Part shown: in pieces, positions 1-64,000 of the stretch | How the letters are laid out: every line of letters starts with the position of its first letter | Numbering within the stretch: position 1 is the first letter of the stretch | NCBI GenBank assembly: GCA_963733675.1 | Contig: CAVTET010000012.1 | Coordinates: 224,001-288,000, forward strand | Reading direction: 5' to 3' | DNA length: 64,000 nt | DNA from: an uncultured Methanosarcinaceae archaeon | GTDB taxonomy: Archaea > Halobacteriota > Methanosarcinia > Methanosarcinales > Methanosarcinaceae | The notes under the pieces: model-generated | Told to the model about the DNA's origin: nothing | Database searches by the model: none | What the model saw: the letters and a program-made list of their open reading frames with translations, nothing else | Made by a program: the position numbers and the translations under genes

Positions 1-859
1 TTTTTACCTTTCCCTGTTTTTGCTTCATTTTCTTGAGATTTATCTGCTTTGTATATCCAGGCTCTGAAAGCATAACAATAGAAACATGAATCAATGCCTC
101 CTTTATTTTCAAATAAGGCAATTAAGCTGGCTATAAACCTGTCCAAAATTTATTCTTCTTTGCAGTTATCAATTATTCTTTTTATGGATCATAAGATGTT
201 GTACTGCCGATATTTAATAAGGGAAATCAAGAAATTTTCTGATAGAAATTCAACCATTACATTGTTCCTCAAGTTCAGAGTCGAAAAGACCATGCTAGTA
301 TTGTAAAATAGGCATTTTAAACATAAAGATTGCATCAGCTTCAGAGAGCCTCTGAAACTGTTTTGTTAATAATACATGAACTTAAACGTGGTATGAAAGG
401 ATTTCTTTCAATTAATTAAGGAATCAATTTTAGCAAATTTGTCTCCAACTATTTGAAGATGTTTGCATTCTTCATAAAGAGCAAAATAAGTAATATTTTT
501 CATGATATTTTTCATGAATAAAAATTACTGTTGAGAGATTTAAACTATGCTCTCGTTTAGAGAAATGAGATCAAACAAGAATCGACGAGTTATAAGTTTA
601 GATAAACAAAGCGAGTTGTTTGAAGCATATCCTATCCTTTAGTAAAGGTGATGGCTGCAATTAATTTTACAGAGATTTGAGGCCAACAAAATAGATGGAA
701 TTGTGAGATGCAATCTTTTAAGTTTTTGCATTCTGAAAGACTTTCTTTTTCCTTGACAAAAAATTATTAATTACTTGGTTTAATAACTTGAAAAAATACA
801 AAGCCTAAAATCAATTGCTTAGAGTTGTACAAAGAATAACGAAACTTGAGTATAAAAAG

Positions 860-908
860 GAAATAGTAAATTAAAATAGTAAGTTGAAATAGTAAATGAA
901 AAGTAACT
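860..908. repeat. Degenerate ~13-bp tandem repeat (GAAATAGTAAATT-like, ~4 units)
   Basis: gaaatagtaaatt/aaaatagtaagtt/gaaatagtaaat/gaaaagtaact read directly. Confidence 0.55.
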
Positions 909-1477
909 ATTCACCTACAAAAATCATTTGTTAATATCCATTTTGACACAACAGAAACTTCTAATCTTTAGTGATGAGAAATAAAAAAATTATCAATAGC
1001 CTACAGTTAAAGGAAACAAGCCCATCAGAATTTGTTCAATGAATTTTAGTAAAGATGGCTAAAGATATTGTTTTTTCAGGCTTAATAATTATTTTCAAAT
1101 AAAAGTAAAAAAGTGAATGAACATAAGAAATTTGACATTATATTTATGTACACAGATGTAGAATTCATTTACCTATTTAGCAACTATTATTCGTCGAAAG
1201 TTAGTTTAATTTTTAAGTTACTATCACATTGAAGAATAAACAACAAATGAATGTAGGATATTAAAGTAAAAAATGTAGATGACTTCGATAAATCTCTGAG
1301 TTTTGCTAGTTATCGTACACTATATAGGCGGATGAGGAAATATAGGAGTTTATCGAAATCTTCTGTGGTGAAGGCAAAAGAGCAAATTAATAAAAATGGA
1401 TGAAGGTAGGTTTGGATAGAATCAAAATTAGGTTCGATACGGATGGGATTAATGAAATAAAAGGGGTTTGCAGGATC

Positions 1478-1996
1478 ATGAAAAAACAACTTGAACAGCG
1501 TTTAATTGAGCTCAGGAAAGAATATGAAGCTGGGCAAAAAATAATGGAAGATATCAATTTAAAGCTTGTAGAACTTGAAAACAGGAAAAATAGCCTGAGT
1601 GAGACTCTCCTTAGGATTAGTGGAGCAATTAATCTACTCGTAGAAGTATTGGAAGGCAGTGAGGATGCACATGAGCAAATGATTAAAACAGTTTTAACTT
1701 ACGATGGTACTATAGAGGTCCCAAATGTTGTGAGACAGGCCCTTGAAAAGGCCAAGGAAAGTCTGAAAGAAGCAGGACTCGCAACAGGAACAGTGGTCGA
1801 ACAAAAAGGTATTCTTCCGATAGGTGTTATGGCTGGGGAAATTATCAGACAAGAACCTAAACAAGGAACAAAATTACCAGCAGGTTCAGCTGTAAATCTT
1901 GTAGTTGCGGCAAAAGGTAAATATCTACAAACAGTTGACAAAAAATTAATATATACTCCATATTCCGGCTGCAACTGTGAGCAAAAAAAGGAATGA
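1478..1996 (+). CDS. Coiled-coil + PASTA domain protein
   Basis: N-terminal heptad-like KKQLEQRLIELRKEYEAGQK...LLRISGAI; C-terminal VPNVV..LEKAKESLKEAGL...GEIIRQEPKQGTKLPAGSAVNLVV is PASTA-like. ATG 1478 preferred over ORF start 1400. Confidence 0.75.
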   Translation: MKKQLEQRLIELRKEYEAGQKIMEDINLKLVELENRKNSLSETLLRISGAINLLVEVLEGSEDAHEQMIKTVLTYDGTIEVPNVVRQALEKAKESLKEAGLATGTVVEQKGILPIGVMAGEIIRQEPKQGTKLPAGSAVNLVVAAKGKYLQTVDKKLIYTPYSGCNCEQKKE

Positions 1997-3249
1997 TATT
2001 AAGGTCTATCTAAATAAGATTGACGCTTACCTTAGCAACTCAAGAAGCTAATCCAGGAATTGATCTATGTTTTTGGTTTTCTTGAGAGCTTAGAGACCCA
2101 TGTACCTTTTAGGTTCTTTTTGAATAGCTTCTAAATAATTATTAAGTCGTTTCAAAAGTTTGATTAAAAGTAGTGATATGTATGTAAATATATGGGATCT
2201 TTAATCCCTATATTAGGCGATTACGCCAGTTTTCACTGCGATTTCATCCAGAATGAAAAACAGCGGTAAGATGGATAGAAAAAATTGAAAAGCCAGATAA
2301 AAGTCTGAAAGATCAAAATTGCAGTTGCTACTAAACTGCAAGCAACTGGACATGTTCTTACTACAGTTATGAATATAATGGGATTATTCAATATAATATA
2401 TTATAATTTGTTCATGTTTTTCTGATCTTTCCTTATTTTCAACATAGTTTTTGATGACATCATGAATTTTATCATTGACAGCAGTTACCACACTACCTAC
2501 TTCACTCTAAAGTTCACTACTGAATAGTGTTTTTAATATTAGATTTTTTTAAAAATTTTTCATTATGTGATATTTGGTATTATCTGCATTACCCTTGAGA
2601 GAGAATATTTTGTCCATCACCAACGAAAAAATGGACATGATATTTTCAGTAATGATTGTATCAAAGTCAAAGCAGTACCTTTTAACAATTTCAAAGCATA
2701 AATCCGATTTCAATACTCAAAATTTCAGATAAACTCTCAAGTTTTAGGATATTTAGCCTAATTATATATATTAATTGTCACATATAAATGTTTATCAAAA
2801 TACTCCTTTGATTATGCCATTGGCCAGAAAAAATTTGATGATAATTCGTACAGAATTAAAATCTATGTGATATCCGATTTTATAAACACAATGATTTGGA
2901 TTCCGTAGTTCCATTTTATAGTACCAAAGTAGATTAAAGAGAATTTTGATAAACCTTAGATTTCATAAATTGTTAATATTGGCATTATAAACAACCAGCC
3001 ATAAATTGGCATGTAGCAAAACCCTCAAAAATATAACTCATTTGGTTAATAACGGTTTGTGGAAATTTCCAGCTCCACAGCAAGCTGTGGGAAATTCGAC
3101 TGGACAATTTATGTACTTCATACTACATTAATAATTTATGTAATTATACTGATATTCTCTTTATTCGACCTTAGGATATATTTTCAGTCTTTTAACAACT
3201 GTTATTTGCAGGTGGTTCCTATTAGTATATTGGCAAAAAGGGGAATTTA

Positions 3250-3957
3250 ATGGAATCTACACTGAAATTCGGGGATAAAATCGCTGTGGCAGATGTGAGA
3301 AAACTCCATGATATGGAAGATGTATTGTTTGATAAGGAATGGTTTGAGAAAACAGAGGAGATTAATAAAGATATATATTACATGTTCAGGAATCTCGCAA
3401 AAAATGACGATGATCTTGAAGTAATTAAAGGCCATCATCTCAGATATGACATTACTGTAATTCCTCCCGGAATGCTTGGGTTGGAATATACAAAAACTGT
3501 AGGTCACTACCACCCTCAAGTTCCTAGGACAGATATTTCTTATCCTGAAATTTATCAGGTACTTGAAGGCTCTGCTACTTATCTACTGCAAAAAGTGGAG
3601 CATGAGCATGAGGATGTCCTTCAGGATGTCGTGGTTATCACAGCAGAAAAGGGGGATTTGGTGCTTATACCACCAGGATATGGGCATGTGACCATAAATG
3701 CTTCTGAAAATACCCTCAAAATGGCAAACTGGGTTTGCCGCGATTTTTCCTCCATTTATGAGCCTATTAAAAGGCTTTCTGGAGCTTCCTATTTCCTTTT
3801 AAAAGATGGATTTGCCAAGAATCCCCTCTACAGAAATGTTTTACCCATTCGTTTTCTTAGACCTCTGGATTATAACAACTTAGGACTAATTTCGGGAGAA
3901 AATATGTATACACTTGTACATAAAATTGAAAAACTTCAATTTTTGATCTCTCCATAA
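3250..3957 (+). CDS. pgi: Cupin-type (archaeal) glucose-6-phosphate isomerase
   Basis: Motifs LRYDITVIPPG, KTVGHYHP, YPEIYQVLEG, IPPGYGHVTIN. TAA at 3955 may be premature, since the frame continues NFLRYLTGMF to TGA. Confidence 0.85.
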   Translation: MESTLKFGDKIAVADVRKLHDMEDVLFDKEWFEKTEEINKDIYYMFRNLAKNDDDLEVIKGHHLRYDITVIPPGMLGLEYTKTVGHYHPQVPRTDISYPEIYQVLEGSATYLLQKVEHEHEDVLQDVVVITAEKGDLVLIPPGYGHVTINASENTLKMANWVCRDFSSIYEPIKRLSGASYFLLKDGFAKNPLYRNVLPIRFLRPLDYNNLGLISGENMYTLVHKIEKLQFLISP

Positions 3958-4462
3958 AATTTTTTAAGATATTTAACAGGGATGTTCTGATAGACAAATT
4001 TTATAGATTTTTCCGCTTAGACGCTTAGTTATAAGGTATTTCAATAGATCTATGATTTTCACGAGTTATTTTTATACTATTTACGAGTATATAATTAAAT
4101 TTAGGAGTTTAACGATTGCTCCCATATTATGATCTTCCTCTAGTTCCCTTTGGAAAATCTTTTCTCCACCTTTTGTGTCCTGTTTTCCGTAGATATAAAT
4201 GAGAATGCCAGCTATTTTCTCAATATGAAATCGCTGAAAAAGAACATGCAATTCTTTGAATAATAGGCATAGATAGCTGAAAATACTTTTCACTTTGCTT
4301 TTTTGACTACTGACGTCATCTCTACCTTGAAAAAAGGTTGCATCTATTTTAGTTTTTAAAAACCGTTGTAAAACTGATCAATGAATTGTCATCGAAAGTT
4401 CAAAAATGTGATTTTGATCACGGATACAAAATTGGCTTTGAGGCAATTTTATTTCCTACTAA

Positions 4463-5333
4463 GAGGCTATCCGAAAAGTCCTGCTGATCTGAAGTTATCA
4501 ATGCGCACGCTAAATGTAGGACAGCAAGGTAATTTTCAATTTTCTTTTCCCATCTTATAAGGAGTCTCTGAATCTATTCAACCAAGAATGTGCCCTTTCT
4601 ACAACCCATCTTCTTGCCCTAAAACCAGGTATGTACCTTCTTATGTTTTCTTCTCCACGACTTTTGATATGCGCAGTATAACCATAGTCTTCAACCAATT
4701 TTCTGATATCTGTGAAATCATAACCCTTATCCATGCATATATTCTGAATTATGTCTTCTGGAGAAGGTCTTTCAAAGAATATGGCGTCTAAAGTCCTTTT
4801 TACAAGCTTTTTATCGTGACGATTGGCTCCATCAACGACAACAGAAAGTGGTATGCCTTTACCATCAGTTAAAACAATCCTTTTTGTACCTTTTTTGCCA
4901 CGATCAGTAGGATTGGCTTCTGTTCCAGCTCCACCTAATGGTGTTTTTGTCATAGCACCATCAATTGATTGTCATTCCCATTCTAAATCATTTTTCGAAA
5001 TCATACTCAACAAGACCAGCCAGCCACATGCTCTCAAATAAGCCTGATCGTCGCTATTCCTGAAATCGATCATGTACAGTGCTTGGAGCTCCATAAAATC
5101 GTGGCAATGCTTTCCATTGGTAACCAGTAACAAGGAGATAGAAAATGCCACTCATTATTTTCCTATCACCCTTTCTAGGTCTTCCAGACTTCTTTTTTGG
5201 CTGAGGTACAGGTAGTAAAGGTTCTATTTTTTTCCAATAATCTTCAGAAATTTCGTAGTGCTGAACAATTTTCAGTTTTGTCATTACCACACATGATCTG
5301 AAATTGAAAGTATATTATTTTTCCAATAGGCTC
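4463..5333 (-). mobile_element. IS5-family insertion sequence, defective copy 1
   Basis: Imperfect 15-bp TIRs GAGCCTATTGGAAAA/GAGGCTATCCGAAAA; TAA duplicated on both sides; transposase fragments (WKALP..YGAPSTVHDRFQE; DKGYD; RWVVER..SWL) with stops and frameshifts. Confidence 0.92.
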
Positions 5334-5503
5334 TAAGTACATGTAATTGCAAACCCACGCAAAACTGATAAACGCCATCAGTAGTCAAGAATTGCAGAAA
5401 ATGAGCTCAAAAAACTTCCCCATTAAATCTCAAATAAAAATAAATATTGATATTTTTTTCACAAATGTTGAATAGTTGCTATCTATCCTTATATTTTCCT
5501 CTT

Positions 5504-6778
5504 TCATTTTTGAGTCGACTCCGTAATTTCTCCACTAATGTCTTCCCTTAGCATAGAAACGGCTTTATCAAAATCATTCGTCTGACCGAGAACCCACATA
5601 AGCTTAACAAGCGATGTTTCAGGTAGAGTATCTTCTCCCTCAATTGCGCCAGCCTTAATCATATCATAGCCAGTATCATAGACACGGTCACAAATTCTAC
5701 CACTAAGGCATTGAGATGTAATTACAACAGGTATTTTAGCATATGTGGCTTTTCGGATTAAAGGGATCCAGGTAGTAGAAACATGACCCAAACCTGTACC
5801 CTCAAGAACCAGTCCCTTATACTCATTTTCGATATAAAAGTTAAGAACTGCAGGATCTGCACCTGGGATAAATTTCACAAGAGCACATTTAGGCTCCATT
5901 CCAGGCTTGAATTTTAGAGGTTTTTCTCCACGTTTAGTATAGTCAATGAAAGTTTTTATTTCCCTCGTATTGTAGTCTACAACTCCTATTGGAAGAGAAT
6001 TTATAGACTTGAAAGCATCCCTGCGTGAACTATGCATCTTTCGGACTTTTGTGCCTCGATGAATCTCACAGAAATCATCTGAAGTTGTGCCATGCATAAC
6101 AACCGAAACTTCGGCAACGTCGCTTATAGCTACCAAAGCTGCACAGATCGCATTCATGGCATTGTCACTGCTGGGACGATCTGCACTCCTTTGGGAACCT
6201 ACAAGAACAATAGGTACAGGCGTTTCTATCATAAAAGAAAGGGCTGCAGCAGTGTACATCATGGTGTCCGTGCCATGGGTAATAATCACTCCGTCAGCTC
6301 CTGTGTGTATTTCCTCTACGACTGCATGGGCAAGGTTTTGCCAGGACTCTGAATCCATATTTTCTGAGAGGATGCTCGAGATAACCTTGCCCTTGAAGTC
6401 AGCTATTTCCCTGAGTTCAGGAATTGCGGCAAGGATATCATCAGCGGTAAACTGGGACGTAACTGCTCCTGTTCGATAGTCGATCTTACTTGCAATAGTC
6501 CCGCCCGTTGAAAGAATTGCTACTTTAGGAAGCTTTTTCCCAGGCAATGGAAGCTTTTCTCTTGTCTTTTTGTATTCTTCACGATCTTTACTGCTTCTAT
6601 TTGCATTTTTTTCTTTACTTTCCAGAAGGGTTATCTGGACACTATTCATGGAAAAACCAGCATTATAACCGCTTTTCATTTTTATTGTAATGTATTCTTC
6701 CATTGACGGCATCACTTGGCCTTCAAATACTGTCCCTTTTTTCTCAATACGTATCCAATCGCCTTGTTTGAATTCCAT
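5504..6778 (-). CDS. gatD: Glu-tRNA(Gln) amidotransferase subunit D
   Basis: N-terminal [10 protein letters not shown]; asparaginase motifs [36 protein letters not shown]. Confidence 0.97.
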
Positions 6779-6946
6779 GCATTAATCCCTTTTCTACTGT
6801 TTTTTGAGATGCTATCTAAATGATACTATCAAAAATACCATATTTTTTGTGCGATACTAATTGTTACATATACTTCTTGCGATTCTAAGAGGTTAAGATA
6901 ATACTAAAATTAAAAATTTTTTCGTGCTTAAACTCAACATTTAAGC

Positions 6947-8416
6947 TTATCTATACTCATTAACTATTGCAAGCAAATTTTCAAAAGCCGAGTTGATAAT
7001 TTTTTTAAGGTTTGCAATTTCCTGTTTGTCAAGTTCTAAATCAGTCTGTCTTTTTGCGAGGTAACGCAGTACTTCCTCTGGAGCAGGCCCACCAGCAACT
7101 TTCCTTCTCTTTATGCTTGAAACAGGGTCAAGAGCTTCAGTTACCATATTTTCAGTTAGTCCCATTCCTGAAAGAGACTCTTCCAACACAATTTTGGCCG
7201 TAGAATCAATATTTTCTAGTGTAAGTTTTCCTCCTTCTTTTGCCAGCATTCCAACAATCTGGTGGGCAGTCCTAAATGGGATGCCTGTTTGACGAACGAT
7301 GGTATCTGCAAGTTCTGTAGCTGTTGTAAAACCTTCAATTGACTTGTCTGCTAGTACGTCAATGTGGACTCTCATTGTCCGTATCATTCCCTCCATTACA
7401 TTTACAGATGCTCTAACCGTTTCAATCGAGCGGCATATATTTGGAGTTGCTTCCTGAAGATCCCTATTGTAACTCAGGGGCAGGCCTTTGCAGATCGTAA
7501 GCAAAGACATGAGAGCTCCAAAAGCTATCCCAGTTTTCCCGCGCATGAGTTCGGCAGAGTCAGGATTTTTTTTCTGTGGCATTATCGAGGAAGTGGAGGC
7601 GTACATATCATTCAGTTCGATGAAATTGAATTCGGATGAAGACCAAACTACAAGTTCTTCGGCCATCCGACTTAGGTTTACCATCAAGTTTGCAAATACC
7701 GATGCGCATTCAATAAGAAAGTCCCTGCTGCTTACTGCATCCATTGAGTTTTCGAGCAAGCCTTCAAAACCAAGGAGTTCTTGAGTCCTTTTCCTGTTGA
7801 GGTTAAAACCCGTAGATGCGAATGCAGCAGCTCCTAGTGGGCAGAGGTTTGTCCTGGAAAAAGCATCCTTAACCCTGTCGAAGTCTCTGCCGACTGCAGC
7901 TTCATGAGCGCATAGGTGATGGGCAAGGGTTGTTGGCTGAGCATGTTGTAGGTGTGTAAAACCAGGCATAAGGGTATTGATATGTTTTTCTGCAAGGTTT
8001 ATCAGGGTGTTTCGTAGGACAAAGATTTCCTCCAGAAGTCCAGTCAGTTCTTCTCTTAGAGCCAGCCGGATGCAGGTTGCAACTTCATCGTTTCTGGAAC
8101 GTCCCGAGTGCATTCTGCCCCCAACTTCTTCTCCAACAATATCAATAAGTCTTGACTCAAGGGATATATGAATATCTTCGTAGCTGAAATCAAGCTCTCC
8201 CATTCCTTCTTCCCGGATTCTCAAAAGCCCGCTAAGGATTTTACTGCAGTCTTCCGTATTAATAATGCATTGTTCTTTCAACATAACTGTGTGAGCAAGG
8301 TCTACTGCTATATCAAAATTAAAAAGCCATTTGTCAGCTTCCATTGAGGAGGTATAATGTAAAATTTCGTCTTTCTGAGCATCTCCCAACCTTCCTCGAC
8401 GTAAAATATTGCTCAT
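6947..8416 (-). CDS. argH: Argininosuccinate lyase
   Basis: HSGRSRNDEV, MPGFTHLQHAQP, SSIMPQKKNPD, YNRDLQE motifs. Confidence 0.97.
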   Translation of the reverse strand: MSNILRRGRLGDAQKDEILHYTSSMEADKWLFNFDIAVDLAHTVMLKEQCIINTEDCSKILSGLLRIREEGMGELDFSYEDIHISLESRLIDIVGEEVGGRMHSGRSRNDEVATCIRLALREELTGLLEEIFVLRNTLINLAEKHINTLMPGFTHLQHAQPTTLAHHLCAHEAAVGRDFDRVKDAFSRTNLCPLGAAAFASTGFNLNRKRTQELLGFEGLLENSMDAVSSRDFLIECASVFANLMVNLSRMAEELVVWSSSEFNFIELNDMYASTSSIMPQKKNPDSAELMRGKTGIAFGALMSLLTICKGLPLSYNRDLQEATPNICRSIETVRASVNVMEGMIRTMRVHIDVLADKSIEGFTTATELADTIVRQTGIPFRTAHQIVGMLAKEGGKLTLENIDSTAKIVLEESLSGMGLTENMVTEALDPVSSIKRRKVAGGPAPEEVLRYLAKRQTDLELDKQEIANLKKIINSAFENLLAIVNEYR

Positions 8417-9691
8417 AGGTTTTCCTCCCTGTAATCTTTTTTGTGGTCATTCTGAAAGGAACTTGCATGTGTGAGATTTTTTATTCTACTAATAAATTTC
8501 TCTATAAAGTATATCTTGGAGATTAAAAGTGCCCTTGCGCTCATATGTTCAAAATATGTGACAGGATTTCATTCCAAACGCTTTATGTGGATTACTATCA
8601 ATAAATATTTAATAATATTTGTATCAAATGGGCATTTTTTTTCGAGGCGAGTTCAATTAAATTCCAAAATATTATCCATACTTCTGGCTTCTGATACTTC
8701 GCTATAAACCTCAAATTTACTGTTATTCCATCTTTTTACCTCATACATTCCACTACTATTCTAACTCTTAACTTTAATCTCAGTTATTCTTAAACTCGAA
8801 GTACAAACATATCAAATCTTAACTTTTTCTCGTCTACGGCCTTATGTCTCTTTTGAACATACTTTAATCCCATATAAACAAAAATGCTATCTATTTTTTC
8901 AATATGACAGTAGTTTAAAAATTAATCTAACTTCCAATTAATACTAGTGACAAATAGACAGCAAATTGCATATTTGTCTTAATCAGGGAATGTTGGTACT
9001 AAAATTTATCACGGGAAACGTTTGTTCAATGTGATATTTATCTGGTCTCATTATGAATATGGATTTGGCTACATAATAGGATATAATTTAAGTGAAATTG
9101 TAACATCTAAATTATCGTACTAAGTAGCCTAAGTAGGTTTCTTTGGATGTATTTTAGATTTGTTAAGAAAATTTGAATGAGAAAGTTCGCTTATACATAT
9201 TTAAAATCTTTTTATTCCTAAACAAAGCTGCTACCTGAAAAAGAGTCAATTTATAGTCCATTTTTGTCTTCTTGGAATTTCAATTTATCACTTAGAATAC
9301 AAGACCGATTAGAACTTCTTTGGAAAATTTAAAGTATAAACTTCTTTTTTCCCTTGATTATATTAGGAATTATGCATTTGAATTTCCACAACTTTAAAAA
9401 TATTTAAAATACATTAAACTATAAAGAAGTTATAAAAATGCTAAACGTTATATCTATAAAGCTGCCAAAATATACTAACCTTGGTTACCTTATCTTACCC
9501 ACAAAAAGACCTTAAATTACTCTATAATCGTCCCAGCTTTGACTTAATAGTCGAAATTCGGGCTTATGTATCAGAAAAATAAGGTGATACTAAATAAAAT
9601 AGTGCTATATTAATTAAAAGAAGTAAATGGCTTGATCATGAAATTTGTTTTCTTCCTCAAATGTGCATTCCTGTAAGTACATTCAATAAAT

Positions 9692-10167
9692 TTAACGATA
9701 TAGTATCGATCTATAAATAAAGATAACAAAGGGATTGAGGGCATGGCGGGAAGAGATAAAAACCCGCCATTTGTTTGGAGAGAAGGGACAGGATAGACAA
9801 CCAGACCTGCCCCCGGCTGAAGTGTGAACTAGACTGATTAAGAGGTCCACATATATTTTTAGTGTTAAACTATTTAACTTTAAGTACATAATCAAAGATT
9901 AGGGAAGTTGCAAAGAGGCATCCCCCCCGGCTGTCTGTATCGTTTTTTCATCTGCAAAAAAAGATTCTGGATATCTGTGCAAAAAAGCTTCGTATATTCT
10001 GAAATAACCAAAATCGAAAAAGGAACCAAGGCTTATTAAAGTAACATTTAAAATACCTCTTATAGTCATATCGAATGGAACATCAATTAATCCAAGAAGA
10101 GCAAATAAAATTGCAAACTGGAATAGGGGTACCATGAATAAAATAATCCATGCCGTTAATAAACGAT
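9692..10167 (-). pseudogene. Putative membrane protein remnant, 5' end removed by IS6
   Basis: Hydrophobic ORF running out of the IS6 end; ORFs 9899..10189 and 9692..9895 share a frame and are separated by one TAA. Confidence 0.35.
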
Positions 10168-11019
10168 GGCTCCGTTGCAAAAAATTCAAAAAAATATGTA
10201 AATCTATGCGTATAAAAAAATCAAAATATTCAAGGAAAATGTACTAACATTATAAAATAATGCCAAACAACTGATTAATGTATTTGACTTCATTAAGAAC
10301 CGAGTAATTTAAATTATTGACTTGTCTTTTTTAATCATATTCATAGTTTCAATTCCTTTTAAAGTTTTATTAGCAGACCGAAAAGACTGAAATCCTAACA
10401 TTGAATGAACTATCCGCTTTATAGATCTATGATCTTGTTCTATAATGTTATTCAAACACTTGATTTGTCGAATGCCTACGTTTTTAGGTAGTATTTTATC
10501 ATTTTTCAGTTCATCTATAGCAGGTGGATAAGCTGGATTCTTATCAACTGTTATTACTCTCGGAATTTGATTATTATTAGAACTCAAAGCTTTCTTAAAG
10601 AATCTCTTCGCTGCCTTTCTATCTCGTTTTGAACTTAACATAAAATCAATTTTATCTCCATTTGAGTCAACTGCTCGGTAAAAATAGTTCCATTTACCTT
10701 TTACTTTGATATAGGTTTCATCAACTCTCCACGAATCGTTTGTTAGTCTTAAATATTTTCTTATTTTCTTTTCTAGTTCAGGGGAATATTGATGTACCCA
10801 TCTCATTATAGTACTGTGATCAACTTGAATTCCTCTTTCTATCATCATTTCCTTTAAATTTGTATAGCTCAATGGATATTTTAAGTACCATCTTACATTC
10901 AATAGGATAATTTCTCCTTCATAAGGCTTCCATTTAAAGGAATTAGATAGCATATTACTATCTTTGGTTTTCGTTTTATTCTATTGCATCATTAGAAAGG
11001 ATTTTTTGCAACGGAATCC
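10168..11019 (-). mobile_element. IS6-family element (copy a); transposase 10309..10953 C-terminally frameshifted
   Basis: TIRs GG(A/C)TCCGTTGCAAAAA-like; WRVDETYIKVKGKW.Y.YRAVD, TVDK, NNIIEQDHR motifs; no TSD. Confidence 0.95.
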
Positions 11020-11579
11020 ATATCCGTAATACTTTATGATGAATAATTCTTCATAATTTGATTAAGTGTTGATTTTTAATGTGAGGGTTACAATCAAAAA
11101 AATCATAAATTCGTTTAGGTAGTAACTAGGTATAATTTCTTCTTTAGAGCTATAGAAAATTGAATTCTTAGAGGAGATTGCAAAAAATGAAATTAAGGTG
11201 TAGATATGAAGTTTTTTCTTATGAAAGCCGAGAAAATTGGAAATTAATAAGAATAGTCATTCGGAACTACACCAAATCAGAACTAATAAAAGTGCGCTTC
11301 CTTCATCCGGATTTTTGGGCTCATTTTATACCTGGAGCTTTATACGTGACCTTATCCACTTTGATGGTGTTAATAGCAATTTATTATTAATGTTACAGCT
11401 TCCACTAAGAATTTTCTAGAAACGTTATTCTTCACAGATGGAGCTATCCAAAATCCATGTTATTCTAGATCATGATTTAAGATTGTGGCAGGGTTGAAGC
11501 TTCAATCATCTATTTCATTTTTCTTTGATCATATGGGACTGGTATACTTGCCTCTCATCATGGACTTTCGCGGTCTTAA

Positions 11580-12154
11580 TGGAGGGATAAAAACGAAGCT
11601 AGAATAGCTAAGATATTTTCTTGCTACAGTAGCATTCCCTCAGCATGGGTATCAGGTGGCCAGGCACTGAGCTCAATAGCTTTCGCTCGGATACGCTGGC
11701 GTTCAGCAACATCGTTATAAGCCCAAATATGCACGAGCTTGTTGAGCGTGCCGATGACTGTTTGCCATGCCCTAATGAATGGTGACAGTTTTCGGCACTC
11801 CTCGATTTTATCACCCCAACGCCTTATGACCTCTGTCATGAAGCTTGTCCCATAGCTGTATGTACGAATTTCATAGATATTTCCATACTCCTTCGGCGTG
11901 ATAGGAGGTGAAAAGGGCAAAAATTCCAAGATTAGCGTATCTTCTTCAAGTATAAACTTTTAGATATCTGCCGGCCATTCTGCCAGTTTTGAAGATTGCT
12001 TCATAACCCGATCACGCTCTATCAGGCTCTCATATGGCTAAATATGAATCACTTGGTTGAGCGTGCCGACCTCTGTATGCCAAAAGCCACCTAGTGGAGA
12101 GAACTTAATGCGTGCTGGCAAGGCGCTTGTATATCTTTCCTCTACGATGGCCAT
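11580..12154 (-). pseudogene. NIPSNAP family protein, fragmented
   Basis: Two repeats GGFWHTEVGTLNQVIHI* and IYEIRTY...AWQTVIGTLNKLVHIWAY..AERQRIR with stops and frameshifts. Confidence 0.8.
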
Positions 12155-12431
12155 GGCTGCGATTTTCAATTGTTGTCTCAACATCTCGATTATCATGAGG
12201 ATCCTCCTGCAGTTAATCGTTCGATGTATATGATAGTGGATATAGCCAGTTCCACAAGACACGACTCATCCCCGGCATTAACGCATAGGTCATCAGGGTG
12301 GCCAAGAGCACATTGGTCACTACATTTGTCGCAGGAGACATAGAATAATGATATATTTATTATTTTATTGAAGAAATATTATTTGATATTTAAGCAATAA
12401 TAAACGAAAGCTGTAAACAATATAAGTATTT

Positions 12432-12760
12432 ATGGTAGTTGGAGCTGAACCAAAGTATTCTCCTTCAAAAGTCATGCAAATTATAAAAAGTATTATAGCA
12501 AGATAAATCTTTAAACAATACCCTGAAATCAAAAAACAGCTTTAGGGTGGTGAACTGTAGAGTGATGGAGGTTACATTGGAACTATAGAAGATGGAACAA
12601 CTTCAGATGTTATCAAAAACGATGTTGAAAATCAGGGAAACAGGGAAGAAAAAGAAGCATATCAGCAAATGAAAATATTCGATTTTTAATAGCCATTAAA
12701 ACCAGAGCGGTGGCGTGAACATACCCCGTTGCTTGCAGCGGGGTATGTTCGCGCAACTTT
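12432..12760 (+). mobile_element. IS200/IS605 tnpA 3' remnant with terminal hairpin
   Basis: Reads GAEPKYSPSKVMQIIKS...EIKKQL*GGEL*SDGGYIGT...VENQG; hairpin GAACATACCCCG..CGGGGTATGTTC at ~12717-12750. Confidence 0.85.
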
Positions 12761-12783
12761 GATTTAAAAATAACTGGGGAGTT

Positions 12784-14608
12784 ATGAATATTTCTAATCG
12801 TTTGAGTTCCTATGAACTGGAGATCAGAGTCCAGGAACTGGTAACTGAGCTGGAAAAAATCAATCAGACATTATAATATCAATAATGAGCTGGTTAAACT
12901 TGAGGATAAACTCGAAGCCAAAATAAGGCTCAGAAACAACCGTATTCTTAAGGAAATAAACCGGATCTTCAGCATTGTAGTGCAGGAAAAAACATAAGAA
13001 GATCCGAGGAATGAGTTTTATCTATATCTCTGGAAGTGACCTACAGCCAGCTTGGATTCATCAATTTAGTGAATGATGATGGATTACTACCTGATATTGC
13101 GATCAGCGACATGGTTGGGGTGTTTGATGTGCGGCAAGACTGGGCATCGCCGTTCTCTGGGAGATTTTGTTTTCATAGCTTGTACGGCAGTGTCATTAAC
13201 AGCGAGAAAAGCTTCTTTACTAACTACCCACTGCCACATCCAGATAATATCGATGTGCCACATGATCATCCATCGCTTACTTCATTTCTTGGCGTACCCC
13301 TCGTCTTAGATGGTGGAATAATGGGTATGCTAGGGGTTGCAAACCTTGCGGTGGCTATAGCTGCTAGCAGCAGACGGATCTTGAGGCTATCGCGCCAGCA
13401 ATTGTGCAGGCTCTACAGAGGAAAAGGTCTGAAGAGTATAGTCGTGAAGCTTATGGAGATCTCTAGATGAAATTCAAGGAGTTGCAGGCTCATTCCGAAG
13501 AACTTCATAAAACCAATAAAATGCTGCTGGGAAGTGAAAGGCATTTTCATAAAATGGCTAATGCGATCCCACAATTGGCTTGGATCGCCCATCCATATGG
13601 CTATATCTATTGGTATAATGAACGCAGGTACTCTTAAACGGGCACCACGTCGGTGCAGATGGAAAGCTGGGGCTGGTAGAGTGTTCACGACCAGAAGTAC
13701 TGCCACAAATGCAGGAACAGGGGAATGCTTCGCTTGTTACGGGGCAGATGTTTGATATGGAGTTCACTCTGCGCGGAGCCGATGAAATTTTTCGCCCGTT
13801 ACTCCCGCATGTTTTACTCCTGAAAGACGCTGCAGGGAACATTCTTCAATGGTTTGGAACAAATACCGACATCGTCGAGCGCAAAAAAGCAGAAGAAATG
13901 TTAAAGTTAAAATTAGAAGAACTTAACCAATCAAATGAAGAATTATAACAATTTGATTACGTTTCATCGCACGATTTACAAGAACCCGGGAGAATGATCA
14001 CAAGTTATTTGCAGCTTTTACAAAGGAGATATCAAGGTAATCTCGATGATAAGGCTGATAAATAAAGCCATTCTGCTGATGACGGGGCTTCCCACATGCA
14101 AAATCTGATAAATGATCCTTTAAAATTCTCGCAAATTACTCAAAGTACTAAAGAGCCTGAAACTATGAATTGTGAATTTATTTTGAATCAGGCACTAACC
14201 AATTTAAAATAGATGATAAGAGATTATAAAACTACTTGTATCTCATGATCCTTTACCTGATGTAATGGTAGACTCTACGCAGCTGGTTCAGGCATTTCAG
14301 AATCTTATATTAACGAAATAAAATTTCACAGTGAAGAAGCACCAAAAATTCATATCGCTGCAGAGAAAAAAGCTAGTGAATGGGGATTTTCAATACAGGA
14401 TAATGTAATTAGAATTGATTCGAAATATTCGGAAAGAATCGTTGAAATTTTTAAAAGACAACATAATAGAGAAATATATTCTTGAACATGAATAGAGCTT
14501 GCGAGTTGTGAGACAATTGTAGAAAGATATGGTGGCCGTATATGGGTAGAATCTGAACTAGGAAAAGGTTCAACTTTTTATTTCACTTTACCAATAAACA
14601 CTGCATAA
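12784..14608 (+). pseudogene. GAF/PAS sensor histidine kinase pseudogene
   Basis: GAF (HPSLTSFLGVPL), PAS (LQWFGTNTDI), HisKA (VSSHDLQEP) and HATPase ([21 protein letters not shown]) remnants with many stops and frameshifts. Confidence 0.88.
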
Positions 14609-14768
14609 TTTCAGAAACTAAATTTTAACACATAAAAAAAAGTCAGATTTATATTGAAATTCATCTATTAGAGATATTTCATAAATGAGAACATAATTTT
14701 CTGGCTTGAAGTCGTGAAGTTACCATAGCAATTAAATCAATATGATTCAGGTATAGAATGGTGCAACT

Positions 14769-15875
14769 ATGGATGAAAAGATTAAAATCTTGCTTTTTGA
14801 GGATAATTCTGGCGACGCAAATCTGATCGATGAGATGCTTGAAGAAATCGCCGACTTCCCATATAAACTTATAAACGTTAAAACACTCAAAGAAGGTCTG
14901 AGTCTTCTTAAAGAATGTCCATTTGATGTAATATTGACAGATCTAGGCTTACCAGATAGCAATGGTATCGACACTTTTCTTGATATTCATGCAAGGAATT
15001 CACGAATTCCGATCATAATCTTTACTGCGTCAAATGATGGGAAAATTGGGATGGATGCTGTAAAGAGAGGTGCTCAAGACTATTTAGTCAAAGGGCAAAT
15101 AGATGGTAGATTATTGAAACGTTCTATCCAATATTCTATTGAGCGCAAAAAAAAAGAGGAAGTAATCGCAAATATCGAAATTGCTCGTAAAAAGGAAATT
15201 CATCACAGGATTAAGAATAATTTACAGGTAATATCCTCACTTCTTGACCTTCAGGCTGATAAATTCAAAAACAAAATTGAAGTGACGGGTTTAGAAATCA
15301 TACATGCTTTCAGGGAAAGTCAAGATAGAGTAATATCTATGGCCCTTATCCATGAAGAATTATACAATGGTGGAAATCTCGAAGATCTAAATTTTTCACC
15401 ATACCTTGAGAAGCTAACTCAAAATCTTTTCCAGACTTATAAACTTGTAAATACCACTATAAGCTTAAAGATGGATCTGGAAGATAACCTTTTCTTTGAT
15501 ATGGAAACTGCAATCCCATTAGGAATGATTGTTAATGAACTTATTTCGAACTCCCTTAAGCATGCATTTTTAGGCAGAGATAAAGGAGAAATTCGAATCA
15601 AATTTTGCCGTGAAAAAACAGGGCAATATATAAATAGCAGAGAAAAAAGCAAAAATGAAAATTGTAATAGTATCATTTTTATTCTGACAGTTTCAGATGA
15701 TGGTGTAGGTGTACCTGAAAATATCGAGTTTGAAGATATTGAAAGTCTAGGATTCCAGCTTGTGACTTCCCTTATAGACCAGTTAGATGGAGAACTTGAA
15801 CTTAAAAGGAACAATGGGACTGAATTCACAATGTGGTTCACAGTAGAAGAAAAAAAGCAAAAATCAATTGATTAG
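14769..15875 (+). CDS. Hybrid receiver + HisKA_2/HATPase histidine kinase
   Basis: REC (FEDN, TDLGLPDSNG, GAQDYLVKG); KEIHHRIKNNLQVISSLL; NELISNSLKHAF, DDGVG, SLGFQLV. Confidence 0.92.
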   Translation: MDEKIKILLFEDNSGDANLIDEMLEEIADFPYKLINVKTLKEGLSLLKECPFDVILTDLGLPDSNGIDTFLDIHARNSRIPIIIFTASNDGKIGMDAVKRGAQDYLVKGQIDGRLLKRSIQYSIERKKKEEVIANIEIARKKEIHHRIKNNLQVISSLLDLQADKFKNKIEVTGLEIIHAFRESQDRVISMALIHEELYNGGNLEDLNFSPYLEKLTQNLFQTYKLVNTTISLKMDLEDNLFFDMETAIPLGMIVNELISNSLKHAFLGRDKGEIRIKFCREKTGQYINSREKSKNENCNSIIFILTVSDDGVGVPENIEFEDIESLGFQLVTSLIDQLDGELELKRNNGTEFTMWFTVEEKKQKSID

Positions 15876-16041
15876 GGCTTGTAGCTTTCTTGGATAAATT
15901 CTCCGAATTACAAGATATAAAAATCCTATGGCTCTGTCACAATTCTTGAGATTTAGATCGTTATGTACTTAATACTGCTGTTTTTTAGTTCAACTACGTA
16001 AAACCTACTTTTTTAATCATGGATGTTGTCGTCATGAAATT

Positions 16042-16710
16042 TCAGCAAATTTTTAGCATCGTATTTCCACCTTTCTGGAACTCTTATGCTACCTTTACTT
16101 CCGTCACATCTCGCGTTCTCGTCCCTAAAAAATCGATCACTGAATCAACGTACGGCGATCGTCTAACATTTACATCCATGAGTTGAAATATCCTGACATT
16201 ATTTGAAACCCTGTAAAACTCTTCTAGCAATCTCAGAAGAAACTACATTGACAAGTTATCCGTATAGAGAAAAAGCAAATGATAGCACAGTGCTAAATCA
16301 AACTCTTTGTCACCAAAAGGCATCCATGGTAGCTCGCCTGTCCCATATCTCCTCTGAATTATGCCTTTTGGGAAATCTTCAGAAATTTCGCCATAGCAGA
16401 CATCCTGATCCTTTCAAGCTCCTCAACTGAGATAATTTCTTTACAACTAATTATCAAAATTTTTCCGTATCTGGTTAGTTACTTCATAATATGCTTCACT
16501 AATCATCTATCTGATCTGGTCAGCGTTGAAATAGTAAACCGGATCTACAGATGTAATATTTCCACATCGCTCTGTAAGCTCTGCATTGAAGCTTGCTGAT
16601 CCATCTCCACATCCATTTATCTTTGCTCAAAATCTGCAGGGTTTAGACTGAACATCCTAACATACTCATCGAAAGACCTGCCCCAGGGCTCTATATCACA
16701 GTACCCACTT
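16042..16710 (-). pseudogene. Class I SAM-dependent methyltransferase pseudogene (not in ORF track)
   Basis: Minus-strand reading PWGRSFDEYVRMFSL...GCGDGSASFNAEL...SVDPVY...LPFGDKEFDLALCYHLLFLY...EFQKGGNTMLKI, interrupted. Confidence 0.75.
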
Positions 16711-17471
16711 GTAATATTGTACACTATAATGCATATAATTGCACAATACATATATAGAATATTCTTATTTTGGTTCTGCGTACTAGCATTTTGACTTCTG
16801 AGCGTACCGTGAATTTAGTAAAGTTATATATTTTTGTTGAACTTAGGTAAAAATATCCCCTTATTTGAGCTAAAACTGAGAAAATGAGTCGATTTATCTA
16901 ACAAAAAATTCACATGATCGTCTTCTATTATTTATTGATATTTTCAATATTGAATTTCCAGTATAAAAAATACTTGCCTTTTCATTCATTAAAATATATT
17001 CTGTTTTCATTTGACCAAATAATACACAAATAAAAGGCATCATTTTTACTGAAAGGGCAAAGTTAGGCTCTAAGGTGAAAAATTAGCCAACGTACTAAAG
17101 TAGCTGATCAAATATAATAAAGGATTCCCCCACCTTGTGAAAACGTAGAGTGAGTTTTCATGATTATGATTTGAATAGCTCATTGACCCACCAAAAATTT
17201 AATTTCAAAACAATAAATTGTTCCAAAGAACTCAAACAACGGTTGATAGAATAACTAATCACCCATGAGATTTAAAAAAATTAACTTTAAGAGTTCCTTT
17301 TCAACAACTTTGTATACTATCAAAAAAACGATATCTGAAATACTTAATTGTATACAGTTGAATTGTCAGTATTGAACCCGACTCAAAGGGTAGACAATTA
17401 ACAATTAAACAGATATTAAAATTATGAGTAGAAACCAAATTAATCTGATTTCAGTTTCATGTTATTCGATT

Positions 17472-18881
17472 TCACTTCCCTTTAAGATATTCACCAATCG
17501 CCTTTGCAGCTTTTTTACCTGCACCCATTGCACTGATCACGGTTGCTGCACCTGTGACCACATCTCCCCCTGCAAAGACTCCACATTTAGAGGTTGCTCC
17601 GGTTTCCTCATCTACAACCACAGTACCCTTTTGGTTTTGCTCAAGACCTTCTGAGCCTTTAAAGATAATGGGGTTAGGAGACGTGCCTATGGCAATGACT
17701 ACAACGTCTGCAGGGATTTTGAATTCCGAGCCTTCCACAGGTACAGAGCTTCTTCTGCCTGATTTATCAGGTTCACTAAGTTCCATTTTGATACATTCGA
17801 CTGCCTTGACATTGAACTTCTCATCGCCTAGGATGCGGACAGGGTTTGTAAGAATCCTGAAAATAATGCCTTCTTCTTTAGCGTGCTCGATTTCTTCCCT
17901 GCGCGCCGGCATCTCTTCTTCTCCGCGGCGATAGACTATGCTTACCTCTTCTGCACCCAGTCGGAGAGCAGAGCGAGCTGCATCCATTGCTACATTCCCA
18001 CCTCCAACTACTACCACATGTTTTCCGCATCTTACCATTGTATCATATTCAGGATCATAGGCTTTCATGAGGTTTACACGGGTCAGAAATTCATTTGCGG
18101 AATATATTCCACTAAAGTTTTCGCCCGGAATCCCCATAAAGTTAGGTAGACCTGCTCCAGTGCCCAAGAAAACAGCATCAAATTTATCACAGAGTTCATC
18201 TAGGGTCTTGATCCGGCCTATTATATAGTTTGGCTTGAATTCAACCCCAAGCTGCTTTATATATTCGATTTCTTGCTGCACTATTTTTTTTGGCAGCCTG
18301 AACTCCGGTATGCCGTAACTCAGGACTCCCCCAGCTTTATGAAGGGACTCAAAAATTGTAACCCTGTACCCCATTTTTGCAAGATCTGCTGCTGTAGTAA
18401 GGCCTGCAGGCCCTGATCCGACAATAGCTACTCTTTTTTCGGTGGATTTCGTGGCCTCAGGAACCTTCCAGTCGTTTTTGTTTTCAAAGTCGGCGCAGAA
18501 ACGTTCGAGCCTTCCGATTGCCACAGGCTGTCCTTTATTTCCAAGCACGCATAATGCTTCGCACTGGGTTTCCTGGGGGCAGACACGCCCGCAGATCGCA
18601 GGAAGGGCGTTGTTGTCTTTAATTTTTCCAATTGCCCCTTCAAAATCTTCCTTGCAGATCAGTTTGATAAATCCAGGGATATCCACATTTACAGGGCACC
18701 CTTCGACACACTTAGGCTCTTTGCAGGCGATGCATCTGGAAGCTTCGGCAAGGGCATCTTCTTTTGTGTATCCGAGAGTTACTTCATTGAAGTTCTTTCT
18801 GCGCTTTTTGGCAGGCTGTTCGGGCATAGGAGTTCTTCCTTTTTTTGCATTTCCTGTTTTTTCTTCGTTTCTTTCTTGCAT
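17472..18881 (-). CDS. nfnB: NfnB/SudA/GltD-like NADPH-dependent flavoprotein (electron-bifurcating transhydrogenase large subunit)
   Basis: EASRCIAC..C..GCP, CGRVCPQE..CE, GSGPAG, GGGNVAMDAAR, FAGGD; start at 18881 follows an AGGAG RBS. Confidence 0.88.
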   Translation of the reverse strand: MQERNEEKTGNAKKGRTPMPEQPAKKRRKNFNEVTLGYTKEDALAEASRCIACKEPKCVEGCPVNVDIPGFIKLICKEDFEGAIGKIKDNNALPAICGRVCPQETQCEALCVLGNKGQPVAIGRLERFCADFENKNDWKVPEATKSTEKRVAIVGSGPAGLTTAADLAKMGYRVTIFESLHKAGGVLSYGIPEFRLPKKIVQQEIEYIKQLGVEFKPNYIIGRIKTLDELCDKFDAVFLGTGAGLPNFMGIPGENFSGIYSANEFLTRVNLMKAYDPEYDTMVRCGKHVVVVGGGNVAMDAARSALRLGAEEVSIVYRRGEEEMPARREEIEHAKEEGIIFRILTNPVRILGDEKFNVKAVECIKMELSEPDKSGRRSSVPVEGSEFKIPADVVVIAIGTSPNPIIFKGSEGLEQNQKGTVVVDEETGATSKCGVFAGGDVVTGAATVISAMGAGKKAAKAIGEYLKGK

Positions 18882-18897
18882 TTTTAATCTCCTTCTT

Positions 18898-19743
18898 TTA
18901 GTGCAATCCACACCTACATTCCTCTTCATACTTTTCTGCAGCTTTTTTTTCTTCACTGCGATACGTTGCAAGCCTGTTGATGAGCTCTACAAAGTCAACC
19001 TTCCGAGCGTTGAATTCAGGTCCGTCAACACAAGTAAATTTCGTTTTTCCGTCGATTGTAACCCTACAGCCTCCGCACATTCCTGTTCCGTCCACCATAA
19101 TGGAGTTAAGGCTAACCAGGATTTCAACGTCGTATGGAGAAGCTACATCAGCTCCTACTTTCATCATGATTGGGGGCCCGATGATTACAACCCTTGCAAC
19201 CTTTTCGCCACTGTCAAGGATCTTTTTCATAATGTCGGTTACAAATCCGTGGTGTCCTTTTGATCCATCATCAGTTGCAATAAATAGTTCGGAACTTACT
19301 TTTCTCATTTGATCTTCAAGGATGAGAAGATCCTTATTTCGAGCTCCTATAATTGAAATTACTCGGTTGCCTGCCCTTCTATAAGCTTTTGCCAAGGGAT
19401 AAATGGGAGCAACACCCACTCCTCCCCCTACAAGAATAACATTACCGAGATTCCTTATATCAGCAGGAGTTCCGAGGGGTCCAACAAAATCTTCAAGTGA
19501 CTCACCTGCTGAAAACTTAGCAAGCTGCTTTGTTGTCTTGCCCATTTCCTGGAAAATTACGGATACTGTTCCTTTTTCATTCTCAACATCGAAAATAGTG
19601 AGGGGAATCCTTTCCCCAAATTCATTAAGTCGGAGAATTATAAATTGTCCGGCTTTTGCAGCCTTTGCCACGTCAGGTGCATCTATAACCATTCTGTGTA
19701 TCGACGGGGCTATTTCTTCCTTTTCTAGTATTTTATATGCCAT
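18898..19743 (-). CDS. nfnA: NfnA/SudB (FNR/PyrK-like FAD, 2Fe-2S subunit)
   Basis: GQFIILR...GERIPLTI, GPLG, GGGVGVAP, MVDGTGMCGGCRV...CVDGPEF; adjacent to nfnB. Confidence 0.88.
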   Translation of the reverse strand: MAYKILEKEEIAPSIHRMVIDAPDVAKAAKAGQFIILRLNEFGERIPLTIFDVENEKGTVSVIFQEMGKTTKQLAKFSAGESLEDFVGPLGTPADIRNLGNVILVGGGVGVAPIYPLAKAYRRAGNRVISIIGARNKDLLILEDQMRKVSSELFIATDDGSKGHHGFVTDIMKKILDSGEKVARVVIIGPPIMMKVGADVASPYDVEILVSLNSIMVDGTGMCGGCRVTIDGKTKFTCVDGPEFNARKVDFVELINRLATYRSEEKKAAEKYEEECRCGLH

Positions 19744-21662
19744 GATATCACATTTTCCAGAATATATATATATTTTTGAATAAATTAATGGTGAACTTAA
19801 TTTTGGCAGAGCCTCTATAGGGTTTATTCCTTCCGCACTCTCTTCCTGGACGTGCTCCTTATATCGGTTATTGGATATATATTCTTCCAAATAATTTTAA
19901 TTATTTAGTATATTTTGTACTGTCAAACTAAGCTTACTATTGCCAAACGAGGATCTAAGGGTTTAGATGAAAAAAATTTCAGGTTTGATATGTTTGTATT
20001 TTTCATTAAGGAAGGCTGCAAAAGTTATGGGATTAGTGCAATAGAGGAGTTTCTGAGGTAATAGCAGAGAAGAGATTTCATAGAATTACTGAGGTTGTTA
20101 AAACTATAGCTGAAAAATATTATGAAGGTATACTTATGTACTCGCTTTGTGAAAGTTTTCTTTTTTGCAATGATCCTCTATGAGATCTAAATAATGCAAG
20201 CTATTTTAATATTTAGCATATACAGACAAAGGAATCGATGGAAATTAGATAGTTCTGTTAGGCCTATAAAAATATTCTTAATAGTCCTAAGCAAATATTA
20301 TTTCTTAAAGTTGTTTGGATCCTTTTTGATCTTAGTTAGTATCGATGGTGAGAGATGATCCAATAGATTGGACAGTGAAAGGAATTGTATCTAAAAGAAT
20401 TAAATAAATCCAATTTATAGGTTAAATAATTTTTTAATTTTCATTTATTGTTATCCTTCACGAGATTGGATTTTCACTTAAGAATATGTAAGCTATTACG
20501 ATCTCTTATATTCGAGTCTAAAAATTATGTGTCATGGGCACATAACTTCTGCCGAAAAAGTCAACCTGAAGATTTGAGCATAAGAAATGAAACTATTTAA
20601 ATGCTGTATTGTTTATTGTGTGCATTTGTTCACAGTACTTCTGAAAATCCAATATTTATCTTCACAACATTAATTTATATAATAATAAGTAACATAAACT
20701 TATTCAGCATCTGAGATTATGTCTTTTGTTTCCCCCATTTAATACTACATACCCCAATCTCAAAAAAATGCCGTTTACTTTTGAACATCTTCTCAAATTT
20801 GAAACTTCAGCTGGACACAAATCATTTTTAACAAATCATATGGCTTGAAATCTCTCTACCCTTTTTTGTTGAGAAACCATTAAGTAGATAATGACGGTTT
20901 CCGTTGATTTGTAGGCTATAGTGAGTCATTTGATGATTTTTCACCAATTATAACCTTTTTGTGCTAATTTATCGATTTAATTCGGTATTATATGGCATTT
21001 TTACTGATTAAAGCGAATTAATTTTGGGATTTATTTGTTAATTTATAACTACCATGAATACTTAAATCGTTTACCGCTTTTGTTTATTATTACTTGAAAA
21101 ATAAATAATATTTATTCAGTAGAATAATAAACAAATATTTATTCTGTGACTTTGCAAGACAGCAAGTAGAATATACCTATTCAATATCTCTCTGATTTAT
21201 GAATTTCTGTTTGATCGTATGTAACTAATTACAGTCCGTTTACGGTTTCTGGTAACAGAACCATAGGATTAATTTCACTTTTATCCCCATGTGAGGAATA
21301 TATCTCTAGCTATTTTCTCAGGCACGTGAATTCAGATGTTGGTATCCAACTCTTGTGGATATAACCAACTTATAGGCTACTGGTAGGCACAAGATAAGGT
21401 TCTATTCGATGGCAATGGAAAAATATCAGCCACCATAACATCAATCATAGAGTCGTGGAAGTGGTTTACGTGGGCTATGCGGGCTCAGGAGCTTTGGACC
21501 GTATATTTGGAAAATGATTTAGCAACAGTAACATATGTTTTAATAAAAACTATGTTTTATCTGCACAATTAGTTAAAAATATCCAAATATGTTGGCTGAA
21601 GACTGTAGCTTTAATTCCCATAGAATTTTCTTTAAATCGGCTACTGACACAAGAATTCTTTC

Positions 21663-22226
21663 CTAAGTAAGCGTCAAAATTTCCAGAATTGGCCAATAGT
21701 CGTTATCCGATTCATTTGCGATTCTTTCAAGGTCATATATTTCACCTAATCTAAGATCTGTTGCCGAATTTTCTGATTTATCAACAGCTCCTAATTTGTC
21801 AACAGCCATCCTAAAAAGTTTTAAGTGTTTGGGATATATTCTCCTACCAAAACATATGCCTAAAACCCACTTGAAATAAGCATAATTAAAAATAAATATT
21901 GGTATAAGAACACCATAATGTGTTTGAGTCGGCTCCGATACATAAGAGAACATAACTGAGAAAATTCCGAACAATACAACTATTACTGGAACTACCAATA
22001 ATGCTATGGCATATAATATATCTGTTATTAGACCACAATAAAGGAGATATTTCAAACTTATCTTAAGCCCAGTATTTATTAAATTTTTAAATGCAAAAAC
22101 ATAGACTGATAAAAATAAAATAGTTGCCATACCAAGAAGCACATCGTGTATGGAAAACCGATCCGATAAATAGTTAAACCCAAATTCATTTAGACTATCT
22201 TTGTGTGAAGATAATGTTAGCAGCAA
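21663..22226 (-). CDS. Hypothetical multi-pass membrane protein, probably 5'-truncated
   Basis: 187-aa ORF with 3-4 hydrophobic stretches; start abuts an IS200 remnant. Confidence 0.5.
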   Translation of the reverse strand: MLLTLSSHKDSLNEFGFNYLSDRFSIHDVLLGMATILFLSVYVFAFKNLINTGLKISLKYLLYCGLITDILYAIALLVVPVIVVLFGIFSVMFSYVSEPTQTHYGVLIPIFIFNYAYFKWVLGICFGRRIYPKHLKLFRMAVDKLGAVDKSENSATDLRLGEIYDLERIANESDNDYWPILEILTLT

Positions 22227-22273
22227 AGCTCAGGCACTAAATGTGCAAAAAACTTTGAGATGAAGATTGGAAT

Positions 22274-22406
22274 CAATCTTTATTGATGCTCATCATGTAC
22301 ATCTTTTCGTTTGTTCTGACCAAAATATTTTCCGTCAAGAGTGCTGCAGATTGTTAAAAGTGTCATAGCAAGGAAAATCTTTAAAGAATACTATGAGATT
22401 AAAAAA
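22274..22406 (+). mobile_element. IS200 tnpA internal fragment
   Basis: HHVHLFV (HUH motif)...SRVLQIVKSVIARKIFKEY; near-identical inverted copy at 24872..25004. Confidence 0.8.
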
Positions 22407-22738
22407 ACATAAAATAATGAAAAAGTTATGTCTTCATGATGAGTTTTTCGCCTTTTCATTTTTTTATGGATTTTTAGTTAATGCAGTCAATTGTCAGTGG
22501 AATTAATGTTAAATTTTGGTATTTCAAAAAAATGTTAAAAGGCCTCAATATATTAAGGTAGTAAAATAATTAATTTGCTTCACTCCATTTTATTAAGTCT
22601 TTTTCAATATATAGTTACCTATGAAATTTATTACTGTTGAGCTAGCAGTATATTTTCTAGCTTTAGCGGAGATACAATTCACAATGACTGCATTTTTAGC
22701 TGATACCATCACTAAAGTCTCATATCAAGAATGCTGTT

Positions 22739-23662
22739 TTAAGCTTGTACACTTCCAGTAACGTACATATAGATACTACCAGACTCTGACCACACTACTA
22801 CATTGTCTGAAACAACAGGTGTTTGTGCAGTGTTACCAGATGACAATTGTTTGCTCTTTCCAGTAGCTATGTTGTAGATATATACATCACCTAATTCCAT
22901 ATTACCCAGGTCATTATGCTTTAAATACACAATGTTGTTGCCACCTATGCTAGTTGCACCACCAGTATCATACCCTGTCAAATCATCACCAGTTGTGACT
23001 TCGATCTGTTCTTTCGTAGCAATATCATACATGCGGACATTGCCTAGCCTGGTGTAGAGATCAGACCATATGACATTATTGCCAGAAATATGTGAAGCTA
23101 CGTTGTCACCATATTGGCTAACATCTATTGCTTTTTTAGTGATAATATCATATACATAAATCTGCGGTTTATCTCCAGCAGAGTCAGAATCATACGATAC
23201 CATATTGCCATAAATATCAGGATTGGTTCCAGCTGCTATTTTAGTTTGTGTGCGTGTGGATATATCACGTATGTAGACATTCGAATTTGCACTCCACACG
23301 ATTTTGTTGCCGTAAATAGCAGGAATACTTCTAGAGTCTACATCTTTTGTAATGTAAGATCTAGCCTTAGTCTTGAGATCATATACAGTAAGCTTCGACG
23401 TTACAGTACTTTCATCATGCCACACTAATTTGTTTCCAGAGATAGCTGGATGAGAAGCTGCAAAAGAGCTAATTGTAGTTCCTTTTTTAGTTGACAGATC
23501 ATAAACGTGGATAACGCCACAATTTGTCCACACTACTTTATTTGCATCGACAACAGGGTCAGATCCACTACCAATTTTTGTATATCGCACGGCTGAACTC
23601 ACCGTCGATGCCAAAATCAGAAATATAAGAACTGAACATACTGGAAGCAATCTACTTTTCAT
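22739..23662 (-). CDS. Secreted beta-propeller (TolB-like, methanogen-type repeat) cell-surface protein
   Basis: Signal peptide MKSRLLPVCSVLIFLILASTVSSA; repeats PAISGNKLVW, PAIYGNKIVW, IYVYD. Confidence 0.88.
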   Translation of the reverse strand: MKSRLLPVCSVLIFLILASTVSSAVRYTKIGSGSDPVVDANKVVWTNCGVIHVYDLSTKKGTTISSFAASHPAISGNKLVWHDESTVTSKLTVYDLKTKARSYITKDVDSRSIPAIYGNKIVWSANSNVYIRDISTRTQTKIAAGTNPDIYGNMVSYDSDSAGDKPQIYVYDIITKKAIDVSQYGDNVASHISGNNVIWSDLYTRLGNVRMYDIATKEQIEVTTGDDLTGYDTGGATSIGGNNIVYLKHNDLGNMELGDVYIYNIATGKSKQLSSGNTAQTPVVSDNVVVWSESGSIYMYVTGSVQA

Positions 23663-24653
23663 TTTATACCCCACGAAATACAATTTGTAAAACCAAAATG
23701 TTTTTTGACCTATATATAGGAGATTTCGATAAACTTCTGATTTTCACGAATTATTCAGATAGAAATTATAATCGAATGACTAAATTCAGGGTTTATAAAA
23801 TTTCTCTATAATAATATAAATTTCAGATTAATTTTAATTTACTGGAGATAATTCAGTCAAGTTTTTTATTTTTTTTGCTTGTTACCATTTTAATATAAGT
23901 ATTGCCCAATATATAATTAGATAAGTAACTTTTCTTCTAATTTTAGATACTTATCAATACAGATTCCGAAAACATAAAATGTTACATCAATTTACCAAAC
24001 TTTATTTGTTTTTTAAGAATTAAAATTTAGTCCTTTGTTTCTTGTGCCTTTGTTTGCCTTTGCTTCCTTTTTTCAGGCTTTACTATAGGATTTATTTGAA
24101 ATATATATTTGATAAAACTCGCTTCCATTCTCTGTAACTATAGTCAATTATTTTTGACTCTGAAGCATAGATGTACGTATATTAAAACCTGGATAGATCT
24201 TATGGTTTCACTTTATTCCCCATCAAGTCTTGGCTAGTGTTATAACAAATTAATTAGGAGTTGTCTCAATAAACTCAAACTCCTCCCAAATCCGACATTT
24301 CGAGACATAAATAATTGTAGAATTTACTTGCCTATCTCCCAACATTATTAATTGAAAGTGATATTGATACTTAATCTACTTTCATATTGCAAAAATGTAT
24401 GGCATTCGTGTATGTATTTGTGGAAGTGAGATGGCGAAGTTTTATTCTTGTGAAATTTTGATGGAAAATTGGAAGAAAATAGGATTAAACTATTAAGAGC
24501 TAAGTAAGCCATAACAACTTTATTCATAGATAGGTTTATGTACTGTGAGATCTTCTATATATTGTCAGACTTAGTTGTCTGAAGCCTTTATCCTCTGAAA
24601 TAAGTCCTCCATGACCATTGAAAGTCCAATTACTGGACACAAATCTAAATTTC

Positions 24654-25004
24654 GGTGGCGCACCCCCTTTGCTTGCAGCGGATTATGGTCGCGCCATCGC
24701 TTTGCCTATAAATAATTATTCAAAATCAAATACTTTCAATTTGCTTATATGCTTCTTTCTCTGTATGATTTCCCTGATTTTCAACATGTTTCTAAGTGCA
24801 TAGAAAGTTGTCCCATCACCCACAATTCCAATGTAACCTCCCTCACTCAATAGTTCATCAACTCATGATTATTTTTTAATCTCATAGTATTCTTTAAAGA
24901 TTTTCCTTGCTATGACACTTTTAATAATCTGCAGCACTCTTGACGGAAAATATTTTGGTCAGAACAAACGAAAAGATGTACATGATGAGCATCAATAAAG
25001 ATTG
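24654..25004 (-). mobile_element. IS200 tnpA 3' remnant with degenerate terminal hairpin
   Basis: HVHLFV...GGYIGIVGDGTT...; hairpin-like end ~24654-24700 similar to that at 12717-12750. Confidence 0.8.
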
Positions 25005-25562
25005 CATCAAACCCAAGAACAGTACCCTTTACAAGTTTCAAAGCCTATATCGTTCGAATAGCTGATGCTTCCAATGTCTAAAAAATATAAGATGTTTCTA
25101 CAAAATATACTAAAATTCACAAAAAGTGACGACAAGAAACTAACATTTCCTGTTCTATAGGTGGTAACAATGTCATAGAATTTGAGTAGAGCTCGAAGCC
25201 AAAATAGCTGACTGTGAGGCAATTTAAGCCATTTTCTTGAGTAGGTGATTCCGCACAAATTGGTTAATTAAAAAACTACTGTACAGACTGAGATTAAGTC
25301 ATTTATTGACTAATCAGCAAAGGCGCAAATCTATTATAATTTATGATATTAGAACCACATAATATTAATACCAATTAGTCTAAGCTAGTACTATAGATCC
25401 AAGAAGTATATACTAAATTAGATTTAATTATAATTTTATACTTTTATCGTACCTCCAAGTAGAGATTCAATCGGAATGTAGGCATTTCCCCGCAGCTTAC
25501 ATGATCAACTTTTTAACATCTTAGTTCAGCTGGATTACCTAAAATAATAGAAAAGAAGAAAG

Positions 25563-25586
25563 TAGAGGTAAATCAGTATCCTCTAC
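25563..25586 (-). terminator. Short hairpin immediately downstream of serS
   Basis: GTAGAGG...CCTCTAC stem followed by a U-rich tract on the minus strand. Confidence 0.35.
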
Positions 25587-25590
25587 AGTT

Positions 25591-26910
<1,320 letters not shown>

Positions 26911-27061
26911 CTATAAGCCTGTTGTGGAAAAAGTAGTGTGCCGATTTTTCTGCAAAATCATAAACCTAAAGAAGTTATTGGATAGAAAATTCTAGCTGAA
27001 GGAACCGGGGAGAATAGAAACGTTAGGGATAAAAAGGCTGACATTGCGAAAGAAAAAAATA

Positions 27062-27191
27062 TACAAATATGAGTATTGTACCCGAATATTACATATATAA
27101 TAATTTGTATCATTAATCACATATAATTTTACTTGTATAATTAATTACAGATAATTTAACTTGTATTTCTATTACAAGTAAATAACTTTTA
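27062..27191. promoter_or_regulatory. Array of five palindromic TACA-N11/12-TGTA boxes, 28-bp period, upstream of satD
   Basis: Boxes start at 27062, 27090, 27118 (CACA), 27146 and 27173 (degenerate right half). Confidence 0.7.
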
Positions 27192-27236
27192 TTCTTAACT
27201 ATAAGTAAAAAAAGAAAATGATGGCGTTGTATCATT

Positions 27237-28766
27237 ATGGGAAAGAAACTGTTTGTTGTACAAGGTGATATTATAGATTCCAGAAAAATAAAATACAGGG
27301 ATGAATTTCAATCTAAATTGGAATCTGCTTGTAAGCGCATAAATAAAAACTTTGAAGAAGATATCTATGGAAATTTAAAAATAATAAAGGGTATAGATGA
27401 AATTGAAGGTGTCTTGAAGAAGATATCTAGCATTTACAAAATAATCACCATAATCCAGAAATCAATTTCTCCGCATAAGATTCGTTTTACTGTAGTATAT
27501 GGGTTTATTGATACTGCAGTGGATTCAAAGAATGTAGAAAAAATGGTTCCGTTGCAAAAATCCTTTCTAATGATACAATAGAATAAAAAGAAAACCAAAG
27601 ATAGTAGTATGCTATCTAATTCCTTTAAATGGAAGCATTATGAAGGGGAAATTATCTTATTGAATGTAAGATGGTACTTAAAATATGCATTAAGTTATAG
27701 AAATTTAAAGGAAATGATGGCAGAAAGGGGAGTAAAAGTCGACCATACAACAATCATGAGATGGGTACATCAATATTCCCCTGAAATAGAAAAGAAGATA
27801 AGAAGACATTTAAGACCAACAAATGATTCGTGGAGAGTTGATGAAACCTATATCAAAGTAAAAGGTAAATGGAAATATTTTTACCGAGCAGTTGACTCAA
27901 ATGGAGATACAATTGATTTCATGTTAAGTTCAAAACGAGATAGAAAAACAGCGAAGAGATTCTTTAAGAAAGCTTTAAGTTCTAATCATAGTCAAATTCC
28001 AAGAGTAATAACCGTTGATAAGAATCCAGCTTATCCACCTGCTATAGATAAACTAAAAATTGATAAAATACTACCTAAAAACGTAGGCATTCGACAAATC
28101 AAGTATTTGAATAACATTATAGAACAAGATCACAGATCTATAAAGAGAATCGTTAATCCAATGTTAGGATTTCAGTCTTTTCGATCTGCTAATAAGACTT
28201 TAAAAGGAATTGAAGCTATAAATATGATCAAAAAAGGACAAGTAATCGATCTAAATTACTCTGTTCTTAATGAAGTCAAATACATTAATCAATTATTTGG
28301 TATAGTTTTATAATGTTAGTACATTTTCCTTGAATGTTTTGATTTTTATTAATCACTTATAGATTTACATATTTTGTTGAAGTTTTTGCAACGGAACCGA
28401 AAAAATGGATGGCTCAGCAATGCATAAAGCAGCAGATAAAATTATGAAGTTGAAAAAATCGAGTTTTTTATTTGACATTGATACAGGGAACGCCATTATT
28501 GACCCACTCTTAAAAGGGCAGATGAATCTTTTAATTTTTTATAAGGCTAGGTGGACACCGAGAAGAAACCAAAAACAGAAAATTACACTGTACATAAAAA
28601 ACAGACTCTTGTAGCAGACGAATTGTCAATAACCCAGCAAGCTGTTTCGGATTCTCTTAGAAAAATTAACTGGGAAGAAATTAATTTAATGGAAGAGGAA
28701 TTAAATCATGTGCTTGAACTCTACAATGATTTCATCTTGAACAAAGGAGATTTAGATAGGCTTTGA
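27237..28766 (+). pseudogene. SatD-family protein with C-terminal HTH, split by IS6 and frameshifted
   Basis: VQGDIIDSRK...KGIDEIEG...VEK|MDGSAMHKA rejoins in frame across the 8-bp TSD; HTH-like KQTLVADELSITQQAVSDSL after a frameshift near 28570. Confidence 0.8.
27545..28398 (+). mobile_element. IS6-family element (copy b) with full-length 234-aa transposase (27609..28313)
   Basis: TIRs GGTTCCGTTGCAAAAA; 8-bp TSD GAAAAAAT at 27537-27544 and 28399-28406. Confidence 0.97.
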
Positions 28767-29184
28767 AAATATTTCAGACTACTATACATACTTATTGACA
28801 AGTTATTTTGCTGATCTCAATATGTTATTTACTCTGATTTTAACAAGTGGGTATGTTCTTAAGTTCATTTTGTCGTATGTTTCGACAAAAAGAAAAAACG
28901 AAGTTCAAGAAGATGTTAGCCCCGCTGATTCAAAAATTAGAGATACTGGTGTTATAGTTGGTAAATGTGAAAATTTACTTATACCAACCTTAATAATCTT
29001 GGATGCTTACACAGCTTTAGCGATTATATTCACCGCAAAAACGATCGTTAGAGCTGAAGACATGAAAAGTGAAAACACACTATATTTTTTTATAGGTACA
29101 ATAATTAATTTTACATATTCCGTCTGTATTGGGAATATTATAAAAATTATTTTATATTTTTACTTTGGCCACTGTTTGTTATAA
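28756..29184 (+). CDS. SatD-associated membrane protein (SatE/DUF3307-like C-terminal motif)
   Basis: G.IVG.CE.LLI...AL.II.TAKTIVR..D......YF.IGT..N pattern; frame open from ATA 28756 (after AGGAG), overlapping the satD stop. Confidence 0.65.
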   Translation: MGFENISDYYTYLLTSYFADLNMLFTLILTSGYVLKFILSYVSTKRKNEVQEDVSPADSKIRDTGVIVGKCENLLIPTLIILDAYTALAIIFTAKTIVRAEDMKSENTLYFFIGTIINFTYSVCIGNIIKIILYFYFGHCLL

Positions 29185-30100
29185 ATATCTAATTTAGAAT
29201 AAATGATATTCTTAATTAAGCAAAACTTATGCGATTTAGCCGAGAATCAATAGCAAAAGCATTCAAATTATTAAATTATACGCATGAGGTACAAAATCAA
29301 GTACAATCGACTCTACAGCTGAAAATAATTCTTCAGTTGAAAAGTAACCATACAAATAAATAAGCATAGATAATGAATGTGATTTTCCTGAATAACTGTT
29401 CCAAAATATCACATATATTTTGTCGCATTTAGAAAGTGATCTTAAATTACACTCGAGATAACGAAGAGCCTTATATTTAGTAATTTGATACTCCAAATCA
29501 CTTTCTCTGACAGACTAGGTTAGGTGTTTTATGAGATGATTAATTCCCCCATTTTAAGTATCCCAACCTAAAGATATAACTGACAGAATTTTTTAGCCTG
29601 TCTCAAAGCAAACAGTGTAAGTAAATGAAATTCAGTCCTTTTTAATTCGCTCATTTTAGAACATAAAGTATTATATACTGAGTCACTAAATTGTGTGATA
29701 GATGACCTAACCATATCCATGGAAAAAGCTGTTTTATTCAAATACTTCTCTAATCCCCTGTGGTCGAGCGCACCATCTCTGACCAAGGTGTCAAAAACAG
29801 ACTCATTTTAGAAATAAGCTATGATTTGGAGCATTACCCGAAAACAAAAAAGGCGTTGTTCACTTAATCCCCCAACAAAGGACTGGATATTCGTGATCAT
29901 CAGACTCTCAGGGTAACAAAATGTATCTTAACTTGACAATGTCGCGTTGTTAACAGAGTAACAAGGATTAAATCGGTTTTTATTTTATAAATAAGAACTG
30001 CTTGCAAAAACGCAGGTTAATATCATTTCAAAGAAAATAAAAGTAGTAATTAAATCAGAATAGTAATGGGAATAATACCGCAGTCAATAAAGCTTGATTT

Positions 30101-30370
30101 TCATTTTTTATCCCAGAACTCCTCAGCTTCTTCCTCCATCTCTTCCAGCCTGTCATAGTAATCCGAGAACTCATTCAAATGAGCCAAAGCGATTTTTCCT
30201 GTCATTATAGGATCATCATTAGTAACGTTTGTCCATGGGTCTCTAGTTCCGTGTTCCAACTCTATATCCATGCCCCTGCGAAATTGGTCGACGTCGAACT
30301 TATCCCATTTTATTCCCAGCTCATCCCCAACTGCCTTTGCTTCTTGTGCCGTAAATTGATTATTTATCAA
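30101..30370 (-). CDS. DUF5661-like small protein
   Basis: GMDIELEHG...TNDD...KIALAHLNEF.DYYDRL pattern. Confidence 0.75.
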   Translation of the reverse strand: MINNQFTAQEAKAVGDELGIKWDKFDVDQFRRGMDIELEHGTRDPWTNVTNDDPIMTGKIALAHLNEFSDYYDRLEEMEEEAEEFWDKK

Positions 30371-30697
30371 GCTGATCCCTTCTACCAGACATTCAATTAT
30401 TGATTAATTATTTATTTTTAATCAATATTTAATATGCATTTGTACTTAAAGATTATTCTGCACAAATACTATATATTGCAATATACTGTTGAGCTATAAA
30501 AATGGAACTTTAATATGCTAAACGATCTTTTGGGATGTTGATGAATTTGGTCATTTTCATATAAATATATAAAAATTTAAAGTATAGAATCTTGATTAAT
30601 ATTTTCTTATGCTTGTTACAGCACTTACCATTGATCACCACGGAATTTTTTCAGATATCTAAGAAAAACTCGAAATTGTAACATTGATTGATGAAGT

Positions 30698-30773
30698 GGT
30701 TCCGTTGCAAAAAATTCAAAAAAATATGTAAATCTATAAGTAATGAATAAAAATCAAAATATTAAAGGAAAAT
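30698..30773 (-). mobile_element. Isolated 76-bp IS6 right end, inverted, abutting IS6 copy c
   Basis: GGTTCCGTTGCAAAAAATTCAAAAAAATATGTAAATCTAT is the reverse complement of the IS6 right end. Confidence 0.9.
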
Positions 30774-31628
30774 GGATTCCGTTGCAAAAATCCTTTCTAA
30801 TGATACAATAGAATAAAAAGAAAACCAAAGATAGTAATATGCTATCTAATTCCTTTAAATGGAAGCATTATGAAGGAGAAATTATCCTATTGAATGTAAG
30901 ATGGTACTTAAAATATCCATTGAGCTGTAGAAATTTAAAGGAAATGATGATAGAAAGAGGAATTCAAGTTGATCACAGTACTATAATGAGATGGGTACAT
31001 CAATATTCCCCTGAAATAGAAAAGAAGATAAGAAGACATTTAAGACTAACAAACTATTCGTGGAAAGTTGATGAAACCTATATCAAAATAAAAGGTAAAT
31101 GGAAATATCTTTACCGAGCAGTTGACTCAAATGGAGATACAATTGATTTCATGTTAAGTGCAAAACGAAATCGAAATGCAGCGAAGAGATTTTTTAAGAA
31201 AGCTTTGAGTTCTAATCATAACCAAATTCCAAGAGTAATAACAGTTGATAAGAATCCAGCTTATCCACCTGCTATAGGTAAACTGAAAAATGATAAAATA
31301 CTACCTAAAAACGTAGGCATTAGACAAATCAAGTATTTGAATAACATTATAGAACAAGATCATAGATTTATAAAGCGAATCGTTAATCCAATGTTAGGAT
31401 TTCAGTCTTTCCAATCTGCTAATAAGACTTTAAAAGGAATTGAAGCTATGAATATGATCAAAAAAGGACAAGTAAATGATCTAAATTAATCTGTTCTTAA
31501 TGAAGTCAAATACATTAATCAATTGTTTGGTATAGTTTTATAATGTTAGTGCATTTTCTTTGAATATTCTGATTTTTATTCATTACCTATAGATTTACAT
31601 ATTTTTTTGAATTTTTTGCAACGGAACC
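30774..31628 (+). mobile_element. IS6-family element (copy c); transposase 30839..31489 with premature TAA
   Basis: TIRs and DDE motifs as in the other copies; no TSD. Confidence 0.95.
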
Positions 31629-31879
31629 TTTTACTATATCATCTTTCAGCTCCATATAATTTTAAACTCATCTGACCTATCTTATCCTAAATAGATCATT
31701 AAAACTTCCTTCTAGGTATATCATCCTCGCCGAACGTTCAATCCTAGAAGTTTCCGTTCAAAATTTTAAATGGACTTCTCAACTGATAATTCGGTATATA
31801 AGCTTGGGTATTTCTCAAAAAAGATAAGGCTAATATGCAACGGTACAGTATGAATAACAGATAACAGGAAGGGATTGAA

Positions 31880-32497
31880 ATATTCGATGACTTAAAAAAC
31901 AGCGTAAGAAAGCTGATAATTCCCATTGCTCTCATAATTCCTCTATCTCCAAACACACTTACCTTACTGGGTTTATTGGTAAGCATGGCTGCCGGCTTGG
32001 CTTTTGCTCTAGGAAAACTTTTTGAGGGCGGACTCCTGATTCTCTTTAGCGGAGTCCTTGATGCTTTTGATGGAGGGGTTGCGAGAGCAAAAGGCATAAT
32101 AACTCCTTTTGGAAGTGTGCTTGATTCGGTATGTGACCGTTACTCTGATGGGCTGATGTTTCTAGGGATTATAGCCGGAGCAGTAAATGGCAGGCTTGTG
32201 CTTTCCCCTATTATACAAATTGAAGGATGGCTCTGGGCAGGCTTCGCTCTTATAGGGTCTTTTCTGGTAAGTTATACCCGAGCGCGCGCTGAGTCCGAAG
32301 GCTGCAGAAAACTGTCTGTTGGAATTGCTGAACGTGCTGAAAGAATGATCATACTGGCCTTAGGCGCTCTTTCAGGTTTTCTTGGATGGGCTCTTGTGTT
32401 GATAACTGTATTTTCTCATATTACTATTATACAGCGTGTATTACGGGCAAAAAGAATACTTAATAGGCCCTCAGAACCGGGTGTTCAAAAACCATAA
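31880..32497 (+). CDS. CDP-alcohol phosphatidyltransferase (archaetidylinositol phosphate synthase-like)
   Basis: SPNTLTLLG, DAFDGGVAR...FGSVLDSVCDRYSD, VSYTRARAE, GIAERAER; coding-like frame extends upstream of TTG 31976 to ATT 31874/ATA 31880. Confidence 0.85.
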   Translation: MFDDLKNSVRKLIIPIALIIPLSPNTLTLLGLLVSMAAGLAFALGKLFEGGLLILFSGVLDAFDGGVARAKGIITPFGSVLDSVCDRYSDGLMFLGIIAGAVNGRLVLSPIIQIEGWLWAGFALIGSFLVSYTRARAESEGCRKLSVGIAERAERMIILALGALSGFLGWALVLITVFSHITIIQRVLRAKRILNRPSEPGVQKP

Positions 32498-33307
32498 CGA
32501 TACCCTATAAATATAAACGATATTCCAACACAGATTTGACAGATTTGAATTCTAAAGAATAAAGTGGAATGTGATAAAATTTAAACATAAACTGCAGGAG
32601 TATTTTTATGCTATGGAAGTGATAGAATTTCACGTTCACATATTCCTGAAATTCCATCCAAGCAGCTCTCATTAGAAGTAGTCCAGTAAATGAAAGGAAG
32701 TAATTCTTACAGACTTTCAAGATTTATCCCAAACTGAAAAACGATATTATTATAAGAGTCTATGTTGAAGTGGCAATTTTCATAGTTTAGCTATAAATGT
32801 TATATTTGACACAATAAAAAAGTATCAAAAAGCTGAAAGTAGAATTATAAATCATGTAAAAAATCATGTAAATAAAGTAACGTAGGTCAAAAAATAATCT
32901 GAAATTTTTTATTTTCGACAAACTGAGTGGACAGTTGGAAGGATGCGCCATCCTTTATTAGGGTTGGTTGCTGCACCCAATTTGAGTTCATGCTGCAACA
33001 TCTTCTATCAGTTCTCTCGAATATGCAACCAATGATCTAATATAATAAATGCAAAACTAAAATTTCTTCAAATGATACTATTTTTAGTTATAGAAAGTTT
33101 AGATAACCCCTTATTGTTTCGATTTATTTATGCATCATTTATAAGAATGGCTAAATGTTTGAGTTTGTCGAAATCTTCCCTATGCTATTTTCCAGGGATT
33201 TGTGTTTTATATTATTAAGCCAGTATAGACTGGCATCCTTATGGAATTATAGTCATGTATTCAATCGGTATCCGTACTTAATGATTAAATTTCTAGAGTG
33301 ATGGGTT

Positions 33308-34645
33308 TTGAGCGAACTTGAAAAACTGATAAACCTAGCAAAAAAAGCGGCTGAAAAGATTCAAAAATACAGGTTTGTGCGCATAATCTCACATAATGAT
33401 GCTGACGGGCTAACTTCAGCCGGGATAATGGCCCAAGCCCTTCTTAGGGCAGGTATTCGCTTCCAGATTTCGATATCTGAAAAGCTGGATGAATCTTTGA
33501 TTGAAAAAGTAAATGGAAGCATTTCACAGGGAGAACTTGTAATCTTCTGCGATATGGGAAGTGGGCAACCTGAACTTATAGCTAATGTTGTAACTGACGT
33601 TATAGTGCTTGATCATCACAATCCAGTAGGTGCATCTCATGCAGAGTCAGTGGTTAATGCTCATATTGTAGGAATTGACGGGGCTACTGACATCTCTGCT
33701 TCAGGCACCTGCTATCTGGTAGCTAGGGAACTCGGTGCAGACAATGTCGATCTTGCAGGGTTGGCTATTGCAGGGGCAGTCAGTGATAGGCAGCTTTTTA
33801 ATACGGCGAATGCTTTCATTCTTGAGGAAGCCCTAAAAGCAGGGATTGTGTCCATCCGAAAGGGACTGAAAGTAGGGGATGGAGACCTTGAAGACGTACT
33901 TGCATACAGCGTCGAACCTTTCCTTGACATCACCGGTTACCCTCAAAAAGTAAAAGAATTCCTGAAGCAGCTCGACATTTCAGGAAATATTGAAGAACTT
34001 TCTGAGGAGGCAGTCTATAGACTTGTCAATGCTATTGCACTGAAGCTCGTCAGGAAAGCTAGTCCGGAAGCTACAGAGGCTGTTATAGGAGAGGTTTTAC
34101 TTCTTAACAGGGAACTTATAAAAAATGTTTACGATTTTATATCGCTCCTCCATACATGTGGAAGACAAAATGTCTATGGATTGGCCTTGGCAATCTGTCT
34201 GAAGGATCAGGGAGTAGTCGATGAAGTACTTTCTCTCGCAAAAGAAAATAAGAAAAAAATTGCCATCGATATTAGGGAAAATGTAGAAAAAATTCGCAAA
34301 GGGGATAATATCTGGTACATCAACACTGTTGATGCACTTTCTACCGGTAACCTTGCAAGTACTATTGTCCGCTATCTTCATCCGGAACTTCCCGCGATCT
34401 GTATAAATGAATCGGAAGGTATACTGAAGGTATCTGCTAGGGGCACCCGTGAACTTGTTTCACAAGGCCTGGATCTTTCATTTGCTATAAAGGAAGCTGC
34501 ATCTAGAGTCGGTGGAAGCGGAGGTGGACATAGTGTAGCTTCTGGTGCTTCAATCCCCCTTGGGAATGCAGATAAATTCTTGAGTACTGTAGATAAAATA
34601 ATAGGATTTCAGCTCCAAAAACAAAATAAAGGTAAAACGAAATAG
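33308..34645 (+). CDS. RecJ-like DHH/DHHA1 phosphoesterase
   Basis: SHNDADG, CDMGSG, LDHH, VSARG, GGSGGGH..ASGA; upstream of pcc1. Confidence 0.92.
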   Translation: MSELEKLINLAKKAAEKIQKYRFVRIISHNDADGLTSAGIMAQALLRAGIRFQISISEKLDESLIEKVNGSISQGELVIFCDMGSGQPELIANVVTDVIVLDHHNPVGASHAESVVNAHIVGIDGATDISASGTCYLVARELGADNVDLAGLAIAGAVSDRQLFNTANAFILEEALKAGIVSIRKGLKVGDGDLEDVLAYSVEPFLDITGYPQKVKEFLKQLDISGNIEELSEEAVYRLVNAIALKLVRKASPEATEAVIGEVLLLNRELIKNVYDFISLLHTCGRQNVYGLALAICLKDQGVVDEVLSLAKENKKKIAIDIRENVEKIRKGDNIWYINTVDALSTGNLASTIVRYLHPELPAICINESEGILKVSARGTRELVSQGLDLSFAIKEAASRVGGSGGGHSVASGASIPLGNADKFLSTVDKIIGFQLQKQNKGKTK

Positions 34646-34683
34646 GGAATATAGCTAAGTTAAAAAGGATTTAAGGAATATTT

Positions 34684-34935
34684 ATGAATATCATCGGTGC
34701 AATTGAATTTCCCAATCCTGAATCAAGAAAGTCTGCAGGTAGAATACTGCAAGCTCTTTCTCCGGATAATCTCATAAGCATGGAAAGTGAGATTAGGGAT
34801 GAGAGAGTTATTGTCCGATTTCATTCCAAGAAGATAGGTTCTCTTCTTGCAACTGTTGATGATTTTTTATTGAATGTTAAAATAGGGGAGGAAATCGAAA
34901 AGACTTTGGAAAAAGAAATAAAACTTGGAACATGA
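34684..34935 (+). CDS. pcc1: KEOPS complex subunit Pcc1
   Basis: 83 aa, ALSPDN...SLLATVDDFL; typical position after the RecJ-like gene. Confidence 0.8.
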   Translation: MNIIGAIEFPNPESRKSAGRILQALSPDNLISMESEIRDERVIVRFHSKKIGSLLATVDDFLLNVKIGEEIEKTLEKEIKLGT

Positions 34936-35668
34936 AAATTCAGTCTACCAAAAATCAGTTGTTTGGTATCAATTTTGATGCAATAGGTATTTATGCTTAC
35001 TAACTAATGGAAATTAATTTTCTTACAAATGGGATCTCAACTTTCATAATATAGAATATAATGAAATTCAACTGCAATGTCGTGAATCTAGTTTTAAGAT
35101 CTCTCATCTAAAAGGCTTTACAATTTATTTACAAAGATGAAGCCAGAATACTTTTAATAAAATTGGATCTTATAGAGATAATTTAGATAAACCTATATGC
35201 ATTTTAGCATTTGGGAGTTTAAATCTCTTAAACATTAATTTTTTTCATGAAAATTCGTGCTTATTTTGCTCTGAGTAAAGAATAAAAACGTCTCCATAGA
35301 TAGTGTAGTTAAAGTTTTACAAAATCTAATTGATTCTGTGTCCTTCTCATCCACTACATAAAAATGGATGCTGAGCCAACAGTTATACTAACACAAATTC
35401 TTTCCTAATTTATGGACTTTTTAATATCTTTCTTGATCTCCAAGTTTTATCATGAATCCCACAGGCATTGACTACAATAATCAAAAAACTTTTACGGTCT
35501 CTCACATTTTCTTCTGAGAATCATGTTCATGATCACATAACTTCTGCTGGATAATTTCTCAGTAGTTTTTTTTATTTTCATGCTCTTTTCCTTTATATGG
35601 GATTCAAGTTTTAATGCCAATTGCATTCTAACAAAAGGGACTAAATTGGTTATTGATTGGTTTCGAAT

Positions 35669-35693
35669 TATATATATATATATATATATATAT
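35669..35693. repeat. (TA)n microsatellite, ~12 units
   Basis: tatatatatatatatatatatatat. Confidence 0.85.
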
Positions 35694-35850
35694 TTGTATG
35701 TGAAAATTTATGAAGTTAGATCCATATCTGGGTATAGAGGATATCTGGCATTCCTTTACCATCAAAAATCTATGTAAAAAAAGTATTTTAGAATAATTTA
35801 GTGATCCACAGGATCTGGTCCAATTTTATGTAATTTAGTTCTGTACTTAG

Positions 35851-36012
35851 TAAGTTACTACTCATTTAAGTTATTACTCAGTTAAGTTACTTTAATCAAG
35901 TTACTACTTAGTTAAGTCATTACTCAGTTAAGTTACCTTAGTTAAGTTACTACTCAGTTAAGTCATTACTCAGTTAAATTACTTTAGTCAAGTTAATACT
36001 TAGTAAAGTTAT
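35851..36012. repeat. Tandem array of TAAGTTACTACTCAGT-like units with a 16-16-14 higher-order (46-bp) period
   Basis: Ten units read directly with lengths 16,16,14,16,16,14,16,16,14,16. Confidence 0.85.
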
Positions 36013-36141
36013 ATACCTTCTTTGTACGTCTTCTTCATACATCGGGACTGACCCTATGGACCAATTAACTATATGTAAGTAAAGGTATAAAATACTAACG
36101 ATAGAATTTTTCAGGAAAAAAAATAATGGTATAGTATTTCT

Positions 36142-36997
36142 GGTTCCGTTGCAAAAAATCCTTTCTAATGATACAATAGAATAAAACGAAAACCAAAGAT
36201 AGTAATATGCTATCTAATTCCTTTAAATGAAAGCATTATGAAGGAGAAATTATCCTATTAAATGTAAGATGGTACTTAAAATATCCATTGAGCTATAGAA
36301 ATTTAAAAGGAATGATGATAGAAAGAGGAATTCAAGTTGATCACAGTACTATAATGAGATGGGTGCATCAATATTCCCCTGAAATAGAAAAGAAGATAAG
36401 AAGACATTTAAGACCAACAAATGATTCATGGAGAGTTGATGAAACCTATATCAAAGTAAAAGGTAAATGGAAATATCTTTATCGAGCAGCTGATTCCAAT
36501 GGAGATACAATTGATTTCATGTTAAGTGCAAAACGAAACCGAAAAGCAGCGAAGAGATTCTTTAAGAAGGCTTTGAGTTCTAATCATAATCAAATTCCAA
36601 GAGTAATAACCGTTGATAAGAATCCAGCTTATCCACCTGCTATGGGTAAACTAAAAATTGATAAAATACTACCTAAAAACGTAGGCATTCGACAAATCAA
36701 GTATTTGAATAACATTATAGAACAAGATCATAGATCTATAAAGCGAATCGTTAATCCAATGTTAGGATTTCAGTCTTTTCGATCTGCTAATAAGACTTTA
36801 AAAGGAATTGAAGCTATGAATATGATCAAAAAAGAACAAGTAAATGATCTAAATTACTCTGTTCTTGGTGAAGTCAAATACATTAATCAATTGTTTGGTA
36901 TAGTTTTATAATGTTAGTACATTTTCCTTTAATATTTTGATTTGTATTCATTACTTATAGATTTACATGCCTATTTTGAATTTTTTGCAACGGAACC
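36142..36997 (+). mobile_element. IS6-family element (copy d); transposase inactivated by W8->TGA
   Basis: TIRs GGTTCCGTTGCAAAAAA; ATG 36207, TGA 36228; no TSD. Confidence 0.95.
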
Positions 36998-37456
36998 AAT
37001 ATTATTATTTACAAAGCTTCGGATTTTAGATATTCATTTATACATAGTCTTTGTGATAAAATCTATGTGTAAGTGAAATCAAAAAATCCTCTTTTGTAAT
37101 GAAAGGCAGGGACGGAGAACGGTCATTTTTACAGAATTTTTAGTACACTGCCAAAATAAATCCATGATCATTTTTAGATAGTTGTTTTTAACCTTACAAT
37201 ATAGTTTTATTGGATTGTATCTGAGTCCAAACTAATTTTTTTGAGCAACTGCCTTGTAATTTAAAATGTTATTGTACTGATGGCCCTTTAAAAGTTCTGA
37301 TAAGTTCTACAAACAAAAAGAATCTCAAAGCTATTGGGATAAATTATAAAATATAATTTTTAAGTAGAAATGTTTAATTTATAACATGAAGCATTAAATC
37401 ATGTATATTTATTTAGTCATTTATTTATCATTAATTTTTAAATCAATATCAGGAGA

Positions 37457-38080
37457 TTGGATATGAACACAGCTGAATGTTATGAAGCAAGTCGATTGCA
37501 TAAATTCTTAAAGGTTTTAGTAATCACTGCGATGGTATTTTTAGTGCTAGTGGGTATCGCAGGTGCGACGAAGGATTCAGATGCTTGGAACGCCAAAGGA
37601 GTTGCTCTTGATAATTTGAATAAATCCGATAAAGCAATAAAAGCTTATGACAAAGCAATCGAAACCCACCCACGAAATGCGTCTGGTTGGTCTAATAAAA
37701 AAGATACTTTAGTTAAATTAGGCAAGTCCGGTGAAACACCGAAATGGTGGGTTAAATCGAAGAAAATTGATTCAAAAGCTTGGTACAATAAAGGAACTGA
37801 TCTATTTTACTTAGATCAATTCGATGGAGCAATAACAGCATATGACAAAGCAATTGAAATTAACCCTCAGGATTCAAATGCTTGGTACAATAAAGGCATA
37901 GCTTTAGGGAAATTAGGTAAGTTAGATGAAGCAATAAAAGCATTTGACAAAGTAATTGATATTAAACCGCATGATTCAAAAGCTTGGTACTATAAAGGAG
38001 TTGCTTTCAGCGCATTAGGCAAGTCCAATGAAGCACAAAAAGCTTGGACCAAAGCAAAAGAAATTAATTCAAAAGCTTGA
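37457..38080 (+). CDS. Secreted/anchored TPR-repeat protein, probably C-terminally truncated
   Basis: Hydrophobic N-terminus; AWYNKG..L..L...DEAIKA.DKAIEINP repeats; TPR sequence continues past the TGA (KA*YNKG). Confidence 0.85.
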   Translation: MDMNTAECYEASRLHKFLKVLVITAMVFLVLVGIAGATKDSDAWNAKGVALDNLNKSDKAIKAYDKAIETHPRNASGWSNKKDTLVKLGKSGETPKWWVKSKKIDSKAWYNKGTDLFYLDQFDGAITAYDKAIEINPQDSNAWYNKGIALGKLGKLDEAIKAFDKVIDIKPHDSKAWYYKGVAFSALGKSNEAQKAWTKAKEINSKA

Positions 38081-38697
38081 TACAATAAAGGAACTTTATT
38101 TGATCTAAATAAATTCGATGAAGCAATAAAAGATATGGTCTGGAATAACTGAGTTTACAGACACATAGTCAAAAATTATGAGATTTTCATTTTTTGCAGT
38201 GGAAACTACAGTTCCCAAAAATGGGTGATATAATCATTAATCAGATTTGTTCGATGACCCAAGGACAGAAATTGTATTCAAAAAAAACTTAATTTAGTTA
38301 TATGGTGTTTATAATAGCTTTCCTCAGGTCTTTAGAGTTTAGAACTAATTCAAGTTTAAATATAGATTGCTTTTTTAGGAAAAAGCTTAATGTTAAATTT
38401 TTGAAGATTTTCGAGAAAACTAAAAACATCATCAATATAAACTTATTTTTCAAAATTAAAATATCTTATGCGGAAGTAATTTTTGCTTAGAAACTATGTT
38501 TCGCATAATTAAAAATAGTGAAGGGAACCATTATAAAATAATAGCTTTCTAATAAATCTGTTAATGATTAGCGTACTGAGAAACTAAAAAATTATGGTTT
38601 GTATCAGATTGAATATATGAAACGAATCCAAAAATCACAGCATTAACTATAAAAAATTATTGAGGTGAACGATAAATGAGATTTATTAAAATACTAA

Positions 38698-39120
38698 CTA
38701 TTTCGCTGGTAGTCCTTTTATTACAAAGACGCCTGCTAAAATGGCTACAAAAAGAGACATCAAACTGGATACACAGAAGGTACCAATGGATAGAATAGTA
38801 TCGTGGAGTTTCAACATTATAGGCATCGCAGTGAAAATTTCAACCCTATAGACTATGGAAGTGGTTCCAAAGATGGTTGCAAAGTAAATTATGAAGAAGG
38901 AGACAATGGTAGCTTCAAAGAGGCTCACAGAATGTTGATTAATGATGGTTCCGCAGCTGACTCCCAAATCTGAAGCATATCCTTTATTGTACAAAGCGTC
39001 TGAATCCCGCGTAGCGCATGCGATACTCACTAGAAGCAAAAAAACCAACACAGTGATTCCCAAAACTGCTATGAAGGAATACCTTCTACTTGCTGTATCA
39101 TATCCTGCTTTTTTCATCAT
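38698..39120 (-). CDS. Hypothetical membrane protein with a TPR-protein-like N-terminus (possible chimera)
   Basis: VLGITVLVFLLLVSIACATRDSDALYNKG resembles the N-terminus of 37457..38080; followed by two hydrophobic segments. Confidence 0.5.
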   Translation of the reverse strand: MMKKAGYDTASRRYSFIAVLGITVLVFLLLVSIACATRDSDALYNKGYASDLGVSCGTIINQHSVSLFEATIVSFFIIYFATIFGTTSIVYRVEIFTAMPIMLKLHDTILSIGTFCVSSLMSLFVAILAGVFVIKGLPAK

Positions 39121-39691
39121 TCAGCTCCAAGATGTTTGTTAAGATATAGCATAGGACAAAAATTAGGATTTTACCAAAATTTTGCATGCATATACCCAAA
39201 AAAATTAGGAGACTTTTGGCATATTATTTTTTAAAGTCTGTAGAACAGTTGAAACTTTGAACTTGAAAAGATAATACTCAAAATAATTAAAAGATAGATA
39301 AGTAGATGAAATATTAACAGAATTAAAAAAAACATTCTGTTTTGTGAAGTCTAAAAATAAATGAAAATTAAGAAATTATTTAACCTATAAATTGGATTTA
39401 TTTAATTTTTTTAGATAAAATTCCTTTCGCTATCCAAGCTATTGAATCCTGCGTCTCACCTACGATACTAACTAAGATCAAAAAAGATCAAAACAACGTT
39501 GAGAAATAATATTTGCTTAGGCTATTAAGAATATTTTTATAGTCCCAATCGAACTATCCTTTTTTATCAGCTTTTTGTGGGAGATAATGATTAAACATTA
39601 AGAATTGAAATCAAAAAAGCCACGAAGAAAAGATCGGATTTAATTGGCTTTTCTATCAAAGTAGACAGTTCTCGAGTTCCTTCCCATTGAC

Positions 39692-40777
39692 CTAGGTCGC
39701 CATTTTATTCTTCTGACTCTCCGTTTTTTCATTCTCCTCTATATCTTCAGTTGGCCCCATCAATCTAGCCAGCCATTTTGTTTCATCAAAACTTTCAAAT
39801 ATAATCTTCAAAATCAATGTCAGCGGTATGGAAAGCAGCACACCTGCAGTTCCAAGCACATAATTCCAATAGATCAGCGAAAGAAATAAGATACCTGGAG
39901 ATAATTTCAGGCCTTTACCTGCGAGTGAAGGGAATACAACGTTTTCTGCAAGCATATCAACAATTGAGATTACGATAATAATTGCAAGAGCACCTGCAGG
40001 CCCATATTTGAACAGTGCGAGCATTATGAGTGGAATAGAAGCTAGAACGAGACCAATGTAGGGGATATAACTGAATAGGAATATAAGGACGCCCCAGAGA
40101 ATCGCAAAGTCAATGCCTCCTATAAGGAGAACGACGGTAATTCCAACGGCTATGATAAGGTTTGTTTCTGCTTTTATGACAAGAAACCCTACCAAATTCT
40201 TGTCAAATTTTCTCATACTCATGTGGAGTTTGGATTGAGTTTCAAGTTCTGAATTCATTTTTCCAGGAGTATTGGAGGCATCTATCAACAAGAACGCGGT
40301 CGTAAGAATTATAATTCCAGCTGTTGTCCCGGCATTCAAAAATCCATTAATAATACTCGACATGAGAGAGATCACAGTTGATGCGATACCACGTAAAATC
40401 GAATTCGCAGAAAGCTCTCCTTGTGAGGGAATATAACGTGTGAGAATATCTATAAACCCCATCAACCGAGTTTGATAGATTGGGATCTGGTTCTCAAACT
40501 GGATTGCAGCTCCGAAAACCACTATCCCTAGGACTGCGATAATAAATGCAAATAAAAGAATCACTAGAAGAACACTCAATCCACCGGGAATACCCCGTCT
40601 TTTGAGCCAGCGGATATGGGGAGTAAGAATAAGTGCAGCAAAAACAGAGAAAAGAATGGTAGTAAGTATGGGGGCGATCGCCCTCATCCCGACAGTTAGG
40701 ATAACAATAAAAGTGCTATACATTAATATTTTAGCAGGTAACTGATTGCTGTTGATGCTCATGATTTGCGACTCCAC
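39692..40777 (-). CDS. AI-2E family (PerM-like) transporter
   Basis: Multi-TM; FAILWG...FSYIPYIG, ENVVFP.LAGK.LKLSP...SLIYW..VLG..G.LLSIPLT. Confidence 0.9.
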   Translation of the reverse strand: MESQIMSINSNQLPAKILMYSTFIVILTVGMRAIAPILTTILFSVFAALILTPHIRWLKRRGIPGGLSVLLVILLFAFIIAVLGIVVFGAAIQFENQIPIYQTRLMGFIDILTRYIPSQGELSANSILRGIASTVISLMSSIINGFLNAGTTAGIIILTTAFLLIDASNTPGKMNSELETQSKLHMSMRKFDKNLVGFLVIKAETNLIIAVGITVVLLIGGIDFAILWGVLIFLFSYIPYIGLVLASIPLIMLALFKYGPAGALAIIIVISIVDMLAENVVFPSLAGKGLKLSPGILFLSLIYWNYVLGTAGVLLSIPLTLILKIIFESFDETKWLARLMGPTEDIEENEKTESQKNKMAT

Positions 40778-40885
40778 TCTATATTTTTAGAATAAGTTGA
40801 GCTTTTTTTATAAAAATTTGGCGCATATTTGATTGATTCATATCAGTGTTTTTATCTATATCTACCTTACAAATCGCTCATTTGT

Positions 40886-41016
40886 GCTCAGTTAAGAAAT
40901 CTGTTAAAAAGCCAAAATGACTACTGCAATAATCGATTATCTAGATTATGTTTCCATGCTTACAGAAAAAAGCAACAAAAATAATAAATTTCTTACAGAT
41001 CGTATCTTAACTGAAC
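40886..41016. mobile_element. Possible ~130-bp MITE
   Basis: Ends GCTCAGTTAAGA..TCTGT and ACAGAT..TCTTAACTGAAC are imperfect inverted repeats; no ORF inside. Confidence 0.35.
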
Positions 41017-41476
41017 CAATTGGAGCCATGACGACGACATACTGAAGGTAAGATAAATAAAACACAAACAAGGCAACAAATAGGACAAGTTACAGAAACG
41101 CTATAATTTTCCAGTTTGATTTTCATGGAATCAAATCACAAATCTAGCTACCTTGTGGAATATAGTTTATAGTTTTTCGGAGCTCAGTCGTCCTTTATAA
41201 AGGCTTAATGAGGGTGCTAATAACAGAAAAGGTTGCTTACAGCGCTCGCTTGAATGTGGCTTGTAGGCCTTACTATCCAGGGTAGAGCCACGGACAAATC
41301 GACCTACGAATAACTGAAGATGTTGGCTTGCACATTGAGAATGCAGGATAGCCTACCTATTAGACAGTAGGTATTATTTTTCTCGAAGTTATTTTCCCGC
41401 TTCCCTTTACGTTTATTTCACTTGGTCAGTCAGCTTTTCACTGACTGTAGTTGCATGATCATATGCCATTCCAATC

Positions 41477-43829
41477 TCACTGTCGAGCCATGACAATACG
41501 CATCTCAGCTTCCTTGTCTTCTATCAGTTGGCCGCTCACGTCCACTGTCACGCTATGAATCTTGCCTGTGAACTCCAAAAAGGGGGGACGATAGTCTGGT
41601 GTGACTGGTGCTCCATGAACTGAGCCACAGGTTACTCCACCAGTTAACCCTAACGTAAGTGGAGTTGTCACTGGTAACATTTAGCTTGGCCGACTAACGT
41701 TCCGTCTATAAAGAGCTTAGCAATTCCAGGTGAACCCTTGCCATTAGCAAAATCTGGCTTACCGGTCACCTCAAACTCAAACCCGAGTTGATGTCTCCCT
41801 TCAGGAACATTCTCATTGAACTCTACATGATATAATGCTCTAGATACGTAATTGTGCACCCAGTGAAGTTTTCCATCTTTGATATAGAATGAATAACCGC
41901 CATCGATACCGCCATGAGAGAGCAAGATTCCTTCCACTCCCCCTGCAGGGATCTCGACATCGGCTATAATACTGTGGGGACGGTTGAGAACTTTGACTGC
42001 TGCATTTGCGGGAATCACCTGAGTTCCGGGATAATAGGTGTAGCGTGTTCTTTGGACTGCAATCTGTGGTCGATCATCGACAAAACGTAGAACTCCTCGA
42101 CCATCGATAGGTAGTACGTTATACTTTCCGGCTTCTGCATACCAGGTGGCAACCATCTCAATTAACTTTGGTCGATTATCTGTAGCAATATTGTAGTTCT
42201 CTGCCCAATCCTTCTCAATGTGGTAAAGCTCCCAGCCTTTTGCATCGAGCTCAGTCAATGTATCTGCAGAAATCGGTTCGCCGAAGAATTTCCCTGCTTC
42301 AGTGAACGAAGGACCAGGCCACGGACATACGGCACGCCAGCCATCATGATACAGTGAGCGGTGTCCCATCATCTCGAAGTACTGGGTGTGGTGCTTGGTT
42401 GGTGCATTGGAATCGTCGAAGGTATGTGCAAAACTTACCCCTTCGATAGGTGATTGACTTACACCTTTGATAACCATCGGAGGTTCGAGCCCTAGGCACT
42501 CCATAATTGTAGGTAACATATCGATAGCGTGGGCATACTGAGTGCGAATCTGGCCTTTAGCCTTAATTCCTCTGGGCCAGTGGACTATAAAGGGATCACT
42601 GACACCACCACGGTAGGTCTCTCGTTTCCAGCGGCGGAAGGGTGTATTTCCAGCCCAAGTCCAGCCCCATGCATAATGATTATAAGTCTCTGGGCCCTCA
42701 AGTTTATCTAGGGCTGCGAGATTTTCCTCTACAGATTCAGGTACATTATTTAAAAACCTGGACTTGTTAATTGATCCAGTAGGACCACCTTCAGAGCTTG
42801 CTCCGTTATCTGAAATTACCATTATCAACGTATTCTCAAACTCACCAATATCTTTGAGAAATTGCAACAACCGACCAATGTGGTAATCGGTGTGTTCAAG
42901 GAACCCAGCAAAGACTCCCATCATACGGGCATAGAGTATCTTCTCCTCAGGTGTGCATTGGTCCCAGGGTTTGACATCTGGATCATGGCGAGATAGCTCA
43001 GTTTCTTTTGGAACGATACCCAGTCCTTTCTGCCGGCCTAATGTCTTCTCCCGGTAAACGTCCCACCCATCATCGAACTTACCTTTGTATTTATCTGCCC
43101 ACTCCTTAGGAACATGATGAGGAGCATGCGTTGCTCCTGGACAGAAGTACATGAAAAAAGGTTTGCTGGGTGCTATTTGTTTGGAATCAGCAATGAACTG
43201 GATGGACTTGTTCACTATATCCTCATTCAAGGTGTAGCCTTCTTCTGGAGTTTTGGGAGGGTCTATAGAATGATTGTCGTAATCAGCTCAGGGTAATACT
43301 GGTTTGTATCACCTCCTAAAAAGCCATAGAAGAGCTCAAAACCTCTTCCCAAAGGCCAACGGTCATAAGGTCCGGCTGCAGACATCTGTTCAGCAGGTGT
43401 CAGATGCCATTTGCCGATTGCAGAGGTGTTGTAACCGCATTGCAGAAGCATCTCCGACAAAAAACCATTTTCATAAGGTATATTACCGTTGTAGCCTGGA
43501 AAGCCAGTTGATCCTTCAGTGATACATGCCATGTTATTCGAATGATGGTTTCGGCCGGTAATTATGCACGAACGGCTAGGAAAGCACAGCGCAGTGGTAT
43601 GCATATTGGAATAGGCCAGGCCTCTCGCGGCCAAACTATCAAGGTTGGGTGTATTTATAGGACTACCATAGCATCCAAGTTGTCCAAATCCAGTGTCATC
43701 CAGCACAATGAACAGTACGTTAGGAGCGCCCTCTTTAGCTTGCAGTGGCTCTGGCCAAGCTGACCCCGACTGGTCTTCTGTACGTCCAATTACGCCTGGA
43801 AAAGTGGTTCCTGGTTTGTATTCTTTCAT
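41477..43829 (-). pseudogene. Arylsulfatase (AslA-like, Cys-type) with frameshifts
   Basis: PNVLFIVLDDTG, TALCFPSR (CxPxR), GKWHL, SDNGAS; split into three ORFs at ~43270 and ~41680. Confidence 0.9.
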
Positions 43830-44147
43830 TGACACATCTTTTCCTCCAATCGCTAATTGACATTTTGTAAAGCTCTGAAAGAGAAGGCTAAATAGGGGAA
43901 AAAACTTTATTATTTTGACCATTTTTTGTTAGAATTCGTAATTTGGCATGTCCACGAGTTTTTGAAAATTATAACCATAAGGCTCGTCCTACATTTATCT
44001 AAAAATGGGAAAAGCACTTGTTTTTCATATTTTATCAATGACTCAAGGATATGACTCACAATTTCTTGCCTGAAGATCAATTATTAAAAAAATAAAGTGG
44101 TTTCCAGAAAGTTTACTCTTGGTAGAAACTGATTCGTTTGGTGGACT

Positions 44148-44636
44148 TTATTCTTCTGCAAAGGTTGCACGCATCTTTTCTTCTTCTTCCTTTGACAGGT
44201 TGGTAGCAATGACTTCAAACTTGGATTTTTTCATAGCCTCTACTACCCTATCTTCTACGGCATCGCTAGTCATAAGGAAAAGAGCTGAAGTTCCTTCAGT
44301 CACTTTGCTACGGATAGATTTTATGAAATCTTCATCGATCCCCACATGTTTCATTGAACCCACTACTGCACCTAACGCAGCCCCGGCGGCTAGACCAACC
44401 AAAGGAATAAAGAATATAATCCCAAATAATAGCCCCCAAAAAGCGCCGCTCAGTGCACCTATGCGAGTTAAATTGATCAAATGCTTTATTTTTGGTTTAG
44501 TTTTTCCTTTAACCCATGTGACTATAGCTGCATCGTGTAGTTTTATCATTTGTTGTTTACTTAAGTCCTCAATCACTTCAAGTTCATTTTCTGCACCATC
44601 AGCGGTGTCAAACTTAAGAACTGTTAAAGTTGCCAT
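44148..44636 (-). CDS. DUF1269 family membrane protein
   Basis: DAAIV.W, GALSGAFWGLLFG..F..P..G.A.GAA.GA, GIDEDFIK....VT.GTSALF. Confidence 0.88.
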   Translation of the reverse strand: MATLTVLKFDTADGAENELEVIEDLSKQQMIKLHDAAIVTWVKGKTKPKIKHLINLTRIGALSGAFWGLLFGIIFFIPLVGLAAGAALGAVVGSMKHVGIDEDFIKSIRSKVTEGTSALFLMTSDAVEDRVVEAMKKSKFEVIATNLSKEEEEKMRATFAEE

Positions 44637-44955
44637 TACTTAAACTCCTTTTCTGCTTTTCAGATTTATTCTTTGGTTTATCATGTCAGTTTGTTGACCA
44701 AGGTGGAACTTATTGTACATTTACTTTTGTAAGTTTAACTGAAATAAATTGATATATATCTTTAGTATATAAAAAGTTTATATTATTTATAACGGCGATG
44801 GCGTCTCTACTGTAGAAAATTTTAAAAAACTTATAATTTTCACAAGTAATATTTTCACCATTAATGAGAATATGACAAATTTAGAAGTTCATTGAAATCC
44901 TCTCTAGACTAGATTAGTCTATTAACTTAAAGTTTATAGTCCTAAACATATACTA

Positions 44956-45455
44956 TGTATACATAACTAAATCAGTTGATGATGTTCATTGTATTGAAGC
45001 TGGTTATTTAAACGTAAAACAGAGGTTGGAAAATGCAAACATTGGAAAAGAAAATAAAACATTAATTGAAAATTTTTAATTGCTCTTCGAAGGAAAGGAG
45101 CAGTAAAAACAACAATTATATAATACCTATACTATGCAACTTGGATGATCGAGGAACTTCAAGAACTAGGATTCAATGAGACCTTGGACAAGCTTGAACC
45201 TAATATTTTTTATTGAGTGCTTATTTCTTTTTAGGATGAAAGAAAATTATCTTCCGGCACTATCCAAAATTACAAAAAACGGTGTGATTTTTTTAAATGG
45301 TCCACAGGTAGTAACCCCACTAAATGGATTATGTATCTCAAGCTAAAAATAATTGCAAGTACTGTGCAACCCTCCAATATACTGACCAAAGATGAGTTCA
45401 CCCAGCTTCTTGAAGGCTGTAGACATCTATGGGATAAAACAATCATTGTTTCTTC
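44956..45455 (+). pseudogene. Tyrosine recombinase/integrase N-terminal remnant (not in ORF track)
   Basis: Reads ENKTLIENF...KLSSGTIQNYKK...FFKW...VQPSNILTKDEFTQLLEGCRHL.DKTII with stops and frameshifts; boundaries approximate. Confidence 0.6.
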
Positions 45456-46223
45456 TTTTATGCTACTTCGCTGTCGATTTAATCCTCATCTTTAGTTGAT
45501 GGGGGGTGACATATAGTTACAATCAGAAAACTGATAAAAGTATATATGAAGCAGTGGGCTTTTGAGAAAAGCATTTATAAACTATCCAAAAAAGTATCCC
45601 AACTCCACTGTAGAAAAAGTCTCTGAATTTGTTGCAAATTCCAACAAAAAGATTCCAGAATATGAGAGAGAATTGGATATCCTATAGCATAAGAAAAAGC
45701 TAAAGAGCTCTATAAATGTGGGCAGCTGTGATATAATAATCTTACTTGAGATATATTATCTCAAGTTGAGTAAATAAGGATCTAAGCTCCTTTTGTTTGG
45801 GGGTTATCTCTTAGTTAGGTCCTTGATAAGCTTTCATTTTCAGATACATAGTTACACTAAAACATTTTATTCCAGGATTTATGTTTTAGTGCATTTATGT
45901 ATCATGATATATTAGCTGAATATGCTTTAATATATATATTTTGCAAATATTCTATATCTTAATATAGACTACTAAATATTACACAATGTATGTAATCCTA
46001 ATCTTATGAACCATGGACATCACAAAGGGATTAGCAATAACAATAAAAAATAATTCTCAGAGCAAAGAAATTATTTATAAAACAACAAAAAATTATAGAA
46101 AATTCCGATAAATTACAATTTTATTCTAGTTGTTTATAAAGTTTATATAGTAGCATTTTTACTCAAAGGTAAATCGGAATTCATTATATAAAAATATATT
46201 ATTTATAATATAATATTAACTGG

Positions 46224-46523
46224 TTAGTAGTAACCCCAACCGTCATAAGGGTAGCTATGCCCCAGGGATAACCCTATGCCCCAGGGATAACCTCCCCAAC
46301 CGCAGCCGCCGTAGGCAATTAAAGGCATGCCCCAGCCGCCATAGCCCCAGCCACCACAGCCACCATAGCCGCAGTCATCATAGCCCCAACCGCCATAGCC
46401 GCCTCGGCCACCATAACCGCCGTGATGTGCACTAGCTGCTACAGCTGTCAAAGATACTACAAAAAAAGCTGCCAGCAAAATAGACATTCCTTTCTTCATG
46501 TCATTAGAAGATAGTTTCAACAT
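46224..46523 (-). CDS. Small secreted Gly/Tyr/Trp/Cys-rich peptide (family member 1)
   Basis: RBS AGGAGTGG; leader MLK..S..MKK..SILLA..FVVSLTAVAASA; core of GGYG/GGWG/GGCG repeats. Confidence 0.8.
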   Translation of the reverse strand: MLKLSSNDMKKGMSILLAAFFVVSLTAVAASAHHGGYGGRGGYGGWGYDDCGYGGCGGWGYGGWGMPLIAYGGCGWGGYPWGIGLSLGHSYPYDGWGYY

Positions 46524-47035
46524 TTGTTACCACTCCTATTTTATTCAATTTGATACAATGTAAATCAGTTTAAGACTTACGAAGTTTAACAGCAAAAAAA
46601 GTAGTTGTTAAATGTGTAAGTCCTGAATTTAAATAAACACCAGATTTTATCACATGCTATAACTGATCTACATACAACTAGTGAAAAATCGGAAGTTTAT
46701 CAAAACTCTCTCTATTTCATAGCACGTGCCTACTCAGTACCAAAGCACAGTGATGAAATGTAAAAATCACTCGATTTTGGAACCTAGTCGTGTATGCCAA
46801 TAGAAGGTGATTTTTAATTATATCATCATTACATTATTATTATCTAATGAATATAAAATAGCAAGAAATATAAATACAGGATGTGAGTTACTCATATTTA
46901 ATAACTGTTAAAAATATTTATTAACTCATCATACTATTTGTCTTCATGTTAAAATTATCTTTTTCTCAATCAGACTGAATCGTTAATAAGTCTGTTTTCC
47001 TGGATTAAGGTTTGAATATGGACAGCTTTATTATA

Positions 47036-47268
47036 CACAGTTTTTGCATCAAAAGCTTTGAATTTCCTAAGTTCCATTTGAAATAAGAAAACATTGTTAA
47101 TCTATTACTCATGGAGCTTATGGAATTCCTAGAGCATATGGAGCTCATGGAACATTTGGAATTAATTAGCCTAAACAACTATCATAAATAAAAAAAGAAA
47201 AAAATATTTATATAATGCTCTAAACAAAATTGAAATATAAATAAACGGAGTCAAAAATTCAATTTTTC
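47036..47268. repeat. ~235-bp dispersed direct repeat, copy 1
   Basis: Aligns by eye with 48014..48256; includes a 9-bp periodic core. Confidence 0.8.
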
Positions 47269-47308
47269 AATATTCAGTAAGTACTAAGTAGCTAGAAATA
47301 GCTACCTA

Positions 47309-47536
47309 TCAAGTATAGATATCACCCGCATAATCTGGTTGGTTTACGGCTGCATAATCTCTGTTGGGGTTCCCCGCATAATATGGGGTGTCATAAATAC
47401 CGCCGGGGCCATAACCACCTCCACGGTCCCCGTAGCCTTGTGCACTCGCTGTCACTGCTGTCAAAGATAAAACAAAAAGTACTGCCAGCAAAATAGACAA
47501 CACCTTTTTCATTCTACTAGATATGTGTTTCAACAT
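47309..47536 (-). CDS. Small secreted Gly/Tyr-rich peptide (family member 2)
   Basis: Leader MLKHISSRMKKVLSILLAVLFVLSLTAVTASA; 43-aa core with repeated P.YAG. Confidence 0.8.
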   Translation of the reverse strand: MLKHISSRMKKVLSILLAVLFVLSLTAVTASAQGYGDRGGGYGPGGIYDTPYYAGNPNRDYAAVNQPDYAGDIYT

Positions 47537-47560
47537 TTTCTTTCACCCATTTATGGTTAA

Positions 47561-47606
47561 AATTAAAAATTATAATAGAATTTAATTAAAAATTATAATA
47601 GAATTT
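47561..47606. repeat. Perfect 23-bp tandem duplication upstream of peptide gene 2
   Basis: AATTAAAAATTATAATAGAATTT x2. Confidence 0.85.
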
Positions 47607-48013
47607 GTTTTTGGTAACTATTCAAGCTATCAAAATTTAGTTGGTTGATATCTATTCTAGTACACCAACAAATTTTGATGAACTACAAAACATACTTAGT
47701 TTGTTAGTTATTTTAAATTAATTATAAAAAAAATAGTTTCTGAATCAAAATTATTTCCCCATAAGATATTTTAACATTGAACAATAATTTAATATTAATT
47801 ATGTTTTTTATAATAGTTCTGGGTAAAGATTATTTCTGCGTGAGACATTGAAAAAATTATATCTAATTTGATATTAATCATAGATTATCATTGTTTCTGG
47901 ATTTTTAGCCATATGTTGTGAATAGTATCCAAATTACTCATGAAAATAAAAGGTTCATTAAAATATTTATCTATATTTTAAACGCAAAATTTTGATGATG
48001 GTATTTTTTTGTG

Positions 48014-48256
48014 CACAGTTTTTTTTGTTCTAAAATCTATGCATTTCCTAAGTTCCAAATGAAATAAGAAAAGGTTACTGATCCAGAACTTATAGAGCTC
48101 ATGGAACTCCTAGAACATCTGGGGTTCATGGAACATCTGGAACTAATTAAAGCAAACCACAAGCATAAATAGAAAATATCAGAAAATGAAATAATAGTAA
48201 AGTACTCTAAACAAAATTAAAAATGTGAATAAACTGAATCAGAAACTCATTTTTTC
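48014..48256. repeat. ~240-bp dispersed direct repeat, copy 2
   Basis: Aligns by eye with 47036..47268. Confidence 0.8.
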
Positions 48257-48470
48257 GGGATAATAGTTTTATTTCAGAAATTTCTAATAAATCTTCCCAT
48301 CTTCCTATGCTTAGAACTAATTACAAAATAACAGGAGTAGGATTGTAAGCACTTGAAGTACAAAATTAAGCACAATAGGTATTGTGGTCACATTAGCTTC
48401 TTAAACAGTAGACGGTTTAATATTATTTATTTCTCCGTTCAACTGCGTAAGGCCTATTGTAACGAATATT

Positions 48471-48812
48471 TCATTTTTCGTTGTTGTAGTCATAAAATAC
48501 AATTTTAATTTTTTCTTCTGTGATCAACCCTTGGGTAATTATTTCGTCTAATTTTGGTTTGATCTTATCAATTTTTTCTTCGATATCAGCTATTTCGATA
48601 AGTATTGGCAAATCAGTGGATAACTGCAATATAGATGTTGTATGAACATGGCTGTGTTTTCCAAAACCAGCAATGCCTCTAAAAACAGTTGCCCCTGCGA
48701 TTCCTTCATTTTTGAGCATCTCAAGTATATGCATATACATCGACTTGCCTTTATATCTATCAGACTCTCCAATGAATATTCTCAATAATATAGCCTGAGA
48801 TTCCTTTTTCAT
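48471..48812 (-). CDS. DUF190 (PII-like) protein, CrcB-associated
   Basis: LRIFIGESD, GIAGATVFRGIAGFG, LS.DLPI.IEI.D; overlaps the crcB stop. Confidence 0.9.
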   Translation of the reverse strand: MKKESQAILLRIFIGESDRYKGKSMYMHILEMLKNEGIAGATVFRGIAGFGKHSHVHTTSILQLSTDLPILIEIADIEEKIDKIKPKLDEIITQGLITEEKIKIVFYDYNNEK

Positions 48813-49207
48813 CTAATTCCCCTGAATAGATAAGTGCCAACATTTAAAGCTACAATTTTCCCTAAATAAACTGCAAACATGGAAAATAATACGGTCACCA
48901 TCAGATTTATTGCCATTAGTTTTAGTTTTGAATCGTCAAGTAATCTGAATGACTCATAACTAAATGTTGATAATGTTGTATAGCCACCGATTAATCCAAT
49001 TGTCAAAAATATCCTGGTTTCTTCGCCAAAGAATCCTTGATATTCAGAAAGGTACATTATTAAACCTAAAAGAAAACTACCACTAATGTTTACAACCAAA
49101 GTACCAACAGGGAAATTAACGAAATTGTTCTGTACCCATCCACTTAAAGTATATCTCAAAATAGAGCCTATGAAATCTCCTATGCCTACTAATAGAAGTG
49201 TGTACAA
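48809..49207 (-). CDS. crcB: Fluoride channel Fluc/CrcB
   Basis: G..LRY, FPVGTLVVNISGSF, G.IGGYTT.STFSYE; riboswitch upstream. Confidence 0.93.
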   Translation of the reverse strand: MYTLLLVGIGDFIGSILRYTLSGWVQNNFVNFPVGTLVVNISGSFLLGLIMYLSEYQGFFGEETRIFLTIGLIGGYTTLSTFSYESFRLLDDSKLKLMAINLMVTVLFSMFAVYLGKIVALNVGTYLFRGIR

Positions 49208-49228
49208 GTCAAACGCCTCGATGATTGT

Positions 49229-49285
49229 GTAGAAGTCATTAACATAAGTGGTTTAGACTTAATGATCGAGGTGGACTTCATCACC
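49229..49285 (-). ncRNA. Fluoride (crcB) riboswitch
   Basis: Minus strand GGTGATGAAGTCCACC...TAAACCAC..GTTAATGACTTCTAC; P1 GGTG/CACC and pseudoknot GAAGT/ACTTC; directly upstream of crcB. Confidence 0.9.
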
Positions 49286-49433
49286 TTTCAAGGAGAAGTT
49301 CACCAATATTAGATAAATAATTTATGCAAGCGTGGATAATCCTCTATTATTTGGTTGGTTTTGTTTCAAAAATAAAAGTAGAGTCATTTTTCGGTTTTTT
49401 TGTTTCGCATTTCAATGGTGCTTTATATCGGGG

Positions 49434-50663
49434 GAGTATATGAAATATGTGGCAGAAATCGAATATAATGGTGTGCCAATTGATACCGATCTACTTAATG
49501 AGTTACAAGAAAACTGGGAAAAAATAAAATTTAAATTAATCAAAATATTGACAAATTTGGAATCTACGAAGGAACCAGTTTTAAGATTAATAACTTTGAG
49601 AGATTACTTCAAGTCAATAATTGGATGTGGCCGAGAACTGATACAGGTCTGCCAAAAACCGATAAGGAAACTTTCAAGGAAATGACAGAAATCCATCCTG
49701 AAATAGGGCCTTTGAAGGAATTAAAAGCTCTCATCGGTGGGCTAAACTTTAAATCTATTATGGCTGGTTCAGATGGCAGAAGTCGAACCTTAATATTTCC
49801 CTTCTGGACCAAGACAGGTAGAAATGCCCCAAAGGATGACGAGGAAAAAAAGAATAGAGGAGAATTAAGAGTTAGGTTTATGTTTTGACTTCCTGCTAGT
49901 CTGAGAAGTCTAATAAAACCTATTGAGGGAAAAGTACTTGCGTATATTGATTATGCACAGCAAGAGTTCTTTATTGCAGCAGTTCTCTCTAAGGACCCAA
50001 ATATTATTGAGGCGTATCAGAGCGGGGATCCATATCTAGCTTTTGCAAAACTAGCAGGTGCTGTTCCAGCAGATGCTACAAAAGAAACGCATGGCACAAT
50101 ATTAGACAGCTCTTTAAATCGTGTGTCCTTGGAGTTCAATATGGTCTGGGTGCAGAATCACTTGGGTTTAAAATTGGTAAGCCTACACCTTATGCAAAGG
50201 AGCTATTGAGCCATCATAAAAGAATTTTCAAAAATTATTGGCGTTGGGGAGATATGATCTGGAATCAAGCCTGTTTAATGAAAAGGATCGAAACCTGCTA
50301 CAGATGGAAAATGATTGTTTCAGGATCCAGCAATAAGGAAATGTTAACCGGCCGAAATTTCCCAATTCAAGCCATTGGAGCTGAAATTATTAGAGTGGCA
50401 TGCATCCTTCTCTCGGAGAATAATATTAAAATTGTTGCTCCAGTTCACGATGCAGTGATGATTGAGTGCGACGAAAAGGCGGCAGACAAAGAGAGATAGC
50501 TAGAAAGCTTATGTGTGATGCATCGGAAATCGTTTTGGGTGCAGGTAACAGATTGAAAACAGATGTCGATATTGTCCGTTATCCTGGCAGGTATATAGCT
50601 GAGAAAGGTGCCGAAACTTGGGAGCTTATTACGCGGATACTCATGGAGATAAAACAAGAGTAA
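49434..50663 (+). pseudogene. Family A DNA polymerase (mobile-element type), 5'-truncated and fragmented
   Basis: GVPID; TKTGRNAP; motif A YIDYAQQEF; motif B RQLFKSCVLGVQYG; NFPIQAIGAE; motif C VHDAVMIE. Confidence 0.88.
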
Positions 50664-50873
50664 AACCCACCATAAATGCGGCTGAAAGATCCTGGGCAGA
50701 CTTTTCAATTTAACTGTAGAACTTAATCCCAATTTAGCTATAGAGCCATATTAATTAGCTGTACAGCTAAATTCCAAAGCCTTACAATATCGATTTGACT
50801 ACTTATATTTCTTTAGTATATCTTCTTTATTTCTACTTAATATTTAAAAGTAATATTTAATGGGAGTAAGATA

Positions 50874-51215
50874 ATGCTGGTGAATCCTAAAGATAAAATA
50901 AAGAGGTCTTTCATATCTCAAATGCCTTCAGATTGGATTATAAAGTTACCTTCCAATTCAGTGGGGCATACATACAGGGTGGCTATGTATATTTGGCATT
51001 TAAAAGGGGTGAAGAAATCTAATGATCTAGTAGTCACTTTGAAAGGGATAAATTCATTTTTACCTATCCCGGATTGGGCTTTTCCGAAAGCATTGGATGA
51101 GTTAGAAAAATGTGGGATGATAAAAACCATAAGAGGACGTGGTAAAAGTCCCGTAGTGACTGTTTTATGCAAAAATTGTTATGAAGGGTATCCAACTTTA
51201 AATTTCGATCACTGA
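50874..51215 (+). CDS. Putative winged-helix DNA-binding protein downstream of PolA
   Basis: KALDELEKCGMIKTIRGRGKSPVVTV is a wHTH-like wing; RBS GGGAG. Confidence 0.65.
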   Translation: MLVNPKDKIKRSFISQMPSDWIIKLPSNSVGHTYRVAMYIWHLKGVKKSNDLVVTLKGINSFLPIPDWAFPKALDELEKCGMIKTIRGRGKSPVVTVLCKNCYEGYPTLNFDH

Positions 51216-51313
51216 GATGAACTGAAAGTACATAGGTTATATGTCGTTTTCAATTTTCTTTATGCTCTTACAGTGCTTCCAAAACTTTGATTCGCTATTA
51301 AGGGAAATATATA

Positions 51314-52168
51314 GGATTCCGTTGCAAAAAATCCTTTCTAATGATACAATAGAATAAAACGAAAACCAAAGATAGTAATATGCTATCTAATTCCTTTAAA
51401 TGGAAGCATTATGAAGGAGAAATTATCCTATTGAATGTAAGATGGTACTTAAAATATCCATTGAGCTATAGAAATTTAAAGGAAATGATGATAGAAAGAG
51501 GAATTCAAGTTGATCACAGTACTATAATGAGATGGGTGCATCAATATTCCCCTGAACTAGAAAAGAAGATAAGAAGACATTTAAGACCAACAAATGATTC
51601 ATGGAGAGTTGATGAAACCTATATCAAAGTAAAAGGTAAATGGAAATGTCTTTATCGAGCAGTTGATTCCAATGTAGATACAATTGATTTCATGTTAAGT
51701 GCAAAACGAAACCGAAAAGCAGCGAAGAGATTTTTTAAGAAGGCTTTGAGTTCTAATCATAATCAAATTCCAAGAGTAATAACAGTTGATAAGAATCCAG
51801 CTTATCCACCTGCTATAGATAAACTGAAAAATAATAACATACTACCTAAAAACGTAGGCATTCGACAAATCAAGTATTTGAATAACATTATAGAACAAGA
51901 TCATAGATCTATAAAGCGAATCGTTAATCCAATGTTAGGATTTCAGTCTTTTCGATCTGCTAATAAGACTTTAAAAGGAATTGAAGCTATGAATATGATC
52001 AAAAAAAACAAGTCAATAATCTAAATTACTCTGTTCTTTGTGAAGTCAAATACATTAATCAATTGTTTGGTATAGTTTTATAATGTTAGTACATTTTCCT
52101 TTAATATTTTGATTTGTATTCATTACTTATAGATTTACATATTTTTTTGAATTTTTTGCAACGGAACC
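51314..52168 (+). mobile_element. IS6-family element (copy e); transposase 51380..52024 C-terminally frameshifted
   Basis: TIRs and DDE motifs; ends 2 bp from the ilvD stop; no TSD. Confidence 0.95.
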
Positions 52169-52170
52169 AC

Positions 52171-53832
52171 TCAGTCCACTATCCCTCCTGTATTTGCGGA
52201 ATGGACTGAACGCTGGTATTTGGCAAGGTAACCTGTGACTTCCTTTTTAGGTGGCACAAGAACAGCTTTCCGGTTCTTAAGCTCTTCTGTGGAAACCCTC
52301 AGGTTCAGGATCCTTTCAGGAATATTGATCTCTATCAGATCTCCATTTTTGACCAGGGCAATTGGTCCTTCTTCGCTAGCTTCTGGGGAAACATGTCCGA
52401 TACAGGGACCACGGGTTCCTCCAGAGAAACGTCCATCAGTTATAAGCGCCACAGATCCCAGCAGATCCATACCTCCAATTGCAGATGTGGCTGCAAGCAT
52501 TTCCCGCATCCCAGGACCACCTTTCGGGCCTTCGTAACGGATGACTACAATATCCCCGGGCTTCACTTCGCCTGCAAGAATACTTTTCATAGCTTCTTCC
52601 TCACAGTCATAAACTTTGGCAGGTCCTGAGTGAATATGCATTCTTGGGTCAACTGCTGTCTGCTTAACAACCGAGCCATCAGGTGCAAGACTGCCTTTAA
52701 GGATTGCAATTCCCCCCTGAGGATGAATGGGTTTATCTAGCGTTGCAATTATCTCTTTATTAAGCACTGGGTTAACAATCACTAGTTCATTAAGATTTTC
52801 CCCTATGGTTTTGCCATTAACCGTAAGCTGCTCGATATGAAGTTTAGAGAAAAGTCTCTGCATAACTGCCTGAACCCCGCCCGCTCTATCAAAATGTAAC
52901 AAGAAATTAGAGCCCCCAGGACGAAGAGAGATCAGATTTGGGATTGTTTGACTCAGTTCGTCAAATTTCCCTAGAGAGAGTTCTAGCCCAAATTCATGGG
53001 CAATAGCAGGGAGGTGCAGGGTAGTATTCGTGCTTCCTCCGATCGCCATATCTACCATTATGGCATTTTCGAATGATTTAAAATTAACAATTTTTTTGGG
53101 AGTCAGGTTCTCTATAACCATTTCCACTATACGTTCCCCAGTTTCCTTTGCAATTCTTGTCTTTTTTGCATCCACGGCATGAGCAGTTGCACAGCCTGGA
53201 AGGCTCATACCGAGAGCCTCAGTCATGCAAGCCATGGTATTAGCAGTAAACATCCCTGCACAAGATCCTGCTCCAGTGCAGGAAAGATTTTCGAGCCACT
53301 TAAGATCTGTATCGGATAGTTTTCCTACTCGGTGAGCTCCCACTCCTTCGGAGACTGAGATCAGATCCGTGTATTTGTCATTTACATAACCTGGGAGCAT
53401 CGGTCCTCCCGTTATAACAATTGAAGGGATATCAAGTCTACCTGCTGCCATAAGGTGCCCTGGCACAATCTTATCGCAGCTAGGAATTAGGACCATACCG
53501 TCAAATTGGTGGGCTTTAACCATCAGTTCAATTGTGTATTCAATAACTTCTCTGCTAGGGAGGGAATATCTCATACCCTCGTGGCCCATCGCTATTCCGT
53601 CACAAACACCTATAGTATGGAATTCAAAAGGAACTCCACCAGAGTTCCTGATCCCAGCTTTGACAGCTTCAGCAAGTCTATTCAGATGAATATGGCCAGG
53701 GATTATCTCATTCCACGAATTGACAACTGCGATGAACGGCTTCTTCATCTCGGCATCTGTGATACCAGTCGCTTTCAGAAGTGAACGGTGGGGAGCGCGT
53801 TCCGGCCCCTCTTTGATGATGGAGCTTTTCAT
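52171..53832 (-). CDS. ilvD: Dihydroxy-acid dehydratase
   Basis: [65 protein letters not shown]. Confidence 0.97.
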
Positions 53833-54727
53833 TGTAAATCTCCTTAGGATTTCATAGTTAGAATTCCAAGTTTAATTATAGTATAGATGTGAGAAGACTT
53901 AATAGTATAAACAAATTGGGGAATAAAAGACCGTGAAGATAGTAGTAGAATGTACTAAAACATTATATTGAAAGTGAAGATTGGACAAAGAATCCTTGAT
54001 AAACAACGAATTTTTCCCGTTTTTTATTCCTTATTCAGCTTTGAAAAACAAAGGGATGTTATCCAAATTCATTGAACTACGCATAATATTTAGAAAATAA
54101 GACCAGCTATATCTAACACACTTTCTGCAGTTGTACAAAAGAATGCCATCCATTAAACGGTGACAAAAATTAATTAAATACCATCAATTTTGAATGATTT
54201 TGATTCGTCTATACAACTTATCATCAAAGAAAAGAGCTGATAAATTGCATTATTCATCTCAGGTATAAAACCTTTTTTCAAGAAGTTTGTAAAAATTTGT
54301 GGCTAGTCAATATATGAACGAAATTTTCTAAGCCTTATTCGAAAAAACTTGATTGTTGAATCATTTGATGTTGAATCATTTCATTCAGTGAATTTGTGCA
54401 ATGATTTTTGAATTAATATTATCTGTTTCGTTATGTTTCAACACCATCATAACTCGTATATTTCGAACTATAACAGATATCTGCTTTATCACTGAACCAT
54501 AAATAAAAATCCAACAGTCATTTTTTGTAGGTTATAATAGCCTGATTTATTCTATTCAAGTATTTAAAAATGTACTTATAAACTTTCATGTATCTAATTT
54601 ACTATTTCCAATATCCCTTTTTTTTGTTAAGTATGAATCTAAAAGACCTTCCTTAAATATAGATTAAAAAAATAAAAAATGGCTGCAGTTAAATATATGT
54701 TCTATCAAAAATAAAATAGAGTCGTCC

Positions 54728-56710
54728 ATGCAAAAACAGACAATCTATGGAATCGATATCTCCAAAGGATCTCCACGGGGAAGGGAGCTTCCCAGATACT
54801 CACTTGCTATTCTCAAAGACGGTAAGGTTTCTCATCAAATAATGCTCAGTCGCCAGAAAATATTTAACATGATCCAGAGAGATAAGCCAGATATAATAGC
54901 TGTTGACAACATTTTTGAGCTTGCTGCAGACAGAAGCGAGCTTATTTCTCTCATGGAACGACTGTCTGAAAGCATTAAACTTGTTCAGGTAACAGGTGGG
55001 CTACACCCAGAATCGCTTGTTAGGATTGCGCGGGAACACGGGATTTCTTTTGATCCTAAAAATCCTAATGATGAGGCTGAAGCATGTGCTCGCCTTGCAG
55101 ACCTTGGAGTTGGATCTGAGTTATCTCTATTTGAAGATATCACAAAAATCAAGGTGAGCAGAGCACGTTCACTTGGAAGAGGGGGCTGGAGCCAAAATCG
55201 GTACCGTAGGAAAGTACATGGAGCTGTACTGCAACGGAGTAGAGAGATTGAAAATATTCTGAGAGACCTCTCGCGGGAAAAAGGTATAATATTCGAAGCT
55301 CTAAATGTAAAAGGGTTCGGAGGTTATGTCAGGTCTGAGTTTACTGTGTATGCAAAACGCGGAGAGATACCAATACATTCTATGGCAAGTAATGATGCGC
55401 AAGTAATTGTAAAAAGCGTAGAGCGAGATAAAATTCGCTATGTGCCCCTCAAACAGAAGAAACTGAGGCGTAGATTCACAATAGTGGGAATCGATCCAGG
55501 AACAACTGTGGGCATAGCTATTCTATCTCTCGATGGAGACCTTCTCTATTTAAAAAGTTTTAGGGGAATAGCTCCTGATGAAGTTGTCAAGCTCATTGCT
55601 GAATACGGAAAACCTGCTGTGATTGCCAGCGACGTTACTCCAATGCCAGTTTCGGTTGAAAAAATTAGGCGGAGTTTCAATGCAGTCCCTGCGAGCCCTG
55701 GAATTGAGATTTCTGCTGAGGAAAAAATTGCGCTTGGAAAGGCTTTCGGTTACTCAAATGATCATGAAAGGGATGCATTGACTGCGGCTCTTCTCACCTA
55801 CAAAAGTTACAAGAATATTTTTACTCGGATTGAAAAAAAAGCCCAAGTAGATGCAGATCTTGAGCTTCTTAAGCTCTACGTAATTCGGGGAGATTCAATA
55901 GAAGATGCAATTGAAAAAATCAGAGCACCAGGAGCTCTTGTAAATACAAGGGTTCAGAAGATTCCGGAAAATCCAGGTGAAAGAGTAATTGATGAATCCC
56001 TTCTAAAAATGAGGGAGATCATCCAGCGGCAGAGGGAGCAGATTCAAAACTTGCAAATATATCTTGAGGAATTAAAGAAAGAACTAGCCATAAAAGACAA
56101 GAAAACTTCAAAGCTTGAGTCCAAGTTGAACGGCTTTAAAAGAGAGGCTTACAGCGAAGTTCGTAAATTAAAAGAGATCAAGACAAGGGATGAAATTATA
56201 GAAAGCCTGAAAAAAGAGCTCGGTCATAAAAATAAAACTTTAAAGGAACTCCGACACCGTAGCAACAAACTTCGGAAAATCCGAAAAATGGAAATCAGCG
56301 GCGTAGGTACCCCTGTAAAGTTGATTACCGCTTTTACAAAGGAATCGATTGCTGAAACAAAAGAAAAATATGGGTTTAGAGAAGGAGATGTAGTTTTCCT
56401 GGAAAATCCAAGTGGAGGCGGAGCTTCAACAGCCCAGATCCTTGTAGAATCAAAAGTTAAGGCAGTACTCATCCAGGAAGACATTTCGCATGCAGCAGAG
56501 GAAACCTTCTTTAAAGGAGGTGTACCTGTCTTAAGGGGCATCCCACTTGAAAGGGCCGACGATTTTGCAATAATAGAACCTGAAGTCCTTAAAGCTGCAA
56601 TTTCTACCTGGGAAAAAGAAGCTGAGATAAAAAACCGCAGAGCTAAAGAAGATCATCTAAAGATCCTCTTTGAAGAATACAGGAGTGAGAGGCGCAGAGG
56701 TCTTGTTTAA
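54728..56710 (+). CDS. DUF460 domain protein (RNase H-like folds + coiled coil)
   Basis: GRGGWSQNRYRRKVH, IVGIDPGTTVG, NDHERDAL motifs; long coiled coil. Confidence 0.85.
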   Translation: MQKQTIYGIDISKGSPRGRELPRYSLAILKDGKVSHQIMLSRQKIFNMIQRDKPDIIAVDNIFELAADRSELISLMERLSESIKLVQVTGGLHPESLVRIAREHGISFDPKNPNDEAEACARLADLGVGSELSLFEDITKIKVSRARSLGRGGWSQNRYRRKVHGAVLQRSREIENILRDLSREKGIIFEALNVKGFGGYVRSEFTVYAKRGEIPIHSMASNDAQVIVKSVERDKIRYVPLKQKKLRRRFTIVGIDPGTTVGIAILSLDGDLLYLKSFRGIAPDEVVKLIAEYGKPAVIASDVTPMPVSVEKIRRSFNAVPASPGIEISAEEKIALGKAFGYSNDHERDALTAALLTYKSYKNIFTRIEKKAQVDADLELLKLYVIRGDSIEDAIEKIRAPGALVNTRVQKIPENPGERVIDESLLKMREIIQRQREQIQNLQIYLEELKKELAIKDKKTSKLESKLNGFKREAYSEVRKLKEIKTRDEIIESLKKELGHKNKTLKELRHRSNKLRKIRKMEISGVGTPVKLITAFTKESIAETKEKYGFREGDVVFLENPSGGGASTAQILVESKVKAVLIQEDISHAAEETFFKGGVPVLRGIPLERADDFAIIEPEVLKAAISTWEKEAEIKNRRAKEDHLKILFEEYRSERRRGLV

Positions 56711-56819
56711 GATTTACCTTTAAATTTCTCTTAAATTTAGAATGTATTTTAGTTCCTTAAAAAGCCTTTATTTCCTATCAGAAAAGATATTTTACCCTGT
56801 TACACTCAGAAGAATTAAA

Positions 56820-57655
56820 ATGATAACATCTGCATCCAGCAAATCCAAAAATCTTGGAGATTCGTCATCAACATGATAAAGCTCCAGCTTTGTGCATCTA
56901 GCTTAGTCAATGTATCTGCTGAAATCAGTTCTTAAAGGATTTTCCTGCTTCAGTGAACGAAGGACCAGAACATGGACATACGGCACGTCGGCATCATTAT
57001 ACAGTGAGCGGTGTCTCATCATCTCGAAGTGCTGGTGTGTTGCCTGTTTGATGCATTGAAATCATCGAATGTCTTTGCAAAACTTGCACCTTAGATAGGT
57101 AATTGGCTTATACCGTTGATATATCAGATGACTCAATTCCTAAGCACTCCAGAACTGTAGGTAACATATCGATAGCGTGGGCATACTGAGTGCGAATCTG
57201 GCCTTTAGCCTTAATTCCTCTTGGCCAGTGAACTATAAATGGGTTACTAATGCCGCCGCGATAAGTCTCTCGTTTCCAACGGCGGAAGGGTGTATTTACA
57301 GCAAATGTCCAGCCTCCTGCATAATGGTTGTAAGTCTCTGGATCCCAAATTTATCCGAGATGTGAGATTATCCTCTACATATTCAGGCACATTATTGAAA
57401 AATCTGAGCTCGTTAATTGATCCCATGGGACTACTTTGAGGTTTGCCCCGTCACGTGACATTACCATGATCAATGTATTCCCAAACTCACCAATATCTTT
57501 CAGGAACTAAAACTAGCGACTAATGTAGTAATCGGTAGGTCTGTTCTAGGAACCCAGCAAAAAACTCCACCTTGAGGGCATAGACTTTCTTATTTGAGAT
57601 GAGCATTGGTTCGAGGGCTTGACTGCCGGATCATGGCGAGATTTATTTCTTTTGG
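56820..57655 (-). pseudogene. Second, heavily degraded internal arylsulfatase fragment
   Basis: Nucleotide similarity to ~42100-43010 (shared gtaggtaacatatcgatagcgtgggcatactgagtgcgaatctggcctttagccttaattcctct). Confidence 0.88.
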
Positions 57656-58003
57656 AAATGTAAAACATTATACAGTAAAAATTAGATTAATCCTTATGAA
57701 TTAAAGCTGAATTCATATTTTAAGTAGTCTGGATTTACTAAATCTAGTCAAACAATAATCAAAAGTTTTTCTGAATTTCGACAAATTTGACTGGTAGTCT
57801 TAAGGATACTTCGTCCTTCAGATTGAAGTTGAAGTTCACAATTTAATTTTATTTCCAATATGCACTTAGTACTATTTTTCGATTTTTTTTCGTTAGGCGC
57901 CTCAGAAGGGTTAATTAATAAAAATTTGCTTTAGCAGATGAAAACTCAAACTTTAGTTATACTGTAAACTTAATTATGAAGATGTCAACTACTTAAAGAC
58001 TAA

Positions 58004-58872
58004 GAGCCTATTGGAAAAATAATATACTTTCAATTTCAGATCATGTGTGGTAATGACAAAACTGAAAATTGTTCAGCACTACGAACTTTCTGAAGATTAT
58101 TGGAAAAAATAGAACCTTTACTACTGTACCTAAGCCAAAAAAGAAGTCTGAAAGACCTAGAAAGGGTGATAGGAAAATAATGAGTGGCATTTTCTATCTC
58201 CTTGTTACTGGTTACCAATGGAAAGCATTGCCACGATTTTATGGAGCTCCAAGCACTGTACATGATCGATTTCAGGAATAGCGACGATCAGGCTTATTTG
58301 AGAGCATGTGGCTGGCTGGTCTTGTTGAGTATGATTTCGAAAAATGATTTAGAATGGGAATGACAATCAATTGATGGTGCTATGACAAAAACACCATTAG
58401 GTGGAGCTGGAACAGAAGCCAATCCTACTGATCGTGGCAAAAAAGGTACAAAAAGGATTGTTTTAACTGATGGTAAAGGCATACCACTTTCTGTTGTCGT
58501 TGATGGAGCCAATCGTCACGATAAAAAGCTTGTAAAAAGGACTTTAGACGCCATATTCTTTGAAAGACCTTCTCCAGAAGACATAATTCAGAATATATGC
58601 ATGGATAAGGGTTATGATTTCACAGATATCAGAAAATTGGTTGAAGACTATGGTTATACTGCGCATATCAAAAGTCGTGGAGAAGAAAACATAAGAAGGT
58701 ACATACCTGGTTTTAGGGCAAGAAGATGGGTTGTAGAAAGGGCACATTCTTGGTTGAATAGATTCAGAGACTCCTTATAAGATGGGAAAAGAAAATTGAA
58801 AATTACCTTGCTGTCCTACATTTAGCGTGCGCATTGATAACTTCAGATCAGCAGGACTTTTCGGATAGCCTC
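58004..58872 (+). mobile_element. IS5-family insertion sequence, defective copy 2
   Basis: Near-identical to the reverse complement of 4463..5333; flanks TAA/TTA. Confidence 0.92.
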
Positions 58873-59050
58873 TTATTCCTAAAAAAGAAAAAAGTTGAAG
58901 GTCTTATACTTATTTTTATGACCATTGCTAGTGGATTTTTTTCGGGTATTTTTGTGCAGGATTATAAAAGTATTTAGACCTATCTGCACTTCGCATATAA
59001 TCTTATTGTTTTTATATTTCTCAGTTGTTGTTATCTTTTATGGGTTAAGG

Positions 59051-59359
59051 CTAAACAATGGGGTTAAAATGGCCTGAAACTGTACCGGCTGGTATCTCTC
59101 CCAAGTAGGGGAAGCTGGTTGCTGGGGAAGGACAAGATACAACCCAGGCTCCTGCGCCATTATAAACATACTGACAAGGGCCTGACCAGTTCCAACCCCA
59201 GCCAAAGCTATCACCCCAGCTTCCTCCTCCTCCCCAAGGTCCACCACGGTACCAACCAGGACTTGCACTCGCTGTCACTGCTGTCAAAGATACTACGAAA
59301 AGGACTGCCAGCAAAATGGACAAAACCTTTTTCATTCTACTAGATATATGTTTCAACAT
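59051..59359 (-). CDS. Small secreted Gly/Trp-rich peptide with two Cys (family member 3)
   Basis: RBS AGGAGTGA; leader differs from member 2 at one of 32 residues; unrelated 70-aa core. Confidence 0.8.
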   Translation of the reverse strand: MLKHISSRMKKVLSILLAVLFVVSLTAVTASASPGWYRGGPWGGGGSWGDSFGWGWNWSGPCQYVYNGAGAWVVSCPSPATSFPYLGEIPAGTVSGHFNPIV

Positions 59360-60646
59360 CTATTTCACTCCTTTTTATCAAATTCTATACAATTTTAATC
59401 CGGTTGAAACTTGCGCAGCTAAATTGAAAAAGCACATTATTGACAACATTGTGATTGTCCTTTCAAATCTCGTTTATTTTGTATTCCTTTATCGACACTA
59501 GGACATTTGTATGTGATTCTCAGTTTAACTATGCAAGTTCAGGACCATTATTAATTATCATTATTATTTATAAATCATTTTATATTAATTCATATATATT
59601 CTTTAAAAGTGGCATCCGAATATTTATTAATTGTGCTTTATAGGTACTAAACAAGGTGTAAATAACAAAGTTATGTTTAAGAAGCAAAGTGGTTGTGGTA
59701 TCCTATAACTAGAAGCCAGTATTGAGATTAGTAGTCTCAATACTCCTTGATGTAAATGAATATTGGTAACAGGAAACAAGTATGTAATAATGGAACAGCA
59801 ATCACAACAGAAGATTAAGGAAGACAGTGCCTAAATTCCGATATTGGTCTTCTATATAACATTTGTACTCTTTAATCATTTTTTGGAATTTTTCTCATGA
59901 GTTACTCGCAGGGTAGAAGGTTTATAGACTTTATGCATTATTCTATATCCATCAGGCACTCTGCCACTGAAATTGGAAAAATGCATAGATTTTGTCACAC
60001 AAAAACTGTGCATCTTAGATTAAATAAGACTCTAAAATTGAGTACCTCAAACATTTAATATTCTTTACATATAGAATGTTTTATTAGTAGTTCAGAGAAT
60101 ACCAAAAAAGTTGGAAAATGACTAAATTATTCCCTATACTTCTTGATATTTGAACACTAGTTAGCAAGTCTAGTGAGCGAAAACTTAAAGGAATCTTCGC
60201 TTTTTTCTAATATAAGCCATGGTTGATTAAAGTTTCACCATTTTTTAACTTCTCCATGTATTTTAAAGATATTCAGCTTGCTTCAAAAGTGAATATATAA
60301 AGATGCCTATCCGAAAAATTATCAATTGCATGTTGTGAAGTGCCTAGGCAGGGAGCGGGAAAGACACATAAACTTTGTGAGCTCATTACCCATGGTGACG
60401 TTCGAATCTTGCAGTTAATAATTACCCATTAACTGATTAAAGATTCTACTTTAGAAGAATTATAAGGATATATTTTTATAATTTTCATTCCATAACATAT
60501 TTTCAAGATATCAAAGGTGAAATTTTTGGATGCCAAGAGTAGTAATCTTGATTCAGAAAAAATTTTAGTCTCATTTACCATACTTCTTTAATAGACAAAG
60601 TTAGATTAAAACTTGAAAGTGGTTCCCCTGTGTTAAAATTTTGCTT

Positions 60647-63600
60647 TTAGACTTTTAACGACTCAACCGGTAAAGTAAAATAAAAAGTTGAACCTTTGCC
60701 TAATTCAGATTCGACCCATATACGTCCACCATGTCTTTCTACAACTTTTTTACAAATCGCAAGCCCTATTCCTGTTCCGGGATATTTTTCCCTGGTATGC
60801 AATCTTTTGAAAACTTCAAATATTTTTTCCGAATATTGTGGATCAATCCCAATTCCGTTGTCCTGCACTGAAAATACCCATTCATTTGCTTTTTTCTCTG
60901 CAGATATGTGAATTTGGGGTGCTTCTTCATTGTGGAACTTCATTCCATTGAAAATCAAATTCTGAAACACCTGAACCAACTGGGTAGAATCTACTATTAT
61001 ATCAGGCAAAGTATCATGAGATATAGTAGCTTTATTTTCATTTATAACCACTTTTAAACCAGCTAGTGCCTGATTCAAAATAAATTTACAATTTGTAGTT
61101 TTAGGTTCCCTTACAGTCCTATTCACACGGGAATATTCCAAAAGGTCATTTATTAGATTTTGCATACGGGAAGCCCCGTCTACAGCGAAGTGTATGTACT
61201 TATCCGCCCTATCATCTAGATTATCCTGATATCTCTTTTGTAAAAGCTGCAAATAACTTGTTATCATCCGTAGTGGTTCTTGCAAGTCATGAGATGAAAC
61301 GTAAGCAAATTGTTCTAATTCTTCATTTGAGATGGCAAGTTCTTCTAATTTCAACTTTAAAGTTTCGTCGGCTGTTTTACGCTCAGTGATGTCAGTGAGC
61401 ATGCTCAGAGAACCCATAAAATTGCTATCTTTATTAAAAAAGGCTTTATAACTTATATGAATCCATGCAGATGAGCCATCTGTCTTTATTAATTTCAATT
61501 CATAGCTCTCATTGATACCCTGCCGACTCTTTTCCAGATTCAGTTTGACAATATCCTTACTTTCTTCACTTATGAAGCCCCATATCGGTCTGTCAATACC
61601 TTCTTCAAGAGAGTATCCGAGTATATCAGTCAGTTTCCTATTGGCATAAGTAACTACAGCTTCATCATCAATTATGAGTATACCTTCGTTTGCCGTCTCG
61701 ACGATGTTGCGGTACTTTTCCTCACTTTCCCGAAGCTTTTCTTCTGCTGCTTTTCCGTCAGTAATATCCCTTCCAATACAGGAGATAGCTACAAACTTTC
61801 CAGATGAGTCAAAAATCGGAGAAAGAGTAATTGAAACATTTATTACTGTACCATCCTTTTTTAACCGTAAAGTTTCATAATGCTGGATCTTTTCTTCCTG
61901 TTTAGTCTTTTTAATTAACAGTTTTATTTCCCCTTTAAGATCATCTGGTTCAAGTATTGATACATCTTTTCCCAGGATCTCTTCTGCTGAATAACCATAA
62001 ATTTTCCTTGCTCCCATATTCCAACTTTTAACGGTACCATCAAGAGACTCAGTTATGATAGCATCATTCGATGACTCTACAGCACTCGCAAGTGCTTGAA
62101 TTTTCTCGTCTGCTTTTTTAAGCTTAGTAACATCACGAGCTGCAGCAAAGACACCAATAACCTCACCTGATTCGTCTATATAAATTGAAGCGTTGTATAA
62201 AACAGGTATTATCATTCCACTCTTATGCTGAATTTCAAGCGCATAGTCAGACACAAATCCTTCCTTGAACACTTCTTGATATACTTTCTTAGCTTTCTTA
62301 GGCTCAGTGAAATAGTTTGTAAAGTCAGTGCCAATGAGTTCGTCCCGTAAATAACCAGTAACAAACTCTGTAGAAGTGTTTGCATCAGTAATTTTACCAT
62401 CATGCCCAATGGTTATTAAAGGATCCAAGCTAGCTTCAATTAAACTACGATTATAACTATTTGACAACCTAATTTTTTCTTCAGCCAGCTTGATCTCGTG
62501 GATATCGGTACAAGTACCGAACCACTTGTCTATCACTCCGCTATCATCGAAGAAGGGGACTCCACGAACGACGGCAGCCACCAGCGATAAGTGCCATCGG
62601 CACTGCGCAGTTGGCATTCAAGCGAATAGGAATCGTTGTTGTGTACTGCATTTTGCCAGGCATCCCAAGCGCGTTTTTGGTCAGCGGGGTGCAAGGGCTT
62701 GTTCCAACCATGGCCATAGCTTTCTTTCATTGTAAGGCCGGTATACTCCACCCATTGATGGTTGAAATATGTGTTCCAGCCATCTGCCCTTGTGATCCAA
62801 ACAATTTGGGGCATCGCCCGGCCAGGGCGTGGAACCTCTCCTCACTCTCACGCAGCATCTTTTCTGTTTTTTTGCGCTCTGTGATGTCGATATCCATCTT
62901 GAGTATCATAGGCGAACCATCAACGTCGGTGAACGGAAAATCAAAGGCATCAATTATTTTCCAGTCCGGGCCGTTGGACTCCCAATGATGGGGTTTTCCG
63001 GTCTCAAGTACTTTATAGGATTCGCAGAACTCACACTTATTGGTGAACCCAAAACGGGATTCATAACAATGCAATCCGCTGGAAACACCGAAATGTTCGC
63101 GGTAGCTGCGGTTGGCAAAGGCAATGCGATAGTCAGATGTCAAAAGACATATCATTGCTGGCAGCATTTCTAGAATGTCAAAGAGCCGCCGTCGTTCAGC
63201 TTCGACAACTTCGGCAACTCTGCGACTTGCTTCGCTCTCTAGCAGTGCTTGCTCTGCTTTTTTTTTCTCGGTGATATCTATTTGAGTGGTGATGAGACGA
63301 TCGCCATTAACAATATACGAAGTGAGGAGTTCCTTGTCCACGTAAGAGCTATGGTACTGGAACCTTAACAGCCTTATTCGACAGCTTTGCCTCCTCGATC
63401 ATGGGAAGATGGAATGCAGCTCTCTCACAGCCGAGTACTTCTGATCCCCTTTTTCCTTTGGCCTCATCAATATTTTTCAGACCAAGGAGCTTGAATCCAG
63501 CAGGATTGAGATCCTCGAAAATCCAGTCGACAACTTTACCCTGTTCATCGTAGATAAGTCGATTAATGAAGAAGGCCTCCTGCAAAGTCTCGAATAGGCC

Positions 63601-64000
63601 ACGATACCTGATCTCGCTCACCCGCAGATTCTCATATGCTTCATAAAGTTCCTTTGACTGAGCCTGTAACTCTTCGTTTTGTGCATGGAGCTCTTCAGAC
63701 TGAGCCTGCAAATCCTCGGATTGCGTTTGGAGATTCTCTTGAGCTTTCTGCAAAGATTCATCAGCTTTTGTTTTGGCTATGGCCACGGCCAGATAGTCTG
63801 CCAGCCGTTCCAACATCAAGATCATTTCCGGAGTAAATCTACCTTTACATCGTCGTTCAACTGGAGAAGGACCTGGCCTCTCCTCACCCACACGCAGAGC
63901 TATCAGAGCCACAGATTCATAGCCTTCACCATTACATCTGTTATGCGTGTGGGCCTGGCGGTCAGCATCAGTCGTTGTGGCCAGCAGTTCCGTGGTACAG
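60647..64000 (-). pseudogene. GAF/multi-PAS sensor histidine kinase, frameshifted; continues beyond the window
   Basis: Four ORF fragments with breaks near 63350, 62815 and 62575; intact 3' part with 3 PAS + [14 protein letters not shown] HisKA + HATPase. Confidence 0.88.

What the first reader, a model, noticed from the sequence alone, without database searches (positions are those of the whole stretch)
46224..59359. Family of secreted peptides with a constant leader and divergent Gly/aromatic cores (three genes)
Seen: 46224..46523, 47309..47536 and 59051..59359 encode a 32-aa leader ending LTAV(A/T)ASA. Members 2 and 3 differ at only one leader residue, and several of their DNA differences are synonymous. 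Past the A-S-A cleavage site only a short early RGG is shared. The cores are HHGGYGGRGGYGGWG..CG (4 Cys), QGYGDRGGGYGPGG..PYYAG..PDYAG, and SPGWYRGGPWGGGGSWG..C..C. Members 1 and 3 also have similar 5' UTRs. These genes are intact although much of the neighbouring accessory DNA has decayed. Established: a constant leader with a variable core is typical of bacteriocin/RiPP precursor and diversified secreted peptide families. Inference: an uncharacterised archaeal secreted peptide repertoire, either antimicrobial (archaeocin-like) or matrix/amyloid-forming aggregate components. No modification enzyme or dedicated exporter is visible, consistent with Sec export.
Basis: partly seen in the sequence, partly recalled or inferred. 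Interest (0 to 1): 0.85.

Follow-up and report, generated by a model that had tools for sequence, protein, structure and literature searches.

The report
Methanosarcina small exported proteins sharing one leader
Three small genes belong to a large family found only in Methanosarcina, in which one export leader is joined to many unrelated glycine-, aromatic- or histidine-rich tails whose job outside the cell is still unknown.

Summary
The three ORFs are real and intact, and they lie on the minus strand. They share a 32-residue Sec-type leader that starts at an SD-preceded ATG.

They are not a trio. A leader profile finds 65-66 copies in this 3.9-Mb genome. It finds 3-19 copies in 16 of 19 other genomes of the same genus, which is Methanosarcina. 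It gives one weak hit in 101 genomes of 15 sister genera. A library of 1.84 billion proteins holds 399 representatives, and the best 150 have a median length of 81 aa.

The leader is not a generic signal peptide. None of 36 crude signal-peptide ORFs of at least 300 aa carries it. Only 2 of 59 members have a Pfam fold.

Cores are enriched in Trp, His, Gly and Pro. The core of member 3 is under purifying selection, with dN/dS 0.13-0.19. The promoter-SD-leader block is exchanged between genes.

No modification enzyme, dedicated exporter or immunity gene lies nearby, so a RiPP or bacteriocin reading is unsupported.

Best reading: exported, mostly disordered envelope or cation-binding peptides. The function is untested, and expression could not be checked.

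The parts
46224..46523 (-). Member 1 precursor gene, 99 aa. Leader codons 46428-46523, core 46227-46427 (67 aa: 28 Gly, 11 Tyr, 6 Trp, 3 Cys, 3 His), stop 46224-46226.
   Evidence: ORF list; translation; composition; sequence.
46531..46536 (-). Shine-Dalgarno GGAGTG, 7 nt before the ATG of member 1.
   Evidence: Sequence read. The same SD spacing is seen across the family.
47309..47536 (-). Member 2 precursor gene, 75 aa. Leader codons 47441-47536, core 47312-47440 (43 aa: Gly/Tyr/Asp/Pro, no Cys, no His).
   Evidence: Near-identical proteins P0017 and P0018 occur in other samples.
47543..47548 (-). SD-like GGGTGA, 6 nt before the ATG of member 2.
   Evidence: Alignment.
59051..59359 (-). Member 3 precursor gene, 102 aa. 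Leader codons 59264-59359. Core 59054-59263 (70 aa) has a Gly/Trp stretch, a conserved NWS sequon and a Cys-flanked loop CQYVYNGAGAWVVSC. It ends at a TAG where relatives encode Gln or Glu.
   Evidence: 13-sequence alignment; dN/dS 0.13-0.19.
59366..59371 (-). Shine-Dalgarno GGAGTG, 6 nt before the ATG of member 3.
   Evidence: Sequence read.
59360..59433 (-). Upstream block of member 3 that resembles the upstream block of member 1 (46524-46597) but not that of member 3's own core relatives. It is part of the exchanged 5' module.
   Evidence: Blastn (75% over 171 nt including the leader); alignment.

Best explanation
The three genes are members of a Methanosarcina-restricted superfamily of small exported proteins. 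The family is defined by a shared 5' module, not by a shared mature domain. The module is a Shine-Dalgarno site plus 32 codons for a Sec-type signal sequence, with consensus MLKQSSSRMKKVLAILLAVLFVVSLTAVAASA.

Inferred mechanism:
1. Translation starts at the first ATG.
2. The long positively charged n-region and the hydrophobic core take the nascent chain to the Sec translocon.
3. Signal peptidase I cuts after A-S-A. Alternatively the leader stays as an N-terminal anchor.
4. A 43-70-residue peptide rich in Gly, Tyr and Trp, and largely disordered, is left outside the membrane.
5. There it acts as low-complexity envelope or matrix material, or as a cation binder. It is not an enzyme, and it is not a modified (RiPP) antibiotic.

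Shown: the family diversifies by exchange of the promoter-SD-leader block between genes. It also diversifies through indels and frameshifts in the low-complexity cores, which leave many decayed copies.

Inferred only: export, cleavage and the extracellular role.
For: Start and signal:
- GGAGTG lies 6-8 nt before the first ATG in most members. Codon 9 is ATG in only 16 of 25 full leaders, so M1 is the start.
- A signal peptidase I gene is present in the genome.

Family size and range:
- 65 frames match at E <= 1e-3, and 66 match the wider profile.
- 16 of 19 other genomes of the same genus carry 3-19 matches. Only 1 of 101 genomes of 15 other genera has a match, at E 1.9e-4.
- The genus is Methanosarcina, because a G116 member equals an NCBI M. 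vacuolata protein.
- 399 representatives exist world-wide. Of the best 150, 141 are <= 120 aa.

Not a generic signal peptide:
- The leader is on 0 of 36 crude signal-peptide ORFs >= 300 aa, 4 of 47 of 150-299 aa and 39 of 156 of 60-149 aa.

Cores:
- Of 59 members scanned against Pfam, 1 is a cupredoxin and 1 a cytochrome b5-like protein. No other clear fold was found: the remaining hits were weak, E 3.6e-4 to 6.9e-4.
- Cores are enriched in W 3.7x, H 2.9x, G 2.6x and P 2.1x, and depleted in L, E and R.
- The AlphaFold model of member 3 is confident only for the leader helix.

Real genes:
- Member 3's mature part has dN/dS 0.13-0.19 at dS 0.35-0.51 against three relatives.
- 11 metagenome homologues are 70-91% identical to member 3.

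Module exchange:
- Identical residues use the same codon in 75% of 5,473 comparisons, against 31% expected. Both flanks are unalignable.
- Member 3 carries member 2's leader (89 of 96 nt) and a member-1-like upstream region. Its core relatives have other leaders and other upstream regions.
- Upstream class U00 serves 12 genes with 7 core classes.

Possible cation link:
- 10 of 49 cores are >= 10% His.
- Two subfamilies sit in five CbiM-PDGLE (Ni/Co uptake) cassettes.
Against: - No expression or protein evidence exists. The RNA runs listed hold at most 18% of the words of a 7.9-kb stretch that also contains housekeeping genes.
- Cleavage is unproven. In M. mazei and M. acetivorans only the S-layer protein among 31 recovered N-termini showed signal-peptide excision (PMC4350412, abstract and passages).
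- The three focal cores are His-poor, with 3, 0 and 1 His, and they have no transporter neighbour. The cation idea therefore rests on other subfamilies.
- The CbiM-PDGLE linkage is lineage-specific. Orthologous loci in 8 other Methanosarcina genomes have no family gene, and only the close relative G132 has one. The five cassettes are paralogous copies, so they count as one or a few events.
- Family genes sit in IS- and repeat-rich islands, and a sixth or more are decayed. That pattern also fits conflict genes or neutral turnover.
Confidence: 0.55

Rival explanations
1. Sec-exported, unmodified antimicrobial or interference peptides (archaeocin-like). A conserved signal with hypervariable mature peptides would then be the product of an arms race.
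For: - The architecture (conserved signal, unrelated cores, many paralogs, strain-specific repertoires, location in variable islands) resembles superfamilies of offensive or defensive peptides. The comparison with conotoxins and frog-skin peptides is recalled; only listings and abstract openings were seen.
- Gly/His- and Gly/Tyr-rich antimicrobial peptides exist in plants and animals (recalled).
- One member gives a weak hit to PF25184, YxzE-like putative bacteriocin, at E 5e-4.
Against: - No immunity-like, exporter or processing gene recurs beside family members. The neighbour clustering covered only ORFs >= 90 aa within 4 kb, and one search covered the window context.
- The three focal cores are net acidic or neutral, not cationic (Asp, Arg and Lys counts; Glu read).
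- Member 3's core is conserved under purifying selection, not diversifying.
- Some members are ordinary redox proteins: a cupredoxin and a cytochrome b5-like protein.
Confidence: 0.15
2. Extracellular trace-metal (Ni/Co/Cu/Zn) capture or buffering proteins that feed or protect uptake systems. The family would have expanded in a metal-poor habitat.
For: - His is 2.9x enriched. 10 of 49 cores are >= 10% His, and 19 of 49 have His within the first three mature residues.
- Poly-His/Met-rich and Cys/His-rich cores occur.
- Five CbiM-PDGLE pairs are each followed by an MGKQ...GW-type member, and four have a divergent Cys-loop-type member.
- PDGLE has 6 matches here against 0-2 in 30 other genomes of the genus.
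- One member is a cupredoxin.
- Weak low-complexity hits to ZrgA and CzcI models, E 3e-4.
Against: - Members 1-3 have 3, 0 and 1 His and no metal-transport neighbour.
- The synteny is absent at the orthologous locus in 8 of 9 other genomes examined, and it is multiplied by duplication.
- No binding data exist.
Confidence: 0.2
3. The leader is not cleaved. It is a signal-anchor, so the products are membrane-tethered proteins that display a short low-complexity tail in the space under the S-layer.
For: - The uncharged stretch from V12 to A32 is about 21 residues, long enough to span a membrane.
- Proteomics of M. mazei and M. acetivorans found signal-peptide excision for only the S-layer protein among 31 N-termini (PMC4350412).
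Against: - A-S-A or a similar small-x-small motif ends almost every leader, exactly where cores begin to diverge.
- None of the 31 N-termini in that paper is known to be from this family.
Confidence: 0.25
4. Many copies are neutral by-products. A mobile promoter-leader cassette lands in front of, or slips into, low-complexity DNA and makes short-lived proto-genes with no function.
For: - 17 of 65 frames are < 60 aa.
- About 9-10 continue out of frame into another member's core.
- Many representatives in the global library look frameshifted.
- Family genes are associated with a 240-nt repeat: 20 of 65 lie within 1 kb, against 2.9 expected.
Against: - Member 3 is under purifying selection and is conserved in at least 11 other proteins.
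- Member 2 is nearly identical in two other samples.
- Core types such as the Cys loop recur across genomes.
Confidence: 0.1

Closest known systems
Lineage-specific conserved signal peptides such as YSIRK-G/S, KxYKxGKxW and the haloarchaeal surface-glycoprotein signal peptide TIGR04207 (roles recalled; TIGR04207 tested)
   Same: An unusually conserved, extended N-terminal signal region marks a particular set of exported proteins within one lineage.
   Different: No sequence membership: TIGR04207 scores 11-13 bits against a 24.6-bit cut-off. Those signals sit mostly on large surface proteins. This one sits almost only on proteins <= 150 aa. No dedicated sorting machinery was found here. Only a signal peptidase I search was run, and neither of its two matches lies near a family gene.
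Gene superfamilies with a conserved signal sequence and hypervariable mature peptide, such as conotoxins, frog-skin peptides and mussel MgCRP-I (listing and abstract openings seen; details recalled)
   Same: The signal region is conserved even at synonymous sites while mature parts are unrelated. There are many paralogs per genome.
   Different: Those are animal toxins or defence peptides with Cys frameworks and introns between the modules. Here the organism is an archaeon, the cores are mostly low-complexity, and the junction is a recombination breakpoint in a continuous gene. No toxic activity is indicated.
RiPP precursor families with one leader and many cores, such as prochlorosins and Nif11/NHLP leaders (recalled)
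   Same: One N-terminal sequence is joined to many different C-terminal cores in one genome.
   Different: RiPP leaders are recognition sequences for a modifying enzyme and lack a hydrophobic core. This leader is a Sec-type signal, and no modifying enzyme or peptidase-ABC exporter is nearby.
Extracellular Gly/His/aromatic-rich disordered proteins, such as squid-beak histidine-rich proteins (PMC6884462, listing and abstract opening seen) and the periplasmic His/Met-rich metal sponges SilE/PcoE (recalled)
   Same: Composition (Gly, His, Tyr, Trp), small size, export and predicted disorder. Some members have poly-His/Met-rich tails.
   Different: No homology. The behaviour (phase separation, metal binding) is untested. 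The three focal cores contain little His.
NCBIfam NF041742, WGxxGxxG family protein
   Same: Small exported Gly/Trp-rich proteins. Member 2 gives a weak hit.
   Different: 14.6 bits against a 35-bit cut-off, E 0.038. Only member 2 hits. Not a member.

Membership tests
Sec-type (class I) signal peptide | Positively charged n-region, uncharged hydrophobic h-region, small-x-small (A-x-A) site before the mature part | tested here: met
   The consensus MLKQSSSRMKK / VLAILLAVLFVVSLTAV / AASA in 22 aligned leaders and in 25 codon columns. All three focal genes end in ASA.
Sec-type (class I) signal peptide | Actual export and cleavage by signal peptidase I | not testable with these tools
   A signal peptidase I gene is present. 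No SignalP-type predictor, N-terminal proteomics or read laying was available. PMC4350412 warns that excision is often over-predicted in Methanosarcina.
RiPP / bacteriocin precursor | Modifying enzyme, leader peptidase-ABC exporter or immunity gene in the locus | tested here: not met
   Pfam scan of 10 neighbouring ORFs found DUF1269, DUF190, CrcB, IS240 and IS5 transposases, DUF460, a PAS histidine kinase and a DNA polymerase A fragment; two ORFs had no hit. No such family recurs near the 65 loci (ORFs >= 90 aa only).
RiPP / bacteriocin precursor | Leader without a membrane-spanning hydrophobic core (for example a double-glycine or NHLP/Nif11 type) | tested here: not met
   The leader has a roughly 21-residue uncharged hydrophobic stretch. 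No Pfam or NCBIfam leader family matched.
Haloarchaeal surface glycoprotein signal peptide (TIGR04207) | Score above the curated cut-off of 24.6 bits | tested here: not met
   Member 2 scores 12.7 bits and member 3 scores 11.2 bits. Member 1 has no hit.
WGxxGxxG family (NF041742) | Score above the curated cut-off of 35 bits | tested here: not met
   14.6 bits for member 2 only.
Archaeal class III (prepilin-like) signal peptide | [K/R]-[G/A] cleavage motif directly before the hydrophobic stretch (motif recalled) | tested here: inconclusive
   Member 1 and its subtype read KKG-M. Members 2 and 3 and the consensus read KKV-L, so most do not fit. No prepilin peptidase search was run.
Accessory components of Nik/Cbi ECF-type Ni/Co transporters | Conserved gene neighbourhood with CbiM/NikM across species | tested here: not met
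   Five cassettes in this genome, but the orthologous CbiM-PDGLE loci in 8 of 9 other genomes have no family gene. None of the three focal genes is near a transporter.

The most novel reading that the evidence does not exclude
Methanosarcina carries a hyperdiversifying secreted-peptide system. A promoter-SD-leader cassette recombines between loci and is repeatedly fused to fast-evolving low-complexity sequence. This gives each strain its own repertoire of exported peptides. It would be an archaeal counterpart of conserved-signal, hypervariable-peptide superfamilies. In this lineage the repertoire has grown to about 65 genes and has been recruited to interference competition or to trace-metal capture around Ni/Co uptake systems.
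Probability: 0.2. Interest if true: 0.8.

Novelty: new variant of a known kind. Interest (0 to 1): 0.6.

Why it matters
Methanosarcina is a main model methanogen, yet what lies between its membrane, S-layer and outer matrix is poorly known. A genus-specific export leader used almost only for tiny, disordered Gly/aromatic/His-rich proteins points to an undescribed component of that space. There are dozens of copies per genome, and 399 sequence clusters in public data.

If the peptides bind metals, they bear on nickel and cobalt supply for methanogenesis. If they are interference peptides, they would be a new class of archaeal antimicrobials.

The leader itself could serve as a ready-made secretion tag for Methanosarcina genetics. 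The exchange of a promoter-leader block between genes is a clear case of modular gene birth in an archaeon.

I found no description of the family in four full-text searches or in passages of three papers. Supplementary tables of those papers were not available and could list individual members.

Tried and rejected
- Plus-strand reading of the three intervals gives stops.
- Pfam and NCBIfam on the three proteins returned only sub-threshold signal-peptide or low-complexity hits.
- Expression: the look-up of sequencing runs listed 24 RNA runs holding at most 18% of the sampled words of window 46100-54000. No statement on expression or habitat can be made from these runs.
- AlphaFold2 on the 13-sequence alignment of member 3 gave mean pLDDT 52, with only the leader helix confident. 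No fold search was made.
- ESM Atlas gave best scores of 0.78-0.81 to unnamed clusters. The tool's notes treat any hit under 0.9 as a lead only.
- Exact look-up of 10 members from complete genomes: 9 are not in the collection as I delimited them, and 1 is 'hypothetical protein [Methanosarcina]'.
- The 240-nt repeat that lies between members 1 and 2 and again upstream of member 2 was considered as a regulatory RNA or a partner gene. It has no ORF and its fold z-score is -0.61. It has 81 blastn matches (the count includes some split copies) and no fixed side or orientation relative to family genes. I read it as a dispersed repeat sharing the same variable islands.
- A riboswitch in the 5' regions was considered. 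Rfam finds only a fluoride riboswitch in front of crcB.
- Dedicated signal peptidase: two matches in the genome, one carrying stops, neither near a family gene.
- Conserved CbiM-PDGLE synteny as proof of a metal role was rejected as general evidence.
- Earlier scan notes by place and by sequence returned nothing.


Full report
OBSERVATION

The three intervals hold intact ORFs on the minus strand: 46224..46523 (99 aa), 47309..47536 (75 aa) and 59051..59359 (102 aa). The plus strand of the same intervals is full of stops.

Each ORF begins with a 32-residue leader: MLKLSSNDMKKGMSILLAAFFVVSLTAVAASA, MLKHISSRMKKVLSILLAVLFVLSLTAVTASA and MLKHISSRMKKVLSILLAVLFVVSLTAVTASA. Members 2 and 3 differ at one leader residue. 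At the DNA level they differ at 7 of 96 bases, six of them synonymous.

After A-S-A the sequences are unrelated apart from an early RGG. Member 1 has 3 Cys, not 4. A GGAGTG or GGGTGA Shine-Dalgarno site lies 6-7 nt before the first ATG of each gene. Across the family, codon 9 is ATG in only 16 of 25 full leaders, so the first Met is the start.

IT IS A LARGE, GENUS-RESTRICTED FAMILY

The window is C12:224001-288000 of a 3.92-Mb, 15-contig, roughly 36% G+C genome.

A profile of the three leaders, searched against all 62,576 stop-to-stop frames of at least 30 aa, finds 65 frames at E <= 1e-3. A broader profile of 22 leaders (A1) finds 66 matches in this genome.

In other genomes the broader profile finds:
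- 3-19 matches in 16 of 19 other genomes of the same genus;
- a single weak match (E 1.9e-4) in 101 genomes of 15 other genera of the family.

The genus is Methanosarcina. One member from G116 is letter-for-letter an NCBI 'hypothetical protein' of M. vacuolata Z-761. All 30 loci found in named records are Methanosarcina or Methanosarcinaceae MAGs, except one untitled metagenome chromosome.

Complete genomes of the genus carry a diverged leader (MGKQIFDRTKKILCIFTLVFFVISLTAASASA). It is joined to Lys/Trp/Asn/Glu repeats, Cys/Asp-rich tails or GYxxGY repeats.

In a library of 1.84 billion representatives the profile finds 399 proteins at E <= 1e-3. Among the best 150 the median length is 81 aa. 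Of these, 141 are <= 120 aa, 6 are 121-200 aa and 3 are longer. One of the three long ones is an unrelated 1,028-aa repeat protein.

NOT A GENERIC SIGNAL PEPTIDE AND NOT GENE REMNANTS

I ran a crude signal-peptide screen of my own over all frames. The leader is carried by:
- 0 of 36 positive ORFs of at least 300 aa;
- 4 of 47 ORFs of 150-299 aa;
- 39 of 156 ORFs of 60-149 aa.

Pfam on 59 members gives one cupredoxin (also amicyanin in NCBIfam) and one cytochrome b5-like domain, and no other clear fold: the remaining hits were weak, E 3.6e-4 to 6.9e-4.

The three focal proteins match no family above cut-off.

Member 3 has 11 metagenome homologues of 70-91% identity over the whole length, none of them named. 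Member 2 has two near-identical homologues. The ORFs are therefore complete genes, not pieces of larger ones.

THE CORES

In 49 cores of at least 25 aa, several residues are enriched over the genome's long ORFs: Trp 3.7-fold, His 2.9-fold, Gly 2.6-fold, Pro 2.1-fold, Cys 1.9-fold and Tyr 1.8-fold. Leu, Glu, Arg, Phe and Ile are depleted.

Ten cores are at least 10% His and twelve are at least 25% Gly. Ten carry a Cys-flanked Trp-rich loop of the type C-x-W-V-x(3-9)-W-x-x-C, and member 3 is one of them.

The focal cores are Gly/Tyr/Trp-rich, His-poor (3, 0 and 1 His) and net acidic or neutral.

The AlphaFold2 model of member 3 is confident only for the leader helix (mean pLDDT 52). It places a low-confidence hairpin between the two Cys.

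Member 3's mature part is under purifying selection. dN/dS is 0.13-0.19 at dS 0.35-0.51 against a paralog and two orthologues. An N-W-S sequon is nearly invariant.

HOW THE FAMILY EVOLVES

Among 25 ungapped leaders, mean pairwise identity is 0.72, 0.82 and 0.73 at codon positions 1, 2 and 3. Identical residues use the same codon in 75% of 5,473 comparisons, against 31% expected from codon usage. The 96 nt on either side are at 0.40 and 0.31 identity when compared anchored to the leader without gaps, a level I take to be near background.

The leader is therefore an island of shared DNA descent between unrelated flanks.

Member 3 shows this directly. Its mature part aligns with its paralog on C7 and with orthologues in two MAGs. 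Its leader, however, is that of member 2 (89 of 96 nt), and its upstream region is of the member-1 type. The relatives share a different leader and a different upstream region. In line with this, member 3's leader is more diverged from those relatives (dN 0.18-0.23) than its core is (dN 0.06-0.07).

Genome-wide, 49 members fall into 26 upstream classes. The largest class has 12 genes and drives 7 core classes, including the cupredoxin, the cytochrome b5-like protein, poly-His proteins and member 2. Of the related pairs, 45 share an upstream region but not a core, and 175 share a core class but not an upstream region. The core classes are inflated by low complexity.

Decay is common. 17 of 65 frames are shorter than 60 aa, and about 9-10 continue out of frame into another member's core. 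The three focal genes are intact.

CONTEXT

Around the focal genes Pfam finds DUF1269, DUF190 plus CrcB behind a fluoride riboswitch, IS240-type and IS5-type transposases, a DNA polymerase A fragment, DUF460 and a PAS histidine kinase. IlvD and a split sulfatase I recognised only by eye from the ORF translations. There is no modifying enzyme, peptidase-ABC exporter or evident immunity gene.

Family genes cluster in variable islands. 20 of 65 lie within 1 kb of a copy of a 240-nt dispersed repeat, against 2.9 expected.

Clustering of neighbouring ORFs showed one functional link. Five CbiM-PDGLE pairs are each followed by a member of the MGKQ...GW subtype. Four of the five also have a Cys-loop-type member divergently upstream. 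PDGLE has 6 matches here against 0-2 in 30 other genomes of the genus.

However, the orthologous CbiM-PDGLE locus in 8 other Methanosarcina genomes has no family gene within the 8.5-10 kb fetched. Only the close relative G132 has one, and it is frameshifted. The link is lineage-specific and multiplied by duplication. It is a lead for those subtypes and not evidence for members 1-3.

MECHANISM

Shown:
- an SD-led start;
- a signal-type leader;
- restriction to one genus;
- small size;
- low-complexity cores;
- purifying selection on member 3;
- exchange of the 5' module.

Inferred:
- Sec export;
- cleavage after A-S-A by the signal peptidase I present in the genome, or retention of the leader as an anchor;
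- an extracellular role as envelope or matrix material or as a cation binder.

Proteomic work on M. mazei and M. acetivorans found signal-peptide excision for only the S-layer protein among 31 N-termini (PMC4350412, abstract and passages). The anchor variant is therefore a live rival.

The antimicrobial reading rests on analogy only.

COMPARISON AND NOVELTY

The nearest kinds are:
- lineage-specific conserved signal peptides;
- conserved-signal, hypervariable-peptide superfamilies of animals;
- one-leader, many-core RiPP families;
- extracellular Gly/His/aromatic disordered proteins.

Membership in every sequence family tested failed (see the membership table).

Four full-text searches and passages of PMC9425974, PMC4158269 and PMC4350412 gave no description of this family. 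Supplements could not be read.

That is the same kind of thing, but I could not compare the sequences.

VERDICT

Its RiPP/bacteriocin reading is not supported.

The finding is a new, undescribed family that works like known kinds. Its function is open.

Noticed in passing
window 48471-49294 (-): A fluoride riboswitch (RF01734, 42.2 bits, 49223-49294) sits in front of crcB (48809-49207) and a DUF190 gene (48471-48812). This is an ordinary fluoride-export operon, about 1 kb upstream of member 2.
   Followed up: yes
window 47027-47268 and 48005-48256 (-): Two copies (76% identical) of a roughly 240-nt dispersed repeat with 81 blastn matches in the genome (some copies are split into two matches). 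It has no ORF and no significant fold (z -0.61). It is enriched near family genes: 20 of 65 lie within 1 kb, against 2.9 expected.
   Followed up: partly
window 59051-59053 (-): Member 3 stops at TAG exactly where relatives encode Gln or Glu, followed by one more codon and then TAA. This is either a 2-residue truncation or, in a pyrrolysine-using genus, possible read-through. Not tested.
   Followed up: no
G000 C13:27403-30326, C5:314641-317585, C3:634729-637885, C1:1008150-1011028, C7:4263-7943 (loci L051-L055): A four-gene cassette is present in five copies, several with broken CbiM. It consists of a Cys-loop-type leader gene, CbiM, PDGLE and an MGKQ...GW-type leader gene (the C7 copy lacks the first). 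PDGLE has 6 matches here against 0-2 in 30 other genomes of the genus.
   Followed up: partly
window 51380-52024 (+) and genome-wide: An IS240/IS6-type DDE transposase. Its blastp cluster holds 114 ORFs of at least 90 aa in this 3.9-Mb genome, and 16 of them lie within 4 kb of family genes.
   Followed up: no
window 41668-43922 (-), 49332-50663 (+): Decayed genes. A sulfatase-like gene is split into two frames. There are also fragments of a family-A DNA polymerase (weak Pfam hit, E 1e-4).
   Followed up: partly
G000 C1:399837-400133: Only one weak match (43 bits) to the Methanosarcina S-layer domain DUF1608 (PF07752) in the whole 92%-complete genome. The major S-layer protein may be divergent or unassembled.
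   Followed up: no
G000 C13:8978-9238 and C13:42324-42584: Two identical family genes in inverted orientation on one 50-kb contig, with identical flanking repeat copies. This suggests a large inverted duplication or an assembly repeat.
   Followed up: no
window 58069-58780 (+): An IS5-type transposase in two frames (DDE_Tnp_1, E 1e-14) lies about 270 nt downstream of member 3. On contig C7, and in locus L001 from another MAG, the position downstream of a member-3-type gene is occupied by a Cys-loop-type family gene.
   Followed up: partly
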